Shown here: in pieces, positions 1 through 64,000 of the stretch
Numbering within the stretch: position 1 is the stretch's first letter
How the letters are laid out: each line of letters begins with the position of its first letter
NCBI GenBank assembly: GCA_028279755.1
Contig: JANQNB010000018.1
Location: forward strand, 134,611 to 198,610
Source: Candidatus Nanoarchaeia archaeon
GTDB lineage: Archaea > Nanobdellota > Nanobdellia > Woesearchaeales > UBA525
DNA: 64,000 nucleotides
Reading direction: 5' to 3'
Made by a program: the position numbers and the translations under genes
Notes under the pieces: model-generated
Told to the model about the DNA's origin: nothing
The model's database searches: none
Seen by the model: the letters and a program-made list of their open reading frames with translations, nothing else

Positions 1-1344
1 TTCTGTCGCTCTTTCAGTGCCGACCACGCATGGGATGCCGAGCTCGCGCGAGATGATCGCTGCGTGGCAGGTGCGCCCGCCGCTGTTCGTGACAATCGCT
101 GCTGCTTTCTTCATGATCGGTTCCCAATCCGGATCAGTCATCTCAGTCACGAGCACCGCTCCCTCTTGGAAGCGGTGGATCTCCTTGACGTCAGTGATCA
201 CGTTCACATGGCCCTGGCCGATGCGCTTGCCGACGCTGTGGCCAGTCACGAGCACGTTCTTCTGGTCAGCTTTCAGGTGATAGGTCTTGTAGACATTCTT
301 GGCTTTCTGGCTGTGCACAGTCTCAGGCCGTGCCTGCACGATGAACAGGTCGTTGGTCTTGCCGTCTTTCGCCCATTCCATGTCCATGGGCTTGAACTTC
401 CCGGCTTTCTTGCTGTAATGGTTCTCGATGATGACAGCCCACTGCGCCAAGGTGATGACTTCGTCGTCGCTGAGGCAGAACTTCTTCTGGTCTTCTGGCG
501 AGACCGGCACGTTCTTGGTCGCCTTATTGCCGTGCTCGTCGTAGATCATGCGCTTTTCCTTAGAACCGACTTCCTTGCTGATGATCGGGCGCGCACCCTG
601 CGACAGCGTGGGCTTGAACACGTAGTACTCGTCAGGGTTGACCGCGCCTTGGACCACGTTCTCGCCAAGGCCGTACGCGGCTGTGATGAAGACCGCGTTC
701 TCGAACCCGGATTCGGTGTCGATGCTGAACATGACGCCGCTCGTGGCGAGATCAGAGCGGACCATCTTCTGGACCCCGATCGAAAGCCCGATGCTGAAAT
801 GGTCGAAGCCCTTGTCCTGGCGATAGCTGATGGCGCGGTTCGTGAACAATGAGGCGAAGCATTTCTTGCACGCTTCGATGATCGCGTCGTCGCCATGCAC
901 ATTCAGGTAGGTCTCTTGCTGGCCGGCGAAGCTCGCGTCTGGCAAGTCTTCTGCAGTGGCGCTGCTTCTCACCGCGACATCGGTGTTCTCGCCGTATTCT
1001 TTGCACATGGCCTGATAGCCTTCAAGGATGGCATCCCTGAGTTCTGGCGGGAATTCCAGGCCTTTGATCAATTTCCGCACCTTATCGCCGCGCTCAGCGA
1101 GATTGTTCATGTCATGCGTGTTCAGGTCGCTGAGGATCTCTTTGATCCGGTCCATGGCGTTGTTCTTCTCGAGCAGATAGCGGTAGGCGTGCGCGGTAAC
1201 GGCGAAACCGTTCGGCACCTTCACGCCCTGCGCTGCCAGCTCGCTGTACATCTCGCCCAGGGAGGCATTCTTGCCACCGACTAAGGGCACATCCTCATTC
1301 CTCAATTGATCAAACCAGAGAATAAACGCTTGTGATTTGTCCAT
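1..1344 (-). CDS. ppsA: Phosphoenolpyruvate synthase (pyruvate, water dikinase), N-terminal ~448 aa. The C-terminus runs off the window start.
   Basis: The minus-strand frame is open from the window edge to an ATG at 1344..1342. The translation begins MDKSQAFILWFDQLRNEDVPLVGGKNASLGEMY and ends at the window edge with GGRTCHAAIISRELGIPCVVGTE, the PEP-utilizing His swivel motif. This frame is absent from the ORF track because it is edge-truncated. Confidence 0.85.
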   Translation of the reverse strand, partial: MDKSQAFILWFDQLRNEDVPLVGGKNASLGEMYSELAAQGVKVPNGFAVTAHAYRYLLEKNNAMDRIKEILSDLNTHDMNNLAERGDKVRKLIKGLEFPPELRDAILEGYQAMCKEYGENTDVAVRSSATAEDLPDASFAGQQETYLNVHGDDAIIEACKKCFASLFTNRAISYRQDKGFDHFSIGLSIGVQKMVRSDLATSGVMFSIDTESGFENAVFITAAYGLGENVVQGAVNPDEYYVFKPTLSQGARPIISKEVGSKEKRMIYDEHGNKATKNVPVSPEDQKKFCLSDDEVITLAQWAVIIENHYSKKAGKFKPMDMEWAKDGKTNDLFIVQARPETVHSQKAKNVYKTYHLKADQKNVLVTGHSVGKRIGQGHVNVITDVKEIHRFQEGAVLVTEMTDPDWEPIMKKAAAIVTNSGGRTCHAAIISRELGIPCVVGTERATE

Positions 1345-1460
1345 ACGACACCCACCTCTTCTTGAGTAGGCTGCCCGTCTGAGAATATATAAAGGTTTCG
1401 TTGGGAAAATGGTGTTTTCCATTAAAAAGACTTAAAAAACTCAAGAATAAGTGGCTACTC

Positions 1461-2078
1461 ATGCCTCGCGCCCAAGCAGCTCTGGAATTTCTCGTCACCT
1501 ATGGCTGGGCGATCCTGGTCGTGCTGGTGATGATCGGCGCTCTGGCGTATTTCGGCGTGATTGATGCGAAGCGATTTATCCCCCAGAAATGCATGGTGAG
1601 TCAAGGTTTTTCATGCACAGATTACTACTTATCAAAGTGGGATGGTGGAGTCAATCAATGCGAGGTGAGCTTCATCCTCAAGAACAATATGGGCAGGCCT
1701 ATCAGGATCCTGGCGAACAGCACGAACATCACCTGCGACAACTGCGAATACCATCCTGATATTCAATATTGGAGGAATTGCGGGCATTGGCGCTTGCAGG
1801 ACACGACCCTTGTCGCTGTCAATCACGGAAATGATGCTGTTATCGGCACTGATGAGACCTTTATCCTCGAATGCAACTCAGGAGATGTCTATTACATTGA
1901 TTTTGACACTGTGGGTCATAAGGAACGCGTGCGTTTCACTTTTGACTATGCATTGCTCGACAGTAACTTCCCGCACCGGGTCGAGGGCGAGATTCTCGCG
2001 ACAGTCCAGGAACAGAAATGCGGGATGCGCCGGTGTGTCTATCCGCCCGGTGATCCAACCGGGGATACGACATGTTGA
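1461..2078 (+). CDS. Archaeal type IV pilin-like protein with a class III signal peptide and a Cys-rich C-terminal domain.
   Basis: The N-terminus MPRAQAALEFLVTYGWAILVVLVMIGAL matches the PibD/FlaK-type prepilin signal (KR-QA..EFL.TYGWAIL). An ATG at 1461 lies inside the longer ORF 1401..2078. A TATA-like AATATATAAAGG sits upstream. Confidence 0.7.
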   Translation: MPRAQAALEFLVTYGWAILVVLVMIGALAYFGVIDAKRFIPQKCMVSQGFSCTDYYLSKWDGGVNQCEVSFILKNNMGRPIRILANSTNITCDNCEYHPDIQYWRNCGHWRLQDTTLVAVNHGNDAVIGTDETFILECNSGDVYYIDFDTVGHKERVRFTFDYALLDSNFPHRVEGEILATVQEQKCGMRRCVYPPGDPTGDTTC

Positions 2079-2104
2079 AAGAGAAAAAAGAATTCTGAAA
2101 AGGT

Positions 2105-4144
2105 TTACCCGAGCCAGCTGCCCACAGCGAGGAAGACCGGCACGAAGACAAGCGCGACGATGGTCATGAGCTTGAGCAGGATGTTCAAGCTTGGCCCCGA
2201 CGTGTCCTTGAACGGGTCGCCGACCGTGTCGCCTGTCACGGCTGCTTTGTGCGCTTCGCTGCCCTTGCCGCCGTGCTTGCCAGTCTCGATGTACTTCTTC
2301 GCGTTGTCCCACGCGCCGCCGGCATTGGCCATCATCAGAGCGAGCATCACGCCGCTTGCGAGCGCGCCGGCGAGCATGCCGCCAAGCGCCTGGATGCCGA
2401 GCACGAGGCCGACCACGACTGGTGCGATCACCGCCAGGAGTCCTGGCAGGATCATCTGCTTCAGCGCGCCGGTGGTTGCGATGTCCACGCACTTTGCGTA
2501 GTCAGCTTTGGCTTTGCCTTTCATCAGGCCCTTGATCGTGCGGAACTGTCGTCGCACTTCCTCGATCATGTCAAAGGCTGCGCGGCCCACCGCTTTCATG
2601 CTCATGGCACTGAACAGGAAGGGAAGCATGCCGCCGATGAGGAGTCCGATGATGACGAGCGGTTCGGTCAGGCTGATCATCGTGAGCCCGGCTTGCTGCG
2701 CGAACGCAGTAAAGAGGGCCAAGGCCGTCAGTGCCGCGCTGCCGATAGCAAAACCCTTGCCGATAGCAGCAGTCGTGTTGCCAGCGCTGTCAAGCGCGTC
2801 AGTGCGCTTCCTGATCCGCGGACCAAGCTCTGCCATCTCTGCGATGCCGCCAGCATTGTCTGCCACAGGGCCATACGCGTCCACTGCCAGGCTGATGCCA
2901 AGCGTGCTGAGCATACCAACGGCTGCGATGGCGATGCCGTAGAGGCCGCCAGTATAGTACGCGACGCCGATAGCAGCGACGAGCACGAGGACTGGCCAGC
3001 CAGTGCTGCGCATGCCAACAGCGAGGCCTTCGATGATGTTCGTGGCTGCGCCGGTCAGGCTCGACTTGCTGATCTGCTTGGTCGGGCCGTAGTGATAGCT
3101 TGTGTAATACTCGGTCAGGAGACCGATCACCACGCCTGCGACAAGCCCGGAGAGCATGGCCCAGAACAGCGCGAGGCTGCTGAAATAATAGTTGGCCAGG
3201 AAGTAGGTGCCGATCGCGACCAGCACGCTCGCGACGATCACTCCCGAGTGCAAGGCCCAGTTGATCCGCTTGTCGTTGTTCGTGCGCACGAAGAACGTGC
3301 CGATGACGCTTGCGACAATGCCGAGGCCCGCAATCACGAGCGGGAAGAGGATGCCCTTCATGCCGAACGCGACCACGCCGAGGAGCATGGCGCTGATCAG
3401 ACTGCCCACGTAGCTCTCGAACAGGTCAGCGCCCATGCCTGCAACGTCGCCGACATTGTCGCCGACATTGTCTGCGATCGTCGCCGGATTTCTCGGATCG
3501 TCTTCCGGGATGCCTGCTTCCACCTTGCCCACAAGGTCAGCGCCGACATCAGCAGCTTTCGTGTAGATGCCACCGCCGACACGAGCGAAGAGCGCGATGG
3601 ATGATGCGCCGAAGCTGAAGCCCAGGATGAGTTCCAACGCTGCAGTGTCTGCTTCCACGCCAAAGGCGAGGAAGAGGATAAGCAAGCCGAGAAGGCCGAG
3701 GCCGACGACCGCGAGACCCATCACGCTGCCGCTCTTGAACGCGACGTTGAGCGCGCTGTTCAGATTTTTCCTCGCTGCTTGCGTCGTTCTGACAGCGGCG
3801 TGCGTGGCGATGCGCATGCCGATGTTGCCGGCGATAGCGCTTGCCAAGGCGCCGACGATGAACGCGATCGCCGTGGCTGGGAAGGGCGTGGTCGTGCCCA
3901 GGAAGACCAGGCCGGTTCGCGCGTCGACCGTGAGCCATAAAATAATGGCGACGATCAGCACGAACGCTGAGAGAATGTAGTATTCCCGTCGCAAAAAGGC
4001 CATCGCGCCTTCGCGGATATAGCCTGCGATTTCCTGCATGCGTTCAGTGCCTGCTTTCTGTTTTTTCACGTTGTTCGCCAAGAAGGCGCAATAAATCAGT
4101 CCGAGGACTGCAATCACAATCAAACCGTAGATCGTCAATATCAT
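2105..4144 (-). CDS. hppA: Membrane-bound proton-translocating inorganic pyrophosphatase.
   Basis: 679 aa and polytopic. The signature [35 protein letters not shown] is diagnostic of V-type H+-PPases. Confidence 0.92.
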
Positions 4145-4253
4145 TCAACTCCCTCCGCTATCCCCTAAGGATTCTGGGCACAGCGAGCCGGAGCTCTATA
4201 TAAAGATTACTGTCGCTGAGTGGGGAAGATGATGTTACTGGATGATCCACGCC

Positions 4254-4805
4254 TTACTTGTAGGTTTCAGGGATCTCTTGACAGGCCTTTTCCAGCTGAG
4301 ACACGCGGTCCTGAAGCATGGTTCGAGATTTCTCTAGAGACGCAACAGTCTGCGTATGCGTTCCTTCTATGTCCGAGAAGAGCTGTTTCTCGATGTACGT
4401 TCGAGCGAAAGTAGGAGCCAGATGTTCTATATATGGTCCTGTACTGGTTGTATGGGGTCGGATTGTTATTTTTGTAGTGGCTTGCAATGGTGAGCACAAC
4501 ATGACTTGGCCCACTGCAATCAAATCAAATTCTTGACCATTCTCGGGAAGATAGGAGAATTCAAAAGCATCCACGCCACTGATTTTTGAGTATCGCCCGA
4601 CAATTGTAGCTTCATTATTACTGATCAGATCTTTATCTCTAAGATCGCTGGCATCAATGGAGGAGTCTTGTTCCCTGCCCAGTTCCACGACTGTATCGTA
4701 GATGTCTTTGGCACTATTGAGTTGAGCAATCCAGTCTGTTGCGAACTCTTTCGCCAATTTTTCCGCTTTGTTTAGGACTTGTTCGCGAATCATGAGCTCA
4801 CCCAC
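4254..4805 (-). CDS. Hypothetical protein, last gene of a three-gene low-GC operon.
   Basis: 183-aa ORF with no recognisable motif. Its start overlaps the stop of the upstream gene by 8 nt. Local GC is about 45% against about 60% for the rest of the window. Confidence 0.55.
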   Translation of the reverse strand: MGELMIREQVLNKAEKLAKEFATDWIAQLNSAKDIYDTVVELGREQDSSIDASDLRDKDLISNNEATIVGRYSKISGVDAFEFSYLPENGQEFDLIAVGQVMLCSPLQATTKITIRPHTTSTGPYIEHLAPTFARTYIEKQLFSDIEGTHTQTVASLEKSRTMLQDRVSQLEKACQEIPETYK

Positions 4806-5334
4806 CGACTTTGTCCAGGGTCTGTTGGCACAGGGACCTGTATGCCAGCTGGTCTATGCTTCCCCTGGGTGTTGTTCTGCTCATTGACGTAACCTGCACG
4901 CTCGCTTCTTCAATGGCTCCACAAGCGCTATGTGTACTGACCGTCACTTTATGCTGCAGAGCATCACCCAACCATTCACCGTCTACTGGATCTTCTCCGA
5001 AGTAATGTTCGATAGTGTATCCATTATATTTCTCTTGGAGTATGATTCCGAATTGTTCTTCGACTTCCGGATCTCCAGGAATGCGGTACTTGTCGGGAAA
5101 TGCTTTCTCGCTCACTTTCACCGCTATGTAGCTCTCCCGCGCCCTTGTGTGCTCTTCAGGAACTCTGAAGCCGCCGTAGTATACGTTGCCTTGTGCAAGA
5201 TCCCACTTGACTATTCTGTTATCCCAATTCTTCCCTTTTTTCAGCGAACCAATGATACGTTCTGTGAGGTTCTTCATTGTTGTACCACCATCCTCGCCTT
5301 CTCTTGTGTATCCGAACATCTCAGCACCTACCAT
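4798..5334 (-). CDS. Hypothetical protein, middle gene of the three-gene low-GC operon.
   Basis: 178-aa ORF that overlaps both neighbours by 7–8 nt, consistent with translational coupling. No recognisable domain. Confidence 0.55.
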   Translation of the reverse strand: MVGAEMFGYTREGEDGGTTMKNLTERIIGSLKKGKNWDNRIVKWDLAQGNVYYGGFRVPEEHTRARESYIAVKVSEKAFPDKYRIPGDPEVEEQFGIILQEKYNGYTIEHYFGEDPVDGEWLGDALQHKVTVSTHSACGAIEEASVQVTSMSRTTPRGSIDQLAYRSLCQQTLDKVGG

Positions 5335-5819
5335 CGTAATGTCGCTAACTGTACTGTATGTAAGACATCACGGCATAGACTGGAGTAGTTTCTCTGATCC
5401 CTTGGATTGTCAAGTCCTGTTCTGAAATCACTGGATTTGATACCTCGTCCATAGGATGGGCCTTCCAGAGAAGGATTTGCACCCTCATCATACCCATTTT
5501 CAATTTTACTCTTGTACATGACCTTTCCTTTCCATTCTCCATCAATTTTGAGTTCAAAGCATCTTTTCGTGCGTTCTAAGGAGTCTGTTTTTTCCTTTGT
5601 AATAATCTCAAGCATCGGTTTCCCGACAAGATTTGGGTGTTGTGAGGTTGAGCCGGCTGATCCGTCCTCTTTATAGTGAACACTTATCGAACCCTGGTCT
5701 GATGGTACTTCGAGCAGATAACCAAATCCTTGTTCTGGATGATCTTCATCAAGAGCTGTTTTTTCTCCATATTGGATAGCCAAGTCAACAAGGCGTTCTA
5801 CGAGGTTTTTTGTTCCCAT
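5328..5819 (-). CDS. Hypothetical protein, first gene of the three-gene low-GC operon.
   Basis: 163-aa ORF. The AT-rich divergent promoter region 5820..5944 is shared with the Lrp-family regulator. Confidence 0.55.
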   Translation of the reverse strand: MGTKNLVERLVDLAIQYGEKTALDEDHPEQGFGYLLEVPSDQGSISVHYKEDGSAGSTSQHPNLVGKPMLEIITKEKTDSLERTKRCFELKIDGEWKGKVMYKSKIENGYDEGANPSLEGPSYGRGIKSSDFRTGLDNPRDQRNYSSLCRDVLHTVQLATLRW

Positions 5820-5944
5820 GGTTCTGTCCCCATTCTTTGCTACTTTATAGTGGTCATAATATGTTTTGATGTATAATAATATATATTGTCAATTTTTTTG
5901 TCAAATATCGGAATATTTATATAATTCAAGAAAAATCTGAACCT

Positions 5945-6898
5945 ATGCGGCTTGATCTCAAAGACAAAAAGCTCCTCTTTGAACTCAGCAAGAACTCACG
6001 ACTGCCCTACACGAAACTAGGGCGCCTCACCAGAATGTCGAAACAAGTCGTGGAATACCGCATCAAACGGCTTCAGGAAGCGGGGATCATCCTCGGCTAC
6101 CTGACAGAGCTCAATTTCTCAGCCTATGGCCAACCAATAGTAGGCAGGGTCTACATGCAACTCCATAAGCTCGGTAGCAGGCGGGAACAACGCATCACAG
6201 CGCACCTGCACAACTTCGAGGAATGGAGCTTCTACGAGCGTTTAGACGGCCGATACGATCTCAACATCGCGATCATGGCAAGCACGCTGCAGGAATTCCA
6301 ACGAAAAGCCGACATGATTACGAAAGCCTTTCGCTCTGAAATCAGGGAAGAACATATCGTCATCCGCTACCAAGCATATCAATATGACTTCAAAGTCTTG
6401 CTGAACAGCAAGCAATCAGGAGAGTCCGCCATCGTCGATGAACGGCCTCCTGTGGCCTTGGATGAACTCGATGAAGCCATCCTGAAACAGCTCGTCAACA
6501 ATGCACGCATGGAAACCACGGAAATTGCGCATCGTCTCGATAAACCGTATGCAACTGTGCATGGGAGAATCCAACGTCTGATCTCCAAGGAAGTCATCAA
6601 ACGTTTCACAGTAGCGCTTGACTGGGAAAAAATGGGCTATCTCACAACGAGATTCCTCATCAACTTCGTGCATGTAGAGAATCATGAAGAGTTCCGGCAT
6701 TTCTGCCGAAATCATCCTAACATCACCTATCTTGTTTTTGCATTAGGAGCATGGAATGCAGAAATATATACCTGCTTCCCTTCAGTCAAAGCCTATCGCG
6801 CGTTTCGAGCAGAACTCAGGAACAAGTTCGGAAAACACATACGAAACATCGAGATGGTGGATGCGCTTTCCGCCCATCCTGCACAAGAGTTTTCGTGA
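5945..6898 (+). CDS. Tandem-duplicated Lrp/AsnC-family transcriptional regulator with two HTH+RAM modules.
   Basis: Two AsnC-type HTH segments are present: LDLKDKKLLFELSKNSRLPYTKLGRLTRMSKQVVEYRIKRLQEAGII and LDELDEAILKQLVNNARMETTEIAHRLDKPYATVHGRIQRLISKEVI. Each is followed by a RAM-like domain. Confidence 0.8.
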   Translation: MRLDLKDKKLLFELSKNSRLPYTKLGRLTRMSKQVVEYRIKRLQEAGIILGYLTELNFSAYGQPIVGRVYMQLHKLGSRREQRITAHLHNFEEWSFYERLDGRYDLNIAIMASTLQEFQRKADMITKAFRSEIREEHIVIRYQAYQYDFKVLLNSKQSGESAIVDERPPVALDELDEAILKQLVNNARMETTEIAHRLDKPYATVHGRIQRLISKEVIKRFTVALDWEKMGYLTTRFLINFVHVENHEEFRHFCRNHPNITYLVFALGAWNAEIYTCFPSVKAYRAFRAELRNKFGKHIRNIEMVDALSAHPAQEFS

Positions 6899-6950
6899 AT
6901 GCCTCGCAAGGACACAGTTCTTGTGACCACATTCTTTTCATAAAGTATAT

Positions 6951-8621
6951 ATGTGTGTCCACATTCCTCGTCCTATGCCTTTCATCGAGAAACAAGTCAA
7001 GGGCAAGAAGGAGTATTACTATCTCACAAAGACCTCGAGAACAGGTGCAGGCTTCAAGAAAGAGCGAGTACGCTTGTCAGGCCCGAACCCTTCGAAAGCA
7101 GAACTGCGCGAGAAAAGCCAGCAATTGCGGAAACCGTTTTCTGTCCAACGGATCAGTGATTCCCGGATTCCGAACAAGAAGATGATCTGGGAGCGACCCT
7201 GCTATCCATTCTTGGTCTGGTGCGCTGCCGAGGCGCTTGTCGCACCCCAGAAAGAAGAGTTTGGCCATAGCTGGGGCCACACGCAAGGCTTTTTCCAGAA
7301 CGGTATGGTCAAATATGTCTGGGATCGAAAACACATGATCAAGTCCGGCATCCACATCATCAACAATCTGCTCGAGGAGGAGTATTTCAAGACCAAGAAG
7401 AAGCGACACGATGATGCATTGCAGAGATTGAAGCGAACCTACAAGCGATTCCCAGAACTCGCGCGTCTGAGCGACAGGGAACTCTGCAAAGAACAGCTGG
7501 CATTCTACGCAACCTTCATGGAGTGGTGGGGCAAAAGCCAGGTTGCCGAATGCATCGCTCTTGGTGCTGAATACCTTCTCGGCGCAGAAGTCGATGAGAA
7601 TACGGTGAGCATCATCACAACGCCTTCCGAGAAGTCATACTCCACAATAGAAGAGGAAGAGTTGCTCGCAATAGCTGATGAGATCATGAAAGATCAACGA
7701 CTGCGATCGATGTTCGAGAAAGAGACCGTTACTCTCAAGAGCTTTCCAGCACTGCGCACACGACTGGAAAGACATGTTCAGGACTATTACTGGCTGCAAA
7801 ACAATTACGCAACAATCACCTATTGTGATATACAGTACTTCATCCAGGAGATCAAGAAGATCCTGGCACAGAAGAAAGCGCCCAGGAAAATCATCCAGGA
7901 CATGAACTCCCGGTTGGACCGGATCAGAAAAGAGAAAAAAGAAATGATTGCAAAGCTCGACCTTCCGGACGAGTATCTCGGCTTGCTGAGACTGGTCGAC
8001 TACTACAGTGCTCTCCAAGACATGAGAAAAGCGATCTCTATAGAGGGGAATTACTATACATATCGGTTCATTGAAGAACTTTCGAGACGTACCGGAATCA
8101 ACAGCAATCTGCTCCTGTTCATCTCACCCTTCGAATACGCTGACATACTGAAGGGAAGCTTTGATGTCTCAGAGCTGACAAGAAGAAAGACCGGATGCGT
8201 CATGATCATCACTGAGCGATTCGTGCACATGCATACTGGAGAGAAATATGAGAACGCGTACAAGAAAATACGCGGTCCAGAGACGAGTGAGATCACAGAA
8301 TTCGAAGGAAAACGAGCAGAAGGAGGCACAGTCACCGGCAGAGCCAAAATCGTCCTCGACCCCAGGAACGCGCCAGCATTCAAAGACGGAGACATCCTGG
8401 TCACGACAATGACCAGCCCTGATTTCCTCACCTTCATGAAAAAATCAAAAGCCATCATCACCGACGAAGGCGGCATCACCTGCCACGCAGCGATCATCTC
8501 ACGCGAACTCGGCATTCCGTGCATTATCGGAACCAAGATCGCAACTGAAGTTCTGAAAGATAACGATTTCATTGAAGTCAACGCGAACCACGGCCTCGTG
8601 CGCATTGTGTCGAGAGCATAA
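6951..8621 (+). CDS. PEP-utilizing enzyme (His swivel domain) family protein, paralog 1. The N-terminal ~400 aa is uncharacterised.
   Basis: The C-terminus reads GRAKIVLDPRNAPAFKDGDILVTTMTSPDFLTFMKKSKAIITDEGGITCHAAIISRELGIPCIIGT, which is the mobile PEP-utilizers domain. The N-terminal region shares YY..R..YF-type motifs with the 40822..42282 paralog. The true start may be internal, for example M at 6975. Confidence 0.75.
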   Translation: MCVHIPRPMPFIEKQVKGKKEYYYLTKTSRTGAGFKKERVRLSGPNPSKAELREKSQQLRKPFSVQRISDSRIPNKKMIWERPCYPFLVWCAAEALVAPQKEEFGHSWGHTQGFFQNGMVKYVWDRKHMIKSGIHIINNLLEEEYFKTKKKRHDDALQRLKRTYKRFPELARLSDRELCKEQLAFYATFMEWWGKSQVAECIALGAEYLLGAEVDENTVSIITTPSEKSYSTIEEEELLAIADEIMKDQRLRSMFEKETVTLKSFPALRTRLERHVQDYYWLQNNYATITYCDIQYFIQEIKKILAQKKAPRKIIQDMNSRLDRIRKEKKEMIAKLDLPDEYLGLLRLVDYYSALQDMRKAISIEGNYYTYRFIEELSRRTGINSNLLLFISPFEYADILKGSFDVSELTRRKTGCVMIITERFVHMHTGEKYENAYKKIRGPETSEITEFEGKRAEGGTVTGRAKIVLDPRNAPAFKDGDILVTTMTSPDFLTFMKKSKAIITDEGGITCHAAIISRELGIPCIIGTKIATEVLKDNDFIEVNANHGLVRIVSRA

Positions 8622-8655
8622 CGTTTAAAAACAGCTTCTTGTTCGCGTAGCGCAG

Positions 8656-8752
8656 GCCCCTGTAGTGTAGTCCGGCCAATCATACCGCCCTCTCGAGGTC
8701 GCTTCGGCGCCAGAGCAAGGCGGTGACTCGGGTTCGAATCCCGGCGGGGGCA
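8656..8752 (+). tRNA. tRNA-Glu (anticodon CUC) with a ~22-nt intron at 37/38.
   Basis: The acceptor strands GCCCCTG and CGGGGGC pair (one G-U) and are followed by discriminator A. The anticodon stem is CCGCC/GGCGG with loop CU-CUC-G, interrupted by AGGTCGCTTCGGCGCCAGAGCA. The T arm is TCGGG-TTCGAAT-CCCGG. A TATA box TTTAAAAA lies about 25 nt upstream. No CCA is encoded. Confidence 0.75.
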
Positions 8753-8815
8753 TCGAGTGTAACGAGATGCACTCGCCGGTCCCGAAAGCTCTGCTTGAGG
8801 ATATCGGCGGGGGCA
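8753..8815 (+). repeat. tRNA 3' trailer element: a hairpin with a conserved loop followed by an 11-nt direct copy of the tRNA-Glu 3' end.
   Basis: The sequence is TCGAGTGTAACGAGATGCACTCGCCGGTCCCGAAAGCTCTGCTTGAGGATAT + CGGCGGGGGCA. The last 11 nt equal the tRNA 3' terminus. An oligo-T stretch CACTTTTTCT follows. Confidence 0.7.
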
Positions 8816-8840
8816 TTACACTTTTTCTGATATCGAAAGG

Positions 8841-9206
8841 CTATTTATCGCATTTATCGCAGATGCCTTTCACTTCAAGCTGGAAGCTTGTGATGCTTCC
8901 TGGTATCTTGTTCTTCAAGAAATCGATATTATCGATGTCGAAGTGGATAACTTTTCCTGTCTTCTCACATTCGAAATGGCAGTGGCTTCGCTTGCCTTTT
9001 GAGTAGACGCTCTTTCTGTTGCAGGTATATGTATGTAACTCTCCATTCTTCACCGCCTCTGCAAGGTAGCGGTAGATAGTCGCCATCCCGATGTTTTGGA
9101 GTGTACTTCGTGCATGGAGGTCTGCCGCGCTGAAGAAGGAGGTAGTCTTCTCCACTTCTTGTCGAATCAGCTCTTTCTGTTTTGTCGCTCTGCTAGCCCG
9201 CACCAT
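8841..9206 (-). CDS. Fur-family metalloregulator (Fur/Zur/PerR-like).
   Basis: Translation MVRASRATKQKELIRQEVEKTT...HCHFECEKTGKVIHFDIDNIDFLKNKIPGSITSFQLEVKGICDKCDK shows the Fur fold with a C-terminal Cys/His metal site. The ATG at 9206 is preferred over the TTG at 9224. Confidence 0.8.
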   Translation of the reverse strand: MVRASRATKQKELIRQEVEKTTSFFSAADLHARSTLQNIGMATIYRYLAEAVKNGELHTYTCNRKSVYSKGKRSHCHFECEKTGKVIHFDIDNIDFLKNKIPGSITSFQLEVKGICDKCDK

Positions 9207-9260
9207 AATGAGAACGAGAATCAATAAGATATATAAATATTATGGAAAGCCGGAAGATTT
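9207..9260. promoter_or_regulatory. Divergent promoter region between the Fur-family gene and the CobW-family gene, containing a Fur-box-like operator and a TATA element.
   Basis: AATGAGAACGAGAATCAATAAGATATATAAAT shares AATGAGAA..GAGAATCAATAAGAT[A/T]TATAA with the element at 10619..10652. It resembles the Fur consensus GATAATGATAATCATTATC. Confidence 0.55.
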
Positions 9261-9267
9261 GATACTC

Positions 9268-10572
9268 ATGAAAGGATTAACATTACTAGGAGGCGCTCTC
9301 GGTGCAGGAAAAACAACATTCCTTACCAACGTGCTTCTTGCAGATGGATTTACACCAAAAAGAGAAGGCATAATCGTCATGGACGCTGCCGGCAAGATTG
9401 ATTATTCCATACTAGAAAACTTGGCAGAGAGCAAGGGTGTGAGAATCGCCGACGCAACATCAGGATGTACTGTGTGCGATGGGCCGGAAAGCGCTATCAG
9501 GGAACTCGCAACAATGCAGGATCTTGACCACGTCGTCATTGAACTCTCAGGTCAGATGCCACTCACCACCATGATGAGAGGTCTCGCCTCAGAAGGAGTT
9601 GTAGATCCACAAACTTTCTACCTCCTCGACCCGAGGAACTTCACACTTGTGCAGGCGGCAGACGAAGTACCCTATGCGCACGTCATCGGGATCACAAAGA
9701 GCGATGTAACTCCCGATGTTGTTCGTCACGCACCAAATGCGAGAATAGTGAGAATCCATGAGCAAGGAGTATATACTTTGGATAAACTCTTTGAAGGAGT
9801 CGACACAGCACCTTTTGCAGTTGCGTCACACCATCACCACCATCACGGATCGAAGGGGATGGTCACAAAATGGTTTGGCAAAGTGCTGAACCCTTACCAT
9901 ACGGCTGATCAAATTGAAGCAATCATCAAATCCTTGGCTGGAAGATACGATCGCATCAAAGGCCACGTTGCACTCGATGCAGAGAGGATCCTCAGGCTCC
10001 ATACCGTATTCGGCGAATGCACATTCAAGGTTGAGCAGGACGCAAGTGCTGGCAATGGGACATTGCTCTTCGTAAACCAATCAGAGCGCTACTTCCCAGA
10101 AGCCCAGGCAGTAGAGGATGCACACCCGTTTATTGATAGTCCTGACATCGTTCCTGTTCTGAGACGAGGAAGTACACGTGAGAGCTTCGTCAATTATGTC
10201 GGCATGGCACTTGCAGCTCAGCAGTATGATGATGCAATGGGTGCAGCAGCGCAACTCCGCTACGAGCAGGAGGATGAATCCCTGGTCGTGGAAACACTCC
10301 CAGCATACGCCGAAGGCAAGCTGAAACTTATCCAAAGTGGTCAGCACTCCCGGTCTCAACGACTCCTCGAAGGAATGAGTGCCTTATGGTTCTTACAGGA
10401 GAACCCTGGCGTCGTCGAACCCACGATTCAGCATACTTTGGAGAGAATCTATTGTCGGGACTTCGCAGCAATGACTGGAGCCGACTGGAAAGAGATCGAG
10501 CGTGGGTCGGATCCGGAAGAGACAAGATGGTACATCAAGGATGTCCATCAGAAGATTCCGACAAGGTCGTAA
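9268..10572 (+). CDS. COG0523 G3E-family GTPase (CobW/YciC/ZigA-like putative zinc metallochaperone) with a His-rich linker.
   Basis: The sequence MKGLTLLGGALGAGKTTFLTNVLL carries the P-loop, GCTVCDG carries the CxCC motif, and a run of six His (HHHHHH) is present. The ATG at 9268 is preferred over the longer ORF from 9091. Confidence 0.85.
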   Translation: MKGLTLLGGALGAGKTTFLTNVLLADGFTPKREGIIVMDAAGKIDYSILENLAESKGVRIADATSGCTVCDGPESAIRELATMQDLDHVVIELSGQMPLTTMMRGLASEGVVDPQTFYLLDPRNFTLVQAADEVPYAHVIGITKSDVTPDVVRHAPNARIVRIHEQGVYTLDKLFEGVDTAPFAVASHHHHHHGSKGMVTKWFGKVLNPYHTADQIEAIIKSLAGRYDRIKGHVALDAERILRLHTVFGECTFKVEQDASAGNGTLLFVNQSERYFPEAQAVEDAHPFIDSPDIVPVLRRGSTRESFVNYVGMALAAQQYDDAMGAAAQLRYEQEDESLVVETLPAYAEGKLKLIQSGQHSRSQRLLEGMSALWFLQENPGVVEPTIQHTLERIYCRDFAAMTGADWKEIERGSDPEETRWYIKDVHQKIPTRS

Positions 10573-10618
10573 GGATCGAGTTCTCTAGAAGAGCAAAAAG
10601 AAAGGGAAATACTTTAGT

Positions 10619-10652
10619 CTTATTGATAATGAGAATCAATAAGATTTATAAC
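10619..10652. promoter_or_regulatory. Fur-box-like palindrome overlapping the TATA box of the CooC-like operon.
   Basis: TCTTATTGATAATGAGAATCAATAAGATTTATAAC contains the inverted repeat CTTATTGA/TCAATAAG. GATAATGAGAATCAATAAG matches the Fur-box consensus at 15 of 19 positions, and TTTATAAC follows directly. A second partial copy ATTGATTATTGAGAA lies at 10690..10704. Confidence 0.6.
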
Positions 10653-10728
10653 ATACACATCATTTGAGGCGAGGGATAGAGATGATGCTATTGATTATTG
10701 AGAAATATACAAAGAAGAGGTGGATTCG

Positions 10729-11673
10729 ATGAGAGTCGTCTTTCTCGGCAAAGGCGGGAGCGGGAAGACCTCACTCTCAGGCGCATTTATCGAGTTTGCC
10801 ACAAAAAAAGGGCCTGTGCTCGCAATCGACGCTGATGTGAATCGTCACCTCCCCTCATTCCTCGAGATCGAGAGAAAGAGAGATGTCGGAGATGCCTATG
10901 AAGAGGTTGCCTCCTATCTCTACGGGAAACGAGAGGATATCGAACAAAAACATATGGTCGCAACAACACCCCCCTCACGGAACTCACACTTCATTCGAGT
11001 GGAGAAGGATGATCCCTTCCTCAATCGCTTCTGCTCCAAGGGAGAAGGAACGCATCTCCTCGTCGTCGGCAACTACCATGAGAAGGATGTTGGGCACACG
11101 TGCTATCATGGGAAATTGAATGTTCTGGAGATGATCTATCACCACCTGCTCGACACTGAGGATGAGATAGTAGTTGCAGACGCAACAGCAGGAATCGACA
11201 ATATCGGGACATCGCTCTACTTCTGCTACGATCTCTCAGTTTTCGTCGTCGAGCCGACTATAAGGAGCATCGAGGTCTGCAAGGAGTATCTCGCTCTCGC
11301 AGAGCAGAACGAAGTGGCAGTGGCCATTGTTGGAAACAAGATTGAGACGCCTGAAGACGAGCAGTTCATCGAACGAGAACTCGAGGGCGCAAGGATTCTC
11401 TGCCACATTCCCTATACACAGGAGTTGAAAGCGTACGAACAGGGCGATCTCTCTGCAAAGGAGCGCTTTTCGTCGATGGTCGTACCACAGATGGAGATCA
11501 TCCGCAACGCACTTGCAGAAGAGAAAAGAGATTGGAACGCCTATTATGAGCGGCTCCTCAAGACCCATAAAGTGAACAGCATCGAATGGTGGGACTCCTA
11601 TTACGGCGAACCTATCTCCGAGCAGCAGGATCCGACATTCACCTATCAAGAAGTAATGGAGGGAAAGAAATGA
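10729..11673 (+). CDS. CooC/MinD/ParA-type P-loop ATPase (deviant Walker A).
   Basis: MRVVFLGKGGSGKTSLSGAFIEFAT carries a KGGxGKT-type deviant Walker A. The stop overlaps the next gene's start (ATGA at 11670). Confidence 0.7.
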   Translation: MRVVFLGKGGSGKTSLSGAFIEFATKKGPVLAIDADVNRHLPSFLEIERKRDVGDAYEEVASYLYGKREDIEQKHMVATTPPSRNSHFIRVEKDDPFLNRFCSKGEGTHLLVVGNYHEKDVGHTCYHGKLNVLEMIYHHLLDTEDEIVVADATAGIDNIGTSLYFCYDLSVFVVEPTIRSIEVCKEYLALAEQNEVAVAIVGNKIETPEDEQFIERELEGARILCHIPYTQELKAYEQGDLSAKERFSSMVVPQMEIIRNALAEEKRDWNAYYERLLKTHKVNSIEWWDSYYGEPISEQQDPTFTYQEVMEGKK

Positions 11674-13100
11674 AGATAGAGGCGAAAAGCTCAGAGCTGC
11701 TCCGAACCCTCCTTGAGAAGAAGGACTTCCTCTTCGAAGCAGCCAGCCTTCACCAAGGACCAGTCCATCTCCTCCTCCCAGAGCAGCTTTCACGCAATGT
11801 CGAAGAGGTGAAGAGTCTCCTAGAAGAGTTTGACTGTATCAATCATATCTTCTTCGCTCACAAGTCAACAAAGTCGTTGGCCCTGCTCAAAGAGGCCCGG
11901 TTTGCCGGCATCAATCTCGACGTCGCCTCTCTCGGCGAGTTGACCAATGGACTTCGCGCAGGATTCACCGGGACGCAGATCGAGTGCACAGGTCCCAAAT
12001 CCTCTGAGTATCTCGAGGCAGCATTGCTCCATGGCTGCGCAATAAGCGTTGATTCACTCTCCGAGCTTCAGAAAATCGTACGTTTCACAAAGAGATTGCC
12101 GATCAAGCAAGCATCCATTCTGCTCAGGATTGGAGATCTCTCTCCCACTCATAAGGTACTCAAGAAAAGGGATTCGCTGTTCGGCCTTCCGAGGACAGCG
12201 CTTCCCGAAGCCTATGCTATGCTGAAGGAGAATCCGCATATCACTTTCAAAGGAGTCCACTTTCACAATGACGTACGCGATGCTGAGACACAGGCAGGCA
12301 CACTCTTATGCGCGATTGATATCCTCGTAGAGGCGATACAGCAGGGCTTTGAACCAACCATCATCAACATCGGCGGCGGATTGCGGACCGCCCAATTTGC
12401 AAACAAGCAACAAGTGCGGGCGTTTATCCAGCATCTGGAAGAAGGAGTCTCCAAACAAGAGCCTCTTGAGACCTGGCGCAATTACTCATATGGTATCTAC
12501 CTGAATCAACGCGGAACCATCTCGGGAAGGAAAGGACTGAGCGGAAAAATTGAAGTTCCTGAATACACCTCATTTCTTCGAGCCCTGCTCACAACACAAG
12601 GGAGAGATGGACGTCCACTCCTGGAGTTCATGGCCGAGAATATGATCGACCTCGCTCTCGAACCCGGCTTTCTTCTCTCCCAACAATGTGGACTGACACT
12701 TCTCCGTGTCGAGTCGGTCAACCAAGGAGCTGAAGGAAGACTCATCGTCAAGGTGGCAGGAAACATGTACAATCTCTCCTCTCAGATGGTGGAGCAGTTG
12801 ACAGACCCGATTCTCATCTCCAAAACAAAAGAGAAGAGCCCGTGCAGTGCTTTGATTGCAGGAAACCTGTGCAGAGAAGAAGATATGCTCTCGAAACGGT
12901 TCATTCCTTTTGAGCAGCGACCAAAGCAAGGAGACCTCATCTGTTTTCTGAACACCGCAGCGTACGCGGGAGGTTTCGAAGACGGAACGCCAATCCTGCA
13001 ACCAGAAGGAAAGCGCTTTGTCGTCACATTCAAGGATGGAAAGCCAACCCTTCTTTCAGAGGAGCTCTACTCTCCCTGGGAGGAACGAGATGATCTATAA
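11670..13100 (+). CDS. Type III (alanine-racemase-fold) PLP-dependent decarboxylase of the Orn/DAP/Arg decarboxylase family.
   Basis: FFAHKSTKSLALLKEARFAGINLDVASLGEL resembles the N-terminal TIM-barrel region with the PLP lysine. It is about 477 aa. Its start overlaps the upstream stop (ATGA). Confidence 0.65.
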   Translation: MKIEAKSSELLRTLLEKKDFLFEAASLHQGPVHLLLPEQLSRNVEEVKSLLEEFDCINHIFFAHKSTKSLALLKEARFAGINLDVASLGELTNGLRAGFTGTQIECTGPKSSEYLEAALLHGCAISVDSLSELQKIVRFTKRLPIKQASILLRIGDLSPTHKVLKKRDSLFGLPRTALPEAYAMLKENPHITFKGVHFHNDVRDAETQAGTLLCAIDILVEAIQQGFEPTIINIGGGLRTAQFANKQQVRAFIQHLEEGVSKQEPLETWRNYSYGIYLNQRGTISGRKGLSGKIEVPEYTSFLRALLTTQGRDGRPLLEFMAENMIDLALEPGFLLSQQCGLTLLRVESVNQGAEGRLIVKVAGNMYNLSSQMVEQLTDPILISKTKEKSPCSALIAGNLCREEDMLSKRFIPFEQRPKQGDLICFLNTAAYAGGFEDGTPILQPEGKRFVVTFKDGKPTLLSEELYSPWEERDDL

Positions 13101-14400
13101 CTCTCCTTTCGAGCTGATCGGGAATACTCCCCTCCTGCTTATCCCTGAAGAGGTGCATGGGCTGCCAAAGACGAAAGTCTATGCAAAGCTCGAGTATATG
13201 AACCCGTTTGGCTCGCTCAAGGACCGGATTGCTCAGGGGATGCTCGAACCCCATCTCGATATGCTCAAGGAGAAGGGATTGACAGTGCTTGAGGCATCGA
13301 GCGGCAATACTGCCAAGGCTCTCTGCATCCTCTCAGGATGCTTGGGAGTGCCATTCAAGACCGTCACCAACAGGATCAAAGTGCCCGGAATTCGAATGAT
13401 GCTCCAGACCCTCGGCGCTGAAATCGAAGAATTGCCCGGTCTCAGTGACTGTCCTGATCCGCTTGATCCGAACGATTATACGACAGTGGCATCCAATCTG
13501 GCCAAGAGCCATCCTGACAAGTATTTCTATACTGATCAATACTTCAATGAGCGAAATAGGGGAAGTCAAGAGTCGACAGGAGAGGAGATAGCTGCAGATC
13601 TCGAACGCGTCGATCACTTCTTTGCCTGCCTCGGTACTTGTGGTTCGTCGATGGGCGCCGGCAAGGTCCTGAAGGAGCGAATGGAGGATATCAAGATTCA
13701 TGGTGTTGTCGCCGCTGCTGGCCACCATCTTCCTGGTGGGAGGAACATGGAGGAACTCTGGGAGGTCGGCTTCTTCAGAAAGGATTTCTACTCATCAATT
13801 GAGAGCGGGACGACCCAAGAGGCCATTGATGCTATGCTTGAACTGAACAGGCGATGCGGCATGCTCTGTGGTCCAACAACAGGCCTCACCTACCATGCAC
13901 TCAAAGAGGCGTTGAAGCAAGTCCCAAGCGAGAAGGAGCGTGTTGCAGTTTTTATCGCGTGCGATAGAATCGATCCCTACATGCAGTACCTGAAGCAACA
14001 CCGTCCGGAGCTCTTCTCAAAAACTGGATCGGTGAGACCCACTGTGGATGGCCAAGCTGTCGAGGAGGTGATGCATACAGAGGAGATGACACCGGAGAAA
14101 CTGAAACAGATGCTTGATCAGGTTCTCCTCATAGATATTCGCGGTAATTTTGCCTTCCATCGTGGACATATTCCTGGCTCAATCAACATCCTGAACGAGG
14201 TCTTCACAATGATCGTCGAAGAGGGACCATCATTCCCAGAAAGGAAGATTGTCATCGTCTGTCCGAACGGCACCCTTTCCAAGAAGTACGCTTCCTTCCT
14301 CTCAGAACAGGGGTATGAAGCATACTCGGTAAAAAAAGGACTGCTCGGATGGAGAAAGGCAGGTTTCGCTCTCGAGAAGAGCAAGGAGTTGGGAGGATGA
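13090..14400 (+). CDS. Cysteine synthase/CBS-family PLP enzyme fused to a C-terminal rhodanese domain.
   Basis: The N-terminus MIYNSPFELIGNTPLL...KLEYMNPFGSLKDR is the PALP fold (CysK/CysM-like). The C-terminus LIDIRGNFAFHRGHIPGSINI...VIVCPNGTLSKKYA is the rhodanese active-site Cys loop. It overlaps the upstream gene by 11 nt. Confidence 0.75.
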   Translation: MIYNSPFELIGNTPLLLIPEEVHGLPKTKVYAKLEYMNPFGSLKDRIAQGMLEPHLDMLKEKGLTVLEASSGNTAKALCILSGCLGVPFKTVTNRIKVPGIRMMLQTLGAEIEELPGLSDCPDPLDPNDYTTVASNLAKSHPDKYFYTDQYFNERNRGSQESTGEEIAADLERVDHFFACLGTCGSSMGAGKVLKERMEDIKIHGVVAAAGHHLPGGRNMEELWEVGFFRKDFYSSIESGTTQEAIDAMLELNRRCGMLCGPTTGLTYHALKEALKQVPSEKERVAVFIACDRIDPYMQYLKQHRPELFSKTGSVRPTVDGQAVEEVMHTEEMTPEKLKQMLDQVLLIDIRGNFAFHRGHIPGSINILNEVFTMIVEEGPSFPERKIVIVCPNGTLSKKYASFLSEQGYEAYSVKKGLLGWRKAGFALEKSKELGG

Positions 14401-14990
14401 TGCAACCGTTGAAGAAGGTGTTGGCACTCACGATCCTTCCTTTCTTGTTGCTTCTAGAGTTGACTCCTCTCGTTCGGAACAGCGTGCTCGCGTTTTTCGG
14501 AGGTGTTCTCATCCTGATTTTCGCGCCGCAGCTGATAGTTTTTGCAGTCTTCCTCTTCCTTGTCATCTTTATACAATTCCTCAACATGGCGATCGAGCCG
14601 ATTAGCTATCTTGGCATAGAGCTGGGCTACTTCTTCACTTTCATGTCAGGCTACCTCTTCGGCCCAATGTCTGGCTTCTGGTTCGGCGTTCTCTTCCTCA
14701 TCGCGCATCTTGTCCAACAATTACAGTGGGAATCCAACCCCTTCGATCTCCTTTTCAAAATCTTCGGCATTCCCGGCCTCGGTTACCTAGCAGGTTTGGT
14801 CAGCGGTATTAATGTAGTCTTCGCTGGCACGACTGCTGTAGTCGGTATCGCGATAGCCATTTTCATCATCAACATGTTGAGCAGTTTCGAGTCTGATCTG
14901 ACTGTTTTCTTTTGGTGCGTCGGTTTGGTCTTCTTCAACTTTATCCTGTTCAAAAGCCTTGCCCCGGTTATGACTGGCTTGCTCGGATAA
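14397..14990 (+). CDS. Small polytopic membrane protein, last gene of the coupled operon.
   Basis: MMQPLKKVLALTILPFLLLLELTPL... is strongly hydrophobic. The ATG overlaps the upstream TGA (ATGA). Confidence 0.6.
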   Translation: MMQPLKKVLALTILPFLLLLELTPLVRNSVLAFFGGVLILIFAPQLIVFAVFLFLVIFIQFLNMAIEPISYLGIELGYFFTFMSGYLFGPMSGFWFGVLFLIAHLVQQLQWESNPFDLLFKIFGIPGLGYLAGLVSGINVVFAGTTAVVGIAIAIFIINMLSSFESDLTVFFWCVGLVFFNFILFKSLAPVMTGLLG

Positions 14991-15259
14991 ACGAGGCGTC
15001 ACCGTCGCAGCGGCGCTTTCACACATCCTCTGACATTATTTTATAAACAAAAACGTATCCTTCCTGGTGGGGGCATAAGGGGGATCTTGCACCCCACAGT
15101 ATTAGCATTCCAAGAATTTATCGAGGAACGCTGTTTGATCTCCTTCAATATTGCCATACATCTGCGATGCCGAATTTTTTTAAAAGCCTTATCTTTGACC
15201 TATCACTGCGCAAGGCTTTTAAACCCATTTCTTGTTCCACGGCCCGGAGTTGTTTTTTT

Positions 15260-16312
15260 ATGCCTGTCACTGACAAAGAGCTCACAGAGATTAAAGCCGC
15301 ACTCGATGCGAGCGCCCGGCCGTTATTCTTCTTCGACGATGATTGCGACGGCGTCACAAGCTTTGTGCAGCTCTACCGATACAAGAAGGACGGACGCGGC
15401 GTGCCGGTGAAGGCAAGTCCGGTACTTGAGGAGAAGTACGTGCGCAAGGTGGAGGAATACGAGCCAGACCTGATCATCATCATGGACAAGCCAGTCGTGG
15501 AGGAAGAATTCTTCGACAAGGTGCAGACGCCGATCATCTGGCTGGACCATCACAAGCCCCACGACGTCAGCAAGTGGAAGAACGTCTCATATTACAATCC
15601 ACGAATCCACGACGACAAGGACAACTTGCCAACAACGTACTGGGCGTACAAGCTGGTCGGCGGTCCCTTATGGTTGGCAACTGTCGGCGCGGTCGCTGAC
15701 TGGCACCTCCCTGACTATCTCGACGCATTCAAGGAAGAGTACGGGGACTTGCTGCCGCCAGCATACAACAAGGTGGAAGATCTCTTGTTCAACGAGGAGA
15801 GCAAGGTCGGCAAGCTCGCCAGGATCATCAGCTTCAACCTGAAAGGCACGGTCGGCGACACGATGAAAAGTGTGCTTGTCTTGACTCGGATAGAGACTCC
15901 TTACGAGATCCTCGGGCAGACAACACCGCGCGGCAAATACCTGTTCAAAAAATATCAACGCCTGGCTGATAAGTACGATGCCCTGTTGCTGCGGGCAAAA
16001 GAGGAGTTCAATGAGAACGATCCCATCCTGCTCTTCACCTATGAAGACGACCAGATGAGCCTGACAAGCGACCTGAGCAACGAATTATTGTACCTCTATC
16101 CTGAACACTTGATCATGATCGCCCGCAAACATAACGGTGAATACAAATACTCGTTGCGCAGCGCAGGCAAATACGCGATCCCGCCCATGCTCGAGAAAGC
16201 GCTTGAAGGCGTTGAGGGCTATGGTGGCGGACACACCTATGCCTGCGGCGGCTGCGTGAAAGAACGCGATAATGAGAAATTCGTCGAAGCGATCCGCGCG
16301 GAGCTCAAATAA
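15260..16312 (+). CDS. DHH-DHHA1 family phosphoesterase (RecJ/NrnA/GAN-like).
   Basis: The FFFDDDCDGVTSF, IIIMDKP...WLDHHKP (DHH) and GGGHTYACGG (DHHA1 GGGH) motifs are present. Start chosen at ATG 15260. Confidence 0.8.
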   Translation: MPVTDKELTEIKAALDASARPLFFFDDDCDGVTSFVQLYRYKKDGRGVPVKASPVLEEKYVRKVEEYEPDLIIIMDKPVVEEEFFDKVQTPIIWLDHHKPHDVSKWKNVSYYNPRIHDDKDNLPTTYWAYKLVGGPLWLATVGAVADWHLPDYLDAFKEEYGDLLPPAYNKVEDLLFNEESKVGKLARIISFNLKGTVGDTMKSVLVLTRIETPYEILGQTTPRGKYLFKKYQRLADKYDALLLRAKEEFNENDPILLFTYEDDQMSLTSDLSNELLYLYPEHLIMIARKHNGEYKYSLRSAGKYAIPPMLEKALEGVEGYGGGHTYACGGCVKERDNEKFVEAIRAELK

Positions 16313-16343
16313 TCATAAATAGTATTTCTTCCAGATTTCTGTC

Positions 16344-16616
16344 ATGAAGACCCTTCGTCTCATCCTCCACGGCCGCGTGCAAGGCGTGACCTACCGCTGG
16401 TTCACACGGAGAGCAGCGCAGAAGCATGGGGTGCAGGGCTTTGCCCGGAATCTTCCTGACGGCACGCTCGAGATTGTTGCGCAAGGCAGTGACGAGGATC
16501 TTGCGCCGTTCCTTGCCGAGGTGAAGAAAGGCCCGATGTGGGCGCGCGTCGACAAGATCGTTGAGACGAAAGCGCTTGCAGAAGACTTCGACGATTTTGA
16601 TGTCAGATGGTGGTGA
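16344..16616 (+). CDS. acyP: Acylphosphatase.
   Basis: 90 aa. LILHGRVQGVTYRWFTRRAAQKHGVQGFARNLPDGTLEIVAQG is the classic acylphosphatase signature. Confidence 0.9.
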   Translation: MKTLRLILHGRVQGVTYRWFTRRAAQKHGVQGFARNLPDGTLEIVAQGSDEDLAPFLAEVKKGPMWARVDKIVETKALAEDFDDFDVRWW

Positions 16617-17373
16617 GCAAATCAGACAACTGCTCTCGGGATCTCGCTAACCATTCCGGTCGCACGCACTCGAGCATATACGGACCATCAAAGCCACGTC
16701 CTTTCAAGGACTTCAGATGTGGAGTGAAGGTGATTTCGCCCTCGCCGATAGAGCGATGTTGGTCGACGCCACGAAAGGTGTCTGTCACATGCACTTCTTC
16801 AGGCTTGAACGCTGAATAATCACGGCAGTGCATTTCCGCATGCGCGATATCGTAGCAGAATCCTACAGGAAGATGTTCCATGATGTACTGGATCTCTTCA
16901 GGTGTGTTCCCCAGCTCGTTCTCACCACCAGTATTCTCGATGAGGACTCTCGGTGCTCCTCGCTGCGTCAGCAATGGCTCCACCCGTCGGATAAACAGAT
17001 CGAGCAGAGCCAATCTGCTCGGGCTGTCTACACCCATCCGGTAGCCGAGCATCGCCTCGCCTGCATGCATGACAACCTGTGCGCATTCAAGGTCAGCAGC
17101 CACGTACAGCGAGGCTTTGAGCATGTCAAGATGCGGCTGTGCTCGCAATATGCTTGGATGCGCAGGCGCGAAGGCTATGAATGGCGCGTGCATCGTGTAG
17201 GTGAGGTCTGTTCCTGACCTGATTCGTTTCAGCGCCCTCCGCTCCTCGAGCGTGAAATCTCCAGGCTTTTCAAACATGAGTTCTATGAGATCGAATCCGA
17301 GCTCATCGAGTGTGCGGACAGCATTGACTTGCGAGCCGTTCATGCCGAAAAACGTGGATGCGCCGATGTGCAT
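16603..17373 (-). CDS. Sugar phosphate isomerase/epimerase (xylose-isomerase-like TIM barrel).
   Basis: 256 aa with an AP-endonuclease-2/TIM-barrel pattern (HAPF.., ..VLIEN.GG..). Confidence 0.65.
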   Translation of the reverse strand: MHIGASTFFGMNGSQVNAVRTLDELGFDLIELMFEKPGDFTLEERRALKRIRSGTDLTYTMHAPFIAFAPAHPSILRAQPHLDMLKASLYVAADLECAQVVMHAGEAMLGYRMGVDSPSRLALLDLFIRRVEPLLTQRGAPRVLIENTGGENELGNTPEEIQYIMEHLPVGFCYDIAHAEMHCRDYSAFKPEEVHVTDTFRGVDQHRSIGEGEITFTPHLKSLKGRGFDGPYMLECVRPEWLARSREQLSDLLTTI

Positions 17374-17471
17374 GCGTGGCGAAACCCTGGCCAGTTTTTA
17401 TTATTTATTATAAAGTGATGACAAGCACGCGAATCTTTTAAAAAGACCTCTTGTTCTCCAGCGCTTGCACT

Positions 17472-17540
17472 GAGGGGGTGCCGACAACCTCACGCGTTCC
17501 GCGTTCGGAGCCGCCACTCCCTCTCGGTGCTACGCACCTC
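17472..17540 (+). ncRNA. tRNA-Leu 5' leader element: a tRNA-like acceptor-stem mimic that begins with a 12-nt copy of the tRNA 5' end.
   Basis: GAGGGGGTGCCG at 17472 is identical to tRNA nt 1–12 at 17541. The leader ends ...CCACTCCCTCTCGG, which can pair with its own 5' GAGGGGG. A TATA TTTAAAAAG lies about 30 nt upstream at ~17436. Confidence 0.55.
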
Positions 17541-17624
17541 GAGGGGGTGCCGGAGTGGTCAAACGGGCTGGGTTCAGGACCCAGTAGCTTAGTGCTTGCG
17601 CGGGTTCGAACCCCGTCCCCCTCA
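17541..17624 (+). tRNA. tRNA-Leu (anticodon CAG) with a long variable arm.
   Basis: The acceptor is GAGGGGG/CCCCCTC plus discriminator A. The anticodon arm is CTGGG-TTCAGGA-CCCAG, the variable arm is about 16 nt, and the T arm is GCGGG-TTCGAAC-CCCGT. Confidence 0.85.
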
Positions 17625-17678
17625 TACGAAGTAGAAGGGGGACGGTCCCGAACGCTAGTGAGGATATCGTCCCCCTCA
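17625..17678 (+). repeat. tRNA-Leu 3' trailer element: a hairpin with a conserved loop followed by an 11-nt direct copy of the tRNA 3' end.
   Basis: The sequence is TACGAAGTAGAAGGGGGACGGTCCCGAACGCTAGTGAGGATAT + CGTCCCCCTCA. GGGGGACG and CGTCCCCC form an 8-bp stem around a loop that carries GGTCCCGAA..GAGGATAT. Confidence 0.7.
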
Positions 17679-18395
17679 TCATTCCTTTCTAGAAATGGTA
17701 CCTATCAGTGCTTTATGGTCGCTCACGCCGTCGATGACCTGCACGTCGCTGACACGGTAGTGCTTTGTCGAGAAGATGCTGTCGACAGCGAGCTGCAGGC
17801 CAGGCTTGCGATGCAGTTTCGGATCAAGGGTCGATTCCACGTCTGCTGGCAAGTTGTCTGTATAGTGCTCAGCGAGCTTCGTGAAGATCTCCCTGCCGCG
17901 CGGCGCGTTGAAATCGCCGCAGAGCACGAGCTCTTCCGGCGCGAAGCTGAGCAGCTTGGCCAAGGCCACGCGCTGCTTGTCATTCGCCTCGCCGTCGGGC
18001 GTCCAGGTGAAATGCGTCGTGCCGATGGTGAACGACTCGCCGTCTTTCCTGACTGTGGTGAACGCCAGCATGCGATCCTCGTCATCAGGATGTAAGTGCT
18101 CAGGCGCAGTCCCAGTGCCGACGTAGAACTTGATGGTGATCGGGTCGTGCTCGAGCGCTGTGAAGTATGCGAGCCCTTGCACGCCGCGAGCCTCCGCACT
18201 GAACTCGTTGACTCCGCTCTTTGTATGCATTGCCACGAAATGGCCCTCGCAGCCGATCGCCGCTGCGAGCTTCGGCATGTCTTCCTTGAACACTTCCTGG
18301 AGGCACACGACATCTGCAGAGTGCTGTTTGAGAAAAGGAAGCACGCGCTCGAGATGCATGCCGCCTTCGATGTTCAGGCAGAGGAGGGTGATCAT
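17679..18395 (-). CDS. Endonuclease/exonuclease/phosphatase (EEP) family protein.
   Basis: The CLQEV, GDFNAPRG and SDHKAL motifs are present. Confidence 0.75.
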   Translation of the reverse strand: MITLLCLNIEGGMHLERVLPFLKQHSADVVCLQEVFKEDMPKLAAAIGCEGHFVAMHTKSGVNEFSAEARGVQGLAYFTALEHDPITIKFYVGTGTAPEHLHPDDEDRMLAFTTVRKDGESFTIGTTHFTWTPDGEANDKQRVALAKLLSFAPEELVLCGDFNAPRGREIFTKLAEHYTDNLPADVESTLDPKLHRKPGLQLAVDSIFSTKHYRVSDVQVIDGVSDHKALIGTISRKE

Positions 18396-18450
18396 GCTGA
18401 GAATTCTTTTGCAAATGAATATAAAGCTTTGCCTGATCGCTCACAAGGAC

Positions 18451-18528
18451 GCAGCCGTGGTGCAGTAGTTCAGCGTCGCTACCCTGGGAAGCAGGGGTTT
18501 CGGCGCTTCGCACCTCAAGCCCCTTAAC
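18451..18528 (+). ncRNA. tRNA-Gly(CCC) 5' leader element: a tRNA-like RNA that begins with a 16-nt copy of the tRNA 5' end.
   Basis: GCAGCCGTGGTGCAGT at 18451 is identical to the tRNA 5' end at 18529. The core CAGCGTCGCTACCCTGGGAAGCAGGGGTTTC is identical to that of the element at 56798..56881, and both end TCAAGCCCCTTAA. A TATA AATATAAAG lies about 25 nt upstream. Confidence 0.6.
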
Positions 18529-18600
18529 GCAGCCGTGGTGCAGTGGTTAACATTCAAGGTTCCCAACCTTGCGACCCGGGTTCGACTCCCGGCGGCTGCA
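18529..18600 (+). tRNA. tRNA-Gly (anticodon CCC).
   Basis: The acceptor is GCAGCCG/CGGCTGC plus A. The anticodon arm is CAAGG-TTCCCAA-CCTTG and the T arm is CCGGG-TTCGACT-CCCGG. Confidence 0.85.
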
Positions 18601-18628
18601 TGTTCAACAAAAACGTTTATAAATCCTG

Positions 18629-20395
18629 GTGTGGGTGAGTGTTGCTGTGGGTGTCGCTGACGATATGAAGAAGCTGGGCAAGAACCAGCTCGCTCTGCAT
18701 CAGAGCTTTGAATATCTCCAGAAGAAAGTGAAAGCGCTCGAACGACGCGTCGCCACGCTCGAAGGCCGCGAACCAGAGCCTGAGCCCGAGCCGGTCAAGA
18801 AGAAGGTCGAGCAGACAAGCGTGAAAGAAACGCACAAGCCGATCGAGAACCTCGGCTTCAAGATCTTCGGCGGGGTGGGCTTCGCCCTCATCCTCCTCGG
18901 CATCTTCTTCCTCTATAGATATGCGGTCGATCAGGGCTGGATCGGCATCCTTGGCAGGATTGTGCTCGGCATCGTGTTCAGCCTTGTCATTCTCGGCGCA
19001 GCCGAAGTCTTCCGCAAGAAGGAATACGTGAAATTCTCGCAATTGCTCACTGGCGGTGGGCTCGCTCTGCTCTACTTCACGTTCTACGCAACATACGCGT
19101 TCCGGGAGTATCGCGAAGCCTTAGGTATGACACAGACCATGAACTTTGTCCTGCTCCTCGTCGTGATGGTCGTCGCTGTCGTCCTGGCATTGCGACAGGA
19201 CTCGATGCTGCTCACGTGCTTTGCCTTCCTGATGGGGTATCTTTCACCGATTCTCATCGGCATCATCGCACAGTCAGGAAACTATCACGTGCTGCTCATC
19301 GCAACACTCATCCTGTCTGTCGGCATGGCAGTCATCCTCTGGAAGAAGAACTGGCCGCTCGGCTCCTTCCCCGTCGTGATCTCATACCTCATCTACGCAT
19401 TCTTCTTTGCTGAAGAACGGGTCCTGCGATACACGCAAGATGGGACTGCGCCTGACGTCGTGGGCCCGGCTTTTGTCTATCTCCTCCTGTTCTGGCTCCT
19501 CTTCAGCGTGCTCAGTCTAGTGCTCAAGGATGACAAGAACCACATCCAGAACATTCTCATTTCCGTGGGCAACGCCTTTGCCTTCTTCGGTTTCGGGCTC
19601 GCCATGGTCTGGGAGTACTTGCATTCCTGGCGCGGCCTGTTCGTCATCCTCATCGCCGCAGCTTATCTGTTCATGGCAGGCCTTGCCAAACGGCGAGAGC
19701 TCAAGAACCTGTTCGAAACCTTGTTCGTGCTCGCGATCACCTTCCTCACGATCACCATCCCTGTGCAACTGCAAGGCGCGTGGATCACCGCGGCGTGGGC
19801 GCTCGAGGGCGTGCTCCTGCTCAAGGCCAGCGCCAAGCTCAAGCATAACGGGCTCGCGATCCTCGGCTATCTCGTGCTGGGCATCGGCACCTTGCGTCTC
19901 CTGTTCTGGGACACGTGGCAGCTCGATTATGGCTGGCGCACCTTCTCCTTCCTTGTGGTGATCGCTGCGCTGGCAGGCGGCGCGTACGTGCTGTCCAGAT
20001 CAGAGATCGCAGGCAAGGACGAGATGAAAGGCGTGCTCGGCGTCGGCGCAGCCCTTGTGCTGACCGTCATGCTCGGCGTGGAGATTCTCGACAGGAACGG
20101 CATGTTCACCAACTGGACGTCGAACGCGCGCCAGGTGCTCTGCTCGATCGCGTGGGCAGTCGAAGCGATCATCCTCATCATCGCCGGCTTCCTCAACAGA
20201 GCGACCGCGTTCAGGATCACCGGCCTCTTGCTCTTCGGCCTGGTCCTTGTCAAGATCCTCATCTTCGACCTGGGAGCGCTCAACGACATCTCACGCACCA
20301 TCGTCACGATCATCGTCGGGATCATCGCCTTGGTCGGGGCCTTTGTCTATGTGAAGAACAAGGAGAAGATCAAGGCCTTCCTGGAAGAGGGATAG
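18629..20395 (+). CDS. DUF2339-like polytopic membrane protein with an N-terminal coiled coil.
   Basis: An N-terminal LQKKVKALERRVATLEGREPEPEPEP segment is followed by more than 15 predicted TM helices. The true start may be MKKLGK at about 18665. Confidence 0.65.
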   Translation: MWVSVAVGVADDMKKLGKNQLALHQSFEYLQKKVKALERRVATLEGREPEPEPEPVKKKVEQTSVKETHKPIENLGFKIFGGVGFALILLGIFFLYRYAVDQGWIGILGRIVLGIVFSLVILGAAEVFRKKEYVKFSQLLTGGGLALLYFTFYATYAFREYREALGMTQTMNFVLLLVVMVVAVVLALRQDSMLLTCFAFLMGYLSPILIGIIAQSGNYHVLLIATLILSVGMAVILWKKNWPLGSFPVVISYLIYAFFFAEERVLRYTQDGTAPDVVGPAFVYLLLFWLLFSVLSLVLKDDKNHIQNILISVGNAFAFFGFGLAMVWEYLHSWRGLFVILIAAAYLFMAGLAKRRELKNLFETLFVLAITFLTITIPVQLQGAWITAAWALEGVLLLKASAKLKHNGLAILGYLVLGIGTLRLLFWDTWQLDYGWRTFSFLVVIAALAGGAYVLSRSEIAGKDEMKGVLGVGAALVLTVMLGVEILDRNGMFTNWTSNARQVLCSIAWAVEAIILIIAGFLNRATAFRITGLLLFGLVLVKILIFDLGALNDISRTIVTIIVGIIALVGAFVYVKNKEKIKAFLEEG

Positions 20396-20396
20396 C

Positions 20397-20735
20397 GTGG
20401 ACATTCCTGAGATCAAGCCCTTAAGTGATGATGCTCCAAGCTCCACAGCTGCCACTACACCGTCGGATACTCCCTTCTTCTCGTTCTCCAGAAAACAGAA
20501 CTATTACACAACAGGAGGGCGTGTTGCTGGCGACTTAGCAGTCGGCGCGTTCGCACCCCTTGCTGCGTACTTCGTACTCTTGATATTCGGATTCCTTGTC
20601 ATCCCGGCACAGTTGATCGCGATCATCCTCTGCTTTGTGTTCCGACGACACTGGCTGGCAGTCGGACTGCTCCTCAACTTTGGCGTGTTGCTCTTGATAA
20701 TAATACTATACATCTCACTGTTCGGACTGTTTTAG
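20397..20735 (+). CDS. Small hypothetical membrane protein.
   Basis: 112 aa with two hydrophobic helices. It lies immediately downstream of the DUF2339 gene. Confidence 0.45.
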
Positions 20736-20746
20736 GTGGTGATACG

Positions 20747-22381
20747 ATGAAACGATTACTCTGGTGCCTCGCACTCCTGCTGTGCCCGCTTGTCGTGAGT
20801 GCGGCATTCGACAGCAGCTCGTGGCAATACATGCAAGAGATCAGCGTCGATGCTGACGAACCGGTGAAGCTCGTCCTCGATCCGAGCCTGCTGGCCAATG
20901 CGCAGCTCGACGGGCACGACCTCCGCGTGACAGAAGACGCGGTCGAGATCCCGTACAAGCTCTCGTTGGAAGGCAGTGCAGAACAGCAACGAACCATTGC
21001 GAGCATGACTGCCTCGTCGACGCGGCCGGACTTCCGTTCAGTCTCGTATGCGCCGGTCAATATGATCGATGGTGACGCATCCAATAGCGAGGGCGCGTAT
21101 TTCCAGATCGACGGCACAGTCGATACGGAAGTCTCGTGGATCGTCGCAGACCTCAGCTCTTCTGTGTTGAGTACAAAAGCCCGGTTCACGCTTGGGAGCG
21201 CGCGCTTTACGCATGTCCAAGTCCAAGGCAGCAACGACCTCGCGTCGTGGACCTTGCTGAAGCAGAAGACGAAAAGCGGCAGCCAGGTGAGCTACGCGCC
21301 GAGCAGCTTCCGCTACGTTCGCTTCACGCTCTGGCACAAGGGCGATCTCGTGATCAACGAGCTGACGATGTATGGCGAGAGCAGCGGCTGGCTCCTGTTC
21401 AACGCGCAGACCGGCAAGACCTACATGATCTATTACGGCAATGCGCAAGCAGGCGTGCCTGACTATGATCTTGAAGGATTGTATACTGTCGCGACCACGC
21501 CCTTCGTGTACACGCTCGGCGAGTGGGTGAACCCGTTGTTTGTCGGCGACGCTGATGAAGACGGCGTCGGCGTGGGCGACAATTGTCCGTCAGTCGCCAA
21601 TCCTTCGCAGCTTGACAGCGATAATGATGATCTTGGCGATGACTGCGACAATTGCCCTGGCGTGAGCAACCCTGGCCAAGGGGACCGTGATCACGACGGT
21701 GTGGGCGATGCGTGCGACAACTGCGCAGCGATGTACAATCCCAACCAGTATGACGACAACTTCAATGATATCGGCTGGGTATGCGACGACGAGGATCGCG
21801 ATGGCGTGGTGAACAGCGAAGACAATTGCGTGCCTGGCGCAAACCGTGATCAGCAGGACGTCGACCGTGACGGGGTTGGCGATGCGTGCGAGGACGACGA
21901 CGGCGACGGGGCTGCAAACTATATGGATAATTGCCCAGAGCTTGCGAACGCTGACCAGGCTGACAGCGAAACAGAGAATGGCAGGCTGGTTGGCGATGGT
22001 GTTGGCGATGCGTGCGACAATTGCGTGAACGTCAGGAATGCGGATCAGCGCGATACTGATGAAGATGGTGTCGGAGATGCCTGCGAGGACGACGACCAGG
22101 ACGACGTGCGCAATGATGCTGATAACTGCCGGCTTGTCGCGAATGCTGACCAGGTCGACTGGGACAGCGACGGCTTGGGCGATGCCTGCGACAATTGCCC
22201 GGAACATAAGAACCCGAATCAGCGCGATGTCGACAGCGACGGGCTTGGCGATGCCTGCGACGAGACTGAGAGCAGGCTGCTCGAGCAGAAGTGGATCGTC
22301 TGGAGCATCATCATCCTCGCGATACTCGTGCTCGGCTTCTTCGCCTACCGGATGTACCAGACGCCGGGAGGGAAGGAATGA
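20747..22381 (+). CDS. Secreted, membrane-anchored surface protein with an N-terminal discoidin-like domain and about 10 thrombospondin type-3 (Ca-binding) repeats.
   Basis: There is a signal peptide [19 protein letters not shown]. Repeats of the form [24 protein letters not shown] recur, and a C-terminal TM helix is present. The DNA shows matching internal repeats. Confidence 0.75.
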
Positions 22382-23076
22382 AACGCTTTTTCTTCTTGTT
22401 GGTGATCGTCCTCTTGCTCGCAGGCTGTTCGTGGGACGATTTTGCGAGTGGCGGTGCGAAGAAGACGCCACGAGTTGATCGGTCGCAAGTGGTCGAGACC
22501 ATGATCACCTGCACTGATCCTGACGGCCTCGACCCATTCGTGAAAGGTGTGACCAAAGGCGCGAGCACCCCTGTCAGCCAGGACGCGGTGAGCGCGACTG
22601 ATCGATGCATGGTCGAGCGGGAATACCCAAGCCATGTCATGGAGTATCACTGCGAGGGCTCTCTGATCAAGTTCAAGATCATCGAATGCGAACATGGCTG
22701 CGAGGATGGCGCCTGTATTCAGGAAGAAGCCGTTCCAGCACCCCAACAAGTGCCGTCGCAAGAAGTCCTCCAACTGGCCTTTCCAGTGTTGGTGAATGGC
22801 CAATACCCGCCGCCGAGCTTGGCACGTGGCGAGGAATTCACCGTGTCCTGGGATGCTGCAGGGCTTCGCGACTGCGCAGGCAGCGGGAATTACATCATGC
22901 TCCCTGATGACACGCTCTGGACAGACCAGAGCAACCTGCCAAGCACTGGCAGCATGCGCTTGACTGCACGCCACAAGAACCTGCCCAACACGCCGTCCCT
23001 GCAGCTCATGGTCCGCTGCTTCGACGACACGGGGAATTCGTACCCTGTCTCAGTCATCATTCCTGTGACAGACTAG
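22378..23076 (+). CDS. Lipoprotein-type secreted hypothetical protein.
   Basis: [19 protein letters not shown] carries a lipobox-like LAGC. The ATG overlaps the upstream stop (ATGA). Confidence 0.6.
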
Positions 23077-23691
23077 TTATTTTTTCTATATGGAAGATAA
23101 ATAACTTCCTTTCTATTTCTACTCTGTAGTGGTATCAAAACGAAACATTTATATATCTGTACTACCATACAGTAGTCAGGGGGTTTGGGAGCTGGTCTTG
23201 ATCTCTACGATCATACGCTTCTACCACCTCACCTCACCACCCTTCGAGCGTTCCACGCTCCTGGCCCCCCACTTCTTTTTTATTCTCGGAAATCCTACGT
23301 GTTCTCATCTTCATCACTTATAAGTAGATACAAACGAAAGCTTTTTATAGGATGAATGCCTTAGAGAATGAATGGTACTCAGTACGACGCCAGTGGAGCA
23401 GGAGAAGGAACACCGTTCTTTCAGCGCACAGATAGCGCAAGCGGAAATCCTTGCTGCCAATAACAAATCCATAACTGAGTATTTCCCTTCAGATTCTCCG
23501 TTCTACACCGCAACACCCGCTTCTGGAACACCAGTCACAACGAGTACTCCTGTGCAGAGCACATATTTTACGAACACAACGAGTGATGTTAAGGATCCGA
23601 GACGGCAACCTGCAGAACTCGCTCCAATAGCACTTGTCGCTGCAGCATATCAAGAACGCACCCCCCAGAATTATGGCGCGTGCTGCCGCCG

Positions 23692-25077
23692 TTAGAACTT
23701 CATCTTCTTGCGGGACATGCGTCCGCCCATCTGACCCTTCTGGATCTTCTGCATCATTTTTTCCATTCCCTTCTCAGACTGCGCGCCCTTGAACATCTTC
23801 ACCATCTTCTTGCTCTGCTTGTACTGCTTGAGCAAGCCGCGCAATTCCTGGATGGACTGGCCGCTGCCTTTGGCAATGCGCTCTAAGCGGCCGCCGGAAA
23901 CAGTGCTCGGATCCTCTAGTTCTTCCTTGGTCATGGAATCCATGAGGAAACGCCACTTCTTCAGCTTGTCTTCCTGCACATCGAGCATCTCTTTCGGGAT
24001 GTCCATCTGGCCCATGCCAGGGATCATCTTCATCACCTTATTCAAGGGCCCCATCTTCTTCATCGCAGCCATCTGCTCATAGAGGTCCAGCAGGTTGAAC
24101 TCGCCTTTCAGGAACTTTTTACCTAAATCTTCAGCACGATCCTCGTCGATCGCATCCTTCGCTTTCTCGAGGAGCGCTTCAAGATCGCCCAGTCCCAATA
24201 AGCGGCCGACAAAGCCCTGCGGCTTGAACTCTTCGAACTCCTCGACCTTCTCGCCGGTGCCGATGAAACGCACTGGTGCGTCAGTGACTGCGCATGCTGT
24301 CAACGCGCCACCGCCTTTCGCAGTGCCGTCGAGCTTGGTGATGATCACGCCCGAAACCTTGACAGTGTCGTGGAACGCCTGCGCTTGCTTCTGCGCCGCT
24401 TGCCCGACATCGGCAGCCATCACGAGCAATGCCTCGTCGGGTTTGACGAGCGTGTTGATGCCATTGAGTTCCTTGATCAGGTCGTCGCTCAACGCGTCAC
24501 GGCCAGCAGTGTCGACAATGATCAGGTCGTATTGCTTGAGCTCTGGCTGGACCTTTTTCCAGATCTTCTCAGGATCCTTCTCGCCCTTGATGCCATACAC
24601 CGGGACGCCGACCTGTTTGCCGAGCTGCACGAGCTGGTCGTACGCAGCTGGTCGCCAGGTATCGGTCTGGATCAACGCGACTTTCAGCCCGCGCTTCTTG
24701 TAGTAGAGTCCGAGCTTGCCCGCAGTCGTCGTCTTTCCATTGCCGAACAGGCCGACCAGCATGATCGTGAACGGCTTCTTCTTCGTCTCTGTTGTGAACT
24801 GTTCAGCCTCGCCGCCTAAGAATTTCACGAGTTCCTCATACACGATGTTGACGATGAACTCCTTCTTCTGTAACGCAGAGGGCGCTTTTTCCGACAGCGC
24901 GCGCTCCTTGATCTGATTGCTGACTTCGAAGACGAGCTTGACATTCACGTCTGCCTGCAACAACGAGCGCTGTATCTCTTTCACGAGCTCGTTGATGGCT
25001 TTCTCATCGATGAAGGCTTTGCCTGTCAGGGTGCGCAGGCTGGCTTTCAAGGCATCTCCTAGTTTGTCGAGGACCAT
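23692..25077 (-). CDS. srp54: Signal recognition particle protein SRP54.
   Basis: 461 aa. The GTPase domain motifs IMLVGLFGNGKTTTAGKLG and DLIIVDTAGR are present, and the C-terminal M domain is Met-rich. Confidence 0.92.
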   Translation of the reverse strand: MVLDKLGDALKASLRTLTGKAFIDEKAINELVKEIQRSLLQADVNVKLVFEVSNQIKERALSEKAPSALQKKEFIVNIVYEELVKFLGGEAEQFTTETKKKPFTIMLVGLFGNGKTTTAGKLGLYYKKRGLKVALIQTDTWRPAAYDQLVQLGKQVGVPVYGIKGEKDPEKIWKKVQPELKQYDLIIVDTAGRDALSDDLIKELNGINTLVKPDEALLVMAADVGQAAQKQAQAFHDTVKVSGVIITKLDGTAKGGGALTACAVTDAPVRFIGTGEKVEEFEEFKPQGFVGRLLGLGDLEALLEKAKDAIDEDRAEDLGKKFLKGEFNLLDLYEQMAAMKKMGPLNKVMKMIPGMGQMDIPKEMLDVQEDKLKKWRFLMDSMTKEELEDPSTVSGGRLERIAKGSGQSIQELRGLLKQYKQSKKMVKMFKGAQSEKGMEKMMQKIQKGQMGGRMSRKKMKF

Positions 25078-25129
25078 TGGACGGAGAGAACCAAGAACGA
25101 TTTATAAAGGTAGAGGAGAACAAGGGCGA

Positions 25130-25176
25130 TGCACCCGCCGATGTCCTCAACCCTGTTTCGGGACCGGCGAGTGCTA
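25130..25176 (-). repeat. tRNA-Gly(UCC) 3' trailer element, same family as 8753..8815 and 17625..17678.
   Basis: In tRNA sense the sequence is TAGCACTCGCCGGTCCCGAAACAGGGTTGAGGACAT + CGGCGGGTGCA, a copy of the tRNA 3' end. GCACTCGCCGG is a near-reverse-complement of that 3' end. Confidence 0.65.
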
Positions 25177-25292
25177 TGCACCCGCCGGGACTCGAACCCG
25201 GGTAGCCGGCTGTCTTCGCCGCAGGCGGAGGCCCAGCGGGACCTCGTTCCGCGCGTGGAAGGCCGGAATCATAGCCACTAGATCACAGGTGC
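25177..25292 (-). tRNA. tRNA-Gly (anticodon UCC, tentative) with a ~44-nt intron at 37/38.
   Basis: In tRNA sense the acceptor is GCACCTG/CGGGTGC plus A. The anticodon stem is CCGGC/GCCGG with loop CU-UCC-A, then an intron, then A38. The T arm is CCGGG-TTCGAGT-CCCGG. A TATA TTTAAAAAG lies about 25 nt upstream. Confidence 0.65.
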
Positions 25293-25348
25293 GTTGCCTG
25301 GTGAGGACCGGACAAGCTTTTTAAACATACCGTTCTCTACACCTGTTC

Positions 25349-26005
25349 ATGGCCACGATAGTCATTTTCGCAGCGCATAACGATGACCACGCGCTCGCAA
25401 TGGGCGCCACGATCGCAAAGCACTACAAGGAGAAGGACAAGGTCCACACCTTTATCGGCTCGTTCGGCGAATTAAGCCATCCGCATTTCAAGCCAGAAGT
25501 GATCAGGAAGACCCGCGTGAAGGAAGCGCAAAGAGCCGACCGCGCCTATGGCGGTAAGGGACACGTGCAATTCCTGGGGCTCAAGGAATTCTCGTTCGAA
25601 GAGGAATTCAAGCGGAAAAAGCTGGACACGCAGCTCGTGAAGAAGATCAGGAAACTCAAGCCCACGAAGATCTACATCCCGGGAGAGAACGAACTGCACC
25701 CTGACCATCGCGCGATCGCAAAGCTCGTCCTGAAAGCGCTGGACAAGGCAAAGCTGAAATATGAAGTGTACGCCTATTATACCTATCCGAACCTGCACCA
25801 CCCGAAGAAAGCGAAGATGGTTGTGGATGTGAGCGGCTTCTACCGCAAGAAAGTGGACGGCATCAACGCGTTCAAGAGCCAGATCCACATCTTCACCCAC
25901 GCGTTCGGGAACAACATCCTCTACGTGTACCAATTGAGCAGGAACTGGCTCCAAGGCTTCCTGCGCGGCACGCGCTTTGTGGAAACCTTTTACAAACTGA
26001 GGTAA
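25349..26005 (+). CDS. PIG-L/LmbE-family N-acetylglucosaminyl deacetylase.
   Basis: IVIFAAHNDDHALAMG matches the AHPDDE-type motif region. A later HPDH is also present. Confidence 0.75.
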   Translation: MATIVIFAAHNDDHALAMGATIAKHYKEKDKVHTFIGSFGELSHPHFKPEVIRKTRVKEAQRADRAYGGKGHVQFLGLKEFSFEEEFKRKKLDTQLVKKIRKLKPTKIYIPGENELHPDHRAIAKLVLKALDKAKLKYEVYAYYTYPNLHHPKKAKMVVDVSGFYRKKVDGINAFKSQIHIFTHAFGNNILYVYQLSRNWLQGFLRGTRFVETFYKLR

Positions 26006-26009
26006 GCTG

Positions 26010-27170
26010 ATGGCTGAAAAACAAAAACCCCGGCTTGTCATCGCGACCGACAACTACCTGCCGCGCTGGGACGGGATCGCACGCTTCCTGGCAGAGCTCA
26101 TCCCGCGACTGCTCGACGAGTACGACGTCACAGTCATCAGCCCTGACTACGGCGTGACCGATCTTGACATCAAGACCCGGCGCATCCTCATACCGACGCG
26201 GGACAAGAAATACGGCGACTATAACCCGGCGCAATGGCAACCAGAACCCATCATGAAAGCCATCGCCGACGCAGACCTTGTCTTCACGCAAACCATCGGC
26301 CCGATCGGCTACCTCGCGCATCGTTACGCGCGCAAGCTGAAAAAGCCAGTGGCGAGCTTCATCCATAGCATCGAGTGGGAGCTTGTGCCCAAAGCATTGG
26401 AGCATCGCTTCCTCAAGCGCTTCGCCTCCCCACTGACCAAACTGTTCACCCGCTTCCTCTACAACCGCGCCAGCTTGTTGATCGTGCCGTCAAAGAATAT
26501 CGCAGAATTGCTGACCTGGCAGCACATCGAGACCAAGAAGACAGTCGTGTATCTTGGCGTCGACACCAAGCGCTTCATCAAAGGGAACAAGCAGGAAGCG
26601 AGAAAGCATTTGCGCATCCCCAAGGACGCGCTGGTCGTCGGCTTCCACGGCCGCATCGGCTACGAAAAGAATCTGCTGACGCTCAGCAGGGCATACCTGC
26701 GCCTTGGCGCCAAGAACAAGCGACTGCTCATCGTCGGCGAGGGCGTTGACGAGCTGCGGCAACGGCTGAAGAAGATCAAGGGCAGCATCATGCCTGGGAG
26801 CACGAACGAGATCATCCCCTACCTGCAGGCCATGGACATCTATGTCATGCCCAGCTTTACAGAAACAACCTCGCTTGCTGTACTCGAAGCCATGAGCTGC
26901 GAACTCCCGGTTGTTTCGAGCCCGGTCGGCTTCATCCAGCAGTACATCAAGCATGGCCAGAACGGCTTTTTCTATGAGACCAAGAACGCGTTCGACCTGA
27001 GCCGGAAGCTTGAACTCTTGGCCCAGGACGAGATGCTGCGCAGCAGGATCGGCCGGGCAGCCCGGAAGACCGTCAGGGAGAAATTCGACTGGGACCGCAC
27101 GGCTGAAGGTATAGCTAAGGCGCTGCGCTCGCTGCTGCCTCAGAAGAGCAGGACGACGAAGAAGACATAG
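26010..27170 (+). CDS. Family GT4 glycosyltransferase (PIG-A/MshA/BshA-like).
   Basis: The C-terminal ETTSLAVLEAMSCELPVVSSPVG is the GT4 EX7E region. Confidence 0.8.
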   Translation: MAEKQKPRLVIATDNYLPRWDGIARFLAELIPRLLDEYDVTVISPDYGVTDLDIKTRRILIPTRDKKYGDYNPAQWQPEPIMKAIADADLVFTQTIGPIGYLAHRYARKLKKPVASFIHSIEWELVPKALEHRFLKRFASPLTKLFTRFLYNRASLLIVPSKNIAELLTWQHIETKKTVVYLGVDTKRFIKGNKQEARKHLRIPKDALVVGFHGRIGYEKNLLTLSRAYLRLGAKNKRLLIVGEGVDELRQRLKKIKGSIMPGSTNEIIPYLQAMDIYVMPSFTETTSLAVLEAMSCELPVVSSPVGFIQQYIKHGQNGFFYETKNAFDLSRKLELLAQDEMLRSRIGRAARKTVREKFDWDRTAEGIAKALRSLLPQKSRTTKKT

Positions 27171-28075
27171 AGCATGAAGAGGAGCCAGCCCTCCCAACGC
27201 GTCACTGTTCTGTCTCGTGCTGTGACAAAATACATCATGAGTGTGGCGACGAGGAGCATGGGCAAGGCAAAGACCAGGATGGTGTAATCGACAGCAAGGG
27301 TGCCGAACAGGCCAGTGATACCCGTAACCCCAAAGATGTTGAACATATTGCTGCCGATGATGTTGCCGAACGCGAGCTCCTGCTTTTTCTTCAGCGCCGC
27401 GACGATCGTCACAAAGAGCTCTGGCAAGGAGGTGCCGACTGCGACAGCTGTCACAGCGATGATGCTGCTCGGCACGTGCGTGATGGTCGCGATATTGACC
27501 ACGCTCTTGATCACCCAGGTGGCGCCGAAATAGATCAGGGTTGCGCCGATGAGCAATGGCCAGAGGATCTTGTAGAACGTGGCTTTCTGCTGCTGCTTGC
27601 TCAGCTTGTGGATGCCCACCTTGTGCTTGTGATGGAGATAGTTCAGGTAGACGCCGTAGCCGAAGAGCATGAACACGGCTTCCATGAATGTGAACGTGCC
27701 GTCGAGGCACATAAGGATGAGCAAGAATGTTGCCGCGAAAAGAATGGGGAAGTCCACAGTGCGCATCTCCCACTTTGTCGAGAGCTTTCCTGCTATGATC
27801 GCGCCCAGCCCGAGCACGAGGAAGATGTTCGCGATGTTACTTCCGACGACATTGCCCAGCACGATTTCAGACTCCCCAGCAGCGACCGCGGCGATGCTTG
27901 ACGCGAGCTCTGGCAAGCTCGTGCCAACACTGACGACCGTGACGCCGATGATGAAGGGGCTGATTCCGAGCTTATGGCTGAGCTTTTCCGCAGCCTGCGT
28001 GAACCAGTCAGAGCCTTTGATCAGCACTGCCAGTGCGATGACAAAGACAAGAATCCACAGGAGGAGCATAGTCAA
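27140..28075 (-). CDS. Ca2+/cation antiporter (CaCA/YrbG family).
   Basis: There are two alpha repeats, each with GTSLPEL. Confidence 0.8.
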   Translation of the reverse strand: MTMLLLWILVFVIALAVLIKGSDWFTQAAEKLSHKLGISPFIIGVTVVSVGTSLPELASSIAAVAAGESEIVLGNVVGSNIANIFLVLGLGAIIAGKLSTKWEMRTVDFPILFAATFLLILMCLDGTFTFMEAVFMLFGYGVYLNYLHHKHKVGIHKLSKQQQKATFYKILWPLLIGATLIYFGATWVIKSVVNIATITHVPSSIIAVTAVAVGTSLPELFVTIVAALKKKQELAFGNIIGSNMFNIFGVTGITGLFGTLAVDYTILVFALPMLLVATLMMYFVTARDRTVTRWEGWLLFMLYVFFVVLLF

Positions 28076-28112
28076 TCAAGAGACGCCCAGGTTTATTAAG
28101 CTTCTGCCTCTT

Positions 28113-29036
28113 TCAGCACACTTGGCGCTTCTGACCGTGTTCTTTAACACAAGCAAATGCTTCTCCTAAGAATTTCGGTGTAGTTTCTATTATGATTGGA
28201 ACGTCTCGCCCGATAGCGTACGGGAAAACCGCGTCAAACTGCTGACTGTTCAGCGTGCTCATAGATCTTGGGTGCTTTCGAAGATCATAGAGGTCAATAC
28301 CTCTTGTATGGATAACTTCTGGCTCCAGTTTAAGAAAGTCTGCGACAGCTCTCACTTGCAACCCCTCCTTAAATCTTGTCTCGTGTTGTACAAGATCAAG
28401 CGGCTCTGCAATTCCTTCTGCATTAAGTATGAAAATATTGTGAGGGGGGAGCTGGAAGTCTCTGTCTGGGGGATCATACATGTGTTCGGGGTAGCAGTTT
28501 TGTGTTAAGCCAACATTAGCCAGATCCAGGCAGAAACCAAAACCTGCTGCTTTCATACTCTGGTAGAAAGGGCTTAGTGGTGTTGCGAAGATTGATTCCT
28601 GATTTCCTGACCAGCGAGGCATGTTCTCCACGAGCACTCTCACAGGACCTTTCCGCTCTGCTATCCACTTTGTCAGTGCATCAAATTGCTCTTCGATTCT
28701 CATCGAGAGTTGATAATCTCGCCATTCTTCTCTCGTGAGGAAGCCAGGATGAAGAATGAGGTGGGATGCTCTGAGGTATGTCGCACTCTCAAACGCCTCC
28801 TCCAATATCGTTCTGTTCTTCTCAGTCGCTCCTCGAGGATAATTGAATCCGTGCGCTTCATGTGCTGCATGGACTATAACAGCCAGACCAGAATCCTTTA
28901 CTGCTTCCAAATCATGCTTCTCTGTGCCTGGTTCGATATAGACTTGTATTTGAGTGAGGCCCATTTCAACAAATCGGCAGAGTTTCTCTTCTTTGTCCGG
29001 TTCTCGTGAGCTGATTGTTGTCCCTATTTTGATCAT
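28113..29036 (-). CDS. Sugar phosphate isomerase/epimerase-like TIM-barrel protein (xylose isomerase-like).
   Basis: 307 aa. It resembles the fold family of 16603..17373. The region is lower in GC. Confidence 0.55.
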   Translation of the reverse strand: MIKIGTTISSREPDKEEKLCRFVEMGLTQIQVYIEPGTEKHDLEAVKDSGLAVIVHAAHEAHGFNYPRGATEKNRTILEEAFESATYLRASHLILHPGFLTREEWRDYQLSMRIEEQFDALTKWIAERKGPVRVLVENMPRWSGNQESIFATPLSPFYQSMKAAGFGFCLDLANVGLTQNCYPEHMYDPPDRDFQLPPHNIFILNAEGIAEPLDLVQHETRFKEGLQVRAVADFLKLEPEVIHTRGIDLYDLRKHPRSMSTLNSQQFDAVFPYAIGRDVPIIIETTPKFLGEAFACVKEHGQKRQVC

Positions 29037-29076
29037 GCTGTAGGGAATCAGGGAGAAACATATAAGGATTCCTAAT

Positions 29077-32000
29077 CTAGATCTTCAAGCTCGTGACTTT
29101 CGACACGCCGTGCTCGTTCATGCTCACGCCGAAGAGGTTGTCGGCTTCGCTGATGACTGAGTCGTTGTGGCTGATGATGATGTATTGCGCGTGGTCGCAA
29201 TACTTGCGGATGAGGCGCGCGAGCTTCTCGCTGTTATGCTTGTCCAATGCAGCGTCGACCTCGTCCATGATGTAGAAGCTTGCCGGTTCGTGCTCCTGCA
29301 CTGCGAAGAGGAAGGCGAGCGCTGTCAGGGTCTTCTCGCCGCCGCTGAGTGAGCGGATGTCGAGGAATTTCTTTCCGGTGAGCTTCACCTTGATCGTCAT
29401 GCCGGCCTGGAACGGGTCGTTGTGATCCTCCAGGTCGAGGTAGGCGTCGCCTTTCGCGCTGAGCTGGCCGAAGAAATGCTTGAAGTTCTCGTTCACGACC
29501 TCGAAGGTCTTCATGAAGAGCTCTTTCTTCTTCGCGTCGATCTCGTTGATCATGACGAGCACGTCTTCCCTTTCCGAGCCGAGCTTGTCCTTCTTCTCGA
29601 TCAGGTTCTTGTACTCGTGCTCGACCTGTTCGTAGATCTCCAGGGCTTTCATGTTGACTGCGCCGATGTTCTCGACAAGGCGTTCGAACTGGCGGACTTC
29701 CAGGAGAATATCCTCTTCTGATTTCTCTGCCTTCTTGTACGGCTCCACGCCTTCGTACTGGCGCAGCTCTTCCTCGAGTCCGGCGAGCTCTGCTTTCAGG
29801 CGCGCCACTTCGAGCGAGCTCCCGGTGTTCTTGTGCTCGATGTCGCGGGATTTCTCATCCATGCTCTTGATGTCCGCTTCCCGCTTGGTGATCTCGTCGC
29901 TGAGCTTGGTGCGTTTCGTGAACAATTCCTTAAACTGGCTGAAGAACTTCTCTTCCTGCTTCTCCTTTTCCTTGAGCGCTTTCTCCTGCTCCTTGATCTT
30001 CGCTGTGAGCGCGGCTTTCTCCTTCTTGAAGGATTCACCCTCCTTGTCGTGCTGCTTGAGGATGTCCCGCACCTTCTCGGTTTCCGGGCCGAGGATGTTC
30101 TTGACCTCGCTCTCGCTCGTGCGCAGCTCGCCATTGAGTTCAGCAATCTCCTGCTGGAGCTCTTGCTTCTTCTCCTCGAAGCTGTTCAGTTCTGCGAGCA
30201 CGGTCGGGCTTCGCAATGCCGAAATCTTGTCGCGGAGCTTCTGCTTCTCGATCTTCAGCGTGCCGAGTCCGCTCGTCTTGTCAGTGATATCGTTCACCAC
30301 CTCATCGAGCTCCTTGTCGACTTTGACGAGCTCCTGCTGCAGGCGCTTCTTCTCGTCCTGCGACAAGCCGATGTCGTCGCTGTCAAGATGCAGGCTCTTC
30401 TCGCTCTTGATGATCTCGCCTTCGAGGTTGGCTTTCAGTTCACGCAATCTCGTGATCAGCTCTTCGTTGTCTGCGCGCTTCTTCTCGAGCTTGCTGACAA
30501 TGCCTTCAGTGTCTGCCACCTCTGCCTCGAGCTTTTCGATCTTCTCGCTCGTCTCCTTCTGCTTGAAGCCGATGCCACGGCGCTCTTTGGAACGGAAACC
30601 ACCGCTCATCGCGCCGCTTGTCTCGAGCAGGTCGCCGTTGAGGGTCACCATCCGAGCCTTGCCCACACCCAAGCGGCGCGCCGCCTCGATGTTGCTCATC
30701 ACGACCGTGCTGCCGAACACGTACGAGAACACCTTTGCGTATTTCGCGTCGTGATCCACGAGCGTGGAGGCGAGGCCGATGACATCGCCGCCTTTCGCTA
30801 CCTTCGCAGGCTCTGGCGAGCGCAGCTTGTTGAGCGGGAGGAAGGTCGCGACTCCTAATTTATTCTGCCGCAGGTACTTGATGCATTTCGCCGCCACTTC
30901 GTCGGTGTCGACCACGATGCTGTTGACTCTCGGGCCAGCGGCGATTTCCAAAGCAAGAGCGTATTCTTCCTTCACCTTGCCGAGGCCTGAGACTGTGCCG
31001 TGGATGCCCTTGATTGTGCCCTTGGCCTTGAGATCGAGGATCGTGGTGATGGCAGTGCCGCCGGCGATGCGCTCCATGATGCTGCTCTGCTGCGCTTCGA
31101 GCTTGGCGAGTTCCTCTTTTCTACTCAGGAGTTTTGCTCTCGCTGTTTGCAGCTGCGCATGGAGACTGCTGTCCTCGGTGACTGCCGTGTTGAGCTCTTT
31201 TGTCGTCTTCTTGAACTGCTCTTTCTTACTCTTCAAGGCGTCGAGCTCTTTCTTGTGCTCTGCAGCGATGCCGGTCACGCGCGAAATTTTCTCGTCGATC
31301 TGCTCGAGCTGGATCTCGGCCTTGTCTTTTTCCCGAAGCAGTTCCTGCTGCTGCTCGCGCAGCTTCGCGATCTCTTCCTGCAGCTTCTCTGCCTGCTTGT
31401 CGATCTCTTCCACGCGCGAGTCGATCGCTGCCGCGTCTTCGACATGGTGCTTTTTCCTGAACTCGTTGATGCGCGTGTCGAGCTTTGCGATCGATTCTTC
31501 CCGTGTCTTGATGCGCTTCTCGACATCCTTGCGCTCGTCCTCGATAAGCTTGATCTTGTCGAACAATTCCTTGTTCGTGCGTATGAGCTCGTCCTTCCGG
31601 TCCTCGAGCTTTGCCAATTCCTGTTCGAGGCTTTCGACGCGCTGTTTGTTCACTGCGAACTCGACCTTTGCTGCTTCGATCTCTTTATGGAGCTTGACCT
31701 GTTCCTTCTCGCCGCGCTTCTCGACTTCCTGGTTGATTGCTTCGACGCCTTTCTTCCGCTCCGCGATCTCAGCCTCGAGCTTTGTGCGCCGTTCCTCGAG
31801 CTTTGTCAATTCTGCCTGGTGCTTGCCCACCTGCTGGTCGAAGCCTGCCAGCTCTTTCTCCCGCTTCTTCTTCTTGATCGTCAATAAGGTGCATTTGTTG
31901 CGCTTGATCTTCTCGTCGAGTTCCTTGAATTTGAGCGCTTGGTTTCGTTCTTTTTTCAGCTCGCGCAGGTAGGTCTTTCGTTCTGCCAGGACGATATCCG

Positions 32001-32571
32001 CCTCGTTGAGCTTGTCCTCGACACGCGTGAGCTCGCGGAGCGCCTTGTTCTTCTTTTCTTCATAGATTGAGATGCCGGCGATCTCTTCGATGATGCCTCT
32101 GCGTTCGATCGTGCTCATCTCGATCAAGTGGTTGATGTCGCCTTGCAGGATGATGTTGTACCCGTCAGGATTGATCTTGTCCCTGCTGAGCATGTCCAGG
32201 ATTTCCTGCCTGCTGGAATTCTTGCCATTGATTTTATACTTGGATTGGCCGCTCTTCTGCACGATGCGCGTGATCATGAGCTCGTCGAAATCGCCAAAGA
32301 CGCCCTTGCTGTTCTCGAAGACAATCGTGACCTCGCCGGACTTGGCTGGCTGCTTCTTCTTGCCGCCATTATAGATCAGATTGGCCGATTTCTCAGCACG
32401 GAGCCCTTTAGCCGAGCCCTTGCCCAGGACAAAGCAGAGCGCGTCCAGGACATTGCTCTTCCCGCTGCCATTCGGCCCCAGAATGCAGTTAAAGCCCTCG
32501 CCGACCATGATCTCGGTCTTGTTGGCGAAGCTCTTGAATCCCTTCATCTCAAGTCGCTTGATTCTCGTCAA
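29077..32571 (-). CDS. smc: Chromosome segregation protein SMC.
   Basis: 1164 aa. The N-terminal Walker A is FNCILGPNGSGKSNVLDALCFVLG. It also has long coiled coils, a hinge, and a C-terminal LSGGEKTLTALAFLFA signature with Walker B. Confidence 0.95.
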   Translation of the reverse strand: MTRIKRLEMKGFKSFANKTEIMVGEGFNCILGPNGSGKSNVLDALCFVLGKGSAKGLRAEKSANLIYNGGKKKQPAKSGEVTIVFENSKGVFGDFDELMITRIVQKSGQSKYKINGKNSSRQEILDMLSRDKINPDGYNIILQGDINHLIEMSTIERRGIIEEIAGISIYEEKKNKALRELTRVEDKLNEADIVLAERKTYLRELKKERNQALKFKELDEKIKRNKCTLLTIKKKKREKELAGFDQQVGKHQAELTKLEERRTKLEAEIAERKKGVEAINQEVEKRGEKEQVKLHKEIEAAKVEFAVNKQRVESLEQELAKLEDRKDELIRTNKELFDKIKLIEDERKDVEKRIKTREESIAKLDTRINEFRKKHHVEDAAAIDSRVEEIDKQAEKLQEEIAKLREQQQELLREKDKAEIQLEQIDEKISRVTGIAAEHKKELDALKSKKEQFKKTTKELNTAVTEDSSLHAQLQTARAKLLSRKEELAKLEAQQSSIMERIAGGTAITTILDLKAKGTIKGIHGTVSGLGKVKEEYALALEIAAGPRVNSIVVDTDEVAAKCIKYLRQNKLGVATFLPLNKLRSPEPAKVAKGGDVIGLASTLVDHDAKYAKVFSYVFGSTVVMSNIEAARRLGVGKARMVTLNGDLLETSGAMSGGFRSKERRGIGFKQKETSEKIEKLEAEVADTEGIVSKLEKKRADNEELITRLRELKANLEGEIIKSEKSLHLDSDDIGLSQDEKKRLQQELVKVDKELDEVVNDITDKTSGLGTLKIEKQKLRDKISALRSPTVLAELNSFEEKKQELQQEIAELNGELRTSESEVKNILGPETEKVRDILKQHDKEGESFKKEKAALTAKIKEQEKALKEKEKQEEKFFSQFKELFTKRTKLSDEITKREADIKSMDEKSRDIEHKNTGSSLEVARLKAELAGLEEELRQYEGVEPYKKAEKSEEDILLEVRQFERLVENIGAVNMKALEIYEQVEHEYKNLIEKKDKLGSEREDVLVMINEIDAKKKELFMKTFEVVNENFKHFFGQLSAKGDAYLDLEDHNDPFQAGMTIKVKLTGKKFLDIRSLSGGEKTLTALAFLFAVQEHEPASFYIMDEVDAALDKHNSEKLARLIRKYCDHAQYIIISHNDSVISEADNLFGVSMNEHGVSKVTSLKI

Positions 32572-32637
32572 TAGAGCCCACCTACCTCTTACCAGTCAGA
32601 CTTGCTCAAGAAGGGTATTTAAATGTTTTGGGCAGAA

Positions 32638-34101
32638 CTAGGCAGCACGCGACGGTGCCGGGATATAGCAGGGATTACTGACTGCGCAACTGGCAGTGCG
32701 TGTCTTCACTCCTTCAGCTTCTGAAACCTCCCGAATGGAGTAATTGCCTTTGAACGGATCATGCTCGACTGCTATGGCCATCCACTCGTCCCCCAAGGGC
32801 TCTGGGCAGCGGACGACTATGTTTGCTTCTCTGCTGCTGTCAGGATACAGTACTTCTCCGATCTCGACAGGATCCTGAAGAGGACGGTACCTGCCTGCCC
32901 ACCCTCCCTGGGTTCGGAGAATGTGAAGCAGTTCCCTGCCTGAAGAATTGCCTGTTCCGACATTGTAGGTTCGAAACTGTAAATTGACGTCTGTCGGACC
33001 CTTGCTACGTCTCCACCGGGCCTTGATGAATTCGAATGCCAGTGCTGACTGCGGTTGGATTGGCACGACAACATCCGGCTGCTTTGTCACTCTGTCTTCT
33101 TCATAATCGAAGTAACTTGGATGCCACATTCCCAGCTGGAAAGCCGGATCCACTAATTCGTACGGAACCCAGAGCCCTGTCTCGTGCTGCAGCGCATGAG
33201 GAAAATTCTGAAGGATTATATCATGGTATTTGTGAGGAAACTCGATTGCCGGTGTCACGTGGCCACCGCGCTTGGTCGGATCGCTTGCACAGCGTTCGCC
33301 ATAATAGAAGAGGAGGGCTGTTCTGAACATATGGGCTTGCGGATGAAACTGAAGCAATGTGAGGAAGAAGGTGGCGAGATCTTCACAATCATGGCCTGCC
33401 TGCACACCCTGGTAGAAGAGTCGATGGAGAACCTCGACTGGTTGAAACGGGCATTCCACTCTGGCAGGATCCTTTCCGTACCCCAGCGCCTGGGTTGTGC
33501 GTGCGGCCATATGAATCCAATGCTCCCACTCTCGTATGCTATTCCACTGTTCCAAAATCTGCCGATCCCGTTCACGGTTCCGTTGCAGGCCTCCAGGAAA
33601 CCGTGCCAGCCGCCATTCAAGCCGTTGATATTTTTTCTTTTTCTCCCTCAGTTTACTGGTGATCTGCTTGCCAAGATGGCTCATGACTCTGACGTCTTCC
33701 TGACGGCCGACCTGGGACCAGATCGGACGCCGAAACTCCCATCGTTGTCTGGGTGAGAATGGATCACTCCGGTTGTCGCTGCAGTTAAAGTAGATTTTAC
33801 TTACTGTCTCCCGGGGGACATGAAGCGCTTGCTCAACGTCGGCGAGCGGCTCTGCCTGATCCTCCCGTACCATTTGGGAAACCGGCCTGAGCGGTATGGC
33901 GCGACACGCCTCGACGTCTTCATCAAACACGAGAACCTCAAGCCGTGAACAGCCGAAATAATTGACTTCGATGACTGGAAAGACATTCCCGTTAGGAAAA
34001 GGTGCGGCGTGGCCTAATCCTGCTGATAGTGCAGTGGCTGCTCCAGCACCTGCCAATATGCGAATCATGTGCCGTCGATCAAGGCCTGCCTGCTGCATCA
34101 T
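32638..34101 (-). CDS. Tat-signal secreted hypothetical protein, His-rich and possibly a metalloenzyme.
   Basis: MMQQAGLDRRHMIRILAGAGAATALSAGLGHAAP has a twin-arginine motif followed by a hydrophobic core. The rest has no firm family assignment. GC is lower than the surroundings. Confidence 0.55.
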   Translation of the reverse strand: MMQQAGLDRRHMIRILAGAGAATALSAGLGHAAPFPNGNVFPVIEVNYFGCSRLEVLVFDEDVEACRAIPLRPVSQMVREDQAEPLADVEQALHVPRETVSKIYFNCSDNRSDPFSPRQRWEFRRPIWSQVGRQEDVRVMSHLGKQITSKLREKKKKYQRLEWRLARFPGGLQRNRERDRQILEQWNSIREWEHWIHMAARTTQALGYGKDPARVECPFQPVEVLHRLFYQGVQAGHDCEDLATFFLTLLQFHPQAHMFRTALLFYYGERCASDPTKRGGHVTPAIEFPHKYHDIILQNFPHALQHETGLWVPYELVDPAFQLGMWHPSYFDYEEDRVTKQPDVVVPIQPQSALAFEFIKARWRRSKGPTDVNLQFRTYNVGTGNSSGRELLHILRTQGGWAGRYRPLQDPVEIGEVLYPDSSREANIVVRCPEPLGDEWMAIAVEHDPFKGNYSIREVSEAEGVKTRTASCAVSNPCYIPAPSRAA

Positions 34102-34312
34102 TTTTTTCCTCCGCGACTGAGAATGGCGTCGCGGCTCAATAAAACCGGTTGACGGGCCAGCGAGAAAGCAGAATACTATGCCAATATGCAACCATGCTAG
34201 CCCCTCCAATTGCTGCGTCAGTCGTAACTGCTGGGAAGACGCAGTTTTCCATTTTCGAGTGAAAACTGCTTATAATGGTTGCGACCAGATTCAGGAAATT
34301 TCAGTCGAGAAT

Positions 34313-35215
34313 TCACGATTTCTGGCTTTTTCTTGCGACAAGCTTTTCCACTCTGGCTTTGCCCTTACCCTGAATGACGAGCTTGCCAGTCGTGTATTTG
34401 ATGATGCTCGCATCGCTGCTTTTCATCCGGACGACCTCGTATTGGCTCTTTGGCGCCTGGAACTCGAAGCCGTGCTCTTTGAGGAATTCGAACTCTTTGA
34501 GTTCCTTGGCGTGCTCTTCCTGTGCTTTCCCACTGAACTGGAACAGCCTGCTTTGCTTGCCCTGCTCCACGAGTTCCTTGTAGCTGGCCCAGGAAGTCCG
34601 GAAAAAATCCTTATACTCCTTTTTCTTGTAATTGTTTCTGAGGAAATCTTGCGTAATCGGATCGGCAGGATAACCAGAACCGATGCTTTTCTTGATCTTC
34701 TTCTGGATATTTTCAATTTCCTTGTCGCGCGTCACTTTCGCGATGATGCTTGCGGCGCTGACGACTGGGTAGTTCTCATCAGCCTTGTGCTCAGCGATGA
34801 CAGTCATCTTCTTGTTCAGCAATGCTGCGATGTCAGCTGCGTATTTCTCGGTGTTCTTCGCCGGGCAATCGATGAGCGCTTTCTTGATCGCGTTCTTTTG
34901 CAGCGCTTTGTTGATGAGCTTGGCTGTTGTTCGCAGTTCGAGCTTGTTCAGATTGTCGTTCTTGGTGTCGACAGCAGCGTCGATCTCTGTTGGGGGGAGA
35001 ATAATTATTTCAAAATTAATTTTTTTTTCTTTTTTGAGTTTTTGCGCACGCTCAAGAAAACCTTCGCGCTGCATCGCGCTGAGCTGCTTGCTGTCTTTGG
35101 CGCCAGCTTCAATTAGGAGCTTCTCATTCTTTTCTTCGACCCAGCAGCAGGCCATCACCATCGGCCCGAGCACCGGGCCACGCCCCGCTTCCTCAACGCC
35201 GCAGATCCACGCCAT
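34313..35215 (-). CDS. rnhB: Ribonuclease HII with a C-terminal extension.
   Basis: MAWICGVEEAGRGPVLGPMV matches the GxDEAGRGP motif of RNase HII. Confidence 0.88.
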   Translation of the reverse strand: MAWICGVEEAGRGPVLGPMVMACCWVEEKNEKLLIEAGAKDSKQLSAMQREGFLERAQKLKKEKKINFEIIILPPTEIDAAVDTKNDNLNKLELRTTAKLINKALQKNAIKKALIDCPAKNTEKYAADIAALLNKKMTVIAEHKADENYPVVSAASIIAKVTRDKEIENIQKKIKKSIGSGYPADPITQDFLRNNYKKKEYKDFFRTSWASYKELVEQGKQSRLFQFSGKAQEEHAKELKEFEFLKEHGFEFQAPKSQYEVVRMKSSDASIIKYTTGKLVIQGKGKARVEKLVARKSQKS

Positions 35216-35585
35216 GCTGCCTTGCCAGCAGGCCCTGTATAAAAACTTGGCGGCAAGTTTTATATAGCGTGCCCTGATCGCGACGATTATGGATTACACT
35301 GTTATGTCGGCGCTTACTGACGCATGGCAGTATGCGCAAGCACGGCCGTATGAGTCAGCATGCATTGGTGCAATCGTTGGATCGAGTGTCATCGCAGCAG
35401 GCACCGCTATCGGACAATGGGTTCCGACCTGGCGACAACAGGTTGCAGAATTCCTGCGTCATGAGCGGCAACGAGAGCCGCGATACGAGCGTCTGGCATT
35501 TCTCCAGTAGCGGCTGTGCAGTTTTCATGCACGCTTCACCCTTCAACAATGCTTTTTTAAACCAAACTTTGCTCCATCTTCTCTG

Positions 35586-36920
35586 GTGATTATTATGGTC
35601 AAGAAAAAATCCACAAAAAAGACGCCCAAGGTTCACACCAATGGCGTGTTCGCCAACGCGATGCAGCAGCTCGAGCACGCGTACCAGTACATGAAAGTGA
35701 GCAATGACGCGAAAGAGACGCTCGCGAAACCGACACGATTCATCGAAGTCTCGATCCCTGTCAGGATGGACGATGGCTCGTTGAAGGTCTTCACTGGCTA
35801 CCGTGTCCAATACAATGACGCGCGCGGCCCGGCAAAAGGCGGCATCCGCTTTCATCCGCAAGTCGACCTGAGCGAGGTGAAGGCGCTCGCGTTCTGGATG
35901 ACGATCAAGACCGCAGTCGTCAACATCCCGTTCGGCGGGGGCAAAGGCGGCGTCATCGTCAATCCGAAAGAATTGAGCAAGCACGAATTGGAGCGGCTCA
36001 GCCGCGGCTACATCCGCGCAGTCGCAGACATCATCGGCCCGGATGTCGATATCCCTGCGCCAGACGTGTATACCAACCCGATGATCATGGGTTGGATGGC
36101 AGACGAGTACGGCACGATCGCGCGCCGCTACCAACCAGCTGTCATCACTGGCAAGCCATTGGCGCTCGGCGGCAGCAAAGGCCGCAACGAAGCGACAGCG
36201 AAAGGCGCGTTCTACACCTTGATGGAAGCAGTCAAGGTGAAAGAGATGACGCCGGCAGAGACGACCGTGGCGATCCAGGGTTTTGGCAACGCTGGCAGTT
36301 ATCTTGCGAAGATGCTGCACGAAGCCGGCTTCAAGGTCGTGGCAGTGAGCGACAGCAAAGGCGCAGTCTATGATAAAGACGGCCTTGACCCGTTCCAGCT
36401 CGCGAAAGTGAAACAAGGCAAGGGCAAGCTCAACGGTGTGTATTGCGAAGGCAGCGTATGCTGGGGTAAGGATCACAAGGAGATCAGCAACGAGAAACTC
36501 CTCGAACTGGATGTCGACATCCTCGCGCCTGCAGCGTTGGAGAATGTCATCACCAAAGCCAACGCTCGCAAGATCAAGGCGAAGATCGTGCTCGAGGTCG
36601 CGAACGGCCCGACAACGCCGGAAGCAGACACGATCCTGCACAAGAAAGGCGTGCTCGTCATCCCTGACGTGCTTGCCAATGCAGGCGGCGTGACAGTCAG
36701 TTATTTCGAATGGGTGCAGAACAAGCAAGGCTATTACTGGAGCGAGGAAGAAGTGTTCGACAAACTCAAAGAGTTGATCGTACCGGCATTCCACGAAATC
36801 TATGCAGGCATGGAGGAACACAGCTGCCTGATGCGGGATTCAGCCTTTGTGCACGCAGTCAAGCGGATCGTCGAGGCGATCGAGGCGAAAGGCACTGAGG
36901 ATCAGTACAAGACAGACTGA
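35586..36920 (+). CDS. gdhA: Glutamate dehydrogenase.
   Basis: 444 aa. The [21 protein letters not shown] and GFGNAGSY (NAD(P) Rossmann) motifs are present. Confidence 0.93.
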
Positions 36921-36977
36921 GCGGATATTGGTCAATAGCTTTATATAATCTCGGCGAGCGCAAGCGCCTGGCTCCAT

Positions 36978-37367
36978 ATGATACATTCGACACTTGAGGA
37001 ACAACTCGATACAACCTGCCCTAATTGTGGGCATGATCATCACGCGAAATTCTTCAGCCTCCTCCTCGATCGGATGCATTACGTGATCGGCGACTGCGAT
37101 TCGTGCGGGTATCGGATCGAATTCCGCAAGGATGAGCTCGGCGCGGGCTTGTTCATGCCGGATGGCAAGGTCGCGACAGTCAAAGAAATGTTCAAGAAGG
37201 AGCATGTCGATCACATGAAAGAACGGTTAGCAAGCGGTGAACACGCGAGCGATCCGCGAGAGAAGCCAGTGAATTGGGGTGAGGAGAAAGTGTTGAACAC
37301 GTTCAGCACGATGCGATTGCGATTCTTAGATGACGAGCCGATTCGTGAAGAGCGCGAACGGCATTAG
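36978..37367 (+). CDS. Zinc-ribbon hypothetical protein.
   Basis: CPNCGHDHH ... GDCDSCGY forms a CxxC..CxxC pair. Confidence 0.5.
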   Translation: MIHSTLEEQLDTTCPNCGHDHHAKFFSLLLDRMHYVIGDCDSCGYRIEFRKDELGAGLFMPDGKVATVKEMFKKEHVDHMKERLASGEHASDPREKPVNWGEEKVLNTFSTMRLRFLDDEPIREERERH

Positions 37368-38266
37368 GGCTGTGTTAGAATTCTACAACCGTCCTTCTCT
37401 ACCAGCACGGTGTGTTCTGATTGGCTCACAAGGCCTTTGCTCTCTTCTGGCAAGGGCGGGTATTCGTGCAGCATGTTGTTCCGTTTCAATTCCATCAATG
37501 CGAGCTTTGTCTTGCCTGCGCCGAATTTTGTGGTGAGCCATCGTGTCGTGAACGGCAAGCCGTTCCACTGCTTCAGGAGTTCGAGCACTTCCCGCGCTGC
37601 CGGACTTCGAACTGGCTTGACGCTAGTGAGCGAGAACAGGGTTGGATTGTCTGAGGAATAGATCAGGCCTTTGCCTGTCGTGGCGAATGGCTCGATCGCG
37701 ATGACCTGACCCTCTTCCAAGGGCTTGGTGTCGCCGCTTGCGTAATTGGGAATGTTCGGCGCGGTGTGGATCTGGTATTCCGCAACGCCATGACCGCTCA
37801 GATTCCTGATAGGCTGGAAACCGCGCTTCGTGATCTCATGCTCGATCGCTTTCCCGAGCTCGTCAGGCGTCACGCCCGCTTTCACAAGCTTGATCGCTGC
37901 GTCCCGCGCTGCTTTGCTCGCTTCCACGAGCAGTTCCTTCTCCTCATTGTCCGGGTCGAGGTTGACAGTGAGGGCGTTGTCGCCGACATAGCCGTCGACA
38001 TGCGCGCCCACGTCGAGCTTGACAAGGTCGCCAGGAACGAATGTGGTGTCGTCGTCTTCTGCAGGGCAGAAATGCGCCGCCACCTCGTTGATGCTGATCT
38101 GCGCTGGGAATGCCATGGCAGCGCCGTGCTCGAGAATGAAGGCTTCGATCTTGTCCAGCACCTCGCGGACTTTTTCTCCGGGTTTGATAAGAGAAGCACC
38201 GTATTCAAGGGCTTGCGCCGCTATCTTGCCGGCTCGAATGTACTTATCAAGTATTTCTTGCTCCAT
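37364..38266 (-). CDS. map: Methionine aminopeptidase, type 2 (archaeal).
   Basis: 300 aa with pita-bread-fold motifs: FPAQISINEVAAH..., DLVKLDVGAHVDGY and HG.G..H. Confidence 0.88.
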   Translation of the reverse strand: MEQEILDKYIRAGKIAAQALEYGASLIKPGEKVREVLDKIEAFILEHGAAMAFPAQISINEVAAHFCPAEDDDTTFVPGDLVKLDVGAHVDGYVGDNALTVNLDPDNEEKELLVEASKAARDAAIKLVKAGVTPDELGKAIEHEITKRGFQPIRNLSGHGVAEYQIHTAPNIPNYASGDTKPLEEGQVIAIEPFATTGKGLIYSSDNPTLFSLTSVKPVRSPAAREVLELLKQWNGLPFTTRWLTTKFGAGKTKLALMELKRNNMLHEYPPLPEESKGLVSQSEHTVLVEKDGCRILTQP

Positions 38267-38299
38267 TCAGAACGTGAAGAAGGAAGTCTTTAAAGAGTT

Positions 38300-38824
38300 T
38301 TAGTAGAGCAATACTGCGACCACGCCAACGATCTCATCCAGTCGGACCTTGCACGGATCCGCTTCTTTGAGGTTGTCGCCCTTAGTGATCCAATACGGTC
38401 CGAGCTGGTCCTCGCCCTGCTTGATCACGCGGTGGATGATCGTGCCGCCATCTGTGCACGTGTTCTTGTATGCGATGATGTCACCTTCGCGCACTTGCTC
38501 AGCGCTTTCCGGCTTGATCTCGATCGCATTGGCTTCAGTATCGAGCACTGGCTCCATGCTGTTTGTCGGGCCGAATTTTGCATAGATGGCATTTGGGAGA
38601 TCGATCACGATGCGGTCCTTGTAGACGTGGATCTGGTCCTCGCTGATGTGATTGCTCGGGCTGAGACGTTCGACTGCCCTGCCAGTGATGCCGCTATAGA
38701 CATTGCTCGGGAAGGCCACATCGTCGTAGTTCGTCGGGTCCAGCGCTGCCTGGGTGGCATGATAGCCTTGGCCAGCCAGGATGCCGGCGACGAATGCAAT
38801 CAACAGGATAATTCCTCGTTTCAT
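38300..38824 (-). CDS. Signal peptidase I (S26 family, archaeal Sec11-like).
   Basis: It has an N-terminal TM anchor MKRGIILLIAFVAGIL, a catalytic-Ser region near NSMEPVL, and the YWITKGDN motif. Confidence 0.65.
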   Translation of the reverse strand: MKRGIILLIAFVAGILAGQGYHATQAALDPTNYDDVAFPSNVYSGITGRAVERLSPSNHISEDQIHVYKDRIVIDLPNAIYAKFGPTNSMEPVLDTEANAIEIKPESAEQVREGDIIAYKNTCTDGGTIIHRVIKQGEDQLGPYWITKGDNLKEADPCKVRLDEIVGVVAVLLY

Positions 38825-39024
38825 ATCGTACCCCCTAGTCTTTCTATGGTGACGCAAGTATATAAACTTTTCCTTTTTTGACTACTTTAAAGTAAAAACA
38901 AATAAAGTGTCTTTACTATTCAAAAAACTATTAATATGATTAGTAATTAAATAAATTCTATATAGAAAAATAATAATTGTGTCCAAGGACAATCTTTATT
39001 AGCAGGAAGTGCTCGGACACAGGC

Positions 39025-39795
39025 ATGACACTCCTGCAGATCAGCCTGACACTCGCGCTGTTATTGCTCATCTACATGACTGTGTGGTGGCTCATTGCCT
39101 CGCTGCTGAAAGACATGAGCCTGGTGGACATCGCCTGGGGCCCTGCCTTCGTGCTCGTCGCCTGGTTTATGTTGTATTTGAGTAATACTGCAGCGCCGAC
39201 GCAGTTGCTCGCTACCTTGCTCGTGACGATCTGGGGCATTCGTTTGGCCATGCATATCGGCTCACGCAAGATCGGCGCGCCTGAGGACTGGCGCTATGCA
39301 CGCTGGCGCAAGCAGTGGAAATGGGTGAAGACCAAGAGCTTCTTCTATGTCTTCCTGCTCCAGGGCTTCCTTGTCTTGCTGCTGAGTCTGCCGATCATCC
39401 TGATCAACATGCACGCCGGACCCTACTTTCACTGGCTCGCTTTTGTCGGCTTGTTGGTCTGGCTGAAAGGCTTTATGTGGGAAGTGCTTGGCGACTGGCA
39501 ATTGACCCAACACCTCAGGCTCAAGCGCAACCACGGCAAGTTGCTCACAAAAGGCTTGCGCAAGTACACGCGGCACCCGAATTACTTCGGCGAAGCCACG
39601 CTGTGGTGGGGTATCGGCCTGATGGCTGCGAGCATGGGGCAGTGGATCGCGCTGCTCAGCCCCGCCTTGCTGACCTTCTTGTTGATTCGTGTCAGCGGCG
39701 TTCCGCTTATCGAAGAGCGGCACGCGAAGAAGAAAGGCTGGGATCGCTACAAGAAGAAGACAAGCATGTTCATCCCCTGGCTGCCGAAGGCGTGA
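39025..39795 (+). CDS. DUF1295 / steroid-5-alpha-reductase-like membrane protein.
   Basis: The RHPNYFGE signature and a polytopic topology are present. Start chosen at ATG 39025. Confidence 0.7.
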   Translation: MTLLQISLTLALLLLIYMTVWWLIASLLKDMSLVDIAWGPAFVLVAWFMLYLSNTAAPTQLLATLLVTIWGIRLAMHIGSRKIGAPEDWRYARWRKQWKWVKTKSFFYVFLLQGFLVLLLSLPIILINMHAGPYFHWLAFVGLLVWLKGFMWEVLGDWQLTQHLRLKRNHGKLLTKGLRKYTRHPNYFGEATLWWGIGLMAASMGQWIALLSPALLTFLLIRVSGVPLIEERHAKKKGWDRYKKKTSMFIPWLPKA

Positions 39796-40729
39796 GCTGT
39801 TCGAGTATTTCTTTGTCAGTGAATTGCCGTAGCCACTGCAGTGTTTTCTTGCTTGCGCCGATGTATTGCTTGATGTACTCGTTGTCCGGGTGCTCCTTGG
39901 TCTCATGGCTCGCTTCTGCCAGGAGGAAGGCGATGCGTGTCTTAATCAGGCTTGGCAATAATTGCTGTTCTGCAGCGTTTATCGATCGTTCTGAGATGTA
40001 TCCTGTGTAAAGATGTGCAGCAGTGGCGAAATCCTGCTTGATAAGCAGGAAGGTTGCCAGGCAGACTGCGAGACCATTGATCACTTGGGTCTTGACCATG
40101 TCGCCAAAATCGATCAGGCCTGCCACTGTGCCGTTGTTGACGACGAGATTGTGCTGATGTCCGTCGTTGTGGATGACGTGTTTCGGCAAGTCCTGCAAAG
40201 CGGGCAGAACCTGTTTCTCAAATTCATGAAAGATCTGTGTGACATCAGGATCGTCGAGTTCTTCGACGTATGGTATGTTGATCAATGCCTGACTGATGTC
40301 GGCTGTGATCTCATGATCTGCGCTGGGATGGTCGAAGTCAGCGAGCGCGTTATCGATCTTCGCCACGAGCGCGCCAGCTTGTCGAAGTACTTCAGGAGGC
40401 CAGTCTTTCTTTCCCATCTGCTCGCCAGGGATCCAGGTGAGCACTCTGAGGAGCAGACCGGCATGTTTGACGATGAGCTTGCCGTCCTTGTTCGGGATTG
40501 GTTCTGGCACTGACATGCCCTTTTTGCGCAAGTGCAGCATCGCTTTGTTCTGCAGGTCGATAATATCTTCAGAATCATACACTGTCGCCTTGAAGACAAA
40601 ACTCTTATCCCTTGTCACGACGCGGCGATTGATGTCGAAATACCCCTCGAGCACGTGGAGTTCGTCAGCATCGATATCCCATTCTTCTTTGAGAATGCGC
40701 TTGATCTCGGCATCGTCGAGGCTTGTCAT
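39770..40729 (-). CDS. Aminoglycoside/homoserine-kinase-type phosphotransferase (APH family, protein-kinase-like fold).
   Basis: HNDGHQHNLVV carries the Brenner HxDxxxxN motif, and GLIDFGDM carries the DFG motif. Confidence 0.7.
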   Translation of the reverse strand: MTSLDDAEIKRILKEEWDIDADELHVLEGYFDINRRVVTRDKSFVFKATVYDSEDIIDLQNKAMLHLRKKGMSVPEPIPNKDGKLIVKHAGLLLRVLTWIPGEQMGKKDWPPEVLRQAGALVAKIDNALADFDHPSADHEITADISQALINIPYVEELDDPDVTQIFHEFEKQVLPALQDLPKHVIHNDGHQHNLVVNNGTVAGLIDFGDMVKTQVINGLAVCLATFLLIKQDFATAAHLYTGYISERSINAAEQQLLPSLIKTRIAFLLAEASHETKEHPDNEYIKQYIGASKKTLQWLRQFTDKEILEQLTPSAARG

Positions 40730-40821
40730 TATCTCTCGCTTTTTGCGAAGGAGGGTAGCTCTAAAAGGGTTTCGTTTTGTGCCCAAACCTTTTTATTTGA
40801 CTCTTTGTTTCGCGCTGTCTT

Positions 40822-42282
40822 ATGACAACGTACAAAACACTCGGGACCTACTCTATCAGTTTGCTGCATTACAGCCTGTTCTATGAGGATGAGCGAAAGC
40901 TCGTGTTTCACCAACCGATTCGCGTGCACAAGGGCATCGAATGCGAATACTACTTCGCCGAAGAAGACGGGAAGCAGTTCATGGCCACGATGCGGAAGAA
41001 GCTCGAGGATCCGAAATTCATCTACGAGTTCCACGCGCAGCACGAGAAGGACTGGGAAGCCCTGATGCGATTCATCGAAGAGATCATCCAGGAGCAGCCG
41101 ACCGAGAAGCTCGGCGAGCTCTTCGAACAATACTGGCACCTGCTCCAGCAGAGCCAGCCATTGGGCGACTGCTTCATCACTGTGGACAACGTCTACATGG
41201 AAGGCACCAGGCAGTGGGTCGAGCAGCGCCTGACAGCGCTTGGCCGTGCAGACGAGATCAACCATGCCATGACCATCCTGAGCTGGCCATGGAAGAACTT
41301 CGAGACCCTCGAGCAGGAGATCGAGTTCTACGCGTTGGCAAAGAAATTCAAAGGCAAGGACGTGCCGACAACGTTCGCCGAATTCCGGGAGAAGATCGAT
41401 GAAGACTTGCTGCTCGCGTTCGACAAGCATCTGGAGCGCTGGTGCTGGATTCCGCACTGGTACGACAACGAGCCATTCGATGAACAATTCCTCTTGGACC
41501 AGTTGCACAAGGCATTGAAAGAGGACGTTGATGCGCGCTACGACGACTTGTACAACAAGACTGCTGAGATCAAGAAGGAAGCTGAAGCGCTTGTGAAAGA
41601 CTTGCAGCCTGACGAGAAAATGCAGGAATTGATCGATGGGCTCCGCGAGTTCACGTATTTCCGGACAGCGCTTGACCTCCACACGAGCCGCGCATTGTAT
41701 TATGCGCGTCCGTTCTACGAACAGATAGCTAAAGCCTTAGGCGTCACCTTCTATGACCTGAAACTCCTTGTGGCTGAAGAGATCATCGACTTCCTCAAAG
41801 GGAATAAGGACACAGCCCTGATCAAGGGACTCCTTGCTGCACGCAAGGACATGGTCATCGACATGTATGAAGGCGATGAGCAGACCGTGCTTGTGGGTGA
41901 AGCTGCTGAAAAACTGTACAAAGACGTGCTGGCGAAGCTTGAGAAAGAAGACACCGGCACAGCCGACAGCCTCACTGGTGTCGGAGCCAGCCCTGGCGTG
42001 GCAGAAGGACCTGCACGCGTCATCACGTCGGTGCAGGAAGTCTCGACTGTGCAGGAAGGCGATGTTCTTGTCGTGCCGTCGACCAGCATCGATTTCCTCG
42101 TCGCGATGAAGAAAGCGGTGGCGATCGTCACAGAAGTGGGCGGGCTCACAAGCCACGCTGCAATCGTGTCGCGCGAACTCGGCATCCCGTGCGTGGTAAA
42201 CACGCAAGTCGCGTGCGAGAAGCTGCAAACCGGGCAGCAGATCAAGGTCGATGGCAAAGCAGGCACAGTAGAGGTCGTCTAA
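40822..42282 (+). CDS. PEP-utilizing enzyme (His swivel domain) family protein, paralog 2.
   Basis: The C-terminus GVGASPGVAEGPARVITSVQ...GDVLVVPSTSIDFLVAMKKAVAIVTEVGGLTSHAAIVSRELGIPCVV is the mobile His domain. The N-terminal region is paralogous to 6951..8621 (LREFTYFRTALDLHTSRALYYARPF against LRLVDYYSALQDMRKAISIEGNYYTYRF). Confidence 0.75.
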   Translation: MTTYKTLGTYSISLLHYSLFYEDERKLVFHQPIRVHKGIECEYYFAEEDGKQFMATMRKKLEDPKFIYEFHAQHEKDWEALMRFIEEIIQEQPTEKLGELFEQYWHLLQQSQPLGDCFITVDNVYMEGTRQWVEQRLTALGRADEINHAMTILSWPWKNFETLEQEIEFYALAKKFKGKDVPTTFAEFREKIDEDLLLAFDKHLERWCWIPHWYDNEPFDEQFLLDQLHKALKEDVDARYDDLYNKTAEIKKEAEALVKDLQPDEKMQELIDGLREFTYFRTALDLHTSRALYYARPFYEQIAKALGVTFYDLKLLVAEEIIDFLKGNKDTALIKGLLAARKDMVIDMYEGDEQTVLVGEAAEKLYKDVLAKLEKEDTGTADSLTGVGASPGVAEGPARVITSVQEVSTVQEGDVLVVPSTSIDFLVAMKKAVAIVTEVGGLTSHAAIVSRELGIPCVVNTQVACEKLQTGQQIKVDGKAGTVEVV

Positions 42283-43352
42283 AGCGCTTTCTTCACTTGC
42301 GCCCAGACCTTGACAGGATCGCTCGCGACAACACTCTGGCCAAGATAGAGCTCCATGATGCCGATGTCAGTCGTGCGCGCATTGAGATTGCCGCGATCGA
42401 CGATGCGCACGATGACTGGAAAACCAGGCCAGGATTTATCGAGTGGGGGCATGATCACTGCGACATTGAAGGACTCGACGCCCATCTTCCGATAAGAATT
42501 CAAGACCTTGTAGATCGTTCGGAAGAGCTGTTCGTCAGCAGATTTTGAGATGAGAATGATTTCTTTTTCTTTTTTTGGAGTCAGCGAGGCGAAGACCTTC
42601 ACCCCTTTCTTCTCTGCGGCCAGGCCGAGCGTCTTATGCACGGCGTAGAGTTCCTGCCAGAACGTGCGTTTGTACCGGCCCTTATAGACCTCAGCGCCAA
42701 GCTTCCACAAATGGGTTGCGGCATAAGGCTCGTGCTTGCCGACCATGACCTGCATGTGGCCGTGCACCAGGGAAGCGGCAGCTTTCCACAGGCAGTTCCA
42801 GCCGATGACTGGGTAGTGCGCTTCCGGATGCTCTGCATGCGCTGCAGCGATCCACGACAGCGCGGCGTTGAAATGATCGACCGTCTCTTCTTCAGTGAAT
42901 GCCAAGGGATCTGCCTTGTTGAAGATCACCAGGCCGTGGAGGCTATCGTATTTCGCGACATTACTGGCCGAGACTTCGCTCTTGCCATACAATCTGCCGA
43001 ACGTGTCTTCCGGCGTGTTCTTCTCGACATCAGCAAAGGGCTCTTTTGCTGCCAAATCCTTCAGGGCCTTCTTGGTGATACCCTTCCCGCTCTGGATCGG
43101 CCGGTCCGCACGCAACTTGTTGAACAGCGCGCCTTCATGGAGCACGTGGTTCGTGACTTTCAGAATGGGCTGTTGCTCGAGCTTCGCCACAGCGCCGAAC
43201 TGTTTCTTTGCCCAGGGCTTCATGCTGTCCGGCACGACAAGCTCGCCTGCATCCATGCTGAACGAGAAGATGCTGTCGAACCTTCTTTTGTCCCGCGGAT
43301 TGAGCTTCTTGTAAGCCTTGGACAGATCGAGCACGCTCTTCATGGTCACCAT
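42279..43352 (-). CDS. HIT-superfamily nucleotidyltransferase/phosphorylase (GalT-like, HxHxQ motif).
   Basis: ASLVHGHMQVMVGK matches the GalT/ADP-glucose phosphorylase active-site motif (H-phi-H-phi-Q). It converges on the paralog-2 gene with a 4-nt overlap. Confidence 0.5.
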   Translation of the reverse strand: MVTMKSVLDLSKAYKKLNPRDKRRFDSIFSFSMDAGELVVPDSMKPWAKKQFGAVAKLEQQPILKVTNHVLHEGALFNKLRADRPIQSGKGITKKALKDLAAKEPFADVEKNTPEDTFGRLYGKSEVSASNVAKYDSLHGLVIFNKADPLAFTEEETVDHFNAALSWIAAAHAEHPEAHYPVIGWNCLWKAAASLVHGHMQVMVGKHEPYAATHLWKLGAEVYKGRYKRTFWQELYAVHKTLGLAAEKKGVKVFASLTPKKEKEIILISKSADEQLFRTIYKVLNSYRKMGVESFNVAVIMPPLDKSWPGFPVIVRIVDRGNLNARTTDIGIMELYLGQSVVASDPVKVWAQVKKAL

Positions 43353-43450
43353 TCCTGGTTATTGCTTTTAATAGTTTTAGCTTCCACTATCTTTATAAAT
43401 CCTTTCACAGGACTTCGAGGCGTTTTACAAGCATTACCGAGGTAATATCC

Positions 43451-44449
43451 ATGAAGGTACTTATACCGCTCGCAGGGAAAGGGTCGCGCATGCGACCGCA
43501 CACGCACAGCAAGCCGAAACCGATGCTCCCGGTCGCGGGCAAGCCGAACATCGACCACATTCTCGACCTGCTCAAAGATATTGAGGTGTCGGAATACATC
43601 TTCATCACCGGGCATCTCAAGGAATACGTCGAGGAATACATGAGGGAGAAAGGCATCACGAACGCGCGCTACATCGAGCAAAAAGTGCGCAATGGTCCTG
43701 CTGGCGCGATCAAGCTCGCGGAAGAATTCATCAACGAACCCTTGCTCATCATCTACGTTGACACAATCTTTGACATCGACCTGAGCATCCTCAAGGACTG
43801 CACAGACGACGGCATCATCTGGGCGCAGGAAGTCGAGGATTACCAACGCTTCGGCGTCATGGTGACTGACGACGATGATTACCTCGTCAAGATCGTGGAG
43901 AAGCCCAAGGAACCCATCTCTAAATTGGCGAACATCGGCATGTACTACATGCACGACATCAAGAAGTTCTGGGACGGCATGCACTACATCTTCGACAACA
44001 AGAAGACTGTGAAAGGCGAGTATTATCCTGTGGATGCGTTCCAGCGCATGGTCGACACCGGCGCCAAGATCAAGATCGTTGAGGCGAAAGGGTGGTACGA
44101 CTGCGGCAAGCCCGAGACGACGCTCGAAAGCAACGCGATCCTGCTCAAGAAATTCCACGAGATCAAGAGCAAAGCGAAGAACAGCAAGATCGTCGAACCA
44201 GTGTTCATTGATTCAGATTGCACGATAGAGGATTCTGAGATCGGACCGAATGTGCACGTCAGCAAAGGCTGCGTGGTGCAGAACGCGAAATTGCACGACT
44301 GCATCCTTGACGAGGACTCGACTGTGAAAGACATCTCGCTCGGCGAGAGCATCCTCGGCAGCAATACCTTCATTGAGGGGGAAGGCAAGGACAAGAAATT
44401 GACACTGCTTGCCGGCTGCCACAGCAATCTGAACCTGAAACCGAAATAG
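43451..44449 (+). CDS. Sugar-1-phosphate nucleotidyltransferase (NDP-sugar pyrophosphorylase) with a C-terminal left-handed beta-helix.
   Basis: MKVLIPLAGKGSRMRPHTHSKPKPMLPVAGKP matches the G-x-G-x-R-L nucleotide-binding motif. Hexapeptide-like repeats follow at the C-terminus. Confidence 0.8.
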   Translation: MKVLIPLAGKGSRMRPHTHSKPKPMLPVAGKPNIDHILDLLKDIEVSEYIFITGHLKEYVEEYMREKGITNARYIEQKVRNGPAGAIKLAEEFINEPLLIIYVDTIFDIDLSILKDCTDDGIIWAQEVEDYQRFGVMVTDDDDYLVKIVEKPKEPISKLANIGMYYMHDIKKFWDGMHYIFDNKKTVKGEYYPVDAFQRMVDTGAKIKIVEAKGWYDCGKPETTLESNAILLKKFHEIKSKAKNSKIVEPVFIDSDCTIEDSEIGPNVHVSKGCVVQNAKLHDCILDEDSTVKDISLGESILGSNTFIEGEGKDKKLTLLAGCHSNLNLKPK

Positions 44450-44477
44450 GGCCTGTACCGCGGCCCTCTCGCTGCGC

Positions 44478-46316
44478 ATGTCGGGCCAGGGCGGTACAGG
44501 CGCTAGTGCTACCAAAACCTTTTTATCCCGTAGTTCTTCAGAGCATACAAAGAGGTGGGCAGTGGTTCGTATTATCCACGAATTCGGAAAACAGCACATC
44601 GAAGGCGAAGGCGACGGCCTGTTCGTGCTGACTGACAAGAAAGGCAGCTTCTTCTCAGCCTGTGGCGAGAACCTGACCAAGTACAACGGGCTGCAGCACT
44701 ACGATCCGCAACACGGCTATGTCAAGAGCCTTGAACGATTGTCCCTGCCTGCGAAAATCACGACAGTCATCAACCGGGTGACGAATGTCGAGCGCCAGTA
44801 CGACAACGGCGCCGTTGAAACGTACTGGATGAGCAGCAAGTCCCTGCATTACACCGTGAAGAACTACCACGGCCAGCTGGAAGTCGTGCTCGACATGCGA
44901 AGGGATGAAAAGACCGAAGGCCGGGTGTATCACGTCACGCACGAAGATGATGTCCTGCTCATCCGCTACGAGCAAGAAGGCGACTATGTCGACGTCCTCG
45001 CGATCAAGGGCGTGCACGGCTTCACCGCGACCGGCACCTGGTCTGAAGAACGCTACGCATACGACGAGCGGCGCAAAGACAAGAGCGCGTACTGGGTCTA
45101 TCACGCCGGCACGATCTCCGTCGAGGGCGAAGCACATCTCATCATCGCGCGCGGGCATAGCGCCGAGCACGCGACCACCCTGGTGCAGACAGCGAATGCC
45201 GAAGAATCGCACCTGCAGAACAGCATCGAGCACTACGCGTTCACAGAATTCACAGCGCAGCATCCTGGGCTCTTTGCGCACACAGCTCTTGACGCGCTTG
45301 TCACCAACAAGCCAGGCGAGAAAGTCACTGGCATCTTCGCAGGCCTGCCGTGGTTCACGCAATACTGGAGCCGCGACGAGCTCATCAGCCTGGGCGCCCT
45401 GATCAGGATCGAGAAGTTCGGTCTCGTGAAAGAGATCCTGACACGCTATTACGAACTGCTCGACAAGCCCCTGCAGGCGCACTACCCGAGCGGCGGCCTG
45501 CTCGCTGCCGACTCGCTAGGCTGGCTGGCGAAACGAACGCTTGACCTGTTACAGGCGCTTGACGAACGCGGCATCAGGAAGAAACATTTCACTCGATTGG
45601 AATTGGCGTACATCAAGGATCGCATGGCCACTGCTGTGGAAGAATTGCTTGCAGTGCGCGGCGAAGATGGCTTGGTACGCAATGGTCCAGGAGAAACGTG
45701 GATGGACGCGGCTTTTGATGGCGATCACCGCGCAGGTATCCGTGTCGAGATCCAAGCATTGACACTTGCCTGCTACCGGCTGTTGCGTGTTCTCGACGAG
45801 AAATGGCACGAGGAAGGGCACGCCTTCGCTGAGAGAGCGCGCACGAAACTGTATCGGGAAGGCAGGCTATTGGACGGCGTGCGTGACGAGACAACACGAC
45901 CGAACGTGTTCATCGCATACTATGTGTATCCTGAACTCTTGAGCGCAGCACAGTGGAAGAAGGTGTTCGATGACGCTCTCGCAAAGCTCTGGTGCTCGTG
46001 GGGTGGGCTCGCGAGCATCGACACAAACGATCCGCGCTACTGCGAACGCTATTCCGGCGCCGACGACAAGAGCTATCACCGCGGCGATTCCTGGTACTGG
46101 ATCAATGCGCTTGCCGCCATCTGCCTCAAACGCCTGGATGCCAAGAAATGGCAGGATGCGATTTCTCAGCTCAAAGACGCGTGCCTGAACGACCTGCTCT
46201 GGCAGGGCGCGCTCGGGCATTGCTCGGAATTGAGCAGCGCAAAACAGCAAGAATGGGCAGGCACGTTTTCTCAGGCATGGAGCGCCGCGTTGCTGTATGA
46301 GCTGCTGACAGAATAG
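44478..46316 (+). CDS. Six-hairpin glycoside hydrolase (amylo-alpha-1,6-glucosidase / GDE C-terminal-domain-like).
   Basis: GLPWFTQYWSRDELISLGAL and YHRGDSWYWINALAAICL resemble the GDE_C / (alpha/alpha)6-barrel catalytic region. Confidence 0.6.
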   Translation: MSGQGGTGASATKTFLSRSSSEHTKRWAVVRIIHEFGKQHIEGEGDGLFVLTDKKGSFFSACGENLTKYNGLQHYDPQHGYVKSLERLSLPAKITTVINRVTNVERQYDNGAVETYWMSSKSLHYTVKNYHGQLEVVLDMRRDEKTEGRVYHVTHEDDVLLIRYEQEGDYVDVLAIKGVHGFTATGTWSEERYAYDERRKDKSAYWVYHAGTISVEGEAHLIIARGHSAEHATTLVQTANAEESHLQNSIEHYAFTEFTAQHPGLFAHTALDALVTNKPGEKVTGIFAGLPWFTQYWSRDELISLGALIRIEKFGLVKEILTRYYELLDKPLQAHYPSGGLLAADSLGWLAKRTLDLLQALDERGIRKKHFTRLELAYIKDRMATAVEELLAVRGEDGLVRNGPGETWMDAAFDGDHRAGIRVEIQALTLACYRLLRVLDEKWHEEGHAFAERARTKLYREGRLLDGVRDETTRPNVFIAYYVYPELLSAAQWKKVFDDALAKLWCSWGGLASIDTNDPRYCERYSGADDKSYHRGDSWYWINALAAICLKRLDAKKWQDAISQLKDACLNDLLWQGALGHCSELSSAKQQEWAGTFSQAWSAALLYELLTE

Positions 46317-46383
46317 AGTTGTCTCTTTAAAGTGGTAACAAATAGAAAAGCTTAAATACCTGGGGTAGTTCTAGGTACGTGAT

Positions 46384-46527
46384 GAAGATCAAGACGAGTG
46401 TGGCCTTGGGAGAAGACACCCTTCATTCTATGCGTGAACTCGTCCGTGACGGCCGTTTTCGGAACAAGTCGCACGTGATGGAATTTGCCATCAAACAGCT
46501 GCTCAGAGAGGTCTCCAATGGGAACTG
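46384..46527 (+). CDS. Ribbon-helix-helix (CopG-like) small DNA-binding protein.
   Basis: 47 aa: MKIKTSVALGEDTLHSMRELVRDGRFRNKSHVMEFAIKQLLREVSNGN. The ORF track omits it because it is under 60 aa. Its stop overlaps the downstream start. Confidence 0.5.
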
Positions 46528-47624
46528 AGATGTTCTTTGATCAATTTGGCAATACGACTGTTGTCGACTCTATTGATGGTGTAGAGATATGGAATGTTAC
46601 AGAAGAGACTCGCTTCATGTTACCCGGGGCCTTGACACGGACGGAACGAGAGGTGCTTGAGGCGCTCCGCGGAGACGCGCTTCCACACCCGAGGAATGGA
46701 GAAGACATCCACGAAGGCACTGCTTTTGCCCATTATCATGGACCCCGAAAGCCAGGAACCGGAATTCCGGTAGACTTGCTTCTGGGAACAGTTGTGGAAC
46801 GCGACAATGCCTTGCATGTTGAAGGGGACACGGTGATAACATATCACGCAAATGATGATCCCTGGTTTTCGCCTGCTATAATCGGACTTGACATCGGAGA
46901 AACGCAACAGAGACGATTATTCATAGGCGACACGCTCCATGGAACTCCGCTCGACAGTGAGCGCTACACTGCAATCATGGAAACGATCGGCGGCATCTCT
47001 CGAGAGCGATCTATTGCACACCCTGCGACAAAGGAAGGTCGTCGGTACAGCGAAGAATACGACGCGCTTGTTGCACGCTGTGCTCACGCTGGCTTGCAGG
47101 AGATCGAAGGAGGCATGTTCAACTCAAAAGGTCTTGAAAGCCCTGGTCCAACACTCGTGGCAGTCCATCCGTTTTACATGGAATATCATAATTCATTCGG
47201 AAATAGGACGAGGCTGTCAATCCAGCAACGCGATGCTCTCATGCAACGTTATGATGACTTGTTTACACGCCATGAGGGTCCGTTAGTTGTGGTCGAAGAG
47301 GAAGGACGCATTTGTGATACACTGCAACGAATACGGGCGAATGGCCGTGCAGGCGACATTTACTTTGTCCCAACAATGAATCGATCGTCTTCGCTGTTTC
47401 CGTTTACAGACGACAGAGAGTTCATTGACCTGCTGCAAGGTTTAGGCGTTGACGGCCTGAAATTTGTCGGCGGTCATGACGCTGGCAACAGACGCTATAC
47501 TTCAAGAGATCCTATGACTGGCGAAACAACGCGGTATTCCGGATGCTTGAGAGGTCTGGCGAACCGGATTGAGAAGCTCGGATTTCCGGCTGTGGAAACA
47601 ATTCCGGCATATGTTTACTCGTAG
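46518..47624 (+). CDS. Hypothetical protein in a low-GC islet, translationally coupled to the RHH gene.
   Basis: About 369 aa with no recognisable domain. The ATG at 46518 overlaps the RHH gene's 3' end. Confidence 0.5.
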   Translation: MGTEMFFDQFGNTTVVDSIDGVEIWNVTEETRFMLPGALTRTEREVLEALRGDALPHPRNGEDIHEGTAFAHYHGPRKPGTGIPVDLLLGTVVERDNALHVEGDTVITYHANDDPWFSPAIIGLDIGETQQRRLFIGDTLHGTPLDSERYTAIMETIGGISRERSIAHPATKEGRRYSEEYDALVARCAHAGLQEIEGGMFNSKGLESPGPTLVAVHPFYMEYHNSFGNRTRLSIQQRDALMQRYDDLFTRHEGPLVVVEEEGRICDTLQRIRANGRAGDIYFVPTMNRSSSLFPFTDDREFIDLLQGLGVDGLKFVGGHDAGNRRYTSRDPMTGETTRYSGCLRGLANRIEKLGFPAVETIPAYVYS

Positions 47625-47726
47625 ATCTGATGTATGGACGCGATGAGGAGAACACACGAAATATATTTCTATATAGAAAACAATCCATCCCCCAAACGCT
47701 TTTAAAGCGCCTGCTCATCCATCTCG

Positions 47727-48278
47727 GTGATGGGGATCCTCGACGGGTTGGAAGGGTTTATGGAGCGATTCACGCCCTACCTGAACAAGATCGTCATCTT
47801 CTTCCTCATACTCTTCATCGGCTTCCTCGTTGGCAAGATCATTGGCAGGCTTGTCAGGAAGATCCTGCGTGACATCAAGACAGATGCGTTTGTCAACCGC
47901 ACGCTCGGCTGGAAGCTCAGCCTGGAACGCACGATCAGCAGTCTGGTTGCAGGCCTCGTGTACCTGGTGAGCTTCATCCTCGCCCTGAACGCAGTCGGCC
48001 TGACGACATTGGTGCTTGAGATCATCCTTGGCGTGTTTGTCCTGGCCATTGTCCTGAGCTTCCTCATCGCGTTGAAGGACATCATCCCCAATGCCGCTGC
48101 TGGCCTGACGATCCGGCAGAAAGTCAAGGAAGGCGTCAAGGTGAAGATGGACGACGCAGAAGGCAAGGTGAAGGAAGTCAACCTCTTGGAGACGATCGTG
48201 CAGACCAAGAACGGCGACACGATCGTGGTGCCGAACGCGCTCTTTGCAAAACAATTGATACGAATCAAACGAAGGTGA
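47727..48278 (+). CDS. Small-conductance mechanosensitive channel (MscS family, short archaeal type).
   Basis: TM helices are followed by LTIRQKVKEGVKVKMDDAEGKVKEVNLLETIVQTKNGDTIVVPNALF, the MscS beta domain. Confidence 0.7.
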   Translation: MMGILDGLEGFMERFTPYLNKIVIFFLILFIGFLVGKIIGRLVRKILRDIKTDAFVNRTLGWKLSLERTISSLVAGLVYLVSFILALNAVGLTTLVLEIILGVFVLAIVLSFLIALKDIIPNAAAGLTIRQKVKEGVKVKMDDAEGKVKEVNLLETIVQTKNGDTIVVPNALFAKQLIRIKRR

Positions 48279-48282
48279 TACC

Positions 48283-49008
48283 ATGAAGTACGTACTCGTT
48301 GCATTGGCAAGTCTCCTGCTGCTCGCAGCATGCGGCGGCGACACTGGCGATGACCAATTGCCACCACCGCCGACAACCGACGCTGACGACGTCATCCGGG
48401 ACATCCAGGAGAAGAGCCAGGAGCAGACTGCGCTGGAAGAGTATCTGTCCAAAGGCAAGAACCGGGGATTCAGCGTGACGTACGACACGATGGACAGCTT
48501 TGCCGGCAAGAGCGGCGAGCTCGCCATGTATGTCAAAGGCGACAATGCGCGCACTGACGTCACCATGGAGGTCGAGGGTGACAGGATCGAAGCACGGCAG
48601 TACCAGCTGGCTGGAGAGCTCATCAGCTGCGACAAGCAAGAAACGTGGTCGTGCATGATCATGGACTTCGGCGACGACGCCGGCAACACGCCCTTGGACA
48701 TGCAGTCATCGTTCGAGGAACCGGATGTTGACGTCACCAAGAAAGCATCACGCACCATCGCAGGCGCAACAGCAGAATGCTTCCTCGTCGAGTTCGGCGA
48801 CGGCATGTTCGGCGACATGTCCACAGAGCAATGCTTCAGCGAGGAAGGCGTGCTTCTCTACAGCGAGATGATCATGCCGCAGGGCACGATCAAGTGGGAA
48901 GCCACTGAGTACTCGCTCAGCGTCTCTGACAGCGATTTCGAACCGCCAGCAGAGCCGCAGACCATGGAAGACTTCCTTGCTGGCATGATGGGCGACATGC
49001 CGACGTAA
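48283..49008 (+). CDS. Secreted lipoprotein, hypothetical.
   Basis: MKYVLVALASLLLLAACGG carries a lipobox (LAAC) and a Pro-rich linker. Confidence 0.6.
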   Translation: MKYVLVALASLLLLAACGGDTGDDQLPPPPTTDADDVIRDIQEKSQEQTALEEYLSKGKNRGFSVTYDTMDSFAGKSGELAMYVKGDNARTDVTMEVEGDRIEARQYQLAGELISCDKQETWSCMIMDFGDDAGNTPLDMQSSFEEPDVDVTKKASRTIAGATAECFLVEFGDGMFGDMSTEQCFSEEGVLLYSEMIMPQGTIKWEATEYSLSVSDSDFEPPAEPQTMEDFLAGMMGDMPT

Positions 49009-49054
49009 TCATTCCACAGTAAACAATTTAAACCTCTTCCTGATTTCTTTCTTT

Positions 49055-49852
49055 GTGAGAATCGGAATTAGGACTGGACACGATTCATATTTCTCTTCAG
49101 AGTTGCATGGATGGGAAAGTCATGCGTTCGGGGTTATTGATACTGACTTGCCCATGCTTGTTGAAGAATTATTGCTCTCATGCGGAGCAGCACTGAACCA
49201 CGATCGCACACCAGTAGCCTGGCTCGGCGCAGCAGGCCACGAAGATATTGGTTTAGTATTCAACATCGTGGACGTTAAACGGTACAAGACGAAGTTTGTC
49301 CATCATGGAACTGTCGCGCGCATTTCGTATGGCGCTGGCCGCGGCGGATATCATCCTCAGGAAAAAGGTCGCTGGGACATCGACAAGCTCGGACGGTTGC
49401 ATATCAGCGCGTATGGCTACCGGCGTGTGTTTCCGACAGACTGGGAAACGCTTGGCATTTCGGAGGATCAGAGCGTAGAGAATATCGTGCACGTGCCGCT
49501 TCGTTGGATTGATGGTCAGTTCGACACGTCCTTGACAGGAGACAAAAACTATGCCCATACGCCGACAAGGACGTGTTTCTTGCTCTCGGAAGCGACGAGG
49601 AAAAAGAATGATGAGTTCCCAGAATTCCCTCGCCGAGAAAACCGACTGCCACTTTCAGAAATTCGTCCTGGAGGCTTCGGCAAGCGTGATGCTGCGTATC
49701 CAACAATTGGCTATCAGCCAGCGCTCGAATTCCTTTCTCAGTTTGGCACTGTTTCTTCTGGGGATGCCATTCCGCGCATGGACATGAAACAAGGGGTTGA
49801 GTATTTTATCACCGAACTCCTGCCAGCAGTACATGCCTTCTCACGCAGCTGA
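49055..49852 (+). CDS. Hypothetical protein.
   Basis: 265-aa ORF in a lower-GC segment with no recognisable motif. Confidence 0.4.
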   Translation: MRIGIRTGHDSYFSSELHGWESHAFGVIDTDLPMLVEELLLSCGAALNHDRTPVAWLGAAGHEDIGLVFNIVDVKRYKTKFVHHGTVARISYGAGRGGYHPQEKGRWDIDKLGRLHISAYGYRRVFPTDWETLGISEDQSVENIVHVPLRWIDGQFDTSLTGDKNYAHTPTRTCFLLSEATRKKNDEFPEFPRRENRLPLSEIRPGGFGKRDAAYPTIGYQPALEFLSQFGTVSSGDAIPRMDMKQGVEYFITELLPAVHAFSRS

Positions 49853-49918
49853 TTTTTAGTATTGATTAGTAGTGATTATTCGGAATACTTATAAAGCCCC
49901 TCTTTTCCACACGTTCGC

Positions 49919-50980
49919 ATGGCACGACGACGAATGCGAGCAAAGGTAGCGCCACGCCGAAAAGGCATGACCCGGCGGCAGCTCTGGGGTTGGGGTGCAG
50001 GCGGAGCTGCAGCTGCACTGCTCTTTGCACTTGGACGCGACAAGCCGCCAAGTCAATCACGGCTGCCAACACCAATACTTGATGAGGAATGGCTCTTCCT
50101 GAACCATCCCCTGACCACAGCAGACCACATACCGGCGTCGCAGGTCGTGAAGGTCGGTGTTCCTTTGGGCACCAGCGAAATGGTCTATTCTCCTAACAAA
50201 TGGCGGGAGCACGTGACCTCGGCAGCACCGAAGATCGGACAAAAGCTGCTCTCAGAAGGGCTGGTTCCGAATGACTTTGAGCTCCGCCTCACCAGCCAAT
50301 CCTATGGCATGCCTGCGCCGCATCGCGTTGCCGCAAGCCTTGAACAATACTCTCAACAAGCCCTGGCATACCTTGAAGCAAGTGTCGAAGGACTCACGCA
50401 TGGGGATCTCGAGTTTGTCATCCTGAAACATGGTGATGACTTCACGCATGATCCAGATAGGAAGATCTTTCTCGGAGATCACTATTACGAAGTGTTTCGC
50501 GTTGCTGCGTTTGACAAGGCCACTGGTGAAATGAACTGTGAAGTTGCACGATCAACACGCGAATTTGGCAACGCGTGTGTCATCCGATTCAGTTCTCCTG
50601 ACAATACTATCTATGAACGCTTCGGCTTCCTGTATACTCAGCCCGGCGCTATCATCGGCATCCCCTCTGAGGTCATCCCACACACTACTTGTCAACGCAG
50701 TCTCGCATTCGGTGAAGAGCGCGGACGGGACAATTCGAGACTTGCTGAAGAATCGCTTGTCGAAGGCATGAGCCTCTGCCTGGGCTATCGCATGGGACGC
50801 GCATTCGACATCCCGGATTTTGAACAGCACCTGCAATCACAACGACATGCTTTTGCACAACATCGCATCTATCGCTATGTCGAGCAATCGCTCGCCTGGT
50901 TCCAGAAGAACAGCCTGCAGGCAGGCTTCGATCTCTACATGGACAACCCGGATAAATTCATGCAAGCGATCCTGAAGTGA
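49919..50980 (+). CDS. Hypothetical protein with a possible Tat-type signal.
   Basis: MTRRQLWGWGAGGAAAALLFALG has an RR followed by a hydrophobic stretch. Confidence 0.5.
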   Translation: MARRRMRAKVAPRRKGMTRRQLWGWGAGGAAAALLFALGRDKPPSQSRLPTPILDEEWLFLNHPLTTADHIPASQVVKVGVPLGTSEMVYSPNKWREHVTSAAPKIGQKLLSEGLVPNDFELRLTSQSYGMPAPHRVAASLEQYSQQALAYLEASVEGLTHGDLEFVILKHGDDFTHDPDRKIFLGDHYYEVFRVAAFDKATGEMNCEVARSTREFGNACVIRFSSPDNTIYERFGFLYTQPGAIIGIPSEVIPHTTCQRSLAFGEERGRDNSRLAEESLVEGMSLCLGYRMGRAFDIPDFEQHLQSQRHAFAQHRIYRYVEQSLAWFQKNSLQAGFDLYMDNPDKFMQAILK

Positions 50981-50981
50981 C

Positions 50982-51959
50982 TCAGTCATGCATTCGCATG
51001 AAATCATCGATCTCTTCTCTCGTCGGAATGACAGAACAGGTGCCTGGTCGCGAGATCGCGATCGCGGCTGCAGCGCTGGCAAAGCGCGCGGCTGTCAGCA
51101 AGGCTTTGAATGGTACTGTGTCGATGGTGCATCGATGCTGTTCGCAGTATTCGATGACTTTGTAGCCGAAGATGCCTCTGAACGTGTCGCCGACCCCGCC
51201 GCCATCCACAGCCTCGACTTCATACACTGGTAGGATGCGGTATCCTTTTCGATCTGAGACAAAGACGCCTTCCTTGCCGAGCGTGACTACGACAATCTTC
51301 ACGTGTTCCAAGAGCTGCTTGGCGCCTTTCACCAGATTCTTCTTGCTGTCTGGCTTAATGCCTGTCAAAGCCTCGACCTCAAAACGATCTGGCATGAGTA
51401 TGTCGGTGTTCGGCAGGACCTCGTTGAAGAGCATCCACCGTCCCTGGTCGTCATTCGGCACGACTGACGGGTCAAGCAGGGTTGGCACATCTTTCTCTTT
51501 CGCCAAGCGGAATGATTCTGCCAATGTCTCGATCGTGTTCTCGATCTGGCCGATGACCAGCGCTGCACCCTGAATAACTTTCTTCGCCTTCTGCACATCC
51601 TCGATCGTGAGCAGACGATTCGCGCCTGGCTCGATGCCGACCATGATCTCGCCGTTGCCATAGATGTATTCGAGTACGATGCCGGTGATGCCTGGCTTTT
51701 CGAAGACGAAGCGTGCGTCCACGTCCATCTCTTCCAGGCGTTGCATGACATAGCTGTTCCAGCGATCCTTGCCGACGCAACCGACAAGCAGCACTTCTCG
51801 TGCTGGCACGAATCGCTTGATCGCGCAGCAGGTGTCGCAGCCTTTGCCGCCGAGATCTTCGGAATACTCGCCGAAAAAGGTCTTCGGGCCTTTCATGTCC
51901 GGCGTGGTGAGCTTGAGATCAGGATTGATGCTGCCAGGACAGCAGACAATGGGCTTCAT
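50982..51959 (-). CDS. PfkB-family carbohydrate kinase (ribokinase-like).
   Basis: DGGGVGDTF matches the PfkB DTxGAGD signature 2. An N-terminal GG motif region is also present. Confidence 0.8.
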   Translation of the reverse strand: MKPIVCCPGSINPDLKLTTPDMKGPKTFFGEYSEDLGGKGCDTCCAIKRFVPAREVLLVGCVGKDRWNSYVMQRLEEMDVDARFVFEKPGITGIVLEYIYGNGEIMVGIEPGANRLLTIEDVQKAKKVIQGAALVIGQIENTIETLAESFRLAKEKDVPTLLDPSVVPNDDQGRWMLFNEVLPNTDILMPDRFEVEALTGIKPDSKKNLVKGAKQLLEHVKIVVVTLGKEGVFVSDRKGYRILPVYEVEAVDGGGVGDTFRGIFGYKVIEYCEQHRCTIDTVPFKALLTAARFASAAAAIAISRPGTCSVIPTREEIDDFMRMHD

Positions 51960-52795
51960 ACGCCTGACACCTCGCGCAATTGCTGATGCAATGCCTTGTT
52001 CGAGGCGACGATGTCGAAGCGGCTGCCGAAATAGGTCATGCCACTTCGGTGCCTGGCTGTCAGCACGCCACCAGCCTCTTCGAGGATGAGCTGGCTGGCA
52101 AGATAATCATGCGGTGACAAGCTCAGGAATGTGAGGCCGTCGATCCTTTCGTCTGCTGGAAGACTTTCTCCTGCAGCGATGTATGCGAGCACTGCTGCAG
52201 AACTGTACGGGCGAATCCTGCCTTTCATTGGCAAGCCAGCAAAACGCCGGAAATCAGGGCTTCTTTTCTCGTCATCCCATCCTTCCTCTTCAGCGATGAC
52301 TGCGTCGACAAGCGAGCTTGTTCCTGCAACACGGATCTCGCGATCGTTGAGTTGGGCGCCATTGTCTTTGACTGCTTTGAACAGCTGGTGTCGGTGCGGC
52401 AGCAGGGTGAAGCCGAAGATGGTCTCGTACTTATTGCCTTCTCGATACTGCACAGCAAGGGTGATCGAATAGAAGTCTGAGCCTTCATCGAAGATCTTTG
52501 AACCGTCGATTGCATCCTGTACAATAAGGTAAGGTTTGCCAGGATTCCACCAGCCTGCTTCTTCGCTGTAGAGTGAGATGTCTGGGAATGTGCCGGTAAT
52601 CTCTTTGCGCAGAAAAGCATCAATTGCCTTATCACCAGGCGTCACGATCCGCTGCGAGAGATTCGGGCCATCCTTTGCTTCTTGCCCTACTCCTTGTCCA
52701 TGATACTGGAACGCGAGTTGTCCAGCGTTGAGAATAACATCTATCAGGTGAGTGTATAAATCGTACTCAAATCGGCTTGACATATGATGAGGCAA
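51956..52795 (-). CDS. Inositol monophosphatase / FBPase-family (FIG) phosphatase.
   Basis: The LIVQDAIDGSKIF (DPIDGT-type) and WNPGKPYL motifs are present. A 4-nt overlap with the pfkB-like gene suggests an operon. Confidence 0.75.
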   Translation of the reverse strand: MPHHMSSRFEYDLYTHLIDVILNAGQLAFQYHGQGVGQEAKDGPNLSQRIVTPGDKAIDAFLRKEITGTFPDISLYSEEAGWWNPGKPYLIVQDAIDGSKIFDEGSDFYSITLAVQYREGNKYETIFGFTLLPHRHQLFKAVKDNGAQLNDREIRVAGTSSLVDAVIAEEEGWDDEKRSPDFRRFAGLPMKGRIRPYSSAAVLAYIAAGESLPADERIDGLTFLSLSPHDYLASQLILEEAGGVLTARHRSGMTYFGSRFDIVASNKALHQQLREVSGV

Positions 52796-52832
52796 TACAT
52801 AATACTATATAAGAATTATCACTGAGGAGTGC

Positions 52833-53078
52833 TCATTCCTCGATGTCTTCGAGCATTGAACTGATGCTCCAGAGCTGTGTCCTGACGTAGCTCGGAATGT
52901 TGACATCGCTTTGCAGCTCGTCGAGCTGGCTCAGGAGCTTGTCAGCCTTCAGGCGCGCTTCTCCCGGCTCAGCAATCGCAGTCAGCATGCCCTGCACTTT
53001 CTCACGTACGTTCTTCGGCGTGCCCTGCTCTTCAAGTAACATCTTCAGTCCCTGCGCAACGTTGTCAAAGCTTGTCAT
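52833..53078 (-). CDS. Small conserved archaeal protein (UPF0147-like).
   Basis: 81-aa helical protein located in the conserved pfdB–pcc1–rpoP–rpl37ae cluster. Confidence 0.5.
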   Translation of the reverse strand: MTSFDNVAQGLKMLLEEQGTPKNVREKVQGMLTAIAEPGEARLKADKLLSQLDELQSDVNIPSYVRTQLWSISSMLEDIEE

Positions 53079-53081
53079 TTC

Positions 53082-53411
53082 TCACTCCCCCTTTTCCATC
53101 TCCTTCATGATCTCCTTCTGCAGTTTCTCAGCCTTCTCCTTGAGCTGCTTCTCCTGCTTCTCCAAGGCCCCGATCCGGAGCTTCACGCGCTCCATGCGCT
53201 CGGCAAGATCCTTCTTGAGCACATCGCTCGGCTGCTCGACCATGATGTTGCCGATGATCTTATAACCCTGCTTGGCAGTGCTCATCGCCTCGGTCGCGCT
53301 CTCGATCTCCATCAATTGCGCCTGCGCCTGCTGCTTCTGCGCCAGATAATTGTGCAGGTTCTCCTCGATCAGCTGGAGCTTCTGGACCTTTTCATGCGTG
53401 TCTTTCTCCAT
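53082..53411 (-). CDS. pfdB: Prefoldin beta subunit.
   Basis: 109-aa coiled coil whose sequence (QKLQLIEENLHNYLAQKQQAQAQLMEIESATEAM) is typical of GimC beta. Confidence 0.8.
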   Translation of the reverse strand: MEKDTHEKVQKLQLIEENLHNYLAQKQQAQAQLMEIESATEAMSTAKQGYKIIGNIMVEQPSDVLKKDLAERMERVKLRIGALEKQEKQLKEKAEKLQKEIMKEMEKGE

Positions 53412-53412
53412 C

Positions 53413-53628
53413 TCAGATCCCTTTCGCTTTCTCGTACATGGTGATGACGCGGCACAAGGAACTGACGGCCGTCTTCAACGCGACCGCGTCTTCAGCTTCG
53501 ATATCGATGTGCAGCGTCTTCCCTTTGTTGTGAATGTCATACCGGGCGCGTGGGTGCTTGAACTGCTCGGTCTCGAGGAGGTGGAAGAGCGCTTGTTCAG
53601 CCGGCAGGCTGATGCTCGTCTTGATCAT
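53413..53628 (-). CDS. pcc1: KEOPS complex subunit Pcc1.
   Basis: MIKTSISLPAEQALFHLLETEQF...GKTLHIDIEAEDAVALKTAVSSLCRVITMYEKA matches the Pcc1 pattern (..L.IEA.D.VALRAA.NS.LR..). The ATG overlaps the rpoP stop (ATGA). Confidence 0.65.
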   Translation of the reverse strand: MIKTSISLPAEQALFHLLETEQFKHPRARYDIHNKGKTLHIDIEAEDAVALKTAVSSLCRVITMYEKAKGI

Positions 53629-53759
53629 CGCGCGTGCACATGCGTGGTGACTGTGCGCTCCTTGAAGATGATCTTGCTGCCGCAATAGATACAGCGCACC
53701 TTCTTCTTGATGTGCTCCTCCTTGATCCCCTTGCCGCAATAGAAGCACTTGTATGCCAT
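53625..53759 (-). CDS. rpoP: DNA-directed RNA polymerase subunit P (Rpo12/RPC10).
   Basis: 44 aa: MAYKCFYCGKGIKEEHIKKKVRCIYCGSKIIFKERTVTTHVHAR, a CxxC..CxxC zinc ribbon. It is too short for the ORF track. Confidence 0.85.
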   Translation of the reverse strand: MAYKCFYCGKGIKEEHIKKKVRCIYCGSKIIFKERTVTTHVHAR

Positions 53760-53760
53760 C

Positions 53761-54012
53761 TTACACCTCAAGGCTCTGCTCAGTCTTGACCGCGCCTGGC
53801 TTGGTCACGTTATAGGCTCTGCTGGTGAATGTGCTCTTGCACTTGCCGCAATGCCAGATGCCGGCAGATTTCCTGGACACTTTCGGATAGCGACAGTATG
53901 GACAGGTATGGGCTTTCTTCTGCTGGGCTTCGATATGGCCGAGCTTTTTCTTCGTGGTACGGCCGTAGCGGACGCCGTAGCGTTTGATGCCCTTCTCGTG
54001 CTTTTCTGCCAT
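53761..54012 (-). CDS. rpl37ae: Ribosomal protein L37ae (eL43).
   Basis: MAEKHEKGIKRYGVRYGRTTKKKLGHIEAQQKKAHTCPYCRYPKVSRKSAGIWHCGKCKSTFTS. Confidence 0.93.
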   Translation of the reverse strand: MAEKHEKGIKRYGVRYGRTTKKKLGHIEAQQKKAHTCPYCRYPKVSRKSAGIWHCGKCKSTFTSRAYNVTKPGAVKTEQSLEV

Positions 54013-54107
54013 GACCGCGCACGAATCGAGAACTGTTTATAAAGCTTGCCGTTAGGAAACAAGCAAGTATATAAGGAGAAAACGCCGTCCAATGCACAGC
54101 GATCACA

Positions 54108-54746
54108 GTGCAGCAAACATCCGCATACTACCAAGCGGTCGAACGCCACGGTGTGACCAGGTTTCTGGAAGTCAATCCCTTGCTGCGCGACGGCGCCTTC
54201 TTCTACCTCTGCACGCTCAGATACTTATTCCATCAAAAAGCGCCAGAGCACGCTTGGCACAGCAGCCGTGTCGGACAGCAAGTCGGCCTGATTCTTGATC
54301 CCTCTGCAGCCTTTGCTGCTGACCTGCACGACATCGGGAAACTCGGTATCGATGAAGCCATTCTGAACAGCAAGCAACGCCTCACTCCAGTACAATTTGT
54401 CGAGATGCAGCGCCACAATGAATACACCAGGGAGCTGCTCCGACGCGTGGAGCCACACGGATTCCCTTTGCTGAGCACCATGGCGGCGAGCGCGCACGAC
54501 TATCGCCGCCGCCGACGCATGCCGATCACGTTCCCAGACCGGCGACGCAATGATCCCTATCTTGCCATTGTCGCGCAAGTGCTGCAGGCCTGCGACGCTT
54601 TTGATGTCTTCATCCATGGCCGGCCGTACCAGCCGCCAATCGAGTTCGAGGAAGCGCTCGACAAGCTGCGGCAACTACGTATCGAGCAAGGCCTGGTCGA
54701 GGAGATCCGGGATTCCCACCGCTTCCGGACGCGAAGTGTGGCTTAA
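54108..54746 (+). CDS. HD-domain phosphohydrolase.
   Basis: ADLHDIGKLGI (HD motif) and the surrounding His/Asp residues are present. Confidence 0.6.
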   Translation: MQQTSAYYQAVERHGVTRFLEVNPLLRDGAFFYLCTLRYLFHQKAPEHAWHSSRVGQQVGLILDPSAAFAADLHDIGKLGIDEAILNSKQRLTPVQFVEMQRHNEYTRELLRRVEPHGFPLLSTMAASAHDYRRRRRMPITFPDRRRNDPYLAIVAQVLQACDAFDVFIHGRPYQPPIEFEEALDKLRQLRIEQGLVEEIRDSHRFRTRSVA

Positions 54747-54789
54747 GGACAATATTCTTAAATCATTCCACATTACACATTTTTAGGGG

Positions 54790-55344
54790 GTGGTGTTTGT
54801 GAACAAAACACTCATGTTAATAGTTCTGATAGCAGTAGGTGCCATGCTGGCAATGCCGGTGCATGGCGCAGCCTTTGCCAAGTACGACGGCATCGATGGC
54901 GAATCGAAAGACGCAGACCACGACAAGTGGATCGACGTGCTCAGCATCGACTGGGGCGTCCACAAGCCTGGCGGTGGCATGACCGGCCAGTCACGAAGGC
55001 GTGGCGCGGCTGTTGTTGAGGATCTTGTCCTGACGACAGAGTTTGAGAAATCGAGTCCGAAACTGCAGGAGAAATGCCTGAAAGGAGAAGTGATCCCGAA
55101 GCTGGAGATCGAGCTGACCTCAACCTATGGCGGCGCGCGCGCGACCTATCTCCGCTACGAGCTGAAGAACGTGATGATCACGAGCTATAAGATGACTGCG
55201 TCTGGCAACGACGAAGCAGGGCCGCCGACCGAGGAATACGGCGTCAACTTCGAAGAGATCAAGGTGACGTACACCGAATACGACGGATCCGGCTCGAGCC
55301 TGGGCAATGTCGAGATGGAGTACAAGGTCGAAGAGGGCGAGTAG
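54790..55344 (+). CDS. Hcp-family (type VI secretion tube protein-like) protein with an N-terminal signal peptide.
   Basis: After the signal sequence MVFVNKTLMLIVLIAVGAMLAMPVHGAAFA comes YDGIDGESKDADHDKWIDVLSIDWGV....FEKSSPKLQEKCLKGEV...YLRYELKNVMITSY...SGNDEAGPPTEEYGVNFEEIKVTY. This aligns with Hcp1 (GESKDK.H...IDVLS..WG; DKS.P.L...C; L.IT.K.V.ISS; E.V.LNF..V.V.Y). Confidence 0.75.
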   Translation: MVFVNKTLMLIVLIAVGAMLAMPVHGAAFAKYDGIDGESKDADHDKWIDVLSIDWGVHKPGGGMTGQSRRRGAAVVEDLVLTTEFEKSSPKLQEKCLKGEVIPKLEIELTSTYGGARATYLRYELKNVMITSYKMTASGNDEAGPPTEEYGVNFEEIKVTYTEYDGSGSSLGNVEMEYKVEEGE

Positions 55345-56193
55345 ATGCGTCTCGCTGTTGCCATTTTGATGTGCTTACTCATCATCCCCGTAGCAGCAGC
55401 GATGCCATACGTCCCTGACTATTCGATCTTCTATGAGAAGTCGGCTGGATCACCTTTGCTTACAGAAGGTGATTATTACAACCTTTTCGTTCTGTCTATA
55501 CATCTGCCTGATGGCGGCACAGGGCCAACACGGCGCCGAGGCGCTCCAGTGACTGGCGCTGAAGTGACGCGCGAGTTCGACAAGGCAAGCCCGAAACTGC
55601 AAGAAGCTATCCTGAAAGGCGACACCTTCGCAGCAGTCAGGCTCACCATGCCAGGCAGCAGCGATATGATCCTGCACAACGTGACCTTCACGAATTACTC
55701 GTTCCACGCATCTGGCAACGACGAGGCAGGACCGCCGACAGAGACTATCACCTTGGATTTCGAGGAGATAACCTGGGGTGAGAACGTCACCAATACGACC
55801 AACACCACGAACCTGACCGCGCCTTTCACTGTGACGATCGAGCCAGACTACGCGAAGATCAAGAAAGGCGAGAACGTGAAGTACCTTGTTGTGATCGACG
55901 CTGACGAAGGATTCAACGAGCTCGTGCAGCTCGAAATGGACCTTGACATCCCACTCGGCGACCAACACTATATTATCGACACCTACGGGCCGGACTATCC
56001 GGTGCGACTGAACTACACGCTGATCGTGCCCTCGAACCTGCCGTTCGGCTTTGTCGCGCACGGCACGATCATCGGCATCAGCGAACCCTATCAAGCGACA
56101 GACGACTTCATCGTCGTGGTCGAAGGTCCGGCCATGGGCGTGGGCAAGTTCCTGAACGGGATTGACAGATTCTTTGAAGGATTGTTTGGTTGA
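55345..56193 (+). CDS. Second Hcp-family domain protein with a signal peptide and a ~130-aa Asn/Thr-rich C-terminal extension.
   Basis: After MRLAVAILMCLLIIPVAAA comes TRRRGAPVTGAEVTREFDKASPKLQEAILKGDTFAAVRLTM...HNVTFTNYSFHASGNDEAGPPTETITLDFEEITW. The extension carries NVTNTTNTTNLT sequons. It starts directly after the stop of the first Hcp-like gene. Confidence 0.7.
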   Translation: MRLAVAILMCLLIIPVAAAMPYVPDYSIFYEKSAGSPLLTEGDYYNLFVLSIHLPDGGTGPTRRRGAPVTGAEVTREFDKASPKLQEAILKGDTFAAVRLTMPGSSDMILHNVTFTNYSFHASGNDEAGPPTETITLDFEEITWGENVTNTTNTTNLTAPFTVTIEPDYAKIKKGENVKYLVVIDADEGFNELVQLEMDLDIPLGDQHYIIDTYGPDYPVRLNYTLIVPSNLPFGFVAHGTIIGISEPYQATDDFIVVVEGPAMGVGKFLNGIDRFFEGLFG

Positions 56194-56198
56194 TAAGA

Positions 56199-56600
56199 AT
56201 GTACACTGCTTCTGAACGGCGACGCCTGTACTTTGACGAGGCGACGAATCGCCGATTGCTGCTGCAGCTTGGACTCGAGCAGCTCACCACACCTGACGGC
56301 GCAAGCGACTCCCCGCTCATCGGCGTGCTCGAATGGTCATTCGCACCGCATTACAACCACCTCGAGAAGCCGCCCAACATCGTCGTTCTCGGTCCACCGG
56401 TCAGAATGAGCCTTCAGCAACCAAAAGTCCGCCTGCAGCACGACGGGGCTCGCTGGTACTACCATTTGCCACCGTTTGGTTTGCCGCTCTACGTTCGCCG
56501 CGGGAAACCAAGGCCTCAACCCTATTTCCTTCGCGCCATCAATCTCTTTCTCGCTTCAGAAGCACAGCGACAGAGGTATTTTCCTGAAACTCAGACGTAA
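56199..56600 (+). CDS. Hypothetical protein immediately downstream of, and overlapping, the Hcp-like pair.
   Basis: ORF 56190..56600 has a TTG start overlapping the upstream stop. The ATG at 56199 is chosen instead. Confidence 0.4.
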   Translation: MYTASERRRLYFDEATNRRLLLQLGLEQLTTPDGASDSPLIGVLEWSFAPHYNHLEKPPNIVVLGPPVRMSLQQPKVRLQHDGARWYYHLPPFGLPLYVRRGKPRPQPYFLRAINLFLASEAQRQRYFPETQT

Positions 56601-56669
56601 TGGGGCTACGAGGATAACTCGAGCGGAGCTCTCGTAACCTCTCATCCCCAGTTCTCACTATGTTCGAAC
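56601..56669 (-). repeat. tRNA-Pro 3' trailer element ending in a 14-nt direct copy of the tRNA 3' end.
   Basis: Plus-strand TGGGGCTACGAGGA at 56601..56614 repeats 56670..56683. In tRNA sense the trailer is GTTCGAAC...GAGAGCTCCGCTCGAGTTAT + CCTCGTAGCCCCA. Confidence 0.6.
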
Positions 56670-56787
56670 TGGGGCTACGAGGATTTGAACCCCGGTTGCC
56701 AGGTGTTTTGATCTCGGATCAAAACCCGCGAGGACTTTGTCCGAGCATGCCCAAACCTGGAGTGATACCAAGCTACACTATAGCCCC
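56670..56787 (-). tRNA. tRNA-Pro (anticodon UGG) with a ~45-nt intron at 37/38.
   Basis: In tRNA sense the acceptor is GGGGCTA/TAGCCCC plus A. The anticodon stem is CCAGG/CCTGG with loop UU-UGG-G then an intron. The T arm is CGGGG-TTCAAAT-CCTCG. Confidence 0.7.
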
Positions 56788-56797
56788 GGTGAATCTG

Positions 56798-56881
56798 TTT
56801 AAGGGGCTTGACTGAGCGTCAGCGAAGGAAACCCCTGCTTCCCAGGGTAGCGACGCTGATACCGAGCTACACTATAGCCCC
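56798..56881 (-). ncRNA. tRNA-Pro 5' leader element: a promoter-proximal tRNA-like RNA that begins with a 17-nt copy of the tRNA-Pro 5' end.
   Basis: In tRNA sense it reads GGGGCTATAGTGTAGCT (= tRNA-Pro nt 1–17) CGGTATCAGCGTCGCTACCCTGGGAAGCAGGGGTTTCCTTCGCTGACGCTCAGTCAAGCCCCTTAAA. Its 5' GGGGCT and 3' AGCCCC can pair like an acceptor stem. A TATA CTATATATAGG lies about 33 nt upstream. The 31-nt core is identical to that of 18451..18528. Confidence 0.6.
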
Positions 56882-56929
56882 TGTATAAGCTCTAGCACTT
56901 CAGGCTCGCCCAGCCCTATATATAGATTT

Positions 56930-57322
56930 CTACGAGAATGCTTGTTGCAGCAAGTCACCAAGCTGTTCGCGATTACGGACAGCATCTATGTATCGATCAT
57001 CTGGCTGGACTGTCTGTGGTGTCAAAGGGCCGCCTATCATTATCGTCTCGACCATAACAATGGGCTTGCCTTCTCTCCGCAACGTCTTGTAAAGTATTCC
57101 ATATCTATCCTGAACCAGATTTGAGGTGACAAGAACCACTCCCCGAGCCCCCCGAGCATACGAAGAGACTGCAGTGAAATCGCCGCAATGTTTATCCAGC
57201 TCAAAGCTCTCAACTGCGTGTCCAGCCGAGACAAGATGATTCCTTACCCTGCCCAGCATTTTATAGCTCGGGTCGTTCGTGTACATATCTGTCGCGCAAA
57301 GAATGTGTCCTGCATCAGCCAT
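56930..57322 (-). CDS. Hypothetical Rossmann-like protein.
   Basis: 130 aa with no firm family assignment. Confidence 0.4.
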   Translation of the reverse strand: MADAGHILCATDMYTNDPSYKMLGRVRNHLVSAGHAVESFELDKHCGDFTAVSSYARGARGVVLVTSNLVQDRYGILYKTLRREGKPIVMVETIMIGGPLTPQTVQPDDRYIDAVRNREQLGDLLQQAFS

Positions 57323-57502
57323 TACTCATCCCCCCGTGGCAACGGGGGGTGTCGCATGAATTCTTAAGCGTTTCGACAGGAAGCTTTTTAAACGAATCAG
57401 GGTTCGCAAAGCGTACCATTTTACCTGGCAGCCAGAGCTGCGGTCCGCGTATCTAAGCCAAGGGGGCTGGACGACCCCGTCATGTTCATAGGTGATACTC
57501 AC

Positions 57503-58258
57503 ATGGGAAAAGACAAGAAGGACAAGAAAAAGAAAGAGAAGCCGAAACGGCAGATCGTGAAGAAAGCGGCGAAGCCGAAAGCCAAGAAGAAATGGTTCAG
57601 CATCGTCGCACCGAAGAGCTTCAATAACCACGTGCTCGGCGAGAGCCTGGTGGAGAACGCGGACAAGCTCGTGGGCAAGAGCATTACAGTGAATCTGATG
57701 CACCTCACGAACGACATGCGCAACCAGGGCATCGAGATCCGGTTCAAGGTCGTGAAGACCGACGAGGGCAAGGGCCTGACGTCTGTGACTGGCTACGAGG
57801 TCCTGCCAGGCCAGATGAAGCGCGTCGTGCGACGCGGGCGTTCGAAAGTCATGGACAGTTTCATTGTCCGGTGCGGCGACGTGCTCGTGCGGATCAAGCC
57901 GATCGTGTTCACCGCGAACCGCGCATCAGCAGGAGCGCAGACCACGATCAGGCTCGCAGTGCGTGAGAAGATCAAGCACCTGCTCAAAGGAACGACCTTC
58001 GACCAGCTTGTGCAGGAACTGATCCAGCACAAGCTCCAGCGAACCCTGAAGGACGTCGGGCTGAAGACGCACCCGATCAAGAGCGTCGAAGTCAAGAGCT
58101 GCGCCATTCTCAGGCAGAAGCCGAAAGAAGCGGCTGAAGAGCCTCAGGAGCCAGAACCTGCAGTTGAGAAAGCAGAGGAACCTGCGCCGGCTGAAAAACA
58201 GGAAGAAGCTGAACCTGCGAAGAAAGAAGCGGCAGAACCAGCTCCTGAAGAAAAGTAA
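57503..58258 (+). CDS. rps3ae: Ribosomal protein S3Ae (eS1) with a Lys/Glu/Pro/Ala-rich C-terminal tail.
   Basis: MGKDKKDKKKKEKPKRQIVKKAAKPKAKKKWFSIVAPKSFNN...GKSITVNLMHLTND is the canonical S3Ae N-terminus. Confidence 0.88.
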   Translation: MGKDKKDKKKKEKPKRQIVKKAAKPKAKKKWFSIVAPKSFNNHVLGESLVENADKLVGKSITVNLMHLTNDMRNQGIEIRFKVVKTDEGKGLTSVTGYEVLPGQMKRVVRRGRSKVMDSFIVRCGDVLVRIKPIVFTANRASAGAQTTIRLAVREKIKHLLKGTTFDQLVQELIQHKLQRTLKDVGLKTHPIKSVEVKSCAILRQKPKEAAEEPQEPEPAVEKAEEPAPAEKQEEAEPAKKEAAEPAPEEK

Positions 58259-58306
58259 GGAAAACCTTTTTATTCTCTCCTTCCGACCATGGTGAGAGGT
58301 GAGGAC

Positions 58307-59590
58307 ATGGGCTTTGTGCTAGACTGGCAGAAAAAACTCGGCTACAAGAAAGACCCCTTCATGCCAGAGCCTGACAAGAAGATTTCTACGTACTTTGTCG
58401 ATCGCGAGCAAGAGCGCGAGAAGCTCAACCTCTTCGTGATCAAGCAGCACCGCTTCGGCATTGTGCACGGCCCGAAAGGCGTTGGCAAAAGCACGCTTGT
58501 CGGCTGGCTGCAGGAACAGCTCGGGGTGCGCGTCCGCCGTGTCAGCTTCGCAGGCAAGGTCGTGACCAAGCCAAAAGACTTCTTCGAGCAATTCCTCCAT
58601 GAAAGCCTGAACGTGGTCGAGAAGAAAGTGACCAGGCCGCAGGAGAAACTCAAGAAGGACGAGATGGAGCCCTTTCTGCTCCAGAAGCTCAGGAAGAAAC
58701 GAGTGCTGGTCATCGTCGACGACGCGCAACTGCTCGTCAAGCAGAACAAGGATCTGCTCAAGCATTTGCTCGAGGCCTGCCCGCAGAGCCAGGTCTTGCT
58801 GGTGCTGGAACGCGTGCTGAAAGAGCACGAGCACTATGGAGCCGATCAGCTCAAGCTCGCGCTCGAAGACATGTCAGAAGCAGGGCTGGAAGCGATGCTC
58901 AAGCGGCGCATCGAGCTTGCCGGCGGCGTCGGCACCTATCCCTTCGATAAGAAGGAAATCCAGGGGCTCATCACGAAAGCGAAGAGCAATCCTGTCAAGC
59001 TGCTCGAGCTGGCACGGGAGCGCGCGATCGAGCTCAGCCTGAAAGCTGGGCCGCCGCCGAAACCAAAGCCAAAACCAAAACGGAAGCCTGTGAAGAAAGC
59101 GCCAACTCCAAAAGCATCAAAAGAAGCAGGCCCTGTACCTGAAACTGCGGAGGCAGAAGCCATCGAAGTCCATGAGGAATTGCAGGAGGAACAGCAGCGA
59201 GTCCCAGAAGCGAAGGACAAGCCGAAGAAATGGTTCTCGATCAAGTTTGTCAAGGACGATGAGGAAGAGAAAAAGGGCATCACGCTCCGGAAGGCGGACG
59301 AGCGAAGCCCGACTGAGATCCACAAAGAGCATAAGCAGAAAATGCTGAAGGCGGCACGACCGAAAGAACCGGAGAAAAAGCAGAAGGACGAGCACCACTA
59401 CCTCGACGAGGAACTGCTCTCGCCCAGCAATGAGGCGGACGCAGAGATGCTCAGCGAGATCGTCGAAGCGGCAGGCGAGGAGATAGAAGTCGAGCAGGAA
59501 GTCAAGAAGGAGAAGAAACAGCCTGAAGACGGCGTGGAAGTCGAGGACGTGATACAATCACTGGTCAAGGAAATGGATAAGAAAGGGTGA
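58307..59590 (+). CDS. P-loop AAA-type ATPase with a long low-complexity K/E/P-rich C-terminal region.
   Basis: FGIVHGPKGVGKSTLVGWL is the Walker A and RVLVIVDDAQLL is the Walker B. The tail contains PKPKPKPKRKP and is KE-rich. Confidence 0.6.
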   Translation: MGFVLDWQKKLGYKKDPFMPEPDKKISTYFVDREQEREKLNLFVIKQHRFGIVHGPKGVGKSTLVGWLQEQLGVRVRRVSFAGKVVTKPKDFFEQFLHESLNVVEKKVTRPQEKLKKDEMEPFLLQKLRKKRVLVIVDDAQLLVKQNKDLLKHLLEACPQSQVLLVLERVLKEHEHYGADQLKLALEDMSEAGLEAMLKRRIELAGGVGTYPFDKKEIQGLITKAKSNPVKLLELARERAIELSLKAGPPPKPKPKPKRKPVKKAPTPKASKEAGPVPETAEAEAIEVHEELQEEQQRVPEAKDKPKKWFSIKFVKDDEEEKKGITLRKADERSPTEIHKEHKQKMLKAARPKEPEKKQKDEHHYLDEELLSPSNEADAEMLSEIVEAAGEEIEVEQEVKKEKKQPEDGVEVEDVIQSLVKEMDKKG

Positions 59591-59594
59591 TCGC

Positions 59595-60386
59595 ATGGGA
59601 GAAATCATCATAACATACCGATCGTTGGAACGCGTGGCATACTGGATCGCCATTGTCGTACTGCTCGTGCTCCTGATCATGAGCTATGTCGGCGACAAGA
59701 ATTGCGACGACGCCGAAGAGATTACCGCTGAGACTGATGACGACGTCGAAGCTGGCAGCGACGCAGGCGAAGACGACGAGACGCCGCCGGTCGTAGAAGA
59801 TGACCCTCCAGAACCTGATGAGACCTGCACCGACGGAATCGAGAACCAGGACGAGACTGACGTCGACTGCGGCGGCAGCACCTGCGACCCCTGCGCTGAA
59901 GGCAAGGACTGCTCCTTGAATCGCGACTGCGAAGAAGGCGAGTGCAAGAGCGGCGAGTGCGATGCAACGCCAGACCTGAGCGGCGACGTCACTGTCGAGA
60001 TCGTGGGCACGCCGCAATACACTGCGAACGAGGACACGAACGTTGCCAAGCTCACAGAGCTCAAGGTGAAGATCGAGAACGGTGAGGACAGCATGTTCAG
60101 AGGCACCCTTGAGATGTGGGTGAAATCGCCGAACGAGCTGTATTACCTCAACCAGCCGATGGGTGACGAAGGCGAAGGGTCCAACCCCTATGCTGAGATG
60201 AGCATCTCATCCATCGCGAGCGGCGCCAGCCTGAGCAAGACCTACACTGACGACAACTTCGACCAGGGCTACCTGTTCAGTCTCACCGGCGACTACGTCG
60301 GCGGCGATGACTTCTGGATCGAGGTCGTGTTATACGACAACGACCATTCCCTGGTGGACGTGGCCAAGAAGAAAGTGACGGTCTAA
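59595..60386 (+). CDS. Membrane-anchored secreted protein with an acidic linker and a Cys-rich module.
   Basis: It has an N-terminal TM segment IAIVVLLVLLIM, an Asp/Glu-rich stretch, and CTDGIENQDETDVDCGGSTCDPCAEGKDCSLNRDCEEGECKSGECD. Confidence 0.5.
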   Translation: MGEIIITYRSLERVAYWIAIVVLLVLLIMSYVGDKNCDDAEEITAETDDDVEAGSDAGEDDETPPVVEDDPPEPDETCTDGIENQDETDVDCGGSTCDPCAEGKDCSLNRDCEEGECKSGECDATPDLSGDVTVEIVGTPQYTANEDTNVAKLTELKVKIENGEDSMFRGTLEMWVKSPNELYYLNQPMGDEGEGSNPYAEMSISSIASGASLSKTYTDDNFDQGYLFSLTGDYVGGDDFWIEVVLYDNDHSLVDVAKKKVTV

Positions 60387-60434
60387 GCAAAACATTTTTA
60401 AATCCCTTTCCCTATTTTTCTTATTGCGACAAAG

Positions 60435-60935
60435 GTGGTAGACATCCAGCGAACCGTACTATACGGACTACTATTCCTGCTCATAGCAGGCAGTGCGACT
60501 GCCGCGGGCGTGTGGATCAGCGCGAGCCCGCCAGAAGCGCGTCTGAACGACATAGCGTATTACCATTACCAGGCTGGCGAATACGAGGCTGCAGAAACCA
60601 GCTATCTCGAAGCCCTGACAGAGAATCCTGACTATGAGACTGCCCGGTACAATCTCGCGATATTGTATTTCAGGCAAGGATTGTATGAACAGGCTATTCC
60701 GCAGTTTGAGCGCTTGCTGGAACAAAACGGGAACAATCCGAGCTATCACTTCGATTACGCAGTGACGATCGTCGAGCAGATGCGCGAAACAGGCTATTGG
60801 GACCGTGAGGTGCTGGAACGCGCCATCTACCATTACGAAACCGCGGAGCGCTTGCAACCAGGCTTTCCCCACGCTGCGGAGAACGCCGTCTTTCTCCAGA
60901 AACCCTTGGCTGATCTTGAAAGCATAGGTATATAA
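60435..60935 (+). CDS. Secreted TPR-repeat protein, first member of a tandem paralog pair.
   Basis: It has a signal peptide followed by YEAAETSYLEALTENPDYETARYNLAILYFRQGLYEQA. The C-terminus ends PGFPHAAENAVFL. Confidence 0.6.
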   Translation: MVDIQRTVLYGLLFLLIAGSATAAGVWISASPPEARLNDIAYYHYQAGEYEAAETSYLEALTENPDYETARYNLAILYFRQGLYEQAIPQFERLLEQNGNNPSYHFDYAVTIVEQMRETGYWDREVLERAIYHYETAERLQPGFPHAAENAVFLQKPLADLESIGI

Positions 60936-60969
60936 ATCTGGATTCGTCCCTTTTCATGGGGGTGAGTCA

Positions 60970-61452
60970 ATGAAACGACTCTTACTGACAGTCATCGTTC
61001 TCTTGGTCCTAATCGGCAGTGTCAGCGCATATACAGTGCTTGTTCAGGAAGACCTGACACCAGTTGAATTGAACAATATCGCGTACTACGCCTACCATGA
61101 TGGCGATTACGCAGCTGCGGAAGCGGCGTATCTTGCTGCACTGGCTTTGGATCCGTCATATGAGAAAGCGCGCTACAACCTCGCGCTGCTCTTGTTCGAA
61201 CTCGAACGATACGAAGAGGCGCATCCCCATTTTGCGCAGACGCTCGCACTCGCGCCAGGGAATGCAGGCTATCACTTCGACTATGCTGCTAATTATGTCG
61301 CCTGGTTCCGCCAGCTTGATCGGGCAAGCGCAGCAGACTTTGACCATGCGATTGCTGAGTATGATCTTGTGGAGCAATTATCACCCGGCTTTCCGCATGC
61401 AGCTGAGAACGCTGCAGTCTTGCGCGCGATCAAGGCAGAATTCTTCGGATAA
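60970..61452 (+). CDS. Secreted TPR-repeat protein, second member of the tandem paralog pair.
   Basis: YAAAEAAYLAALALDPSYEKARYNLALLLFELERYEEA ... PGFPHAAENAAVL is paralogous to 60435..60935. Confidence 0.6.
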   Translation: MKRLLLTVIVLLVLIGSVSAYTVLVQEDLTPVELNNIAYYAYHDGDYAAAEAAYLAALALDPSYEKARYNLALLLFELERYEEAHPHFAQTLALAPGNAGYHFDYAANYVAWFRQLDRASAADFDHAIAEYDLVEQLSPGFPHAAENAAVLRAIKAEFFG

Positions 61453-61484
61453 AACTTATTAATCGCTTCTTTATCCTTACCCAC

Positions 61485-61742
61485 ATGCCAGATTATGATT
61501 TGTCGGTCGACGAGATCGTCGCCACGATCAGGAAAGAGAAGGCAAAACGAGTCCTGATACAACTACCTGATGGACTGAAGCCAGAAGCTGCTGCGTTGCA
61601 GAAAGCTGTGCTGTCTGCATTGCCTGACACTGAACTCTTTTTCTGGGGAGGCAGCGCATATGGTGCGTGCGACGTACCACTGGATGTTGACAAACTCGGT
61701 TTCGATTTGTTACTGCACCTGGGTCATGCGCAGTGGCGCTGA
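61485..61742 (+). pseudogene. dph2: Truncated diphthamide biosynthesis gene dph2: only the N-terminal ~85 codons are present.
   Basis: MPDYDLSVDEIVATIRKEKAKRVLIQLPDGLKPEAAALQ...FFWGGSAYGACDVPLDVDKLGFDLLLHLGHAQWR* aligns with the first ~85 residues of archaeal Dph2 (..AKRVLIQ.PEGL.....YGACD......GCDALIHLGHS..). It is then terminated and followed directly by the promoter of the K/R-repeat gene. No downstream continuation exists in any frame. Confidence 0.6.
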
Positions 61743-61843
61743 AACATCTGTTTTCTCGGGAAATACGTCGTAAAAAAGTAAACTTTAAATAAGGTTATTG
61801 CCGGGATACGAACTTAGGTAATGATTTATTTGAGGTGAACACC

Positions 61844-62485
61844 ATGGTGGCACGAAAGCGTAAGGTCGTCCGTAAGACGAAGCGCAAACCTGCCAAACGC
61901 AAGACAAAGAAGCGTGTTGTCAAGCGGAAGGTAGCCAAGCGCAAGACCGTCAAGCGGAAGACTCGCAAGAAGGCTGCGAAGAAACCGGTGAAGCGCAAGC
62001 GACGAGTCGTGAAGAAAAAGGCAGTGAAGAAGAAACCTGTCAAGCGACGGAAGCGACGAGTCGTGAAGAAGAAGGCTGCGAAGAAACCGGCGAAGCGCAG
62101 GAAGCGACGCGTTGTTAAGAAGAAAGCGGCGAAGAAGAAGCCGGTTCGACGGAAGCGACGAGTCGTGAAGAAGAAGACTGCGAAGAAGCGAACGGTGAAG
62201 CGCCGAAAGGTCGCGAAGAAGAAACCGGTCAAGCGCAGGAAGCGACGCGTTGTTAAGAAGAAAGCGGCGAAGAAGAAGCCGGTTCGACGGAAGCGACGAG
62301 TCGTGAAGAAGAAGACTGCGAAGAAACCGGCGAAGCGCAGGAAGCGACGCGTTGTCAAGAAAAAGGCGACGAAAAAGCGGACGGTGAAGCGGAAGGCGAA
62401 GCGAAAGGTTGCCAAGAAGAAACCTGTGCGACGCAAGAAGCGAGTCGTGAAGAAAAAACCGGTGCGACGCAGACGACGCAGATAA
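61844..62485 (+). CDS. Highly basic K/R-rich tandem-repeat protein, a possible DNA-binding or chromatin protein.
   Basis: 213 aa made of about 10 repeats of roughly KRRKRRVVKKKAAKKKPV, with a DNA period of about 60 nt. A TATA TTTAAATAAGG lies about 45 nt upstream and GAGGTGA lies 7 nt before the ATG at 61844. The mirror ORF on the minus strand (61795..62436) is rejected. Confidence 0.65.
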   Translation: MVARKRKVVRKTKRKPAKRKTKKRVVKRKVAKRKTVKRKTRKKAAKKPVKRKRRVVKKKAVKKKPVKRRKRRVVKKKAAKKPAKRRKRRVVKKKAAKKKPVRRKRRVVKKKTAKKRTVKRRKVAKKKPVKRRKRRVVKKKAAKKKPVRRKRRVVKKKTAKKPAKRRKRRVVKKKATKKRTVKRKAKRKVAKKKPVRRKKRVVKKKPVRRRRRR

Positions 62486-62490
62486 ACTTT

Positions 62491-64000
62491 TTACTTTTTA
62501 TCCTTACTTTTATGATTCCCATTCGCAGGCTCAGTATGCCTGCATTTCGGGAATCCTGAACAGCCCCAGAACGCGCCATACACGCTCTTGCGCAAGACGA
62601 GTTTCTTCTCGCATTTCGGACAGATCTTGCACGTGCCTTCCGCGTCAGCCTCTTGCTGCGCATCCTTCTCTTCCTTGAGCTTCTGCGGGCATTCGTTATT
62701 GATGCACACGAGCTGCTTCCGTCTCCCGGAACCGATCATGATCATCGGCGCCTGGCAGTGCTCGCACTGCTTGTCTGTCGGCTGGATCATGCCCTTCTGC
62801 GGCAGCGGGTATGTCTGGTCACAATCAGGATACCGGTCGCAGCCGCAGAACCGTTTTCTTGTCTTCTTGGAGAACGTGACTTTGATCGTGCCCTGCTTGC
62901 ATTTGATGCACGGCCCGAGCGTGTTCATCATGTCCTGCTCTTCGCGATAGGCCGCTATGAGTTCCTCGCCGACCTCCTTCTCGTTCTTCTTGAACTTTGC
63001 GAGCAGCTTGTCCAATTCCTTCTTGGCAGTATTGAGGATCTGTTCGCCGTTCTTTTTCTGCGCCTGGATCTCTTCCATCTCTTCCTCGAACTGCCGTGTC
63101 AGCGCCTCGTCGATGATCTCTGGGCTGTGTTTCTCGAGAATCTTGACCATCTCCATGCCGAGCTCAGTGCCTTCGATGTTTGCGTCGCCCTTGACATAGT
63201 TGCGCTTGAACAAGGCCTCGACAACGTCGGCGCGTGTCGCTTTCGTACCGAGGTTGCGCTTCTCGAGCTCGTTGATGATGGACGATTGCGTGTACCGCTT
63301 CGGTGGCTGCGTCTCTTTCTCGTGCAGGTCGAGCTTTGTGATCGGGAGAGATTCGTTCTCCTGGAGTTTCGGCAATTCCTCTTCCTTGAGGTTCACGTAC
63401 GGCGCGTAGTAGAGGTGCCAGCCTGGCGCTGTTGTCCTGGTGCCTTTCGCGACGAACGGTTCGGTGTTTGCATCCAGGTGTGCGGTCACTGTTTCCCTTG
63501 TCGCTGGCTCTGCGAACGTTGCCAGGAAACGCTTGACAATGAGATCGTAGATCTTCAGGTCCCAATCCTTGCCTTTGACTGGTTGTCCTGTGGGGTGGAT
63601 GGCTGGATGCGCCGGATCCGATTTCTTGCCCTCGTTGGGTTTGAGCGTCTTCAGTTTCAGGATGTCGCCAGCGAGGCTTGCGTAGTCCTTGTTCTTTGAG
63701 AGTGCGGTGAGTATCTTCTTGTAGCCCAGCTTTGCCGGCAGTTTCTGGCTGCTGGTGCGCGGATAGCTGATGCTGCCGTCAGTATAGAGCTTCTGCGCGA
63801 CTTCAAGCGTCTGTTTCGGCTTGATCTTGAAGCAGCGATACGCTTCTGTTTGTAGCGAACCGAGATCGAACGGGTGCGGTGGCTGTTGCTTGAAAGATTT
63901 CGCATCGACCTTTTTGACTGTGGCGTCTTTCGCTTCCTTTGCCTTGCCAAACGCGGTCTTGGCTTCGTCTTCTTTCCAGAACTTGTCTGTTGCGTGCCAG
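62491..64000 (-). CDS. topA: DNA topoisomerase I (type IA), C-terminal ~500 aa including zinc-ribbon repeats. The N-terminus runs off the window end.
   Basis: The minus frame is open from 64000. It contains the ...TDGSISYPRTSSQKLP.. topoisomerase core, then multiple CxxC...CxxC zinc ribbons (CIKCKQG..CGCDRYPDC; CEHCQAPM..CINNEC; CKICPKCEKK..CSGFPKC). Confidence 0.8.
   Translation of the reverse strand, partial: WHATDKFWKEDEAKTAFGKAKEAKDATVKKVDAKSFKQQPPHPFDLGSLQTEAYRCFKIKPKQTLEVAQKLYTDGSISYPRTSSQKLPAKLGYKKILTALSKNKDYASLAGDILKLKTLKPNEGKKSDPAHPAIHPTGQPVKGKDWDLKIYDLIVKRFLATFAEPATRETVTAHLDANTEPFVAKGTRTTAPGWHLYYAPYVNLKEEELPKLQENESLPITKLDLHEKETQPPKRYTQSSIINELEKRNLGTKATRADVVEALFKRNYVKGDANIEGTELGMEMVKILEKHSPEIIDEALTRQFEEEMEEIQAQKKNGEQILNTAKKELDKLLAKFKKNEKEVGEELIAAYREEQDMMNTLGPCIKCKQGTIKVTFSKKTRKRFCGCDRYPDCDQTYPLPQKGMIQPTDKQCEHCQAPMIMIGSGRRKQLVCINNECPQKLKEEKDAQQEADAEGTCKICPKCEKKLVLRKSVYGAFWGCSGFPKCRHTEPANGNHKSKDKK

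Follow-up and report, generated by a model that had tools for sequence, protein, structure and literature searches.

Copies of tRNA ends joined to hairpin modules in the leaders and trailers of tRNA genes in a 64-kb window of Woesearchaeota DNA

Why does a complete tRNA gene carry copies of both of its own ends outside the gene? The question is raised by tRNA-Leu(CAG) in a stretch of 64,000 nt, the whole of which is called the window below. The initial annotation described a bracketed tRNA, in which leader and trailer mimics of the tRNA ends pair and enclose the tRNA in a long-range helix reminiscent of rRNA processing stems. The mimics of both tRNA ends are confirmed here, and the rRNA-like processing stem is unsupported.

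The tRNA-Leu(CAG) gene was placed at 17541-17624 of the forward strand by both ARAGORN and Rfam. Its covariance model score exceeds the gathering score and its anticodon is assigned. It is without an encoded CCA and without an intron. The features of the locus are as follows.

17436..17444, forward strand: TATA-like box (TTTTAAAAA) for transcription of tRNA-Leu; the outer 5' copy follows 27 nt downstream.
17451..18095, forward strand: spurious ORF across the tRNA locus, with no Pfam match, antisense to an Exo_endo_phos gene.
17472..17483, forward strand: outer 5' copy GAGGGGGTGCCG, which repeats tRNA positions 1-12 and is 12/12 identical to 17541-17552.
17484..17514, forward strand: leader interior, of which 17488-17513 is complementary to the trailer T core (from inverted repeats and duplex energy).
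17515..17523, forward strand: anti-5' arm CACTCCCTC, with the outer 5' copy and the tRNA 5' strand as alternative partners.
17525..17540, forward strand: small hairpin CGGTGCTACGCACCTC, which folds as GGUGC-UAC-GCACC.
17541..17624, forward strand: tRNA-Leu(CAG) (ARAGORN; Rfam RF00005, 55.1 bits against a gathering score of 29).
17636..17646, forward strand: anti-3' arm AGGGGGACGGT, which pairs locally with 17666-76.
17647..17665, forward strand: T core of tRNA-Leu, C-CC-GA-AC-GCTA-GT-GA-GG-AT, a tandem-GA hairpin (from module recurrence and covariation).
17668..17678, forward strand: outer 3' copy CGTCCCCCTCA, which repeats tRNA positions 63-73 with the discriminator at its end, 11/11 identical (12 with the next T).

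In a repeat search, GAGGGGGTGCCG was found at 17472-17483 and 17541-17552 with a start-to-start spacing of 69, in full agreement with the annotated duplication of the 12-nt 5' end (12/12 identity). CGTCCCCCTCAT was found at 17614-17625 and 17668-17679 (12/12 identical). The annotated downstream copy of the 11-nt 3' end is present, at a start-to-start spacing of 54 rather than 55, and a gap of 43 nt separates the tRNA end from it. Downstream of the outer 3' copy are a pyrimidine-rich tract and the stop codon of a convergent gene. The 5' 30-mer or 3' 25-mer of tRNA-Leu shares at most 9 nt with any of 20000 random 160-nt windows drawn away from tRNAs, against the 12 and 11 nt of the observed copies (P < 1/20000 for the outer 5' copy).

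The TATA box of tRNA-Leu is kept in the orthologs L011, L017, and L009, and no TATA box is found directly before the inner tRNA-Leu. In general, the TATA box precedes the outer 5' copy by 24-28 nt and is never placed before the inner tRNA; where the leader cassette is absent, the same spacing separates it from tRNA +1. The outer 5' copy of Leu occupies the position of a tRNA 5' end relative to the promoter. The ORF at 17451..18095 is an artefact, as annotated; the Exo_endo_phos gene antisense to it (17679-18395, reverse strand) has >1300 homologues.

Two sets of folds were obtained for the leader and trailer. Locally, 17472-80 pairs with 17515-23 in the leader (-32.6 kcal/mol, z -3.2). The annotated trailer hairpin was recovered as the inverted repeat AGGGGGACG (17636-44) / CGTCCCCCT (17668-76), within a local hairpin of 17636-46 and 17666-76 (11 bp, -24.6 kcal/mol, z -3.8). 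The small hairpin at 17525-17540 is 14/16 identical to 18501-18516, within the L module of tRNA-Gly(CCC) described below. The annotated pairing of leader GAGGGGG with trailer CCCCCTC is possible, and the long-range helix has a probability of about 1 in silico. RNAfold of 17465-17685, the check proposed in the initial annotation, places the outer copies in this helix (MFE -117.5 kcal/mol, z -6.4). Pair probabilities between the complementary segments TGAGGGGG (17471-78) and CCCCCTCA (17671-78) are 0.997-1.0 (RNAfold, in silico), and the helix extends via CGA/UCG, CCUCAC/GUGAGG, and GCGUUC/GAACGC. In this full-length MFE structure the anti-5' arm pairs with 17541-49 instead, and the anti-3' arm pairs with the tRNA 3' end (17613-22). 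The anti arms sequester both tRNA acceptor strands, and no tRNA-shaped substrate remains. The nearest-neighbour model favours this fold by ~17 kcal/mol over three local domains (-117.5 vs -100.0), so correct folding of the tRNA has to be kinetic.

The duplex between leader 17484-17514 and trailer 17640-17667 reaches -29.8 kcal/mol vs -15.9 +/- 3.4 in shuffles (P about 0.003), and that between the full leader and trailer reaches -62.7 vs -33.4 +/- 4.7 kcal/mol. Although the RNA duplex energy is significant, an origin of the Leu leader as an inverted copy of the T module is suggestive and not established. Smith-Waterman comparison of the leader with the reverse-complement trailer recovered only CCTCAC--GCGTTC (P 0.07). 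The anti-3' arm was rejected as primer-binding-site-like, as it has no complement of CCA.

The arrangement is not specific to tRNA-Leu. A leader cassette, a trailer cassette, or both accompany each of the five tRNA genes of the window, and all are of like build. A duplicated tRNA end, which begins at +1 or stops at 73, is combined with an arm complementary to it and with a conserved apical module, of which two kinds occur, the L core in leaders and the tandem-GA T core in trailers. Both cassettes are present at tRNA-Leu and tRNA-Pro, a trailer cassette only at tRNA-Glu and tRNA-Gly(UCC), and a leader cassette only at tRNA-Gly(CCC). The features at the other four genes are as follows.

8753..8815, forward strand: trailer T cassette of tRNA-Glu (8656-8752), with an anti arm, T core at 8778-8805, and 3' copy CGGCGGGGGCA at 8805-8815.
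18451..18528, forward strand: leader cassette of tRNA-Gly(CCC) (18529-18600), with a 5' copy at 18451-70 and an L module (covariance model R1, 73.6 bits).
25130..25176, reverse strand: trailer T cassette of tRNA-Gly(UCC) (25177-25292, with intron), with anti arm GCACTCGCCGG, T core, and 3' copy CGGCGGGTGCA at 25140-25130 (z -4.7).
56601..56669, reverse strand: trailer of tRNA-Pro, with a small GA hairpin, a T cassette, and the 15-nt 3' copy ATCCTCGTAGCCCCA at 56615-56601.
56788..56881, reverse strand: leader cassette of tRNA-Pro(UGG) (56670-56787), with a 25-nt 5' copy (1 mismatch) and an L module (covariance model, 82.4 bits).

Every 5' copy begins at tRNA +1 and spans 12 nt at Leu, 20 nt at Gly, and 25 nt at Pro. 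The copies at Gly(CCC) and Pro have 1 mismatch each, in the D-loop, where the outer and inner copies read A vs G (Gly) and C vs U (Pro). The 3' copies end at position 73 (Leu, Glu, and Gly(UCC), 11 nt each; Pro, 15 nt). As controls, the 5' end was sought downstream and the 3' end upstream, and only 5-7 nt matches were found. Across loci, the duplications are 8, 11, 12, 13, 15, 20, and 25 nt long, and the cassette inserts are 36-94 nt. The hairpin arms are tRNA-specific, not constant in sequence. The Glu and Gly(UCC) cassettes share one and the same anti arm, GCACTCGCCGG, despite their differing tRNA ends, which leaves a mismatch in Glu. At tRNA-Pro the predicted fold likewise pairs outer copy with outer copy, and its complementarity outside the copies does not exceed chance (z -0.36). 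Additional tRNA-fragment 10-11-mers at 35933, 12321, and 709 were considered as marks of a large integrated element; they lie in coding sequence and are chance matches.

Gain, loss, and decay of cassettes are seen among orthologous loci. At tRNA-Leu, the window, L011, and L017 have the leader cassette and L009 does not; in L009/L010 the promoter adjoins the tRNA, with no leader. L017 tRNA-Leu has the leader cassette and no trailer cassette. The outer copy has decayed in L017 (GAGAGGGTGTCG vs the tRNA's GAGGGGGTGCCG) and in L011 (GAGGGCG vs the tRNA's GAGGGAG), and the leader:trailer duplex of L011 does not surpass shuffles (z -0.5, or +0.2 once the copy is left out). At tRNA-Gly(CCC), the window has the copy and L (+75 nt) behind the AATGAATATAAAGCTTT promoter. 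L012 has the same promoter with no leader cassette, and carries a T cassette; L018 carries two in tandem. Tandem cassette amplification is observed in L005 and L018. The T cassette of tRNA-Gly(UCC) is found in the window and L017, and none in L016 or L018. In L016, insertion of a LAGLIDADG ORF has separated tRNA-Gly(UCC) from the old promoter. Both L016 and L018 have D-loop inserts at about position 20/21, where the L-type 5' copies end. From these sequence comparisons, the cassettes look like gained-and-lost insertions rather than a conserved processing stem.

The T core is also found in the window trailers of Glu, Gly(UCC), and Pro, and in L012, L008, and L018. In the covariation analysis, 94.7% of cells are paired, compensatory changes occur in 7 of 10 pairs, and none of 500 shuffles matches the score. 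A T-shaped fold is seen in nine trailers, with 13 G-U pairs vs 2 A/C mismatches in the stems. Set beside a K-turn (L7Ae-binding) motif, in which tandem G-A pairs adjoin a 3-nt bulge, the T core has unvarying G-A...G-A positions between covarying flanks, and an asymmetric loop (1 x 2 nt) lies 2 bp from the G-A pairs. In L017, the copy (U) and the anti arm (A) are altered together, away from the tRNA's C. Judged by its substitution pattern, the T hairpin is under RNA-level constraint. Its predicted role is probably that of a terminator-proximal or protein-binding trailer element.

The T core was compared with the K-loop of box C'/D' in archaeal C/D sRNAs. By analogy, the T core (CCGA ... UGAGGA) may resemble the K-loop in having tandem sheared-type G-A/A-G positions flanked by Watson-Crick pairs and, on either side, arms of ~12 nt. 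Unlike the K-loop, it has a C-G pair in place of U-U and no 3-nt bulge. A box C/D sRNA reading of the T cassette was rejected, as terminal C (RUGAUGA) and D (CUGA) boxes are absent from the expected spots, about 12 nt from the C'/D' boxes, in the Leu, Glu, Pro, and Gly(UCC) trailers, and there is no Rfam match.

The L core is ~97-100% identical over ~30 nt between the window (twice) and four other sources (L001/L002 from one MAG, L004/L005 from one sample, and L008), L001-L008 being a biased sample found by searching for L itself. In L013, an L-like sequence is a canonical intron. L003, L006, and L007, from a metagenome scan, were rejected as L loci, as they are chance matches in coding sequence. 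Neither module corresponds to an Rfam family (gathering and E-value modes return only tRNAs), and neither pattern matches viral contigs. A host function would account for the strong L-core conservation and the T-core covariation just as well as a mobile element would.

Splicing motifs were sought with a strict bulge-helix-bulge (BHB) criterion of two 3-nt bulges on opposite strands with a 4-bp helix between. As positive controls, the strict scan detected the canonical introns in tRNA-Glu, tRNA-Pro, and L009 tRNA-Gly(CCC). It found no BHB in the Leu leader-trailer helix, and at cassette boundaries none whose cuts would fall within the copies at a distance of one repeat period. The D-loop inserts of L016 and L018 also fail it, so the strict scan does not cover relaxed substrates. 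A period-constrained relaxed scan returned only pseudo-motifs from palindromic tetramers, whose product would change the D-loop. A split or permuted tRNA was rejected, as every locus has a complete colinear tRNA and no BHB. Among about 50 window ORFs, Pfam searches found no integrase, transposase, reverse transcriptase, or Cas1.

Archaeal integrative elements leave partial tRNA duplications, and a 5' tRNA fragment upstream of the gene has been described (PMC3293823). The cassettes resemble such att duplications in that a direct repeat of the terminal part of the tRNA brackets an insert, the tRNA stays intact, the old end lies by the old flank, and the arrangement is polymorphic in close relatives. 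Unlike att duplications, the insert is only 36-94 nt, non-coding, structured, and common to different tRNAs, and it contains an inverted copy of the end. The repeats are exact to tRNA position 1 or 73, there is tandem amplification, and no integrase is nearby. In the structural part of the att-duplication test, a direct tRNA repeat was found to flank the insert and to be polymorphic between relatives. Against an att duplication from an integrase-bearing or viral/plasmid element stand the size of the inserts, the lack of a recombinase in ~50 ORFs, and the lack of viral-contig matches. The casposon of A. boonei makes a 15 bp duplication at a tRNA 3' end (PMC5137440). It is similar in targeting the 3'-terminal region of a tRNA gene and in producing a direct duplication of similar size. 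However, the casposon duplication has a fixed length and overlaps the tRNA by only 5 bp, and the element is large with terminal inverted repeats and Cas1, whereas the cassette duplications are 8-25 nt, lie wholly inside the tRNA, and come without terminal inverted repeats or Cas1. A casposon or MITE was rejected, as duplication length is not fixed and no constant terminal inverted repeats are present. BHB is the splicing-endonuclease substrate in tRNA and rRNA precursors (PMC7714728). The tRNA-Leu locus resembles archaeal rRNA/tRNA BHB stems in that a long-range leader-trailer helix can enclose the RNA, and an L-like BHB intron occurs in L013. It differs from them in that BHB is absent from the Leu helix and the cassette boundaries, and the helix is unconserved in orthologs.

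Could the leader and trailer copies, with the adjacent complementarity, form an rRNA-operon-like stem that directs or protects maturation of pre-tRNA-Leu? The pairing of the outer copies at P about 1.0 in both MFE and ensemble speaks for it, as do the energy of the full leader:trailer duplex (-62.7 vs -33.4 +/- 4.7 kcal/mol), the significant complementarity beyond the copies at Leu (P 0.003), and the pairing of the outer copies of tRNA-Pro. Lack of conservation in homologues, the refutation named in the initial annotation, is what the orthologs show: L011 is not significant (z -0.5), L017 lacks the trailer cassette, and L009 lacks the leader. Three of the five window tRNAs have one cassette only, Pro is without complementarity beyond the copies, the helix has no BHB, and the anti arms sequester the acceptor strands of the tRNA. 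A functional stem is considered quite improbable. Copies of both acceptor strands in one transcript produce the bracket automatically, and the bracket helix would be a by-product. Chance repeats in a G+C-rich intergenic region would suit the shortness (11-12 nt) and low complexity (G5/C5 runs) of the Leu copies; their probability is negligible given that 0/20000 random windows reach these lengths, and that the same architecture, with exact bounds at positions 1 and 73, recurs at 5/5 window tRNAs and in several other genomes.

Two further explanations concern the history of the copies. Viruses or plasmids may have integrated in the tRNA gene and been almost wholly deleted, leaving att-type partial duplicates. 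Partial tRNA copies beside an intact tRNA are the classical integration footprint, the archaeal 5' fragment upstream of a gene has a precedent (PMC3293823), and the presence/absence among relatives and the LAGLIDADG ORF insertion in L016 agree with it. This origin is nevertheless improbable: random deletion would not leave the same remnant, whereas the 36-94 nt inserts have the same structured cores at different tRNAs and in different genomes. They also carry an arm complementary to their own tRNA end, which att sites do not, and neither an integrase in the 64 kb nor viral-contig matches were found. It is very improbable that the outer copies are the true exons, with transcripts beginning leaderless at the outer 5' copy, the module and inner copy spliced out as a non-canonical intron by a broad-specificity splicing endonuclease, and maturation independent of RNase P. 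Judging from the TATA spacing, transcription would begin at the outer copy, in the manner of near-leaderless tRNAs of the same genomes, and both the intron of L013 and the D-loop inserts of L016/L018 at ~20/21 would accord with splicing. However, the strict scan finds no BHB at the copies and the relaxed scan only pseudo-motifs, the outer-copy substitutions of L017 and L011 would break the acceptor stem, and the inner tRNA is always complete.

With slightly more belief than doubt, we regard the locus as a normal, complete tRNA-Leu(CAG) gene of Woesearchaeota (DPANN), both ends of which were extended by self-copy hairpin cassettes that are gained, passed, and lost among relatives. Each cassette would consist of a duplicate of the terminal 11-25 nt, a complementary arm, and an apical module common to different tRNA genes, namely the tandem G-A T core in trailers and, in leaders, the L core or hairpins related to it. 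The outer copy would be the ancestral gene end, still beside the TATA box (5') or the pyrimidine/T tract (3'), and the functional tRNA end would lie on the inner side of the insert. Cassettes may have been tandemly amplified, moved between tRNA genes with similar ends, decayed, and been lost among close relatives. Transcription presumably runs from at or just before the outer 5' copy to past the outer 3' copy. Co-transcriptionally, each extra copy would be locked by its own arm into a local acceptor-stem-like hairpin, so that the tRNA could fold and be cut out by RNase P and tRNase Z, as we propose. The equilibrated full transcript would adopt the bracket fold, outer copy with outer copy and anti arms with tRNA strands. 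Transcript ends, processing enzymes, and the mode of spread and function of the cassettes are inferred.

The cassettes may be selfish and mobile, of use to the host, or both. To our knowledge, no described mechanism would surround a constant core with direct as well as inverted copies of a target end, which counts against the cassette reading. So do the variable duplication length (8-25 nt), unlike a fixed target-site duplication, the lack of a mobility enzyme among the about 50 window ORFs and of both modules in viral contigs, and the energetic preference for the bracket fold. A full-text literature search found no account of such cassettes. It is possible, and still doubtful, that L and T represent an undescribed class of tRNA-gene-resident structured RNA elements in the leaders, trailers, and introns of Woesearchaeota, which build tRNA-specific acceptor-stem minihelices and spread via tRNA-end homology. 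One possibility is a novel type of miniature mobile element that specialises on tRNA termini. Another is a device, specific to this lineage, for pre-tRNA maturation or termination, with a predicted protein-binding tandem-GA hairpin.

The origin of introns, fragments, and splits in archaeal tRNA genes is an old question, and the favoured idea, integration of mobile DNA, has little documentation. This clade shows many states at once: among orthologous tRNA genes, short conserved modules lie at either end or inside the intron. The tRNA-end duplicates are perfect, decaying, or tandemly amplified, so the question is open to comparative genomics and metatranscriptomics. Either reading of the L/T elements, if true, would provide a living intermediate for the disruption of archaeal tRNA genes. 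The T hairpin, if protein-binding or terminating, would be a new cis-element of archaeal tRNA expression. The cassettes produce spurious ORFs, and annotation pipelines for DPANN should expect both these and missed intron-containing tRNAs. One of the five window tRNAs, which contains an intron, was missed by ARAGORN and by the default filters of Rfam.

The tRNA-Leu locus is, in the best-supported reading, an ordinary tRNA gene with two members of a clade-specific insertion/duplication cassette family at its termini. A cassette is an insert at a tRNA terminus, composed of a copy of the tRNA end (outer copy), a complementary (anti) arm, and an apical module, which is L in leader cassettes and a tandem-GA hairpin, the T core, in trailer cassettes. 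The tRNA-Leu gene has no encoded CCA. As the initial annotation had noted, its first 12 nt (GAGGGGGTGCCG) are exactly repeated at 17472-83 with a spacing of 69 nt. The 12-nt stretch made of its last 11 nt and the base after the gene (CGTCCCCCTCAT) is repeated at 17668-79; this copy is confirmed, and its spacing is corrected from 55 to 54 nt. In 20,000 random 160-nt windows of the same sequence away from tRNAs, no more than 9 nt were common to either tRNA-Leu end, and therefore the repeats are not due to chance. The open frame at 17451-18095 is indeed an artefact, with no Pfam match and antisense to the well-supported Exo_endo_phos gene at 17679-18395. The best matches of this neighboring protein and of SRP54 are Candidatus Woesearchaeota assemblies; the host is a DPANN archaeon, Woesearchaeota, and the window is part of a 375-kb contig.

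The tRNAs in the window all show the same cassette build:

17541-17624, plus strand: tRNA-Leu(CAG), detected by ARAGORN and Rfam
18529-18600: tRNA-Gly(CCC), with a 20-nt copy of the 5' end 78 nt upstream, then L
56670-56787, minus strand: tRNA-Pro, with a 25-nt 5' copy and the same L; its trailer hairpin terminates with a 15-nt 3' copy
8656-8752: tRNA-Glu, with a trailer hairpin and a terminal 11-nt 3' copy
25177-25292, minus strand: intron-containing tRNA-Gly(UCC), with the same trailer type and an 11-nt 3' copy

Every 5' copy starts at tRNA position 1 and every 3' copy stops at the discriminator; reciprocal controls gave only 5-7 nt. The L module, CAGCGTCGCTACCCTGGGAAGCAGGGGTTTC-[hairpin]-CTCAAGCCCCT, is conserved. 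The tRNA-Gly(UCC) gene escapes ARAGORN and the default filters of Rfam, and Rfam detects it only in E-value mode, at 47.3 bits, above the gathering score. Its intron contains a 9-10 nt hairpin, CGCCTGCGG(C), at 25223-25240 (minus strand), which is also seen in the variable hairpin of an L module (L002, 2523-2532) and in the tRNA intron of L005, both loci from other contigs. Immediately 3' of tRNA-Pro, before its T cassette, there is another small GA...GA hairpin, GUUC-GA-AC-AUA-GU-GA-GAAC (56653-56667, minus strand).

The T core common to the four window trailer hairpins is an apical NN-GA-(2-4 bp hairpin)-GA-NN, followed by a 1 x 2-nt asymmetric loop and a 9-13 bp basal stem between the anti arm and the 3' copy. 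When these four trailers and two from other genomes were compared, 94.7% of cells were paired, compensatory changes were found in 7 of the 10 pairs, and the G-A...G-A positions were invariant. None of 500 shuffles and no slid register came near this score, a comparison somewhat inflated as the structure was derived from the same sequences. In a motif scan, T cores on long basal stems were confined to tRNA trailers, with 0-2 weak matches in shuffled windows. Neither L nor T has an Rfam family.

Three observations point to a constraint that would act on the RNA hairpin in the transcript rather than on sequence match to the tRNA. The L017 anti arm has an A that matches the U of its 3' copy, where the tRNA has C. 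In L018, the anti arm pairs via G-U (GUAGUCG:CGGCUGC), and these pairs would be mismatches in DNA. Nine trailer hairpins contain 13 G-U pairs against 2 A/C mismatches, some shared by descent, which is only suggestive of an RNA-hairpin constraint. The anti arm is identical in the Glu and Gly(UCC) cassettes, whose tRNA ends differ by one base, leaving a mismatch in Glu. This fits a putative cassette transfer between tRNA genes with similar 3' ends.

Exact-pattern scans with the L core matched sites 5' of tRNAs in metagenome contigs and in a second Woesearchaeota assembly. These loci are biased, as L itself was the probe; unbiased loci were found via neighboring proteins. The loci found with the L probe are the following:

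L002: tRNA-Val with a 15-nt 5' copy
L004 and L005: a 15-nt copy; L005 (14743-14898) has two tandem units of 5' copy and L before an intron-containing tRNA, and the contig ends inside the array
L008: L core between tRNA-Ala genes
L001: L core after the minihelix-like trailer of tRNA-Phe

Orthologous loci, reached via neighboring proteins, vary. The window tRNA-Gly(CCC) has copy and L behind the AATGAATATAAAGCTTT promoter, which L012 shares, and no trailer cassette; in L012 it has no leader and one T cassette, and in L018 (12750-12910, minus strand) it is followed by two tandem units of anti arm, T core and 3' copy, whose loops nearly match those of the window. For tRNA-Leu(CAG), the window, L011, and L017 all have a leader cassette, but its outer copy is drifting (GAGGGCG... 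in L011, GAGAGGGTGTCG in L017). L009 and L010 have no leader, and there the promoter lies 26 nt before the tRNA. A distinct tRNA-Leu(CAG) trailer cassette is seen only in the window; the other loci have a degenerate one or none. For tRNA-Gly(UCC), the T cassette is found in the window and L017, and not in L016 or L018. In the latter two (3174-3278 and 7927-8085), an insert instead interrupts the D-loop of the gene at about position 20/21, the point at which L-type 5' copies stop; the L018 gene also has a canonical intron. In L016 (2230-3280), where SRP54 identity is 88%, a LAGLIDADG_3 ORF of ~0.9 kb separates the tRNA from its conserved old promoter (GGTATGTTTAAAAAG..GTCCGGTCCTC); the tRNA has acquired a new TATA box and has a 30-nt D-loop insert. 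These varied states indicate that cassettes are apparently gained, amplified, eroded, and lost over the divergence of SRP54 proteins at 80-90% identity.

In L013 (35-101, minus strand), tRNA-Gly(CCC) has an L-like sequence, CCTGGGAA..GGGTT-GAGCTTCGCTC-AAGCCC, within its canonical intron (covariance model R1, 15.4 bits, E 0.005), which links leader modules with tRNA introns. In L012 (1357-1390, minus strand), the tRNA-Leu trailer hairpin, GGGGGTCT-CGCGCTACGCGC-TCGAGCCCCC, is built as L module helices P2/P3 and as the hairpin before the window tRNA-Leu. In L017 (12120-12250, minus strand), tRNA-Leu(CAG) adjoins tRNA-Gly(CCC) with no intervening gene. The L module that separates the two follows a 5' fragment, GCGTCCGTGGTGCTGT, which looks like the 5' end of the window-type tRNA-Gly rather than that of the tRNA downstream. 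Two substitutions in the L core at this locus weaken its main helix.

Outer 5' copies have a TATA-like box 24-28 nt upstream (Leu 27, Gly-CCC 24, L011 Leu 28, L002 Val 26), with tRNA-Pro as the exception at 35 nt. The distance to the tRNA itself is the same when there is no leader cassette (Glu 24, Gly-UCC 25, L012 Gly 27). None of the inner, complete tRNAs behind leader cassettes has its own TATA-like box. Because the spacing fits the outer copy and no box is at the inner tRNA, transcription would start at or just before the outer 5' copy. T- or pyrimidine-rich tracts lie 3' of the outer 3' copies. Several tRNA promoters share a CTTGTTC-like motif ~8 nt downstream of the TATA box (window 17446-17458, 8633-8645, and 25311-25320 on the minus strand; L011 1120-1131, minus strand).

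The initial annotation had proposed a leader-trailer helix enclosing tRNA-Leu. The fold of 17465-17685 (221 nt; z -6.4) reproduced the pairing of the outer 5' and 3' copies, with ensemble probability 0.997-1.0; in the same ensemble, the 5' strand of the tRNA pairs with the leader (17515-23) and its 3' strand with the trailer (17636-45). Folded alone, the leader is a hairpin with 5' copy:anti-5' at its base (-32.6 kcal/mol, z -3.2), the tRNA is a cloverleaf (-41.5 kcal/mol), and the trailer is a hairpin with anti-3':3' copy at its base (-24.6 to -25.9 kcal/mol, z -3.8). As the three domains fold separately, the locus is modeled as three successive units that share one acceptor-type stem. Globally, two folds are predicted, each excluding the other: the three local domains (sum ~-100 kcal/mol) or the enclosing helix (-117.5 kcal/mol). 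Complementarity between leader and trailer of tRNA-Leu extends past the copies (P about 0.003), and alignment of the leader to the reverse complement of the trailer is marginal (P 0.07). For tRNA-Pro, complementarity past the copies is at chance level. The helix is not conserved in orthologs: L011 is at chance, and one of the two sides is missing in L017 and in L009. The evidence best supports the helix as a side effect of tRNA-Leu having both cassettes.

A strict bulge-helix-bulge (BHB) scan recovered the canonical introns of tRNA-Glu, tRNA-Pro, and the tRNA-Gly(CCC) of L009, and found no motif in the leader-trailer helix or at cassette borders. It also fails to recognize the D-loop inserts of L016 and L018. 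A relaxed scan, with cuts one repeat period apart, gave only palindromic-tetramer pairings between copies, with products that alter the D-loop. That outer copies serve as exons is also argued against by the decayed outer copies of L017 and L011, which would give defective acceptor stems.

Among known phenomena, the closest is the partial tRNA duplication that integrative elements leave behind (PMC3293823); the target duplication of casposons at tRNA 3' ends (PMC5137440) is near in size. Unlike these, the cassettes are only tens of nucleotides long, non-coding and structured, have cores common to different tRNAs, and each hold an inverted copy of their own target; no recombinase was found within the 64 kb, and no viral match to the cassettes. 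Full-text searches of the literature gave no description of such cassettes, which is weak negative evidence. The cassettes may act in termination beside the T tract, protect ends, or bind protein through the tandem-GA hairpin; any roles of RNase P and tRNase Z, and the transcript ends, are putative. Elsewhere in the window (54814-56193, plus strand), Pfam assigns two neighboring ORFs to T6SS_HCP (Hcp; E 2e-33 and 2e-8), which is unexpected in a DPANN archaeal contig.

What the first reader, a model, noticed from the sequence alone, without database searches (positions are those of the whole stretch)
18451..18528. Promoter-proximal tRNA-like leader elements sharing a 31-nt identical core precede tRNA-Gly(CCC) and tRNA-Pro
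Element A (18451..18528, plus strand) and element B (56798..56881, minus strand) each start about 25–33 nt after a TATA box, and each begins with a 16–17-nt exact copy of the 5' end of the tRNA that follows. Both contain the identical core CAGCGTCGCTACCCTGGGAAGCAGGGGTTTC, a stem CCCTG-GGAAG-CAGGG, and both end TCAAGCCCCTTAA a few nt before the mature tRNA 5' end. Element B can close an acceptor-like stem (GGGGCT/AGCCCC). The tRNA-Leu leader (17472..17540) has the same architecture but only weak sequence similarity (CGCACCTC). These look like co-transcribed tRNA-like leader RNAs, or processing decoys for RNase P, rather than random spacers. I do not recognise them as a described element class.
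Basis: seen in the sequence. Interest (0 to 1): 0.8.

Follow-up and report, generated by a model that had tools for sequence, protein, structure and literature searches.

The report
Hairpin cassettes inserted in archaeal tRNA genes
The two "leaders" are real copies of a short hairpin-forming DNA cassette that has inserted into tRNA genes of a group of tiny archaea and duplicated the start of each tRNA, so they look like a small mobile element related to tRNA introns rather than a tRNA-like decoy.

Summary
The 31-nt core is identical at 18471-18501 (+) and 56828-56858 (-), and each copy follows a copy of the first 16-24 nt of the downstream tRNA (Gly-CCC, Pro-UGG).

The tRNA-like or decoy reading is not supported. 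Infernal and ARAGORN in relaxed mode see no tRNA or known RNA family in the leaders.

The elements belong to a 55-65-nt cassette family. Each cassette has hairpin CCCUG/CAGGG, a covarying stem-loop AGGGGUUU-[variable hairpin]-AAGCCCCU, and an A-rich tail. I found it in other Woesearchaeota contigs, always on the tRNA strand, in these settings:
- a 5' leader, single or in 2-3 tandem units
- a spacer between tRNAs
- inside a bulge-helix-bulge (BHB) intron of tRNA-Glu

Orthologous tRNA-Gly and tRNA-Pro genes in relatives are leaderless with the same promoter, so the window carries lineage-specific insertions that displaced a dead 5' fragment. Analogous modules that duplicate the tRNA 3' end fill the trailers of four of the five tRNAs in the window.

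Best explanation: non-coding mini-cassettes that insert at tRNA termini by att-type recombination, are co-transcribed, and are removed by RNase P. A functional leader RNA remains a live rival.

The parts
18420..18426 (+). TATA box of the tRNA-Gly(CCC) promoter, 24 nt upstream of the leader copy
   Evidence: The same AAATGAATATAAAGCTTT lies 27 nt upstream of a leaderless tRNA-Gly(CCC) in relative L033.
18451..18472 (+). Displaced 5' fragment of tRNA-Gly(CCC): positions 1-16 exact, 20 of 22 overall, G18 mutated to A
   Evidence: It sits where the tRNA itself starts in L033.
18471..18501 (+). 31-nt conserved block, including hairpin HP1 (CCCTG 18482-18486 / CAGGG 18492-18496)
18493..18524 (+). 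Long stem-loop: AGGGGTTT (18493-18500), variable hairpin hp2 (18502-18514), AAGCCCCT (18517-18524)
   Evidence: Covariation counts. Model R1 scores 69.7 bits.
18529..18600 (+). tRNA-Gly(CCC), the functional copy
56917..56924 (-). TATA box of the tRNA-Pro promoter
   Evidence: Orthologous promoters AAACCTATATATA are seen in L035 and L036.
56857..56881 (-). Displaced 5' fragment of tRNA-Pro(UGG), 24 of 25 identical to the tRNA
56828..56858 (-). 31-nt conserved block, with HP1 at 56833-56847
56788..56836 (-). Long stem-loop (AGGGGTTT 56829-56836, hp2 56812-56827, AAGCCCCT 56802-56809) plus A-rich tail TAAACAGATTCACC (56788-56801)
   Evidence: 57.9 bits.
56670..56787 (-). tRNA-Pro(UGG) with a 45-nt BHB intron (56705-56749)
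56601..56669 (-). 3' trailer module of tRNA-Pro: a hairpin, an arm complementary to the tRNA 3' end, a loop, and a copy of tRNA positions 59-73 (56601-56615)
17472..17540 (+). tRNA-Leu leader: a 12-nt 5' copy, a loop, an imperfect complement, and small hairpin GGTGC/GCACC shared with element A
   Evidence: A diverged ortholog is present in L032 and absent in L030.
17625..17678 (+). tRNA-Leu trailer module ending in an 11-nt copy of the tRNA 3' end (17668-17678)
8753..8815 (+). tRNA-Glu(CUC) trailer module ending in an 11-nt 3' copy (8805-8815)
25130..25176 (-). Trailer module of tRNA-Gly(UCC), homologous to the Glu trailer, ending in an 11-nt 3' copy (25130-25140)
25177..25292 (-). tRNA-Gly(UCC) with a 45-nt intron, leaderless, missed by ARAGORN and by the Rfam gathering scan

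Best explanation
Elements A and B are two copies of a non-coding cassette family of about 55-65 nt. Each cassette has hairpin HP1, a 12-13-bp stem-loop AGGGGUUU-C-[variable hairpin]-UC-AAGCCCCU, and an A-rich tail.

Shown:
- The cassette has inserted into the 5' part of otherwise leaderless tRNA genes in a clade of Woesearchaeota (DPANN archaea).
- Each insertion leaves the ancestral promoter and the first 16-24 nt of the tRNA (acceptor 5' strand plus D arm) upstream as a dead fragment. A complete tRNA follows the cassette.
- The same cassette also sits in a spacer between tRNAs and in a BHB intron, which are likewise discarded parts of pre-tRNAs.
- Analogous modules that duplicate tRNA positions 60/63-73 fill the 3' trailers.

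Inferred:
- This layout is the signature of att-type site-specific recombination at a tRNA terminus, as known for pNOB8-type integrative elements. Here the insert is reduced to a mini-cassette that would have to be moved in trans.
- Arrays of 2-3 units grow by repeated recombination or unequal crossing-over.
- The cassette is transcribed from the old promoter as the pre-tRNA 5' leader and cut off by RNase P.
- It persists as a selfish or near-neutral passenger. The invariant block is kept because the copies are young, or because the block is needed for propagation.
For: - Identity and linkage. Exact 31-mers occur only at the two tRNA leaders in 64 kb.
- Other copies. The same cassette lies upstream of Val(GAC), Val(UAC), Lys(CUU), Ala(GGC) and Glu(UUC) genes in a Woesearchaeota MAG and in metagenome contigs.
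- Strand and location. Every model R1 hit with E<1e-5 is adjacent to or inside a tRNA and on the tRNA strand.
- Insertion polarity. L033 has the same promoter with a leaderless tRNA-Gly(CCC). L035 and L036 have leaderless tRNA-Pro(UGG) genes. The window's first copy therefore sits at the ancestral +1.
- Gain and decay. L030 tRNA-Glu carries a decayed unit: 11 of 16 nt in the 5' copy, 28 of 32 nt in the block, AAGCCCC lost. The window's tRNA-Glu has no leader.
- Link to introns. The 65-nt strict-BHB intron of L030 tRNA-Glu contains the cassette. It is 26 of 28 identical to the L009 copy, with score 46 against a shuffle maximum of 23.
- Tandem units occur in L005, L007 and L008.
[quoted passage not shown] The Glu and Gly(UCC) trailers share an arm that fits Gly(UCC) perfectly but Glu only imperfectly, so the module has moved between tRNAs. 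The same module family sits behind tRNA-Pro in L035.
- Precedent. In Caldiarchaeum a 5' tRNA fragment, a recombinase-bearing insert, a complete tRNA and an intron gained at position 24/25 were explained by integration at a 5'-terminal att site (PMC3293823). Partial tRNA copies are a general mark of integration (PMC9897764).
Against: - No integrase, transposase or reverse transcriptase was found by Pfam among 50 ORFs of the window, and none in the cassette.
- No kb-sized parent element carrying the cassette was found, and there were no real hits in viral contigs.
- The duplicated length varies from 15 to 24 nt.
- One element family would need a matching 5' tRNA segment for each of at least 6 different host tRNAs. 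That is awkward for classical att recombination.
- The stem-loop covaries. Within arrays the core and tail are identical (0 of 137 positions differ) while the 5' copies differ at 4 of 40 (Fisher p=0.002). That pattern suggests purifying selection on the RNA or DNA structure.
- Removal by RNase P is inferred, not shown.
Confidence: 0.45

Rival explanations
1. The cassette is a functional RNA. One form is a cis-acting leader that stabilises the pre-tRNA or guides its processing. The 7+5-bp stem-loop has the dimensions of an acceptor/T-arm minihelix and could attract RNase P, tRNase Z or the CCA-adding enzyme. The other form is a small stable RNA that uses tRNA processing for its release from leaders, spacers and introns.
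For: - A 24-31-nt block is invariant across different genomes while neighbouring parts vary.
- All five hp2 pairs and two lower-stem pairs show compensatory changes. 93% of cells are paired and 0 of 500 shuffles reach this.
- HP1 is replaced by other hairpins in L005b and in the L030 intron.
- Core and tail are identical within arrays while the 5' copies drift.
- The cassette is always on the transcribed strand.
Against: - Distribution is patchy. Orthologous tRNA-Gly and tRNA-Pro genes lack the cassette.
- The L030 copy is decayed.
- There is no Rfam family and no tRNA-likeness.
- No C/D or H/ACA boxes were seen on inspection.
- The exact 20-mer of the core occurs only once, on either strand, in the L004 MAG.
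- The minihelix analogy is geometric only.
Confidence: 0.3
2. The units are plain decayed tRNA pseudogenes. They would have arisen by local tandem duplication of each tRNA gene, with internal deletion of the upstream copy and no mobility.
For: - The Leu leader looks like an internally deleted copy of tRNA-Leu, with a 5' strand, the T-arm-like GCGTTCGGAGCC, and a 3'-like strand CCACTCCCTC.
- L009 shows three tandem tRNA-Ala genes with the cassette as a spacer. A deletion between the short TCAG repeats there would yield the L006-type junction.
Against: - The same core follows the 5' fragments of Gly, Pro, Val and Lys tRNAs. It cannot derive independently from each of them.
- The deletion end-points would have to recur at the D-arm end and at CAGCG in every locus.
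- The cassette also occurs in an intron.
Confidence: 0.12
3. The first copy is a real exon. Transcription starts at its G1, as in leaderless genes. The segment from the cassette to the second copy would then be removed as a D-arm intron by the splicing endonuclease, giving a mature 5' end without RNase P.
For: - The TATA box lies 24-26 nt upstream of the first copy in A, Leu and L004.
- Splicing anywhere within the repeat would give the correct tRNA.
- The MFE folds pair the first copy with the 3' acceptor strand.
- An intron at 24/25 gained from a mobile element is documented.
Against: - No BHB is found. For every splice position in five units the 4-bp central helix, where present, has flanking helices of 0-1 bp. 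The exceptions give a wrong product.
- The same script finds the true Pro, Glu and L030 introns.
- The first copy of A has G18 mutated. Upstream copies in arrays and in L030 are decaying.
Confidence: 0.04
4. The units are 5' halves of split tRNAs. Each would be trans-spliced to a 3' fragment encoded elsewhere, through pairing of the cassette with a complementary leader.
For: The layout of promoter, tRNA 5' fragment and structured extension resembles the 5'-half genes of split tRNAs.
Against: - No reverse-complement copy of the core is present in the window at up to 3 mismatches.
- The exact 20-mer occurs only once, on either strand, in the L004 MAG.
- A complete tRNA follows each unit.
Confidence: 0.03

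Closest known systems
Integration of pNOB8-type or SSV-type elements at tRNA termini; the Caldiarchaeum tRNA-Thr locus (Sugahara et al. 2012, PMC3293823)
   Same: - A direct repeat of a tRNA terminal segment flanks the insert.
- A partial 5' copy sits next to the host promoter and a complete tRNA lies downstream.
- The junction lies near position 24/25.
- There is a link to intron gain.
- Related genomes differ in presence or absence.
   Different: - The insert is 55-65 nt rather than 1.8-20 kb.
- It encodes no recombinase.
- It is shared by at least 6 different host tRNAs.
- It can be tandemly repeated.
- It has a conserved, covarying hairpin.
Transposable BHB introns of archaeal tRNAs (intron transposition in Thermoproteales, as reviewed in PMC4090602 and PMC4033280; recalled from memory, these papers were listed but not read)
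   Same: - Similar short sequences occur in different tRNA genes and positions within a lineage.
- One family member here is the interior of a canonical BHB intron.
   Different: - Most copies lie outside the mature tRNA sequence, in leaders or spacers.
- They have no BHB at their borders.
- They come with a duplication of the tRNA 5' end.
Leaderless tRNA transcription in Nanoarchaeum equitans (own knowledge; mentioned in PMC10100707, listed)
   Same: TATA boxes sit 23-27 nt upstream of tRNA position +1 in the cassette-free genes of this clade.
   Different: - The transcription start site is not mapped here.
- Closely spaced tRNAs and the cassette leaders imply that a 5' processing activity, presumably RNase P, is still needed.
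Small palindromic repeat elements co-transcribed with genes (REP/BIME and Correia-type MITEs; own knowledge)
   Same: They are short, non-coding, hairpin-forming, multi-copy and embedded in transcripts.
   Different: - The cassettes are strictly linked to tRNAs and have one orientation.
- They have no terminal inverted repeats.
- The flanking repeat is a 15-24-nt piece of the tRNA rather than a fixed short target duplication.

Membership tests
tRNA / tRNA-like RNA (Rfam RF00005, clan CL00001) | Cloverleaf with D, anticodon and T arms that a covariance model can score | tested here: not met
   cmscan at E<=10 on 18400-18620 and 56560-56960 reports only the true tRNAs. ARAGORN at lowered threshold finds nothing in unit A, unit B or the Leu leader.
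Archaeal BHB intron | Bulge-helix-bulge motif (3-nt bulges around a 4-bp helix, with flanking helices) at both splice sites | tested here: not met
   Copy-to-copy splicing has flanking helices of 0-1 bp in all five units. Positive controls were found. A family member does lie inside a true BHB intron in L030.
Archaeal BHB intron | The element interrupts the mature tRNA sequence | tested here: inconclusive
   Formally the cassette plus the second copy interrupts the first copy at about position 16-24. A complete tRNA nevertheless follows, so removal as a leader suffices.
Integrative element at a tRNA att site | One complete and one partial tRNA copy as direct repeats flanking the insert | tested here: met
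   5' repeats are 16-24 nt. 3' repeats in trailers are 11-15 nt.
Integrative element at a tRNA att site | Integrase or recombinase encoded in or next to the insert | tested here: not met
   The cassette has no ORF. Pfam finds no integrase or transposase in 50 window ORFs. The rest of the genome was not available.
Integrative element at a tRNA att site | Empty site in related genomes | tested here: met
   Leaderless orthologs of tRNA-Gly(CCC) (L033) and tRNA-Pro(UGG) (L035 and L036).
Known self-cleaving ribozymes (hammerhead, twister, pistol, hatchet, HDV-like) | Match to the Rfam covariance models | tested here: not met
   No such hit at gathering score in the window, nor at E<=10 around A and B. 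No CUGANGA core was seen on inspection.
Box C/D or H/ACA guide sRNA | C (RUGAUGA) and D (CUGA) boxes, or a guide pocket plus K-turn plus ACA box | tested here: not met
   No boxes in the cassette on inspection and no Rfam hit. ACA in the tail is present in only about 7 of 10 copies.
Split-tRNA 5' half gene | A partner 3' fragment preceded by a sequence complementary to the extension | tested here: not met
   No antisense core in the window. Only a single exact 20-mer is present on either strand in the L004 MAG. Whole source genome not tested.
MITE / IS-type transposon | Terminal inverted repeats and a target duplication of fixed length | tested here: not met
   No TIRs. The repeat length varies from 15 to 24 nt and always starts at tRNA +1.
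Leaderless tRNA genes | Transcription start at tRNA +1 | not testable with these tools
   Only the spacing can be read: TATA lies 23-27 nt upstream of +1.

The most novel reading that the evidence does not exclude
The cassettes, together with the trailer modules, would be a so far undescribed class of structure-specific mobile element. The conserved lower stem with bulged bases and the variable upper stem would act as a folded recombination site, comparable in logic to integron attC sites. It would be recognised by a host-encoded or element-encoded enzyme that inserts the cassette at tRNA termini and duplicates them. The same element could enter tRNA bodies as BHB introns, which would give a concrete mechanism for archaeal tRNA intron mobility. 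Alternatively, the stem-loop is an acceptor/T-arm minihelix mimic that makes the insert self-processing by RNase P and tRNase Z.
Probability: 0.15. Interest if true: 0.85.

Novelty: new variant of a known kind. Interest (0 to 1): 0.6.

Why it matters
How archaeal tRNA genes acquire introns, split or accumulate fragments is a long-standing open question. The only worked example rests on one locus in Caldiarchaeum.

Here one short, recognisable cassette is caught in four states within one clade:
- a 5' leader with a duplication of the tRNA 5' end
- tandem arrays
- a spacer between tRNAs
- a BHB intron

Empty orthologous sites are also available. That makes the insertion mechanism testable with population metagenomics and simple in vitro assays.

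There are practical consequences too:
- The partial tRNA copies and long introns make standard tRNA finders miss or misplace genes. One of the five tRNAs in this window was missed by both tools.
- The repeats break assemblies. Contigs L001, L006 and L007 end inside the cassette.

Tried and rejected
- Chance: rejected.
- tRNA-like fold: Infernal and ARAGORN are negative.
- Known ribozyme or sRNA families: no Rfam hit. Hand comparison with twister, pistol and HDV motifs gave only short resemblances.
- Splicing of copy 1 to the tRNA body: no BHB. A weak BHB inside the L005 and L008 units (two G-U pairs, 3-bp flanks) is not conserved in A, B or L004.
- Viral or plasmid origin: three IMG/VR scans gave only unrelated terminator-like matches.
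- Local recombinase: none found in 50 window ORFs.
- Kink-turn in the trailer module: the C-GA-[hairpin]-GA-G motif has tandem G-A pairs but lacks the 3-nt bulge.
- Tail as an internal promoter: CCCCTAAAACA resembles the clade's TTTAAAAACAG TATA region. It lies only 10-14 nt from +1 and has a GC-rich segment where a BRE should be.
- Weak similarity of other introns (L007 Lys, window Gly-UCC) to hp2: exact runs of 10-11 nt, p about 0.003-0.05. Too weak to use.
- Model R1 hits near E=0.01: one lies in a coding region (L007 4896-4933) and is false. The L033 Leu-trailer hit (E=0.027) is therefore only tentative.
- The source contig could not be retrieved beyond the window. One look-up returned no DNA.

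Full report
**1. Observation**

The sequence is as described.
- Element A (18451-18528, +) begins 24 nt after TATAAAG. It starts with the first 16 nt of the tRNA-Gly(CCC) that follows at 18529-18600, and 20 of the first 22 nt match.
- Element B (56881-56788, -) begins about 35 nt after TATATATA. It starts with 17 exact nt (24 of 25) of the tRNA at 56787-56670.
- That tRNA is tRNA-Pro(UGG) with a 45-nt intron.
- The 31-mer core occurs exactly twice and nowhere else at up to 3 mismatches. Zero hits are expected by chance.
- TCAAGCCCCTTAA is exact in both elements.
- The Leu leader (17472-17540) shares TCGGYGCTWCGCACCTC with A.

**2. Not tRNA-like, and no known RNA family**

- cmscan at E<=10 on the two loci reports only the real tRNAs.
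- The gathering scan of the window reports four tRNAs and nothing else.
- ARAGORN at lowered threshold finds nothing in units A and B or in the Leu leader.
- The single-sequence folds of A and B are not unusually stable (z -0.6 and -1.8).

**3. A family in Woesearchaeota**

A scan of species-representative genomes found the core once in an archaeon, upstream of tRNA-Val(GAC) in a Candidatus Woesearchaeota MAG (L004). There it follows a 15-nt copy of that tRNA's 5' end, 25 nt after a TATA box.

A metagenome scan gave five more contigs:
- Two tandem units lie before tRNA-Val(UAC) in L005, with a more decayed third remnant upstream.
- Two tandem units lie before an intron-containing tRNA-Val(GAC) in L008.
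- At least two units lie before tRNA-Lys(CUU) in L006/L007. Both contigs break inside the repeat.
- One copy in L009 is the spacer between a complete tRNA-Ala(CGC) and a tRNA-Ala(GGC).
- A diverged copy in L005 (12660-12723) lies between a tRNA and tRNA-Glu(UUC). It has a different HP1 sequence, and GGGTTTCG and CAAGCCCCT are kept.

Neighbouring proteins find Woesearchaeota homologs. The window encodes archaeal housekeeping genes such as SRP54, S3Ae and SMC.

**4. Structure**

I aligned eight distinct copies (A2).
- Support is strongest for a long stem-loop: AGGGGUUU, one C, a variable 3-5-bp hairpin (hp2), UC, then AAGCCCCU.
- 93% of cells are paired.
- Seven pairs show changes on both sides: all five hp2 pairs and two lower-stem pairs.
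- 0 of 500 shuffles and no slid register come close.
- HP1 (CCCUG/CAGGG) is invariant in the main family. It is replaced by other hairpins in L005b and in the L030 intron.
- HP1 and the lower stem compete for the same G run, so alternative folds are possible.

The sample is small, and hp2 was aligned by MAFFT rather than by structure.

A covariance model of this alignment (R1) recovers all copies, plus one decayed copy that was not in the training set (L030 5677-5712, E 2e-6). All hits below 1e-5 are linked to tRNAs and lie on the tRNA strand. Hits near E=0.01 include a false one in a coding region.

**5. The cassette is an insertion**

The EEP-family gene between tRNA-Leu and tRNA-Gly, and the S3Ae gene next to tRNA-Pro, led to orthologous loci.
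- L033 has the same promoter, AAATGAATATAAAGCTTT. A leaderless tRNA-Gly(CCC) starts 27 nt after the TATA box.
- L036 and L035 have leaderless, intron-less tRNA-Pro(UGG) genes behind the orthologous AAACCTATATATA promoter.

The first, partial copy in the window therefore occupies the ancestral tRNA start. The cassette and a second copy of the 5' end were added downstream of it.

L030 shows the other end of the life cycle.
- Its tRNA-Glu has a decayed unit, with 11 of 16 nt in the 5' copy, 28 of 32 nt in the block, and the 3' motif lost.
- The window's tRNA-Glu is leaderless.
- The Leu leader has a diverged ortholog in L032 and none in L030.

**6. Link to introns**

The canonical-position intron of L030 tRNA-Glu(CUC) is 65 nt long and has a strict BHB with 7-bp and 4-bp flanking helices. 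The spliced product is read as tRNA-Glu by ARAGORN.

This intron carries the cassette's stem-loop. It is 26 of 28 identical to the L009 copy, with a score of 46 against a maximum of 23 in 300 shuffles.

The cassette therefore occupies three kinds of discarded pre-tRNA segment: leader, spacer and intron.

**7. A parallel phenomenon at the 3' end**

Four of the five tRNAs in the window are followed by a module of the same logic: Glu, Leu, Pro, and a Gly(UCC) that both tRNA finders missed. Each module is built as follows:
- a small hairpin
- an arm complementary to the tRNA 3' end
- a loop, GUCCCGAA-[hairpin]-UGAGGAYAU in three of the four
- an exact copy of tRNA positions 63-73 (59-73 for Pro)
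- the T-rich terminator after that copy

The Glu and Gly(UCC) modules are homologous. Their shared arm fits Gly(UCC) perfectly and Glu only with mismatches, yet each distal repeat is the host's own sequence. The module has therefore moved between tRNAs.

The same loop family follows tRNA-Pro in L035. Trailers of the same architecture follow tRNA-Ser in L009, tRNA-Glu in L005 and tRNA-Gly(CCC) in L033.

The Leu leader mirrors this layout: copy, loop, complement, small hairpin, then the tRNA.

**8. Mechanisms tested**

Splicing of the first copy to the tRNA body is excluded as far as sequence can tell. No splice position in five units has a BHB with flanking helices, while the same script finds the true introns.

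A split-tRNA reading lacks the required antisense partner.

No recombinase, transposase or reverse transcriptase is encoded among 50 window ORFs, and there are no viral-contig relatives.

**9. Interpretation**

Several features together are the pattern produced by site-specific integration at tRNA termini (PMC9897764):
- a partial copy next to the promoter
- a complete copy downstream
- empty sites in relatives
- tandem accretion
- a mirror-image phenomenon at the 3' end

They closely parallel the Caldiarchaeum tRNA-Thr case. There a 5' fragment, a recombinase-bearing insert and an intron gained at position 24/25 were tied to integration at a 5'-terminal att site (PMC3293823).

I therefore read the elements as non-coding mini-cassettes moved in trans, co-transcribed as leader and removed by RNase P. 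RNase P is inferred from two observations. Tightly spaced tRNAs in L005 and L009 need 5' processing anyway. A review reports RNase P proteins in all archaeal genomes examined (PMC6380272).

Weak points of this reading:
- No enzyme or parent element was found.
- The repeat length varies.
- One family would need a matched att segment for each host tRNA.

Some findings keep a functional-RNA reading alive:
- the covarying stem-loop
- the invariant block
- the contrast within arrays between drifting 5' copies (4 of 40 positions differ) and identical cores (0 of 137, p=0.002)

**10. Verdict**

This is a real, non-random and so far undescribed cassette family. It is best filed as a new variant of tRNA-gene disruption by mobile, intron-related elements.

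Noticed in passing
window 25177-25292 (-): tRNA-Gly(UCC) with a 45-nt canonical intron. It is leaderless, with TATA at 25317-25325. ARAGORN and the Rfam gathering scan both missed it, and it was found only through similarity of its trailer. The spliced sequence is called tRNA-Gly(tcc).
   Followed up: yes
window 8753-8815 (+), 17625-17678 (+), 25130-25176 (-), 56601-56669 (-): 3' trailer modules behind four of the five tRNAs. Each is a hairpin whose 3' strand is an exact 11-15-nt copy of the tRNA 3' end. Three share the loop GUCCCGAA-[hairpin]-UGAGGAYAU with tandem G-A pairs. The T-rich terminator follows the distal copy.
   Followed up: partly
window 57370-57480 (+); L035 2560-2760, L036 1090-1295, L034 3800-4010: A conserved non-coding stretch lies between a TATA box (AAGCTTTAAAAA) and the S3Ae start codon in four genomes: ACCATTTTACC ... 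GGGGCTGGACGACCCCG. It may be a ribosomal-protein mRNA leader or a small RNA. It overlaps the mechanical ORF 56930-57322 only marginally.
   Followed up: partly
window 54790-56193 (+): Two adjacent ORFs match the type VI secretion Hcp family (PF05638, E 2e-33 and 2e-8) in what is otherwise a DPANN archaeal context. They lie between an HD-domain gene and tRNA-Pro and are absent from the syntenic loci L035 and L036.
   Followed up: no
L001 (whole), L006 3' end, L007 3' end in locus coordinates: Public contigs end inside the cassette. The repeats break short-read assemblies, so copy numbers in arrays are lower bounds.
   Followed up: no
L030 161-292 (-), 2590-2700 (-), 5727-5866 (+): In the relative L030, the orthologs of tRNA-Gly(CCC), tRNA-Leu and tRNA-Glu all carry long introns that the window's genes lack or have in shorter form. 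Intron content therefore turns over as fast as the leaders do. The Leu and Glu genes were missed by both tRNA finders, and the Gly(CCC) gene was missed by ARAGORN only.
   Followed up: partly
L033 1356-1397 (-): The trailer of tRNA-Leu contains GGGGGTCTCGCGCTACGCGCTCGAGCCCCC. This closely resembles the leader cassette's stem-loop in L006 (R1 E=0.027, tentative), so the same hairpin may also occur in 3' trailers.
   Followed up: partly
window 20747-22381 (+): A 544-aa ORF is rich in DxDxDG and thrombospondin-type-3-like repeats, with a signal sequence and a C-terminal membrane anchor. Seen by eye only; Pfam was not run on it.
   Followed up: no

Follow-up and report, generated by a model that had tools for sequence, protein, structure and literature searches.

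Adjacent signal-bearing Hcp genes of a Woesearchaeota archaeon probably encode a surface-tethered, T6SS-independent assembly

Two abutting genes in a 64-kb stretch of DNA (hereafter the window) probably constitute a Sec-exported Hcp cassette that acts beyond the cell membrane of its host, a tiny archaeon of symbiotic type in the Woesearchaeota, independently of any T6SS or contractile injection system (CIS), as a surface-tethered assembly. Hcp is held to be a hallmark of T6SS: the canonical protein has no signal peptide, polymerizes in the cytoplasm within the sheath, and leaves the cell only via the contractile machine. We know of no T6SS that has been described in archaea. A cleaved Sec signal would take a protein out of the cytoplasm, where T6SS tubes assemble. 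Given Sec signals in an archaeon and no T6SS or CIS genes nearby, we reasoned that the exported or surface role is independent of T6SS; and since both products have export signals and one of them a putative surface anchor, the Hcp fold seems to have been reused as a surface structure. The features of the locus are as follows.

54745..54779, + strand: upstream block kept in orthologs, with the A/T-rich promoter-like element AATATTCTTAAAT (54751-54763)
54786..54794, + strand: Shine-Dalgarno-like GGGGGTGGT, ending 4 nt 5' of GTG 54799, as read from the sequence
54790..55344, + strand: ORF1, 184 aa as listed
54799..54867, + strand: predicted ORF1 signal peptide, 23 codons, MNKTLMLIVLIAVGAMLAMPVHG, followed by AAFAKYDG (from in-frame ortholog leaders)
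54868..55344, + strand: mature ORF1 Hcp domain (158 aa) and stop codon (from PF05638, identity to P0007, and PDB Hcp matches)
55345..56193, + strand: ORF2, 282 aa
55345..55401, + strand: predicted ORF2 signal peptide, 19 codons, MRLAVAILMCLLIIPVAAA, followed by MPYV (from sequence, hydropathy, and an AxA site)
55477..55779, + strand: degenerate Hcp-like domain of ORF2, ~aa 45-145 (from PF05638, identity to ORF1, AF2, and Foldseek)
55780..55824, + strand: sequon-rich linker of ORF2, NVTNTTNTTNLT, with four N-X-S/T sites at aa 147-156
55825..56124, + strand: Ig-like 8-strand beta-sandwich domain of ORF2 (from HMMER relatives and the AF2 model)
56143..56193, + strand: C-terminal amphipathic helix of ORF2, KFLNGIDRFFEGLFG, and stop codon; putative envelope anchor (from the AF2 model)
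56190/56199..56600, + strand: ORF3, 136/133 aa; 402 nt from 56199

By sequence, ORF1 is a full-length Hcp. The T6SS_HCP profile (PF05638) matched it at 115.6 bits (E=2.3e-33; cutoff 23.5 bits) over positions 1-129 of 129, upholding the Hcp match of ~130 aa claimed in a preliminary description of this DNA, and solved Hcp structures (4w64 and 1y12) matched it with E values of 1e-16 to 1e-18. NCBIfam TIGR03344 (TssD) scored ORF1 at 59.3 bits against a curated cutoff of 58.9, and ORF2 at 25.3. The Hcp genes of canonical Planctomycetota T6SS loci are ~80% identical to ORF1; P0007, at 81% identity, lies inside a canonical T6SS locus together with TssC, TssE, TssF, TssG, ClpV, VgrG, and a PAAR-like gene. 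Viral contigs scanned with ORF1 gave no match.

The most likely true start of ORF1 is GTG 54799, with the frame running to 55344. In the ortholog alignment, the ATGs of P0002 (locus L024) and P0006 (L025) fall on this GTG and the leaders are homologous in frame; the start at 54790 proposed earlier was replaced on these grounds. The DNA 5' of both orthologs also aligns with the 54745..54779 block, whose A/T-rich element may be read as an archaeal BRE/TATA promoter, and GGGGTGGT in L024 lies at the same spacing from the P0002 ATG as seen before the ORF1 GTG. Comparison of L024 with L025 over the signal peptide gave a pN of 0.075 and a pS of 0.44, and dN/dS for ORF1 and its orthologs was 0.11-0.13 (dS >1.4), indicating purifying selection. 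The leader cores reached Kyte-Doolittle values of 2.98 in ORF1 and 3.41 in ORF2 (12-aa window), with a -3/-1 site (VHG before AA) and an AxA site (AAA before MP), respectively. With the ORF1 leader conserved among orthologs, these values bear out the earlier impression of cleavable-looking hydrophobic leaders on both ORFs. We predict that the Sec-type leader of ORF1 is cleaved; the leaders could also be uncleaved membrane anchors.

ORF2, whose ATG directly abuts the ORF1 stop codon, is on sequence grounds a degenerate Hcp paralog. It shares 53% identity with ORF1 across 91 aa, and PF05638 matched it at 35 bits (E=2e-8; cutoff again 23.5 bits) over profile positions 42-127 only. The preliminary assignment of ORF2 to the Hcp family thus stood, while its alignment length of ~130 aa shrank to about 85-100 aa. 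Missing from ORF2 are the 'FxKxDGIxGES' motif of the N-terminus, the last strands, and a portion of a hairpin; with the first and last conserved strands gone, its Hcp part may not oligomerize. When full ORF2 was modeled by AF2 with an Hcp-only alignment, the Hcp-like part reached a pLDDT of 70-89 and the C-terminal half remained below 50; the latter was redone with a domain alignment (see below). In a Foldseek search of the PDB, the top matches of the Hcp-like part were all Hcps, though none scored well (E 1.6e-3 at best, with a target TM of 0.4-0.55), and phage tail and eCIS tube proteins were weaker matches of the ORF2 model. No match to ORF2 was found among GTDB species representatives, and a word-indexed search of 5.8 billion proteins returned only ORF2 itself and distant Hcps.

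ORF2 has seven N-X-S/T sequons: four at aa 147-156, two in the Hcp part, and one in the C-domain. Analogous N/T-rich linkers are present in the relatives P0250 and P0254, and the ORF2 linker is probably N-glycosylated. Where a sequon-rich extension of ~130 aa had been described, we found one of 137 aa; the seven sequons are those of the whole protein, two of them in the Hcp part.

An exhaustive HMMER search with the C-terminal part of ORF2 yielded 73 relatives of its C-domain, and the AF2 model of this domain, built from a 45-sequence alignment, reached a pLDDT of 87 and a pTM of 0.75. Its PDB matches were generic Ig, macroglobulin, CARDB, and RbmA folds only, and no Pfam or NCBIfam family matched. 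All ORF2-like relatives begin with a signal peptide. Giant surface proteins repeat the domain as many as 21 times, and it is also present in small proteins ending in PGF-CTERM; since the ORF2 extension recurs in such proteins, it is not a toxin domain. The 'Hcp-effector fusion' considered in the preliminary description does not fit an Ig-like beta-sandwich that is repeated in surface proteins.

The ORF2 tail was modeled as a helix at lower confidence (pLDDT ~60), with a hydrophobic moment of 1.93 and a mean hydropathy of 0.37. Its pattern, 'GP..(V/I)G..LN.L....LF', is kept in P0250, P0254, P0263, P0258, and P0261, and a PGF-CTERM or transmembrane anchor takes the position of the ORF2 helix in P0255, P0260, P0264, P0275, P0304, P0308, and L027. 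Neither PF18204 nor any NCBIfam family matched ORF2, in which both a PGF motif and a transmembrane tail are lacking. PGF-CTERM/archaeosortase surface glycoproteins are laid out as signal peptide, passenger, and tail, an arrangement also seen in L027 and in the relatives P0255 and P0323, which have the PGF-CTERM layout of PF18204. ORF2 resembles these glycoproteins in its sequon cluster and in the position of its C-terminal helix, and differs from them in that the helix is amphipathic only. We found no description of an Hcp domain as a PGF-CTERM passenger in the literature searched.

We then looked at the surroundings of Hcp genes. Among the 40 large ORFs of the window, none matched the Pfam families of sheath, baseplate, VgrG, or ClpV, or those of a CIS or phage-tail cluster (sheath, tube, baseplate gp25, gp6/J, and spike). 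Genes of these four kinds were likewise absent from the precomputed calls over 44.8-56.9 kb (sheath, baseplate, VgrG, and ClpV), and tblastn with T6SS proteins found no T6SS gene in the window; the three approaches agree with the earlier report that sheath, baseplate, and VgrG are absent from it. Of the T6SS core genes TssB/C, TssE, TssF, TssG, TssK, TssM, VgrG, and ClpV, the window contained none. Across the Hcp loci, T6SS genes flanked five of the nine without a signal versus none of the 14 with one (Fisher p ~0.004). Hcps with a signal peptide or lipobox were found in Nitrosopumilaceae, Dehalococcoidia, Verrucomicrobiae, Gemmatimonadota, Saprospiraceae, Thermoanaerobaculia, and a Proteobacteria MAG, and they were scattered over several parts of an NJ tree; the N-terminus of a Bathyarchaeia Hcp (L019) is cut off, so its signal status is not readable. 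Databases label such proteins 'T6SS tube protein Hcp', and neither signal-peptide Hcps nor Hcps of archaea were described in the literature that our search returned, most 'hcp' papers being on the hybrid-cluster protein or ordinary T6SS. The Hcp family, with a member ~80% identical to bona fide tube subunits, thus also comes with Sec signals, lipoprotein signals, and archaeosortase anchors. Signal-bearing members occur in one-membrane organisms (DPANN, Nitrosopumilaceae, and Dehalococcoidia), suggesting that the automatic label misleads in archaeal and monoderm genomes and that the tail-tube fold has been co-opted outside the cytoplasm more than once.

The pairing of ORF1 with ORF2 is not confined to the window. 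We defined the cassette as a gene 1 encoding a signal peptide and an Hcp of about 150-165 aa, with, directly 3', a gene 2 whose product begins with a signal peptide, continues with an Hcp-like domain and the unnamed Ig-like domain, and ends in a helix or anchor. This arrangement recurs in at least three further archaeal contigs: it was found in the window, L104, L105/L106, and L107, at unrelated chromosomal sites, and all gene-1 and gene-2 members of the four cassettes have leaders. The NCBI name of P0263 assigns L104 to Woesearchaeota, L105/L106 has archaeal-type RNase HII and SMC, and the L107 cassette bears a PGF-CTERM archaeosortase signal. Most loci from a three-sequence metagenome scan were ordinary Hcp loci; L027 alone was informative, with a single fused gene (signal-peptide Hcp, C-domain, and anchor) that adjoins aIF2-gamma. 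The ORF2 C-domain was absent by tblastn from the Hcp loci searched. In all four archaeal cassettes, the best-scoring partner of the gene-2 Hcp domain was its own gene 1; the gene-1 Hcps are only 29-39% identical between cassettes, and the C-domain is common to all. Matched pairs could also arise without physical contact, by repeated local duplication or gene conversion. A compact and conserved two-gene cassette offers a direct test bed for an extracytoplasmic job of Hcp.

ORF3, a basic protein of 133 aa encoded on the same strand 5 nt past the ORF2 stop codon, is probably a lineage-specific neighbor and not a member of the cassette. It has neither a signal peptide nor a transmembrane segment, matched nothing in Pfam or NCBIfam, is a singleton 90% cluster, and was absent from all other Hcp loci when sought by tblastn; the genes downstream of the other cassettes are unrelated housekeeping genes. 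The coupled 402-nt gene noted earlier is present as described, and no related locus conserves it with the cassette. The codon adaptation index of ORF3 (0.654) is host-like; ORF1 (0.71) and ORF2 (0.69) lie close to the mean of host genes (0.70) and are host-like in GC3 as well. Neighbors in the window include L37ae, Pcc1, prefoldin beta, and S3ae, and the SRP54 encoded in the window shares 88% identity with a protein of Candidatus Woesearchaeota; SRP54 and these archaeal genes place the previously noted archaeal context in a Woesearchaeota (DPANN) host. An independent Logan assembly has the identical gene arrangement. Signs of a tRNA-linked genomic island were sought, and neither an integrase nor a far repeat was seen; copies of the tRNA end flank the adjacent tRNA, only 55-77 nt away.

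We propose that the ORF1 and ORF2 products, by virtue of their N-terminal signal peptides, would pass through SecYEG and be cut by signal peptidase I. ORF1 would then be released as a free 158-aa Hcp forming a six-membered ring, which is still expected because of the ~80% identity to genuine T6SS tube subunits. ORF2 would be kept on the envelope by its amphipathic helix, with the Ig-like stalk and the probably N-glycosylated linker above it, so that the Hcp-like domain would be displayed outermost, where it most likely docks or co-assembles with free ORF1 rings. A ring or short stack of Hcp would thereby be attached to the surface, where it would bind a partner cell or a protein ligand and not inject; by analogy, the cassette may serve in adhesion or ligand binding. 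Two explanations in the preliminary description are accommodated here: a 'Sec-exported Hcp-like ring protein' fits the family match and the Sec leaders, with the ring itself predicted, and a 'surface or adhesion structure' fits the Ig-like surface domain, the helix in anchor position, and the sequon cluster, with adhesion again argued by analogy. The biology of DPANN archaea depends on surface contact with their hosts, and the cassette nominates a new surface component for them. It is possible, though unlikely, that the assembly is a non-contractile extracellular appendage in which rings or a short nanotube of free Hcp stand on a glycosylated, membrane-tethered Hcp-like base. If so, it would be a new surface organelle made from the phage-tail-tube fold, serving host-cell attachment or exchange in DPANN and other archaea; the lipoprotein Hcps of Dehalococcoidia and the Hcp pairs of Verrucomicrobia would be bacterial counterparts, and a widespread T6SS-independent branch of Hcps would have gone unrecognized.

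Other roles for exported Hcps were weighed against this surface-tethered assembly. In T6SS, effectors bind in the Hcp lumen, and Hcp rings exported to the surface or periplasm of a target cell might act as a decoy or sponge that re-binds and neutralizes injected Hcp-dependent effectors. The attackers would be neighboring T6SS-armed bacteria, e.g., Planctomycetota, and identity would be kept for the sake of the effector-binding lumen. The ~80% identity of ORF1 to the Hcps of T6SS-bearing Planctomycetota under strong purifying selection, the scattering of signal-bearing Hcps in the NJ tree among lineages not known for T6SS (archaea and Dehalococcoidia), and the 0/14 count of flanking T6SS genes would all be compatible with such a role. 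However, the Hcp clades of the other archaeal cassettes are quite different (29-39% identity), so the tracking of a single attacker does not generalize; the degenerate, anchored partner and Ig-like stalk look structural, and there are no effector or immunity genes nearby and no precedent, which together make a decoy improbable. We regard as more doubtful still an exported toxin-delivery or chaperone module. The Hcp pair would then escort or present an enzyme or toxin that is secreted; ORF2 would be the effector, of the 'extended Hcp' kind, and ORF3 would confer immunity to it. Hcp-toxin fusions with downstream immunity genes are known, as are PLD enzymes as T6SS effectors; ORF3 lies only 5 nt 3' of ORF2, and in two verrucomicrobial loci (L006 and L026) an exported Hcp and Hcp2 are followed by a signal-bearing PLD-family protein, the two PLD-family proteins being 69% identical. 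Against this, the ORF2 extension is a repeated Ig-like surface domain, the other cassettes are without ORF3, and no enzyme is linked to any of the four archaeal cassettes. A toxin fusion was rejected on the Ig-like C-domain and the lack of conservation of ORF3 with the cassette.

It is very unlikely that ORF1 and ORF2 supply ordinary tube subunits to a T6SS or CIS whose other genes lie elsewhere in the genome, with leaders that are artefacts of over-extended ORFs. Two gene callers do begin both genes at internal ATGs, without leaders (166 aa and 263 aa), the database name is 'T6SS tube protein Hcp', and the genome evidence is the 64-kb window. Yet the ORF1 leader is in frame with the ortholog ATGs, shares a Shine-Dalgarno and a promoter-like block with them, and is under purifying selection; leaders are present on all members of four cassettes and PGF-CTERM on relatives, and, as noted, T6SS is to our knowledge not described in archaea. 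A mis-called start was rejected on the in-frame leader and purifying selection. That a bacterial fragment was chimerically joined to an archaeal contig during assembly or binning, as bacterial proteins 80% identical to ORF1 might suggest, has hardly any probability: the genes sit between L37ae/Pcc1/prefoldin and S3ae on one contig, the Logan assembly concurs, codon adaptation and GC3 are host-like, archaeal-looking promoter-like and Shine-Dalgarno elements are shared with the orthologs, and the cassette is also present in other archaeal contigs. A chimeric contig was rejected on the archaeal flanks, the Logan assembly, host-like codon use, and recurrence of the cassette.

The proposed surface-tethered cassette was compared with known systems. 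ORF1 shares fold, family, and the whole profile with T6SS Hcp/TssD (P. aeruginosa Hcp1, PDB 1Y12; P0007). It differs in its cleavable-type Sec signal, as predicted, its single-membrane archaeal host, the absence of nearby sheath, baseplate, VgrG, and ClpV genes, and its anchored paralog as partner. Like extended Hcps of the 'Hcp-ET' type, ORF2 combines an Hcp with a C-terminal extension and a small downstream gene; unlike them, it has an N-terminal signal peptide, an Ig-like repeat and putative anchor helix as its extension, and a downstream gene (ORF3) that is not conserved. Phage tail tube and eCIS tube proteins have distantly the same fold, whereas the sequence family of ORF1 and ORF2 is Hcp and no tail or baseplate genes accompany them. 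The verrucomicrobial module of L006 and L026 consists of a signal-peptide Hcp, a signal-peptide Hcp2 with TSP3 repeats, and the signal-peptide PLD-family protein. The resemblance lies in a tandem of two exported Hcps, the first canonical-like and sharing 75-76% identity with ORF1, the second divergent and extended C-terminally by a surface-type region. The module departs from the cassette in that this extension is made of Ca-binding TSP3 repeats where ORF2 has the Ig-like domain and helix, and in its linked PLD gene. Its host is diderm, and its products are therefore likely bound for the periplasm or the outer surface.

All three tandem ORFs of the preliminary description are present in the window:

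54790..55344 (+), ORF1 as listed, an Hcp gene
55345..56193 (+), ORF2, a degenerate Hcp paralog with an Ig-like domain and a C-terminal helix
56190/56199..56600 (+), ORF3, a 133-aa basic protein

The ATG of ORF2 directly abuts the ORF1 stop codon, and that of ORF3 lies 5 nt past the ORF2 stop. In the proposed profile search, ORF1 matched Pfam T6SS_HCP from end to end (PF05638; profile positions 1-129 of 129, 115.6 bits, E=2.3e-33) and passed the cutoff of NCBIfam TIGR03344 narrowly; its matches to Hcp proteins of known structure had E-values of 1e-16 to 1e-18. Its sequence places it in the Hcp/TssD family. ORF2 covered profile positions 42-127 only (E=2e-8, 35 bits) and fell below the TIGR03344 cutoff; ORF3 had no match in the Pfam search. 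The two Hcp proteins share 41% identity over 151 aa with leaders counted, and their Hcp cores 53% over 91 aa. A multiple alignment showed that ORF2 lacks the N-terminal motif 'FAKYDGIDGES..H..WIDVLS.DWG', ~9 hairpin residues and the last strands. The view that both ORFs align with Hcp thus stands for ORF1, but for ORF2 the first and last conserved parts are gone. A 214-aa antisense ORF inside ORF2 (55450-56094, -) has a codon adaptation index of 0.51 and a GC3 of 0.56, well under those of host genes, and is therefore almost certainly not a gene.

Automatic gene calls begin ORF1 and ORF2 at internal ATGs, and the hydrophobic leaders are lost; ortholog leaders and upstream DNA speak against these starts. 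Two relatives, P0002 (locus L024, 77% identity to ORF1) and P0006 (L025, 71%), begin with MKKYVLLIVLACVAVMLVMPAEA/AVFAKY and MKKYLLVIVLACVAVMLIMPVEA/AVFAKY, where the slash marks the predicted cleavage site. In a DNA alignment, GTG 54799 of the window coincided exactly with their ATGs, downstream of a common Shine-Dalgarno motif, GGGGTGGT, and a conserved A/T-rich promoter-like block. ORF1 is therefore read as a protein of 181 aa whose first 23 form the leader (MNKTLMLIVLIAVGAMLAMPVHG/AAFAKYDG), and its mature N-terminus falls exactly at the Met-Ala position of signal-less Hcps. The corresponding region of ORF2 reads MRLAVAILMCLLIIPVAAA/MPYV. Each leader has one basic residue, a 14-16-residue hydrophobic core (Kyte-Doolittle, 12-aa window: 2.98 for ORF1, 3.41 for ORF2) and small residues at -3/-1, consistent with cleavage of both; reading by eye, we saw no twin-arginine motif, lipobox or pilin-type site in either. 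Among the three orthologs dN/dS was 0.11-0.13 with dS >1.4, and within the leader pN was 0.075 against a pS of 0.44 (L024 versus L025), so the ORF1 leader is translated and under selection. The hydrophobic signals first noted on both Hcp ORFs are thus real features, and that of ORF1 is in frame in P0002 and P0006.

We give little credence to the idea that these are ordinary tube genes with mis-called starts, and a chimeric assembly is less probable still. Best matches place the host in Woesearchaeota: the window's SRP54 shares 88% identity with a protein of Candidatus Woesearchaeota, and Woesearchaeota/Nanoarchaeota account for almost every named match. Codon adaptation (ORF1 0.71, ORF2 0.69, host mean 0.70) and GC3 (0.72, 0.68 and 0.68, respectively) are host-like, and gene order is identical in an independent Logan assembly, all of which makes a contaminant or chimeric contig very unlikely. 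Upstream of the pair are an HD-domain gene, L37ae, Pcc1, prefoldin beta and UPF0147; downstream, an intron-containing tRNA and S3ae. Forty large ORFs spread over the 64 kb encode housekeeping or unknown products (among them H+-PPase, SMC, SRP54, decarboxylases, TPR proteins and a STAND ATPase); as first reported for sheath, baseplate and VgrG genes, no member of a ClpV, sheath, baseplate or spike family is among them. Another likely surface/adhesion protein of this archaeon is encoded at 20747-22381 (+); its 544 aa include an F5/8 type C (discoidin) domain and thrombospondin type-3 repeats. Long Lys/Glu/Pro-rich low-complexity tails occur on the STAND/AAA_22-type ATPase (58289-59590, +) and ribosomal protein S3ae (57482-58258, +).

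Beyond its Hcp-like part, ORF2 continues into a linker, NVTNTTNTTNLT, in which four sequons are stacked; this bears out the sequon-rich extension noticed earlier. Searching exhaustively with HMMER, with aa 146-282 as query, we found 73 relatives of the Ig-like domain, which has no family in Pfam or NCBIfam. It occurs as 2-21 repeats within giant proteins, as a single copy in small signal-peptide proteins, and behind a transmembrane segment and Pro/Thr-rich linker. Its AF2 model (45-sequence alignment; pLDDT 87, pTM 0.75) is an 8-strand beta-sandwich followed by a helix, and Foldseek returned generic Ig-like folds only (Spo0M, RbmA, macroglobulin, CARDB; TM ~0.5). In the full-length model the Hcp part has a pLDDT of 70-89, and its best PDB matches, weak in score (E 1.6e-3 at best, target TM 0.4-0.55), are without exception Hcp proteins. 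The helix at the C-terminus, 'GP..VG.FLNGIDRFFEGLFG', has an amphipathic character (hydrophobic moment 1.93) and is kept as 'GP..(V/I)G..LN.L....LF' in many family members; in others a PGF-CTERM or transmembrane tail takes the same position. ORF2 itself carries no PGF-CTERM. By analogy, its helix may be an envelope-anchoring element. We rejected the Hcp-effector fusion suggested at the outset, since the extension is an Ig-like repeat domain of surface-type proteins and not a toxin.

The whole ORF2 architecture recurred in four relatives (P0250, P0254, P0263 and P0255/P0323; Pfam Hcp E-values 6.8e-22 to 4.3e-8). In P0255 there is a PGF-CTERM (E=1.7e-4), and in P0323, a longer member of its cluster, the signal peptide is visible; P0263 is named 'type VI secretion system tube protein Hcp [Candidatus Woesearchaeota archaeon]' at NCBI. 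Wherever the contig was readable, the next gene upstream encoded another signal-peptide Hcp, 174-185 aa long.

Table. Two-gene cassettes (locus; gene 1 leader/mature start; gene 2; setting)
Window; MNKTLMLIVLIAVGAMLAMPVHG/AAFAKYDG; ORF2; Woesearchaeota by SRP54
L104; MKLLAIFLLACMLVMPAYG/AAYLKIGDIKGE; P0263; 4-nt overlap, neighbours TFIIE-alpha, PTH2, SepF
L105/L106; VKLLSLVLLVFVLALPFAAA/SDQFYLSVKGQKQG; P0254; archaeal-type RNase HII, SMC nearby
L107; ...LLPGIVAA/PSPAYMWVTGNNQGDIEGS; P0255/P0323; CofH, HypD, MetRS nearby

At a fifth locus (L027), adjoining aIF2-gamma, a single gene combines signal peptide, Hcp, Ig-like domain and anchor. By these comparisons the cassette is conserved in archaea, in a different chromosomal neighbourhood at every locus. 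The 402-nt ORF3, initially described as coupled to the pair, is indeed close by, but has no counterpart at L104, L105/L106, L107 or L027. Gene-1 Hcps belong to different Hcp clades (29-39% identity), and the Ig-like domain is homologous in all. Every gene-2 Hcp domain scored highest against its own gene 1 (window 53%, L107 70%, L105 40%, L104 25%). Such matched pairs suggest repeated duplication or gene conversion inside each cassette, and are the expectation if both Hcp modules must fit each other.

ORF1 has 705 detectable homologs, mostly 159-aa signal-less Hcps of 75-83% identity. One of these, P0007 (81%), is flanked by TssC, ImpE, TssE, TssF, TssG and ClpV on one side and by VgrG, DUF2169 and a PAAR-like gene on the other. 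The nearest loci in GTDB species representatives are Planctomycetota (75-80%), four of which (L003, L005, L007, L008) have T6SS genes on both flanks. ORF1 thus groups by sequence with the genuine T6SS tube-protein clade. However, a T6SS Hcp is signal-less and linked to T6SS core genes, whereas ORF1 has a signal peptide and, within the window, no such link. Unrelated hydrophobic leaders occurred in 11 of the 119 other best ORF1 matches, at no fewer than five places in a neighbour-joining tree that, for such short sequences, is weak. Distant signal-peptide representatives came from Nitrosopumilaceae (L012, L018), Verrucomicrobiae (L006), Gemmatimonadota (L015, L020, L023), Saprospiraceae (L017), a proteobacterium (L021) and Thermoanaerobaculia (L022); Dehalococcoidia (L013, L014, L016) have a lipoprotein signal ('..VVGC') and a Pro/Thr/Glu-rich linker. 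No T6SS gene was found in the fetched flanks of the 13 signal-bearing loci, L026 or the window, versus 5 of 9 signal-less loci (Fisher p ~0.004, with flank lengths varying between loci).

Several of these Hcps have features of their own. The Dehalococcoidia products (L013:998-1837, L014:803-1573, L016:7348-8040), by sequence Hcp lipoproteins of monoderm bacteria, combine the lipoprotein signal (..LVVGC / ..LSSGC) and long linker with a 20-30-aa insertion in an Hcp loop. Further archaeal Hcps are those of Nitrosopumilaceae (L012:2156-2776, L018:5362-5925), solitary with a signal peptide and no ORF2-like partner in the fetched flanks, and of Bathyarchaeia (L019:1-447), with the N-terminus cut off. 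Signal-less Hcps of Acidimicrobiia/Ilumatobacteraceae MAGs (L010:9998-10477, L011:9998-10471; 58-70% identity to ORF1) have no T6SS genes within 10 kb; to our knowledge, their group, Actinomycetota, is not known for T6SS. A subgroup of signal-less Hcps (P0012, P0028, P0031, P0035, P0036, P0061, P0074, P0076, P0084, P0100, P0101, P0103) ends in a Ser/Gly linker and 4-10 lysines (e.g. ...SGSKKKKKKKK), unusual for a tube protein.

An analogous exported Hcp tandem forms a three-gene module in two Verrucomicrobia-type loci (L006:9430-12871, L026:4698-8120), with no T6SS genes near either. Gene 1 is a signal-peptide Hcp (75-76% identity to ORF1). Unlike the archaeal cassette, the module adds thrombospondin-type-3 (TSP3) Ca-binding repeats, carried with a C-terminal extension by the signal-peptide Hcp2 of gene 2, and a signal-bearing PLD-family protein (PLDc_2 x2; 69% identity between loci) as gene 3.

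The data show the anatomy, conservation, selection and genomic context of the pair; how it most probably works is our inference. Sec would export both products, and the C-terminal helix would hold ORF2 to the outside of the single membrane, where the Ig-like domain and a glycosylated linker would lift its Hcp-like module. After leader cleavage ORF1 would fold outside the cell and form Hcp rings, which would either dock on the tethered module or mix with it. This would give a surface-bound ring or short stack that may bind a protein ligand in the Hcp lumen or, if the archaeon is a DPANN episymbiont, a host cell. Alternatively, an exported Hcp could act as a decoy that soaks up T6SS effectors, which we consider unlikely; an exported module that escorts a toxin appears slightly more doubtful, since PLD linkage in Verrucomicrobia favours it but the archaeal cassettes give it no support. 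In a full-text literature search we found no account of Hcps with signal peptides, of Hcps in archaea or of archaeosortase substrates bearing an Hcp domain, and databases simply auto-label signal-peptide and archaeal Hcps as T6SS proteins. The fold and family are known; the export route, architecture, domain of life and conserved two-gene form are new.

The intron-containing tRNA beside the cassette (56670-56787, -) lies 70 nt beyond ORF3; it scored 48.6 bits against Rfam tRNA, has a 48-nt insert in the anticodon region and was missed by ARAGORN. Exact copies of its ends (3' end GGGGCTACGAGGAT, 5' end AGCTACACTATAGCCCC) lie 55-77 nt away at 56602-56615 and 56865-56881. They may be scars left by integration or recombination, or else a second or split tRNA in degenerate form; an integrase was not observed. 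An intron is also implied for tRNA-Glu(CTC) (8656-8752, +) by its length of 97 nt, so that at least two of the four tRNAs of the window have introns.
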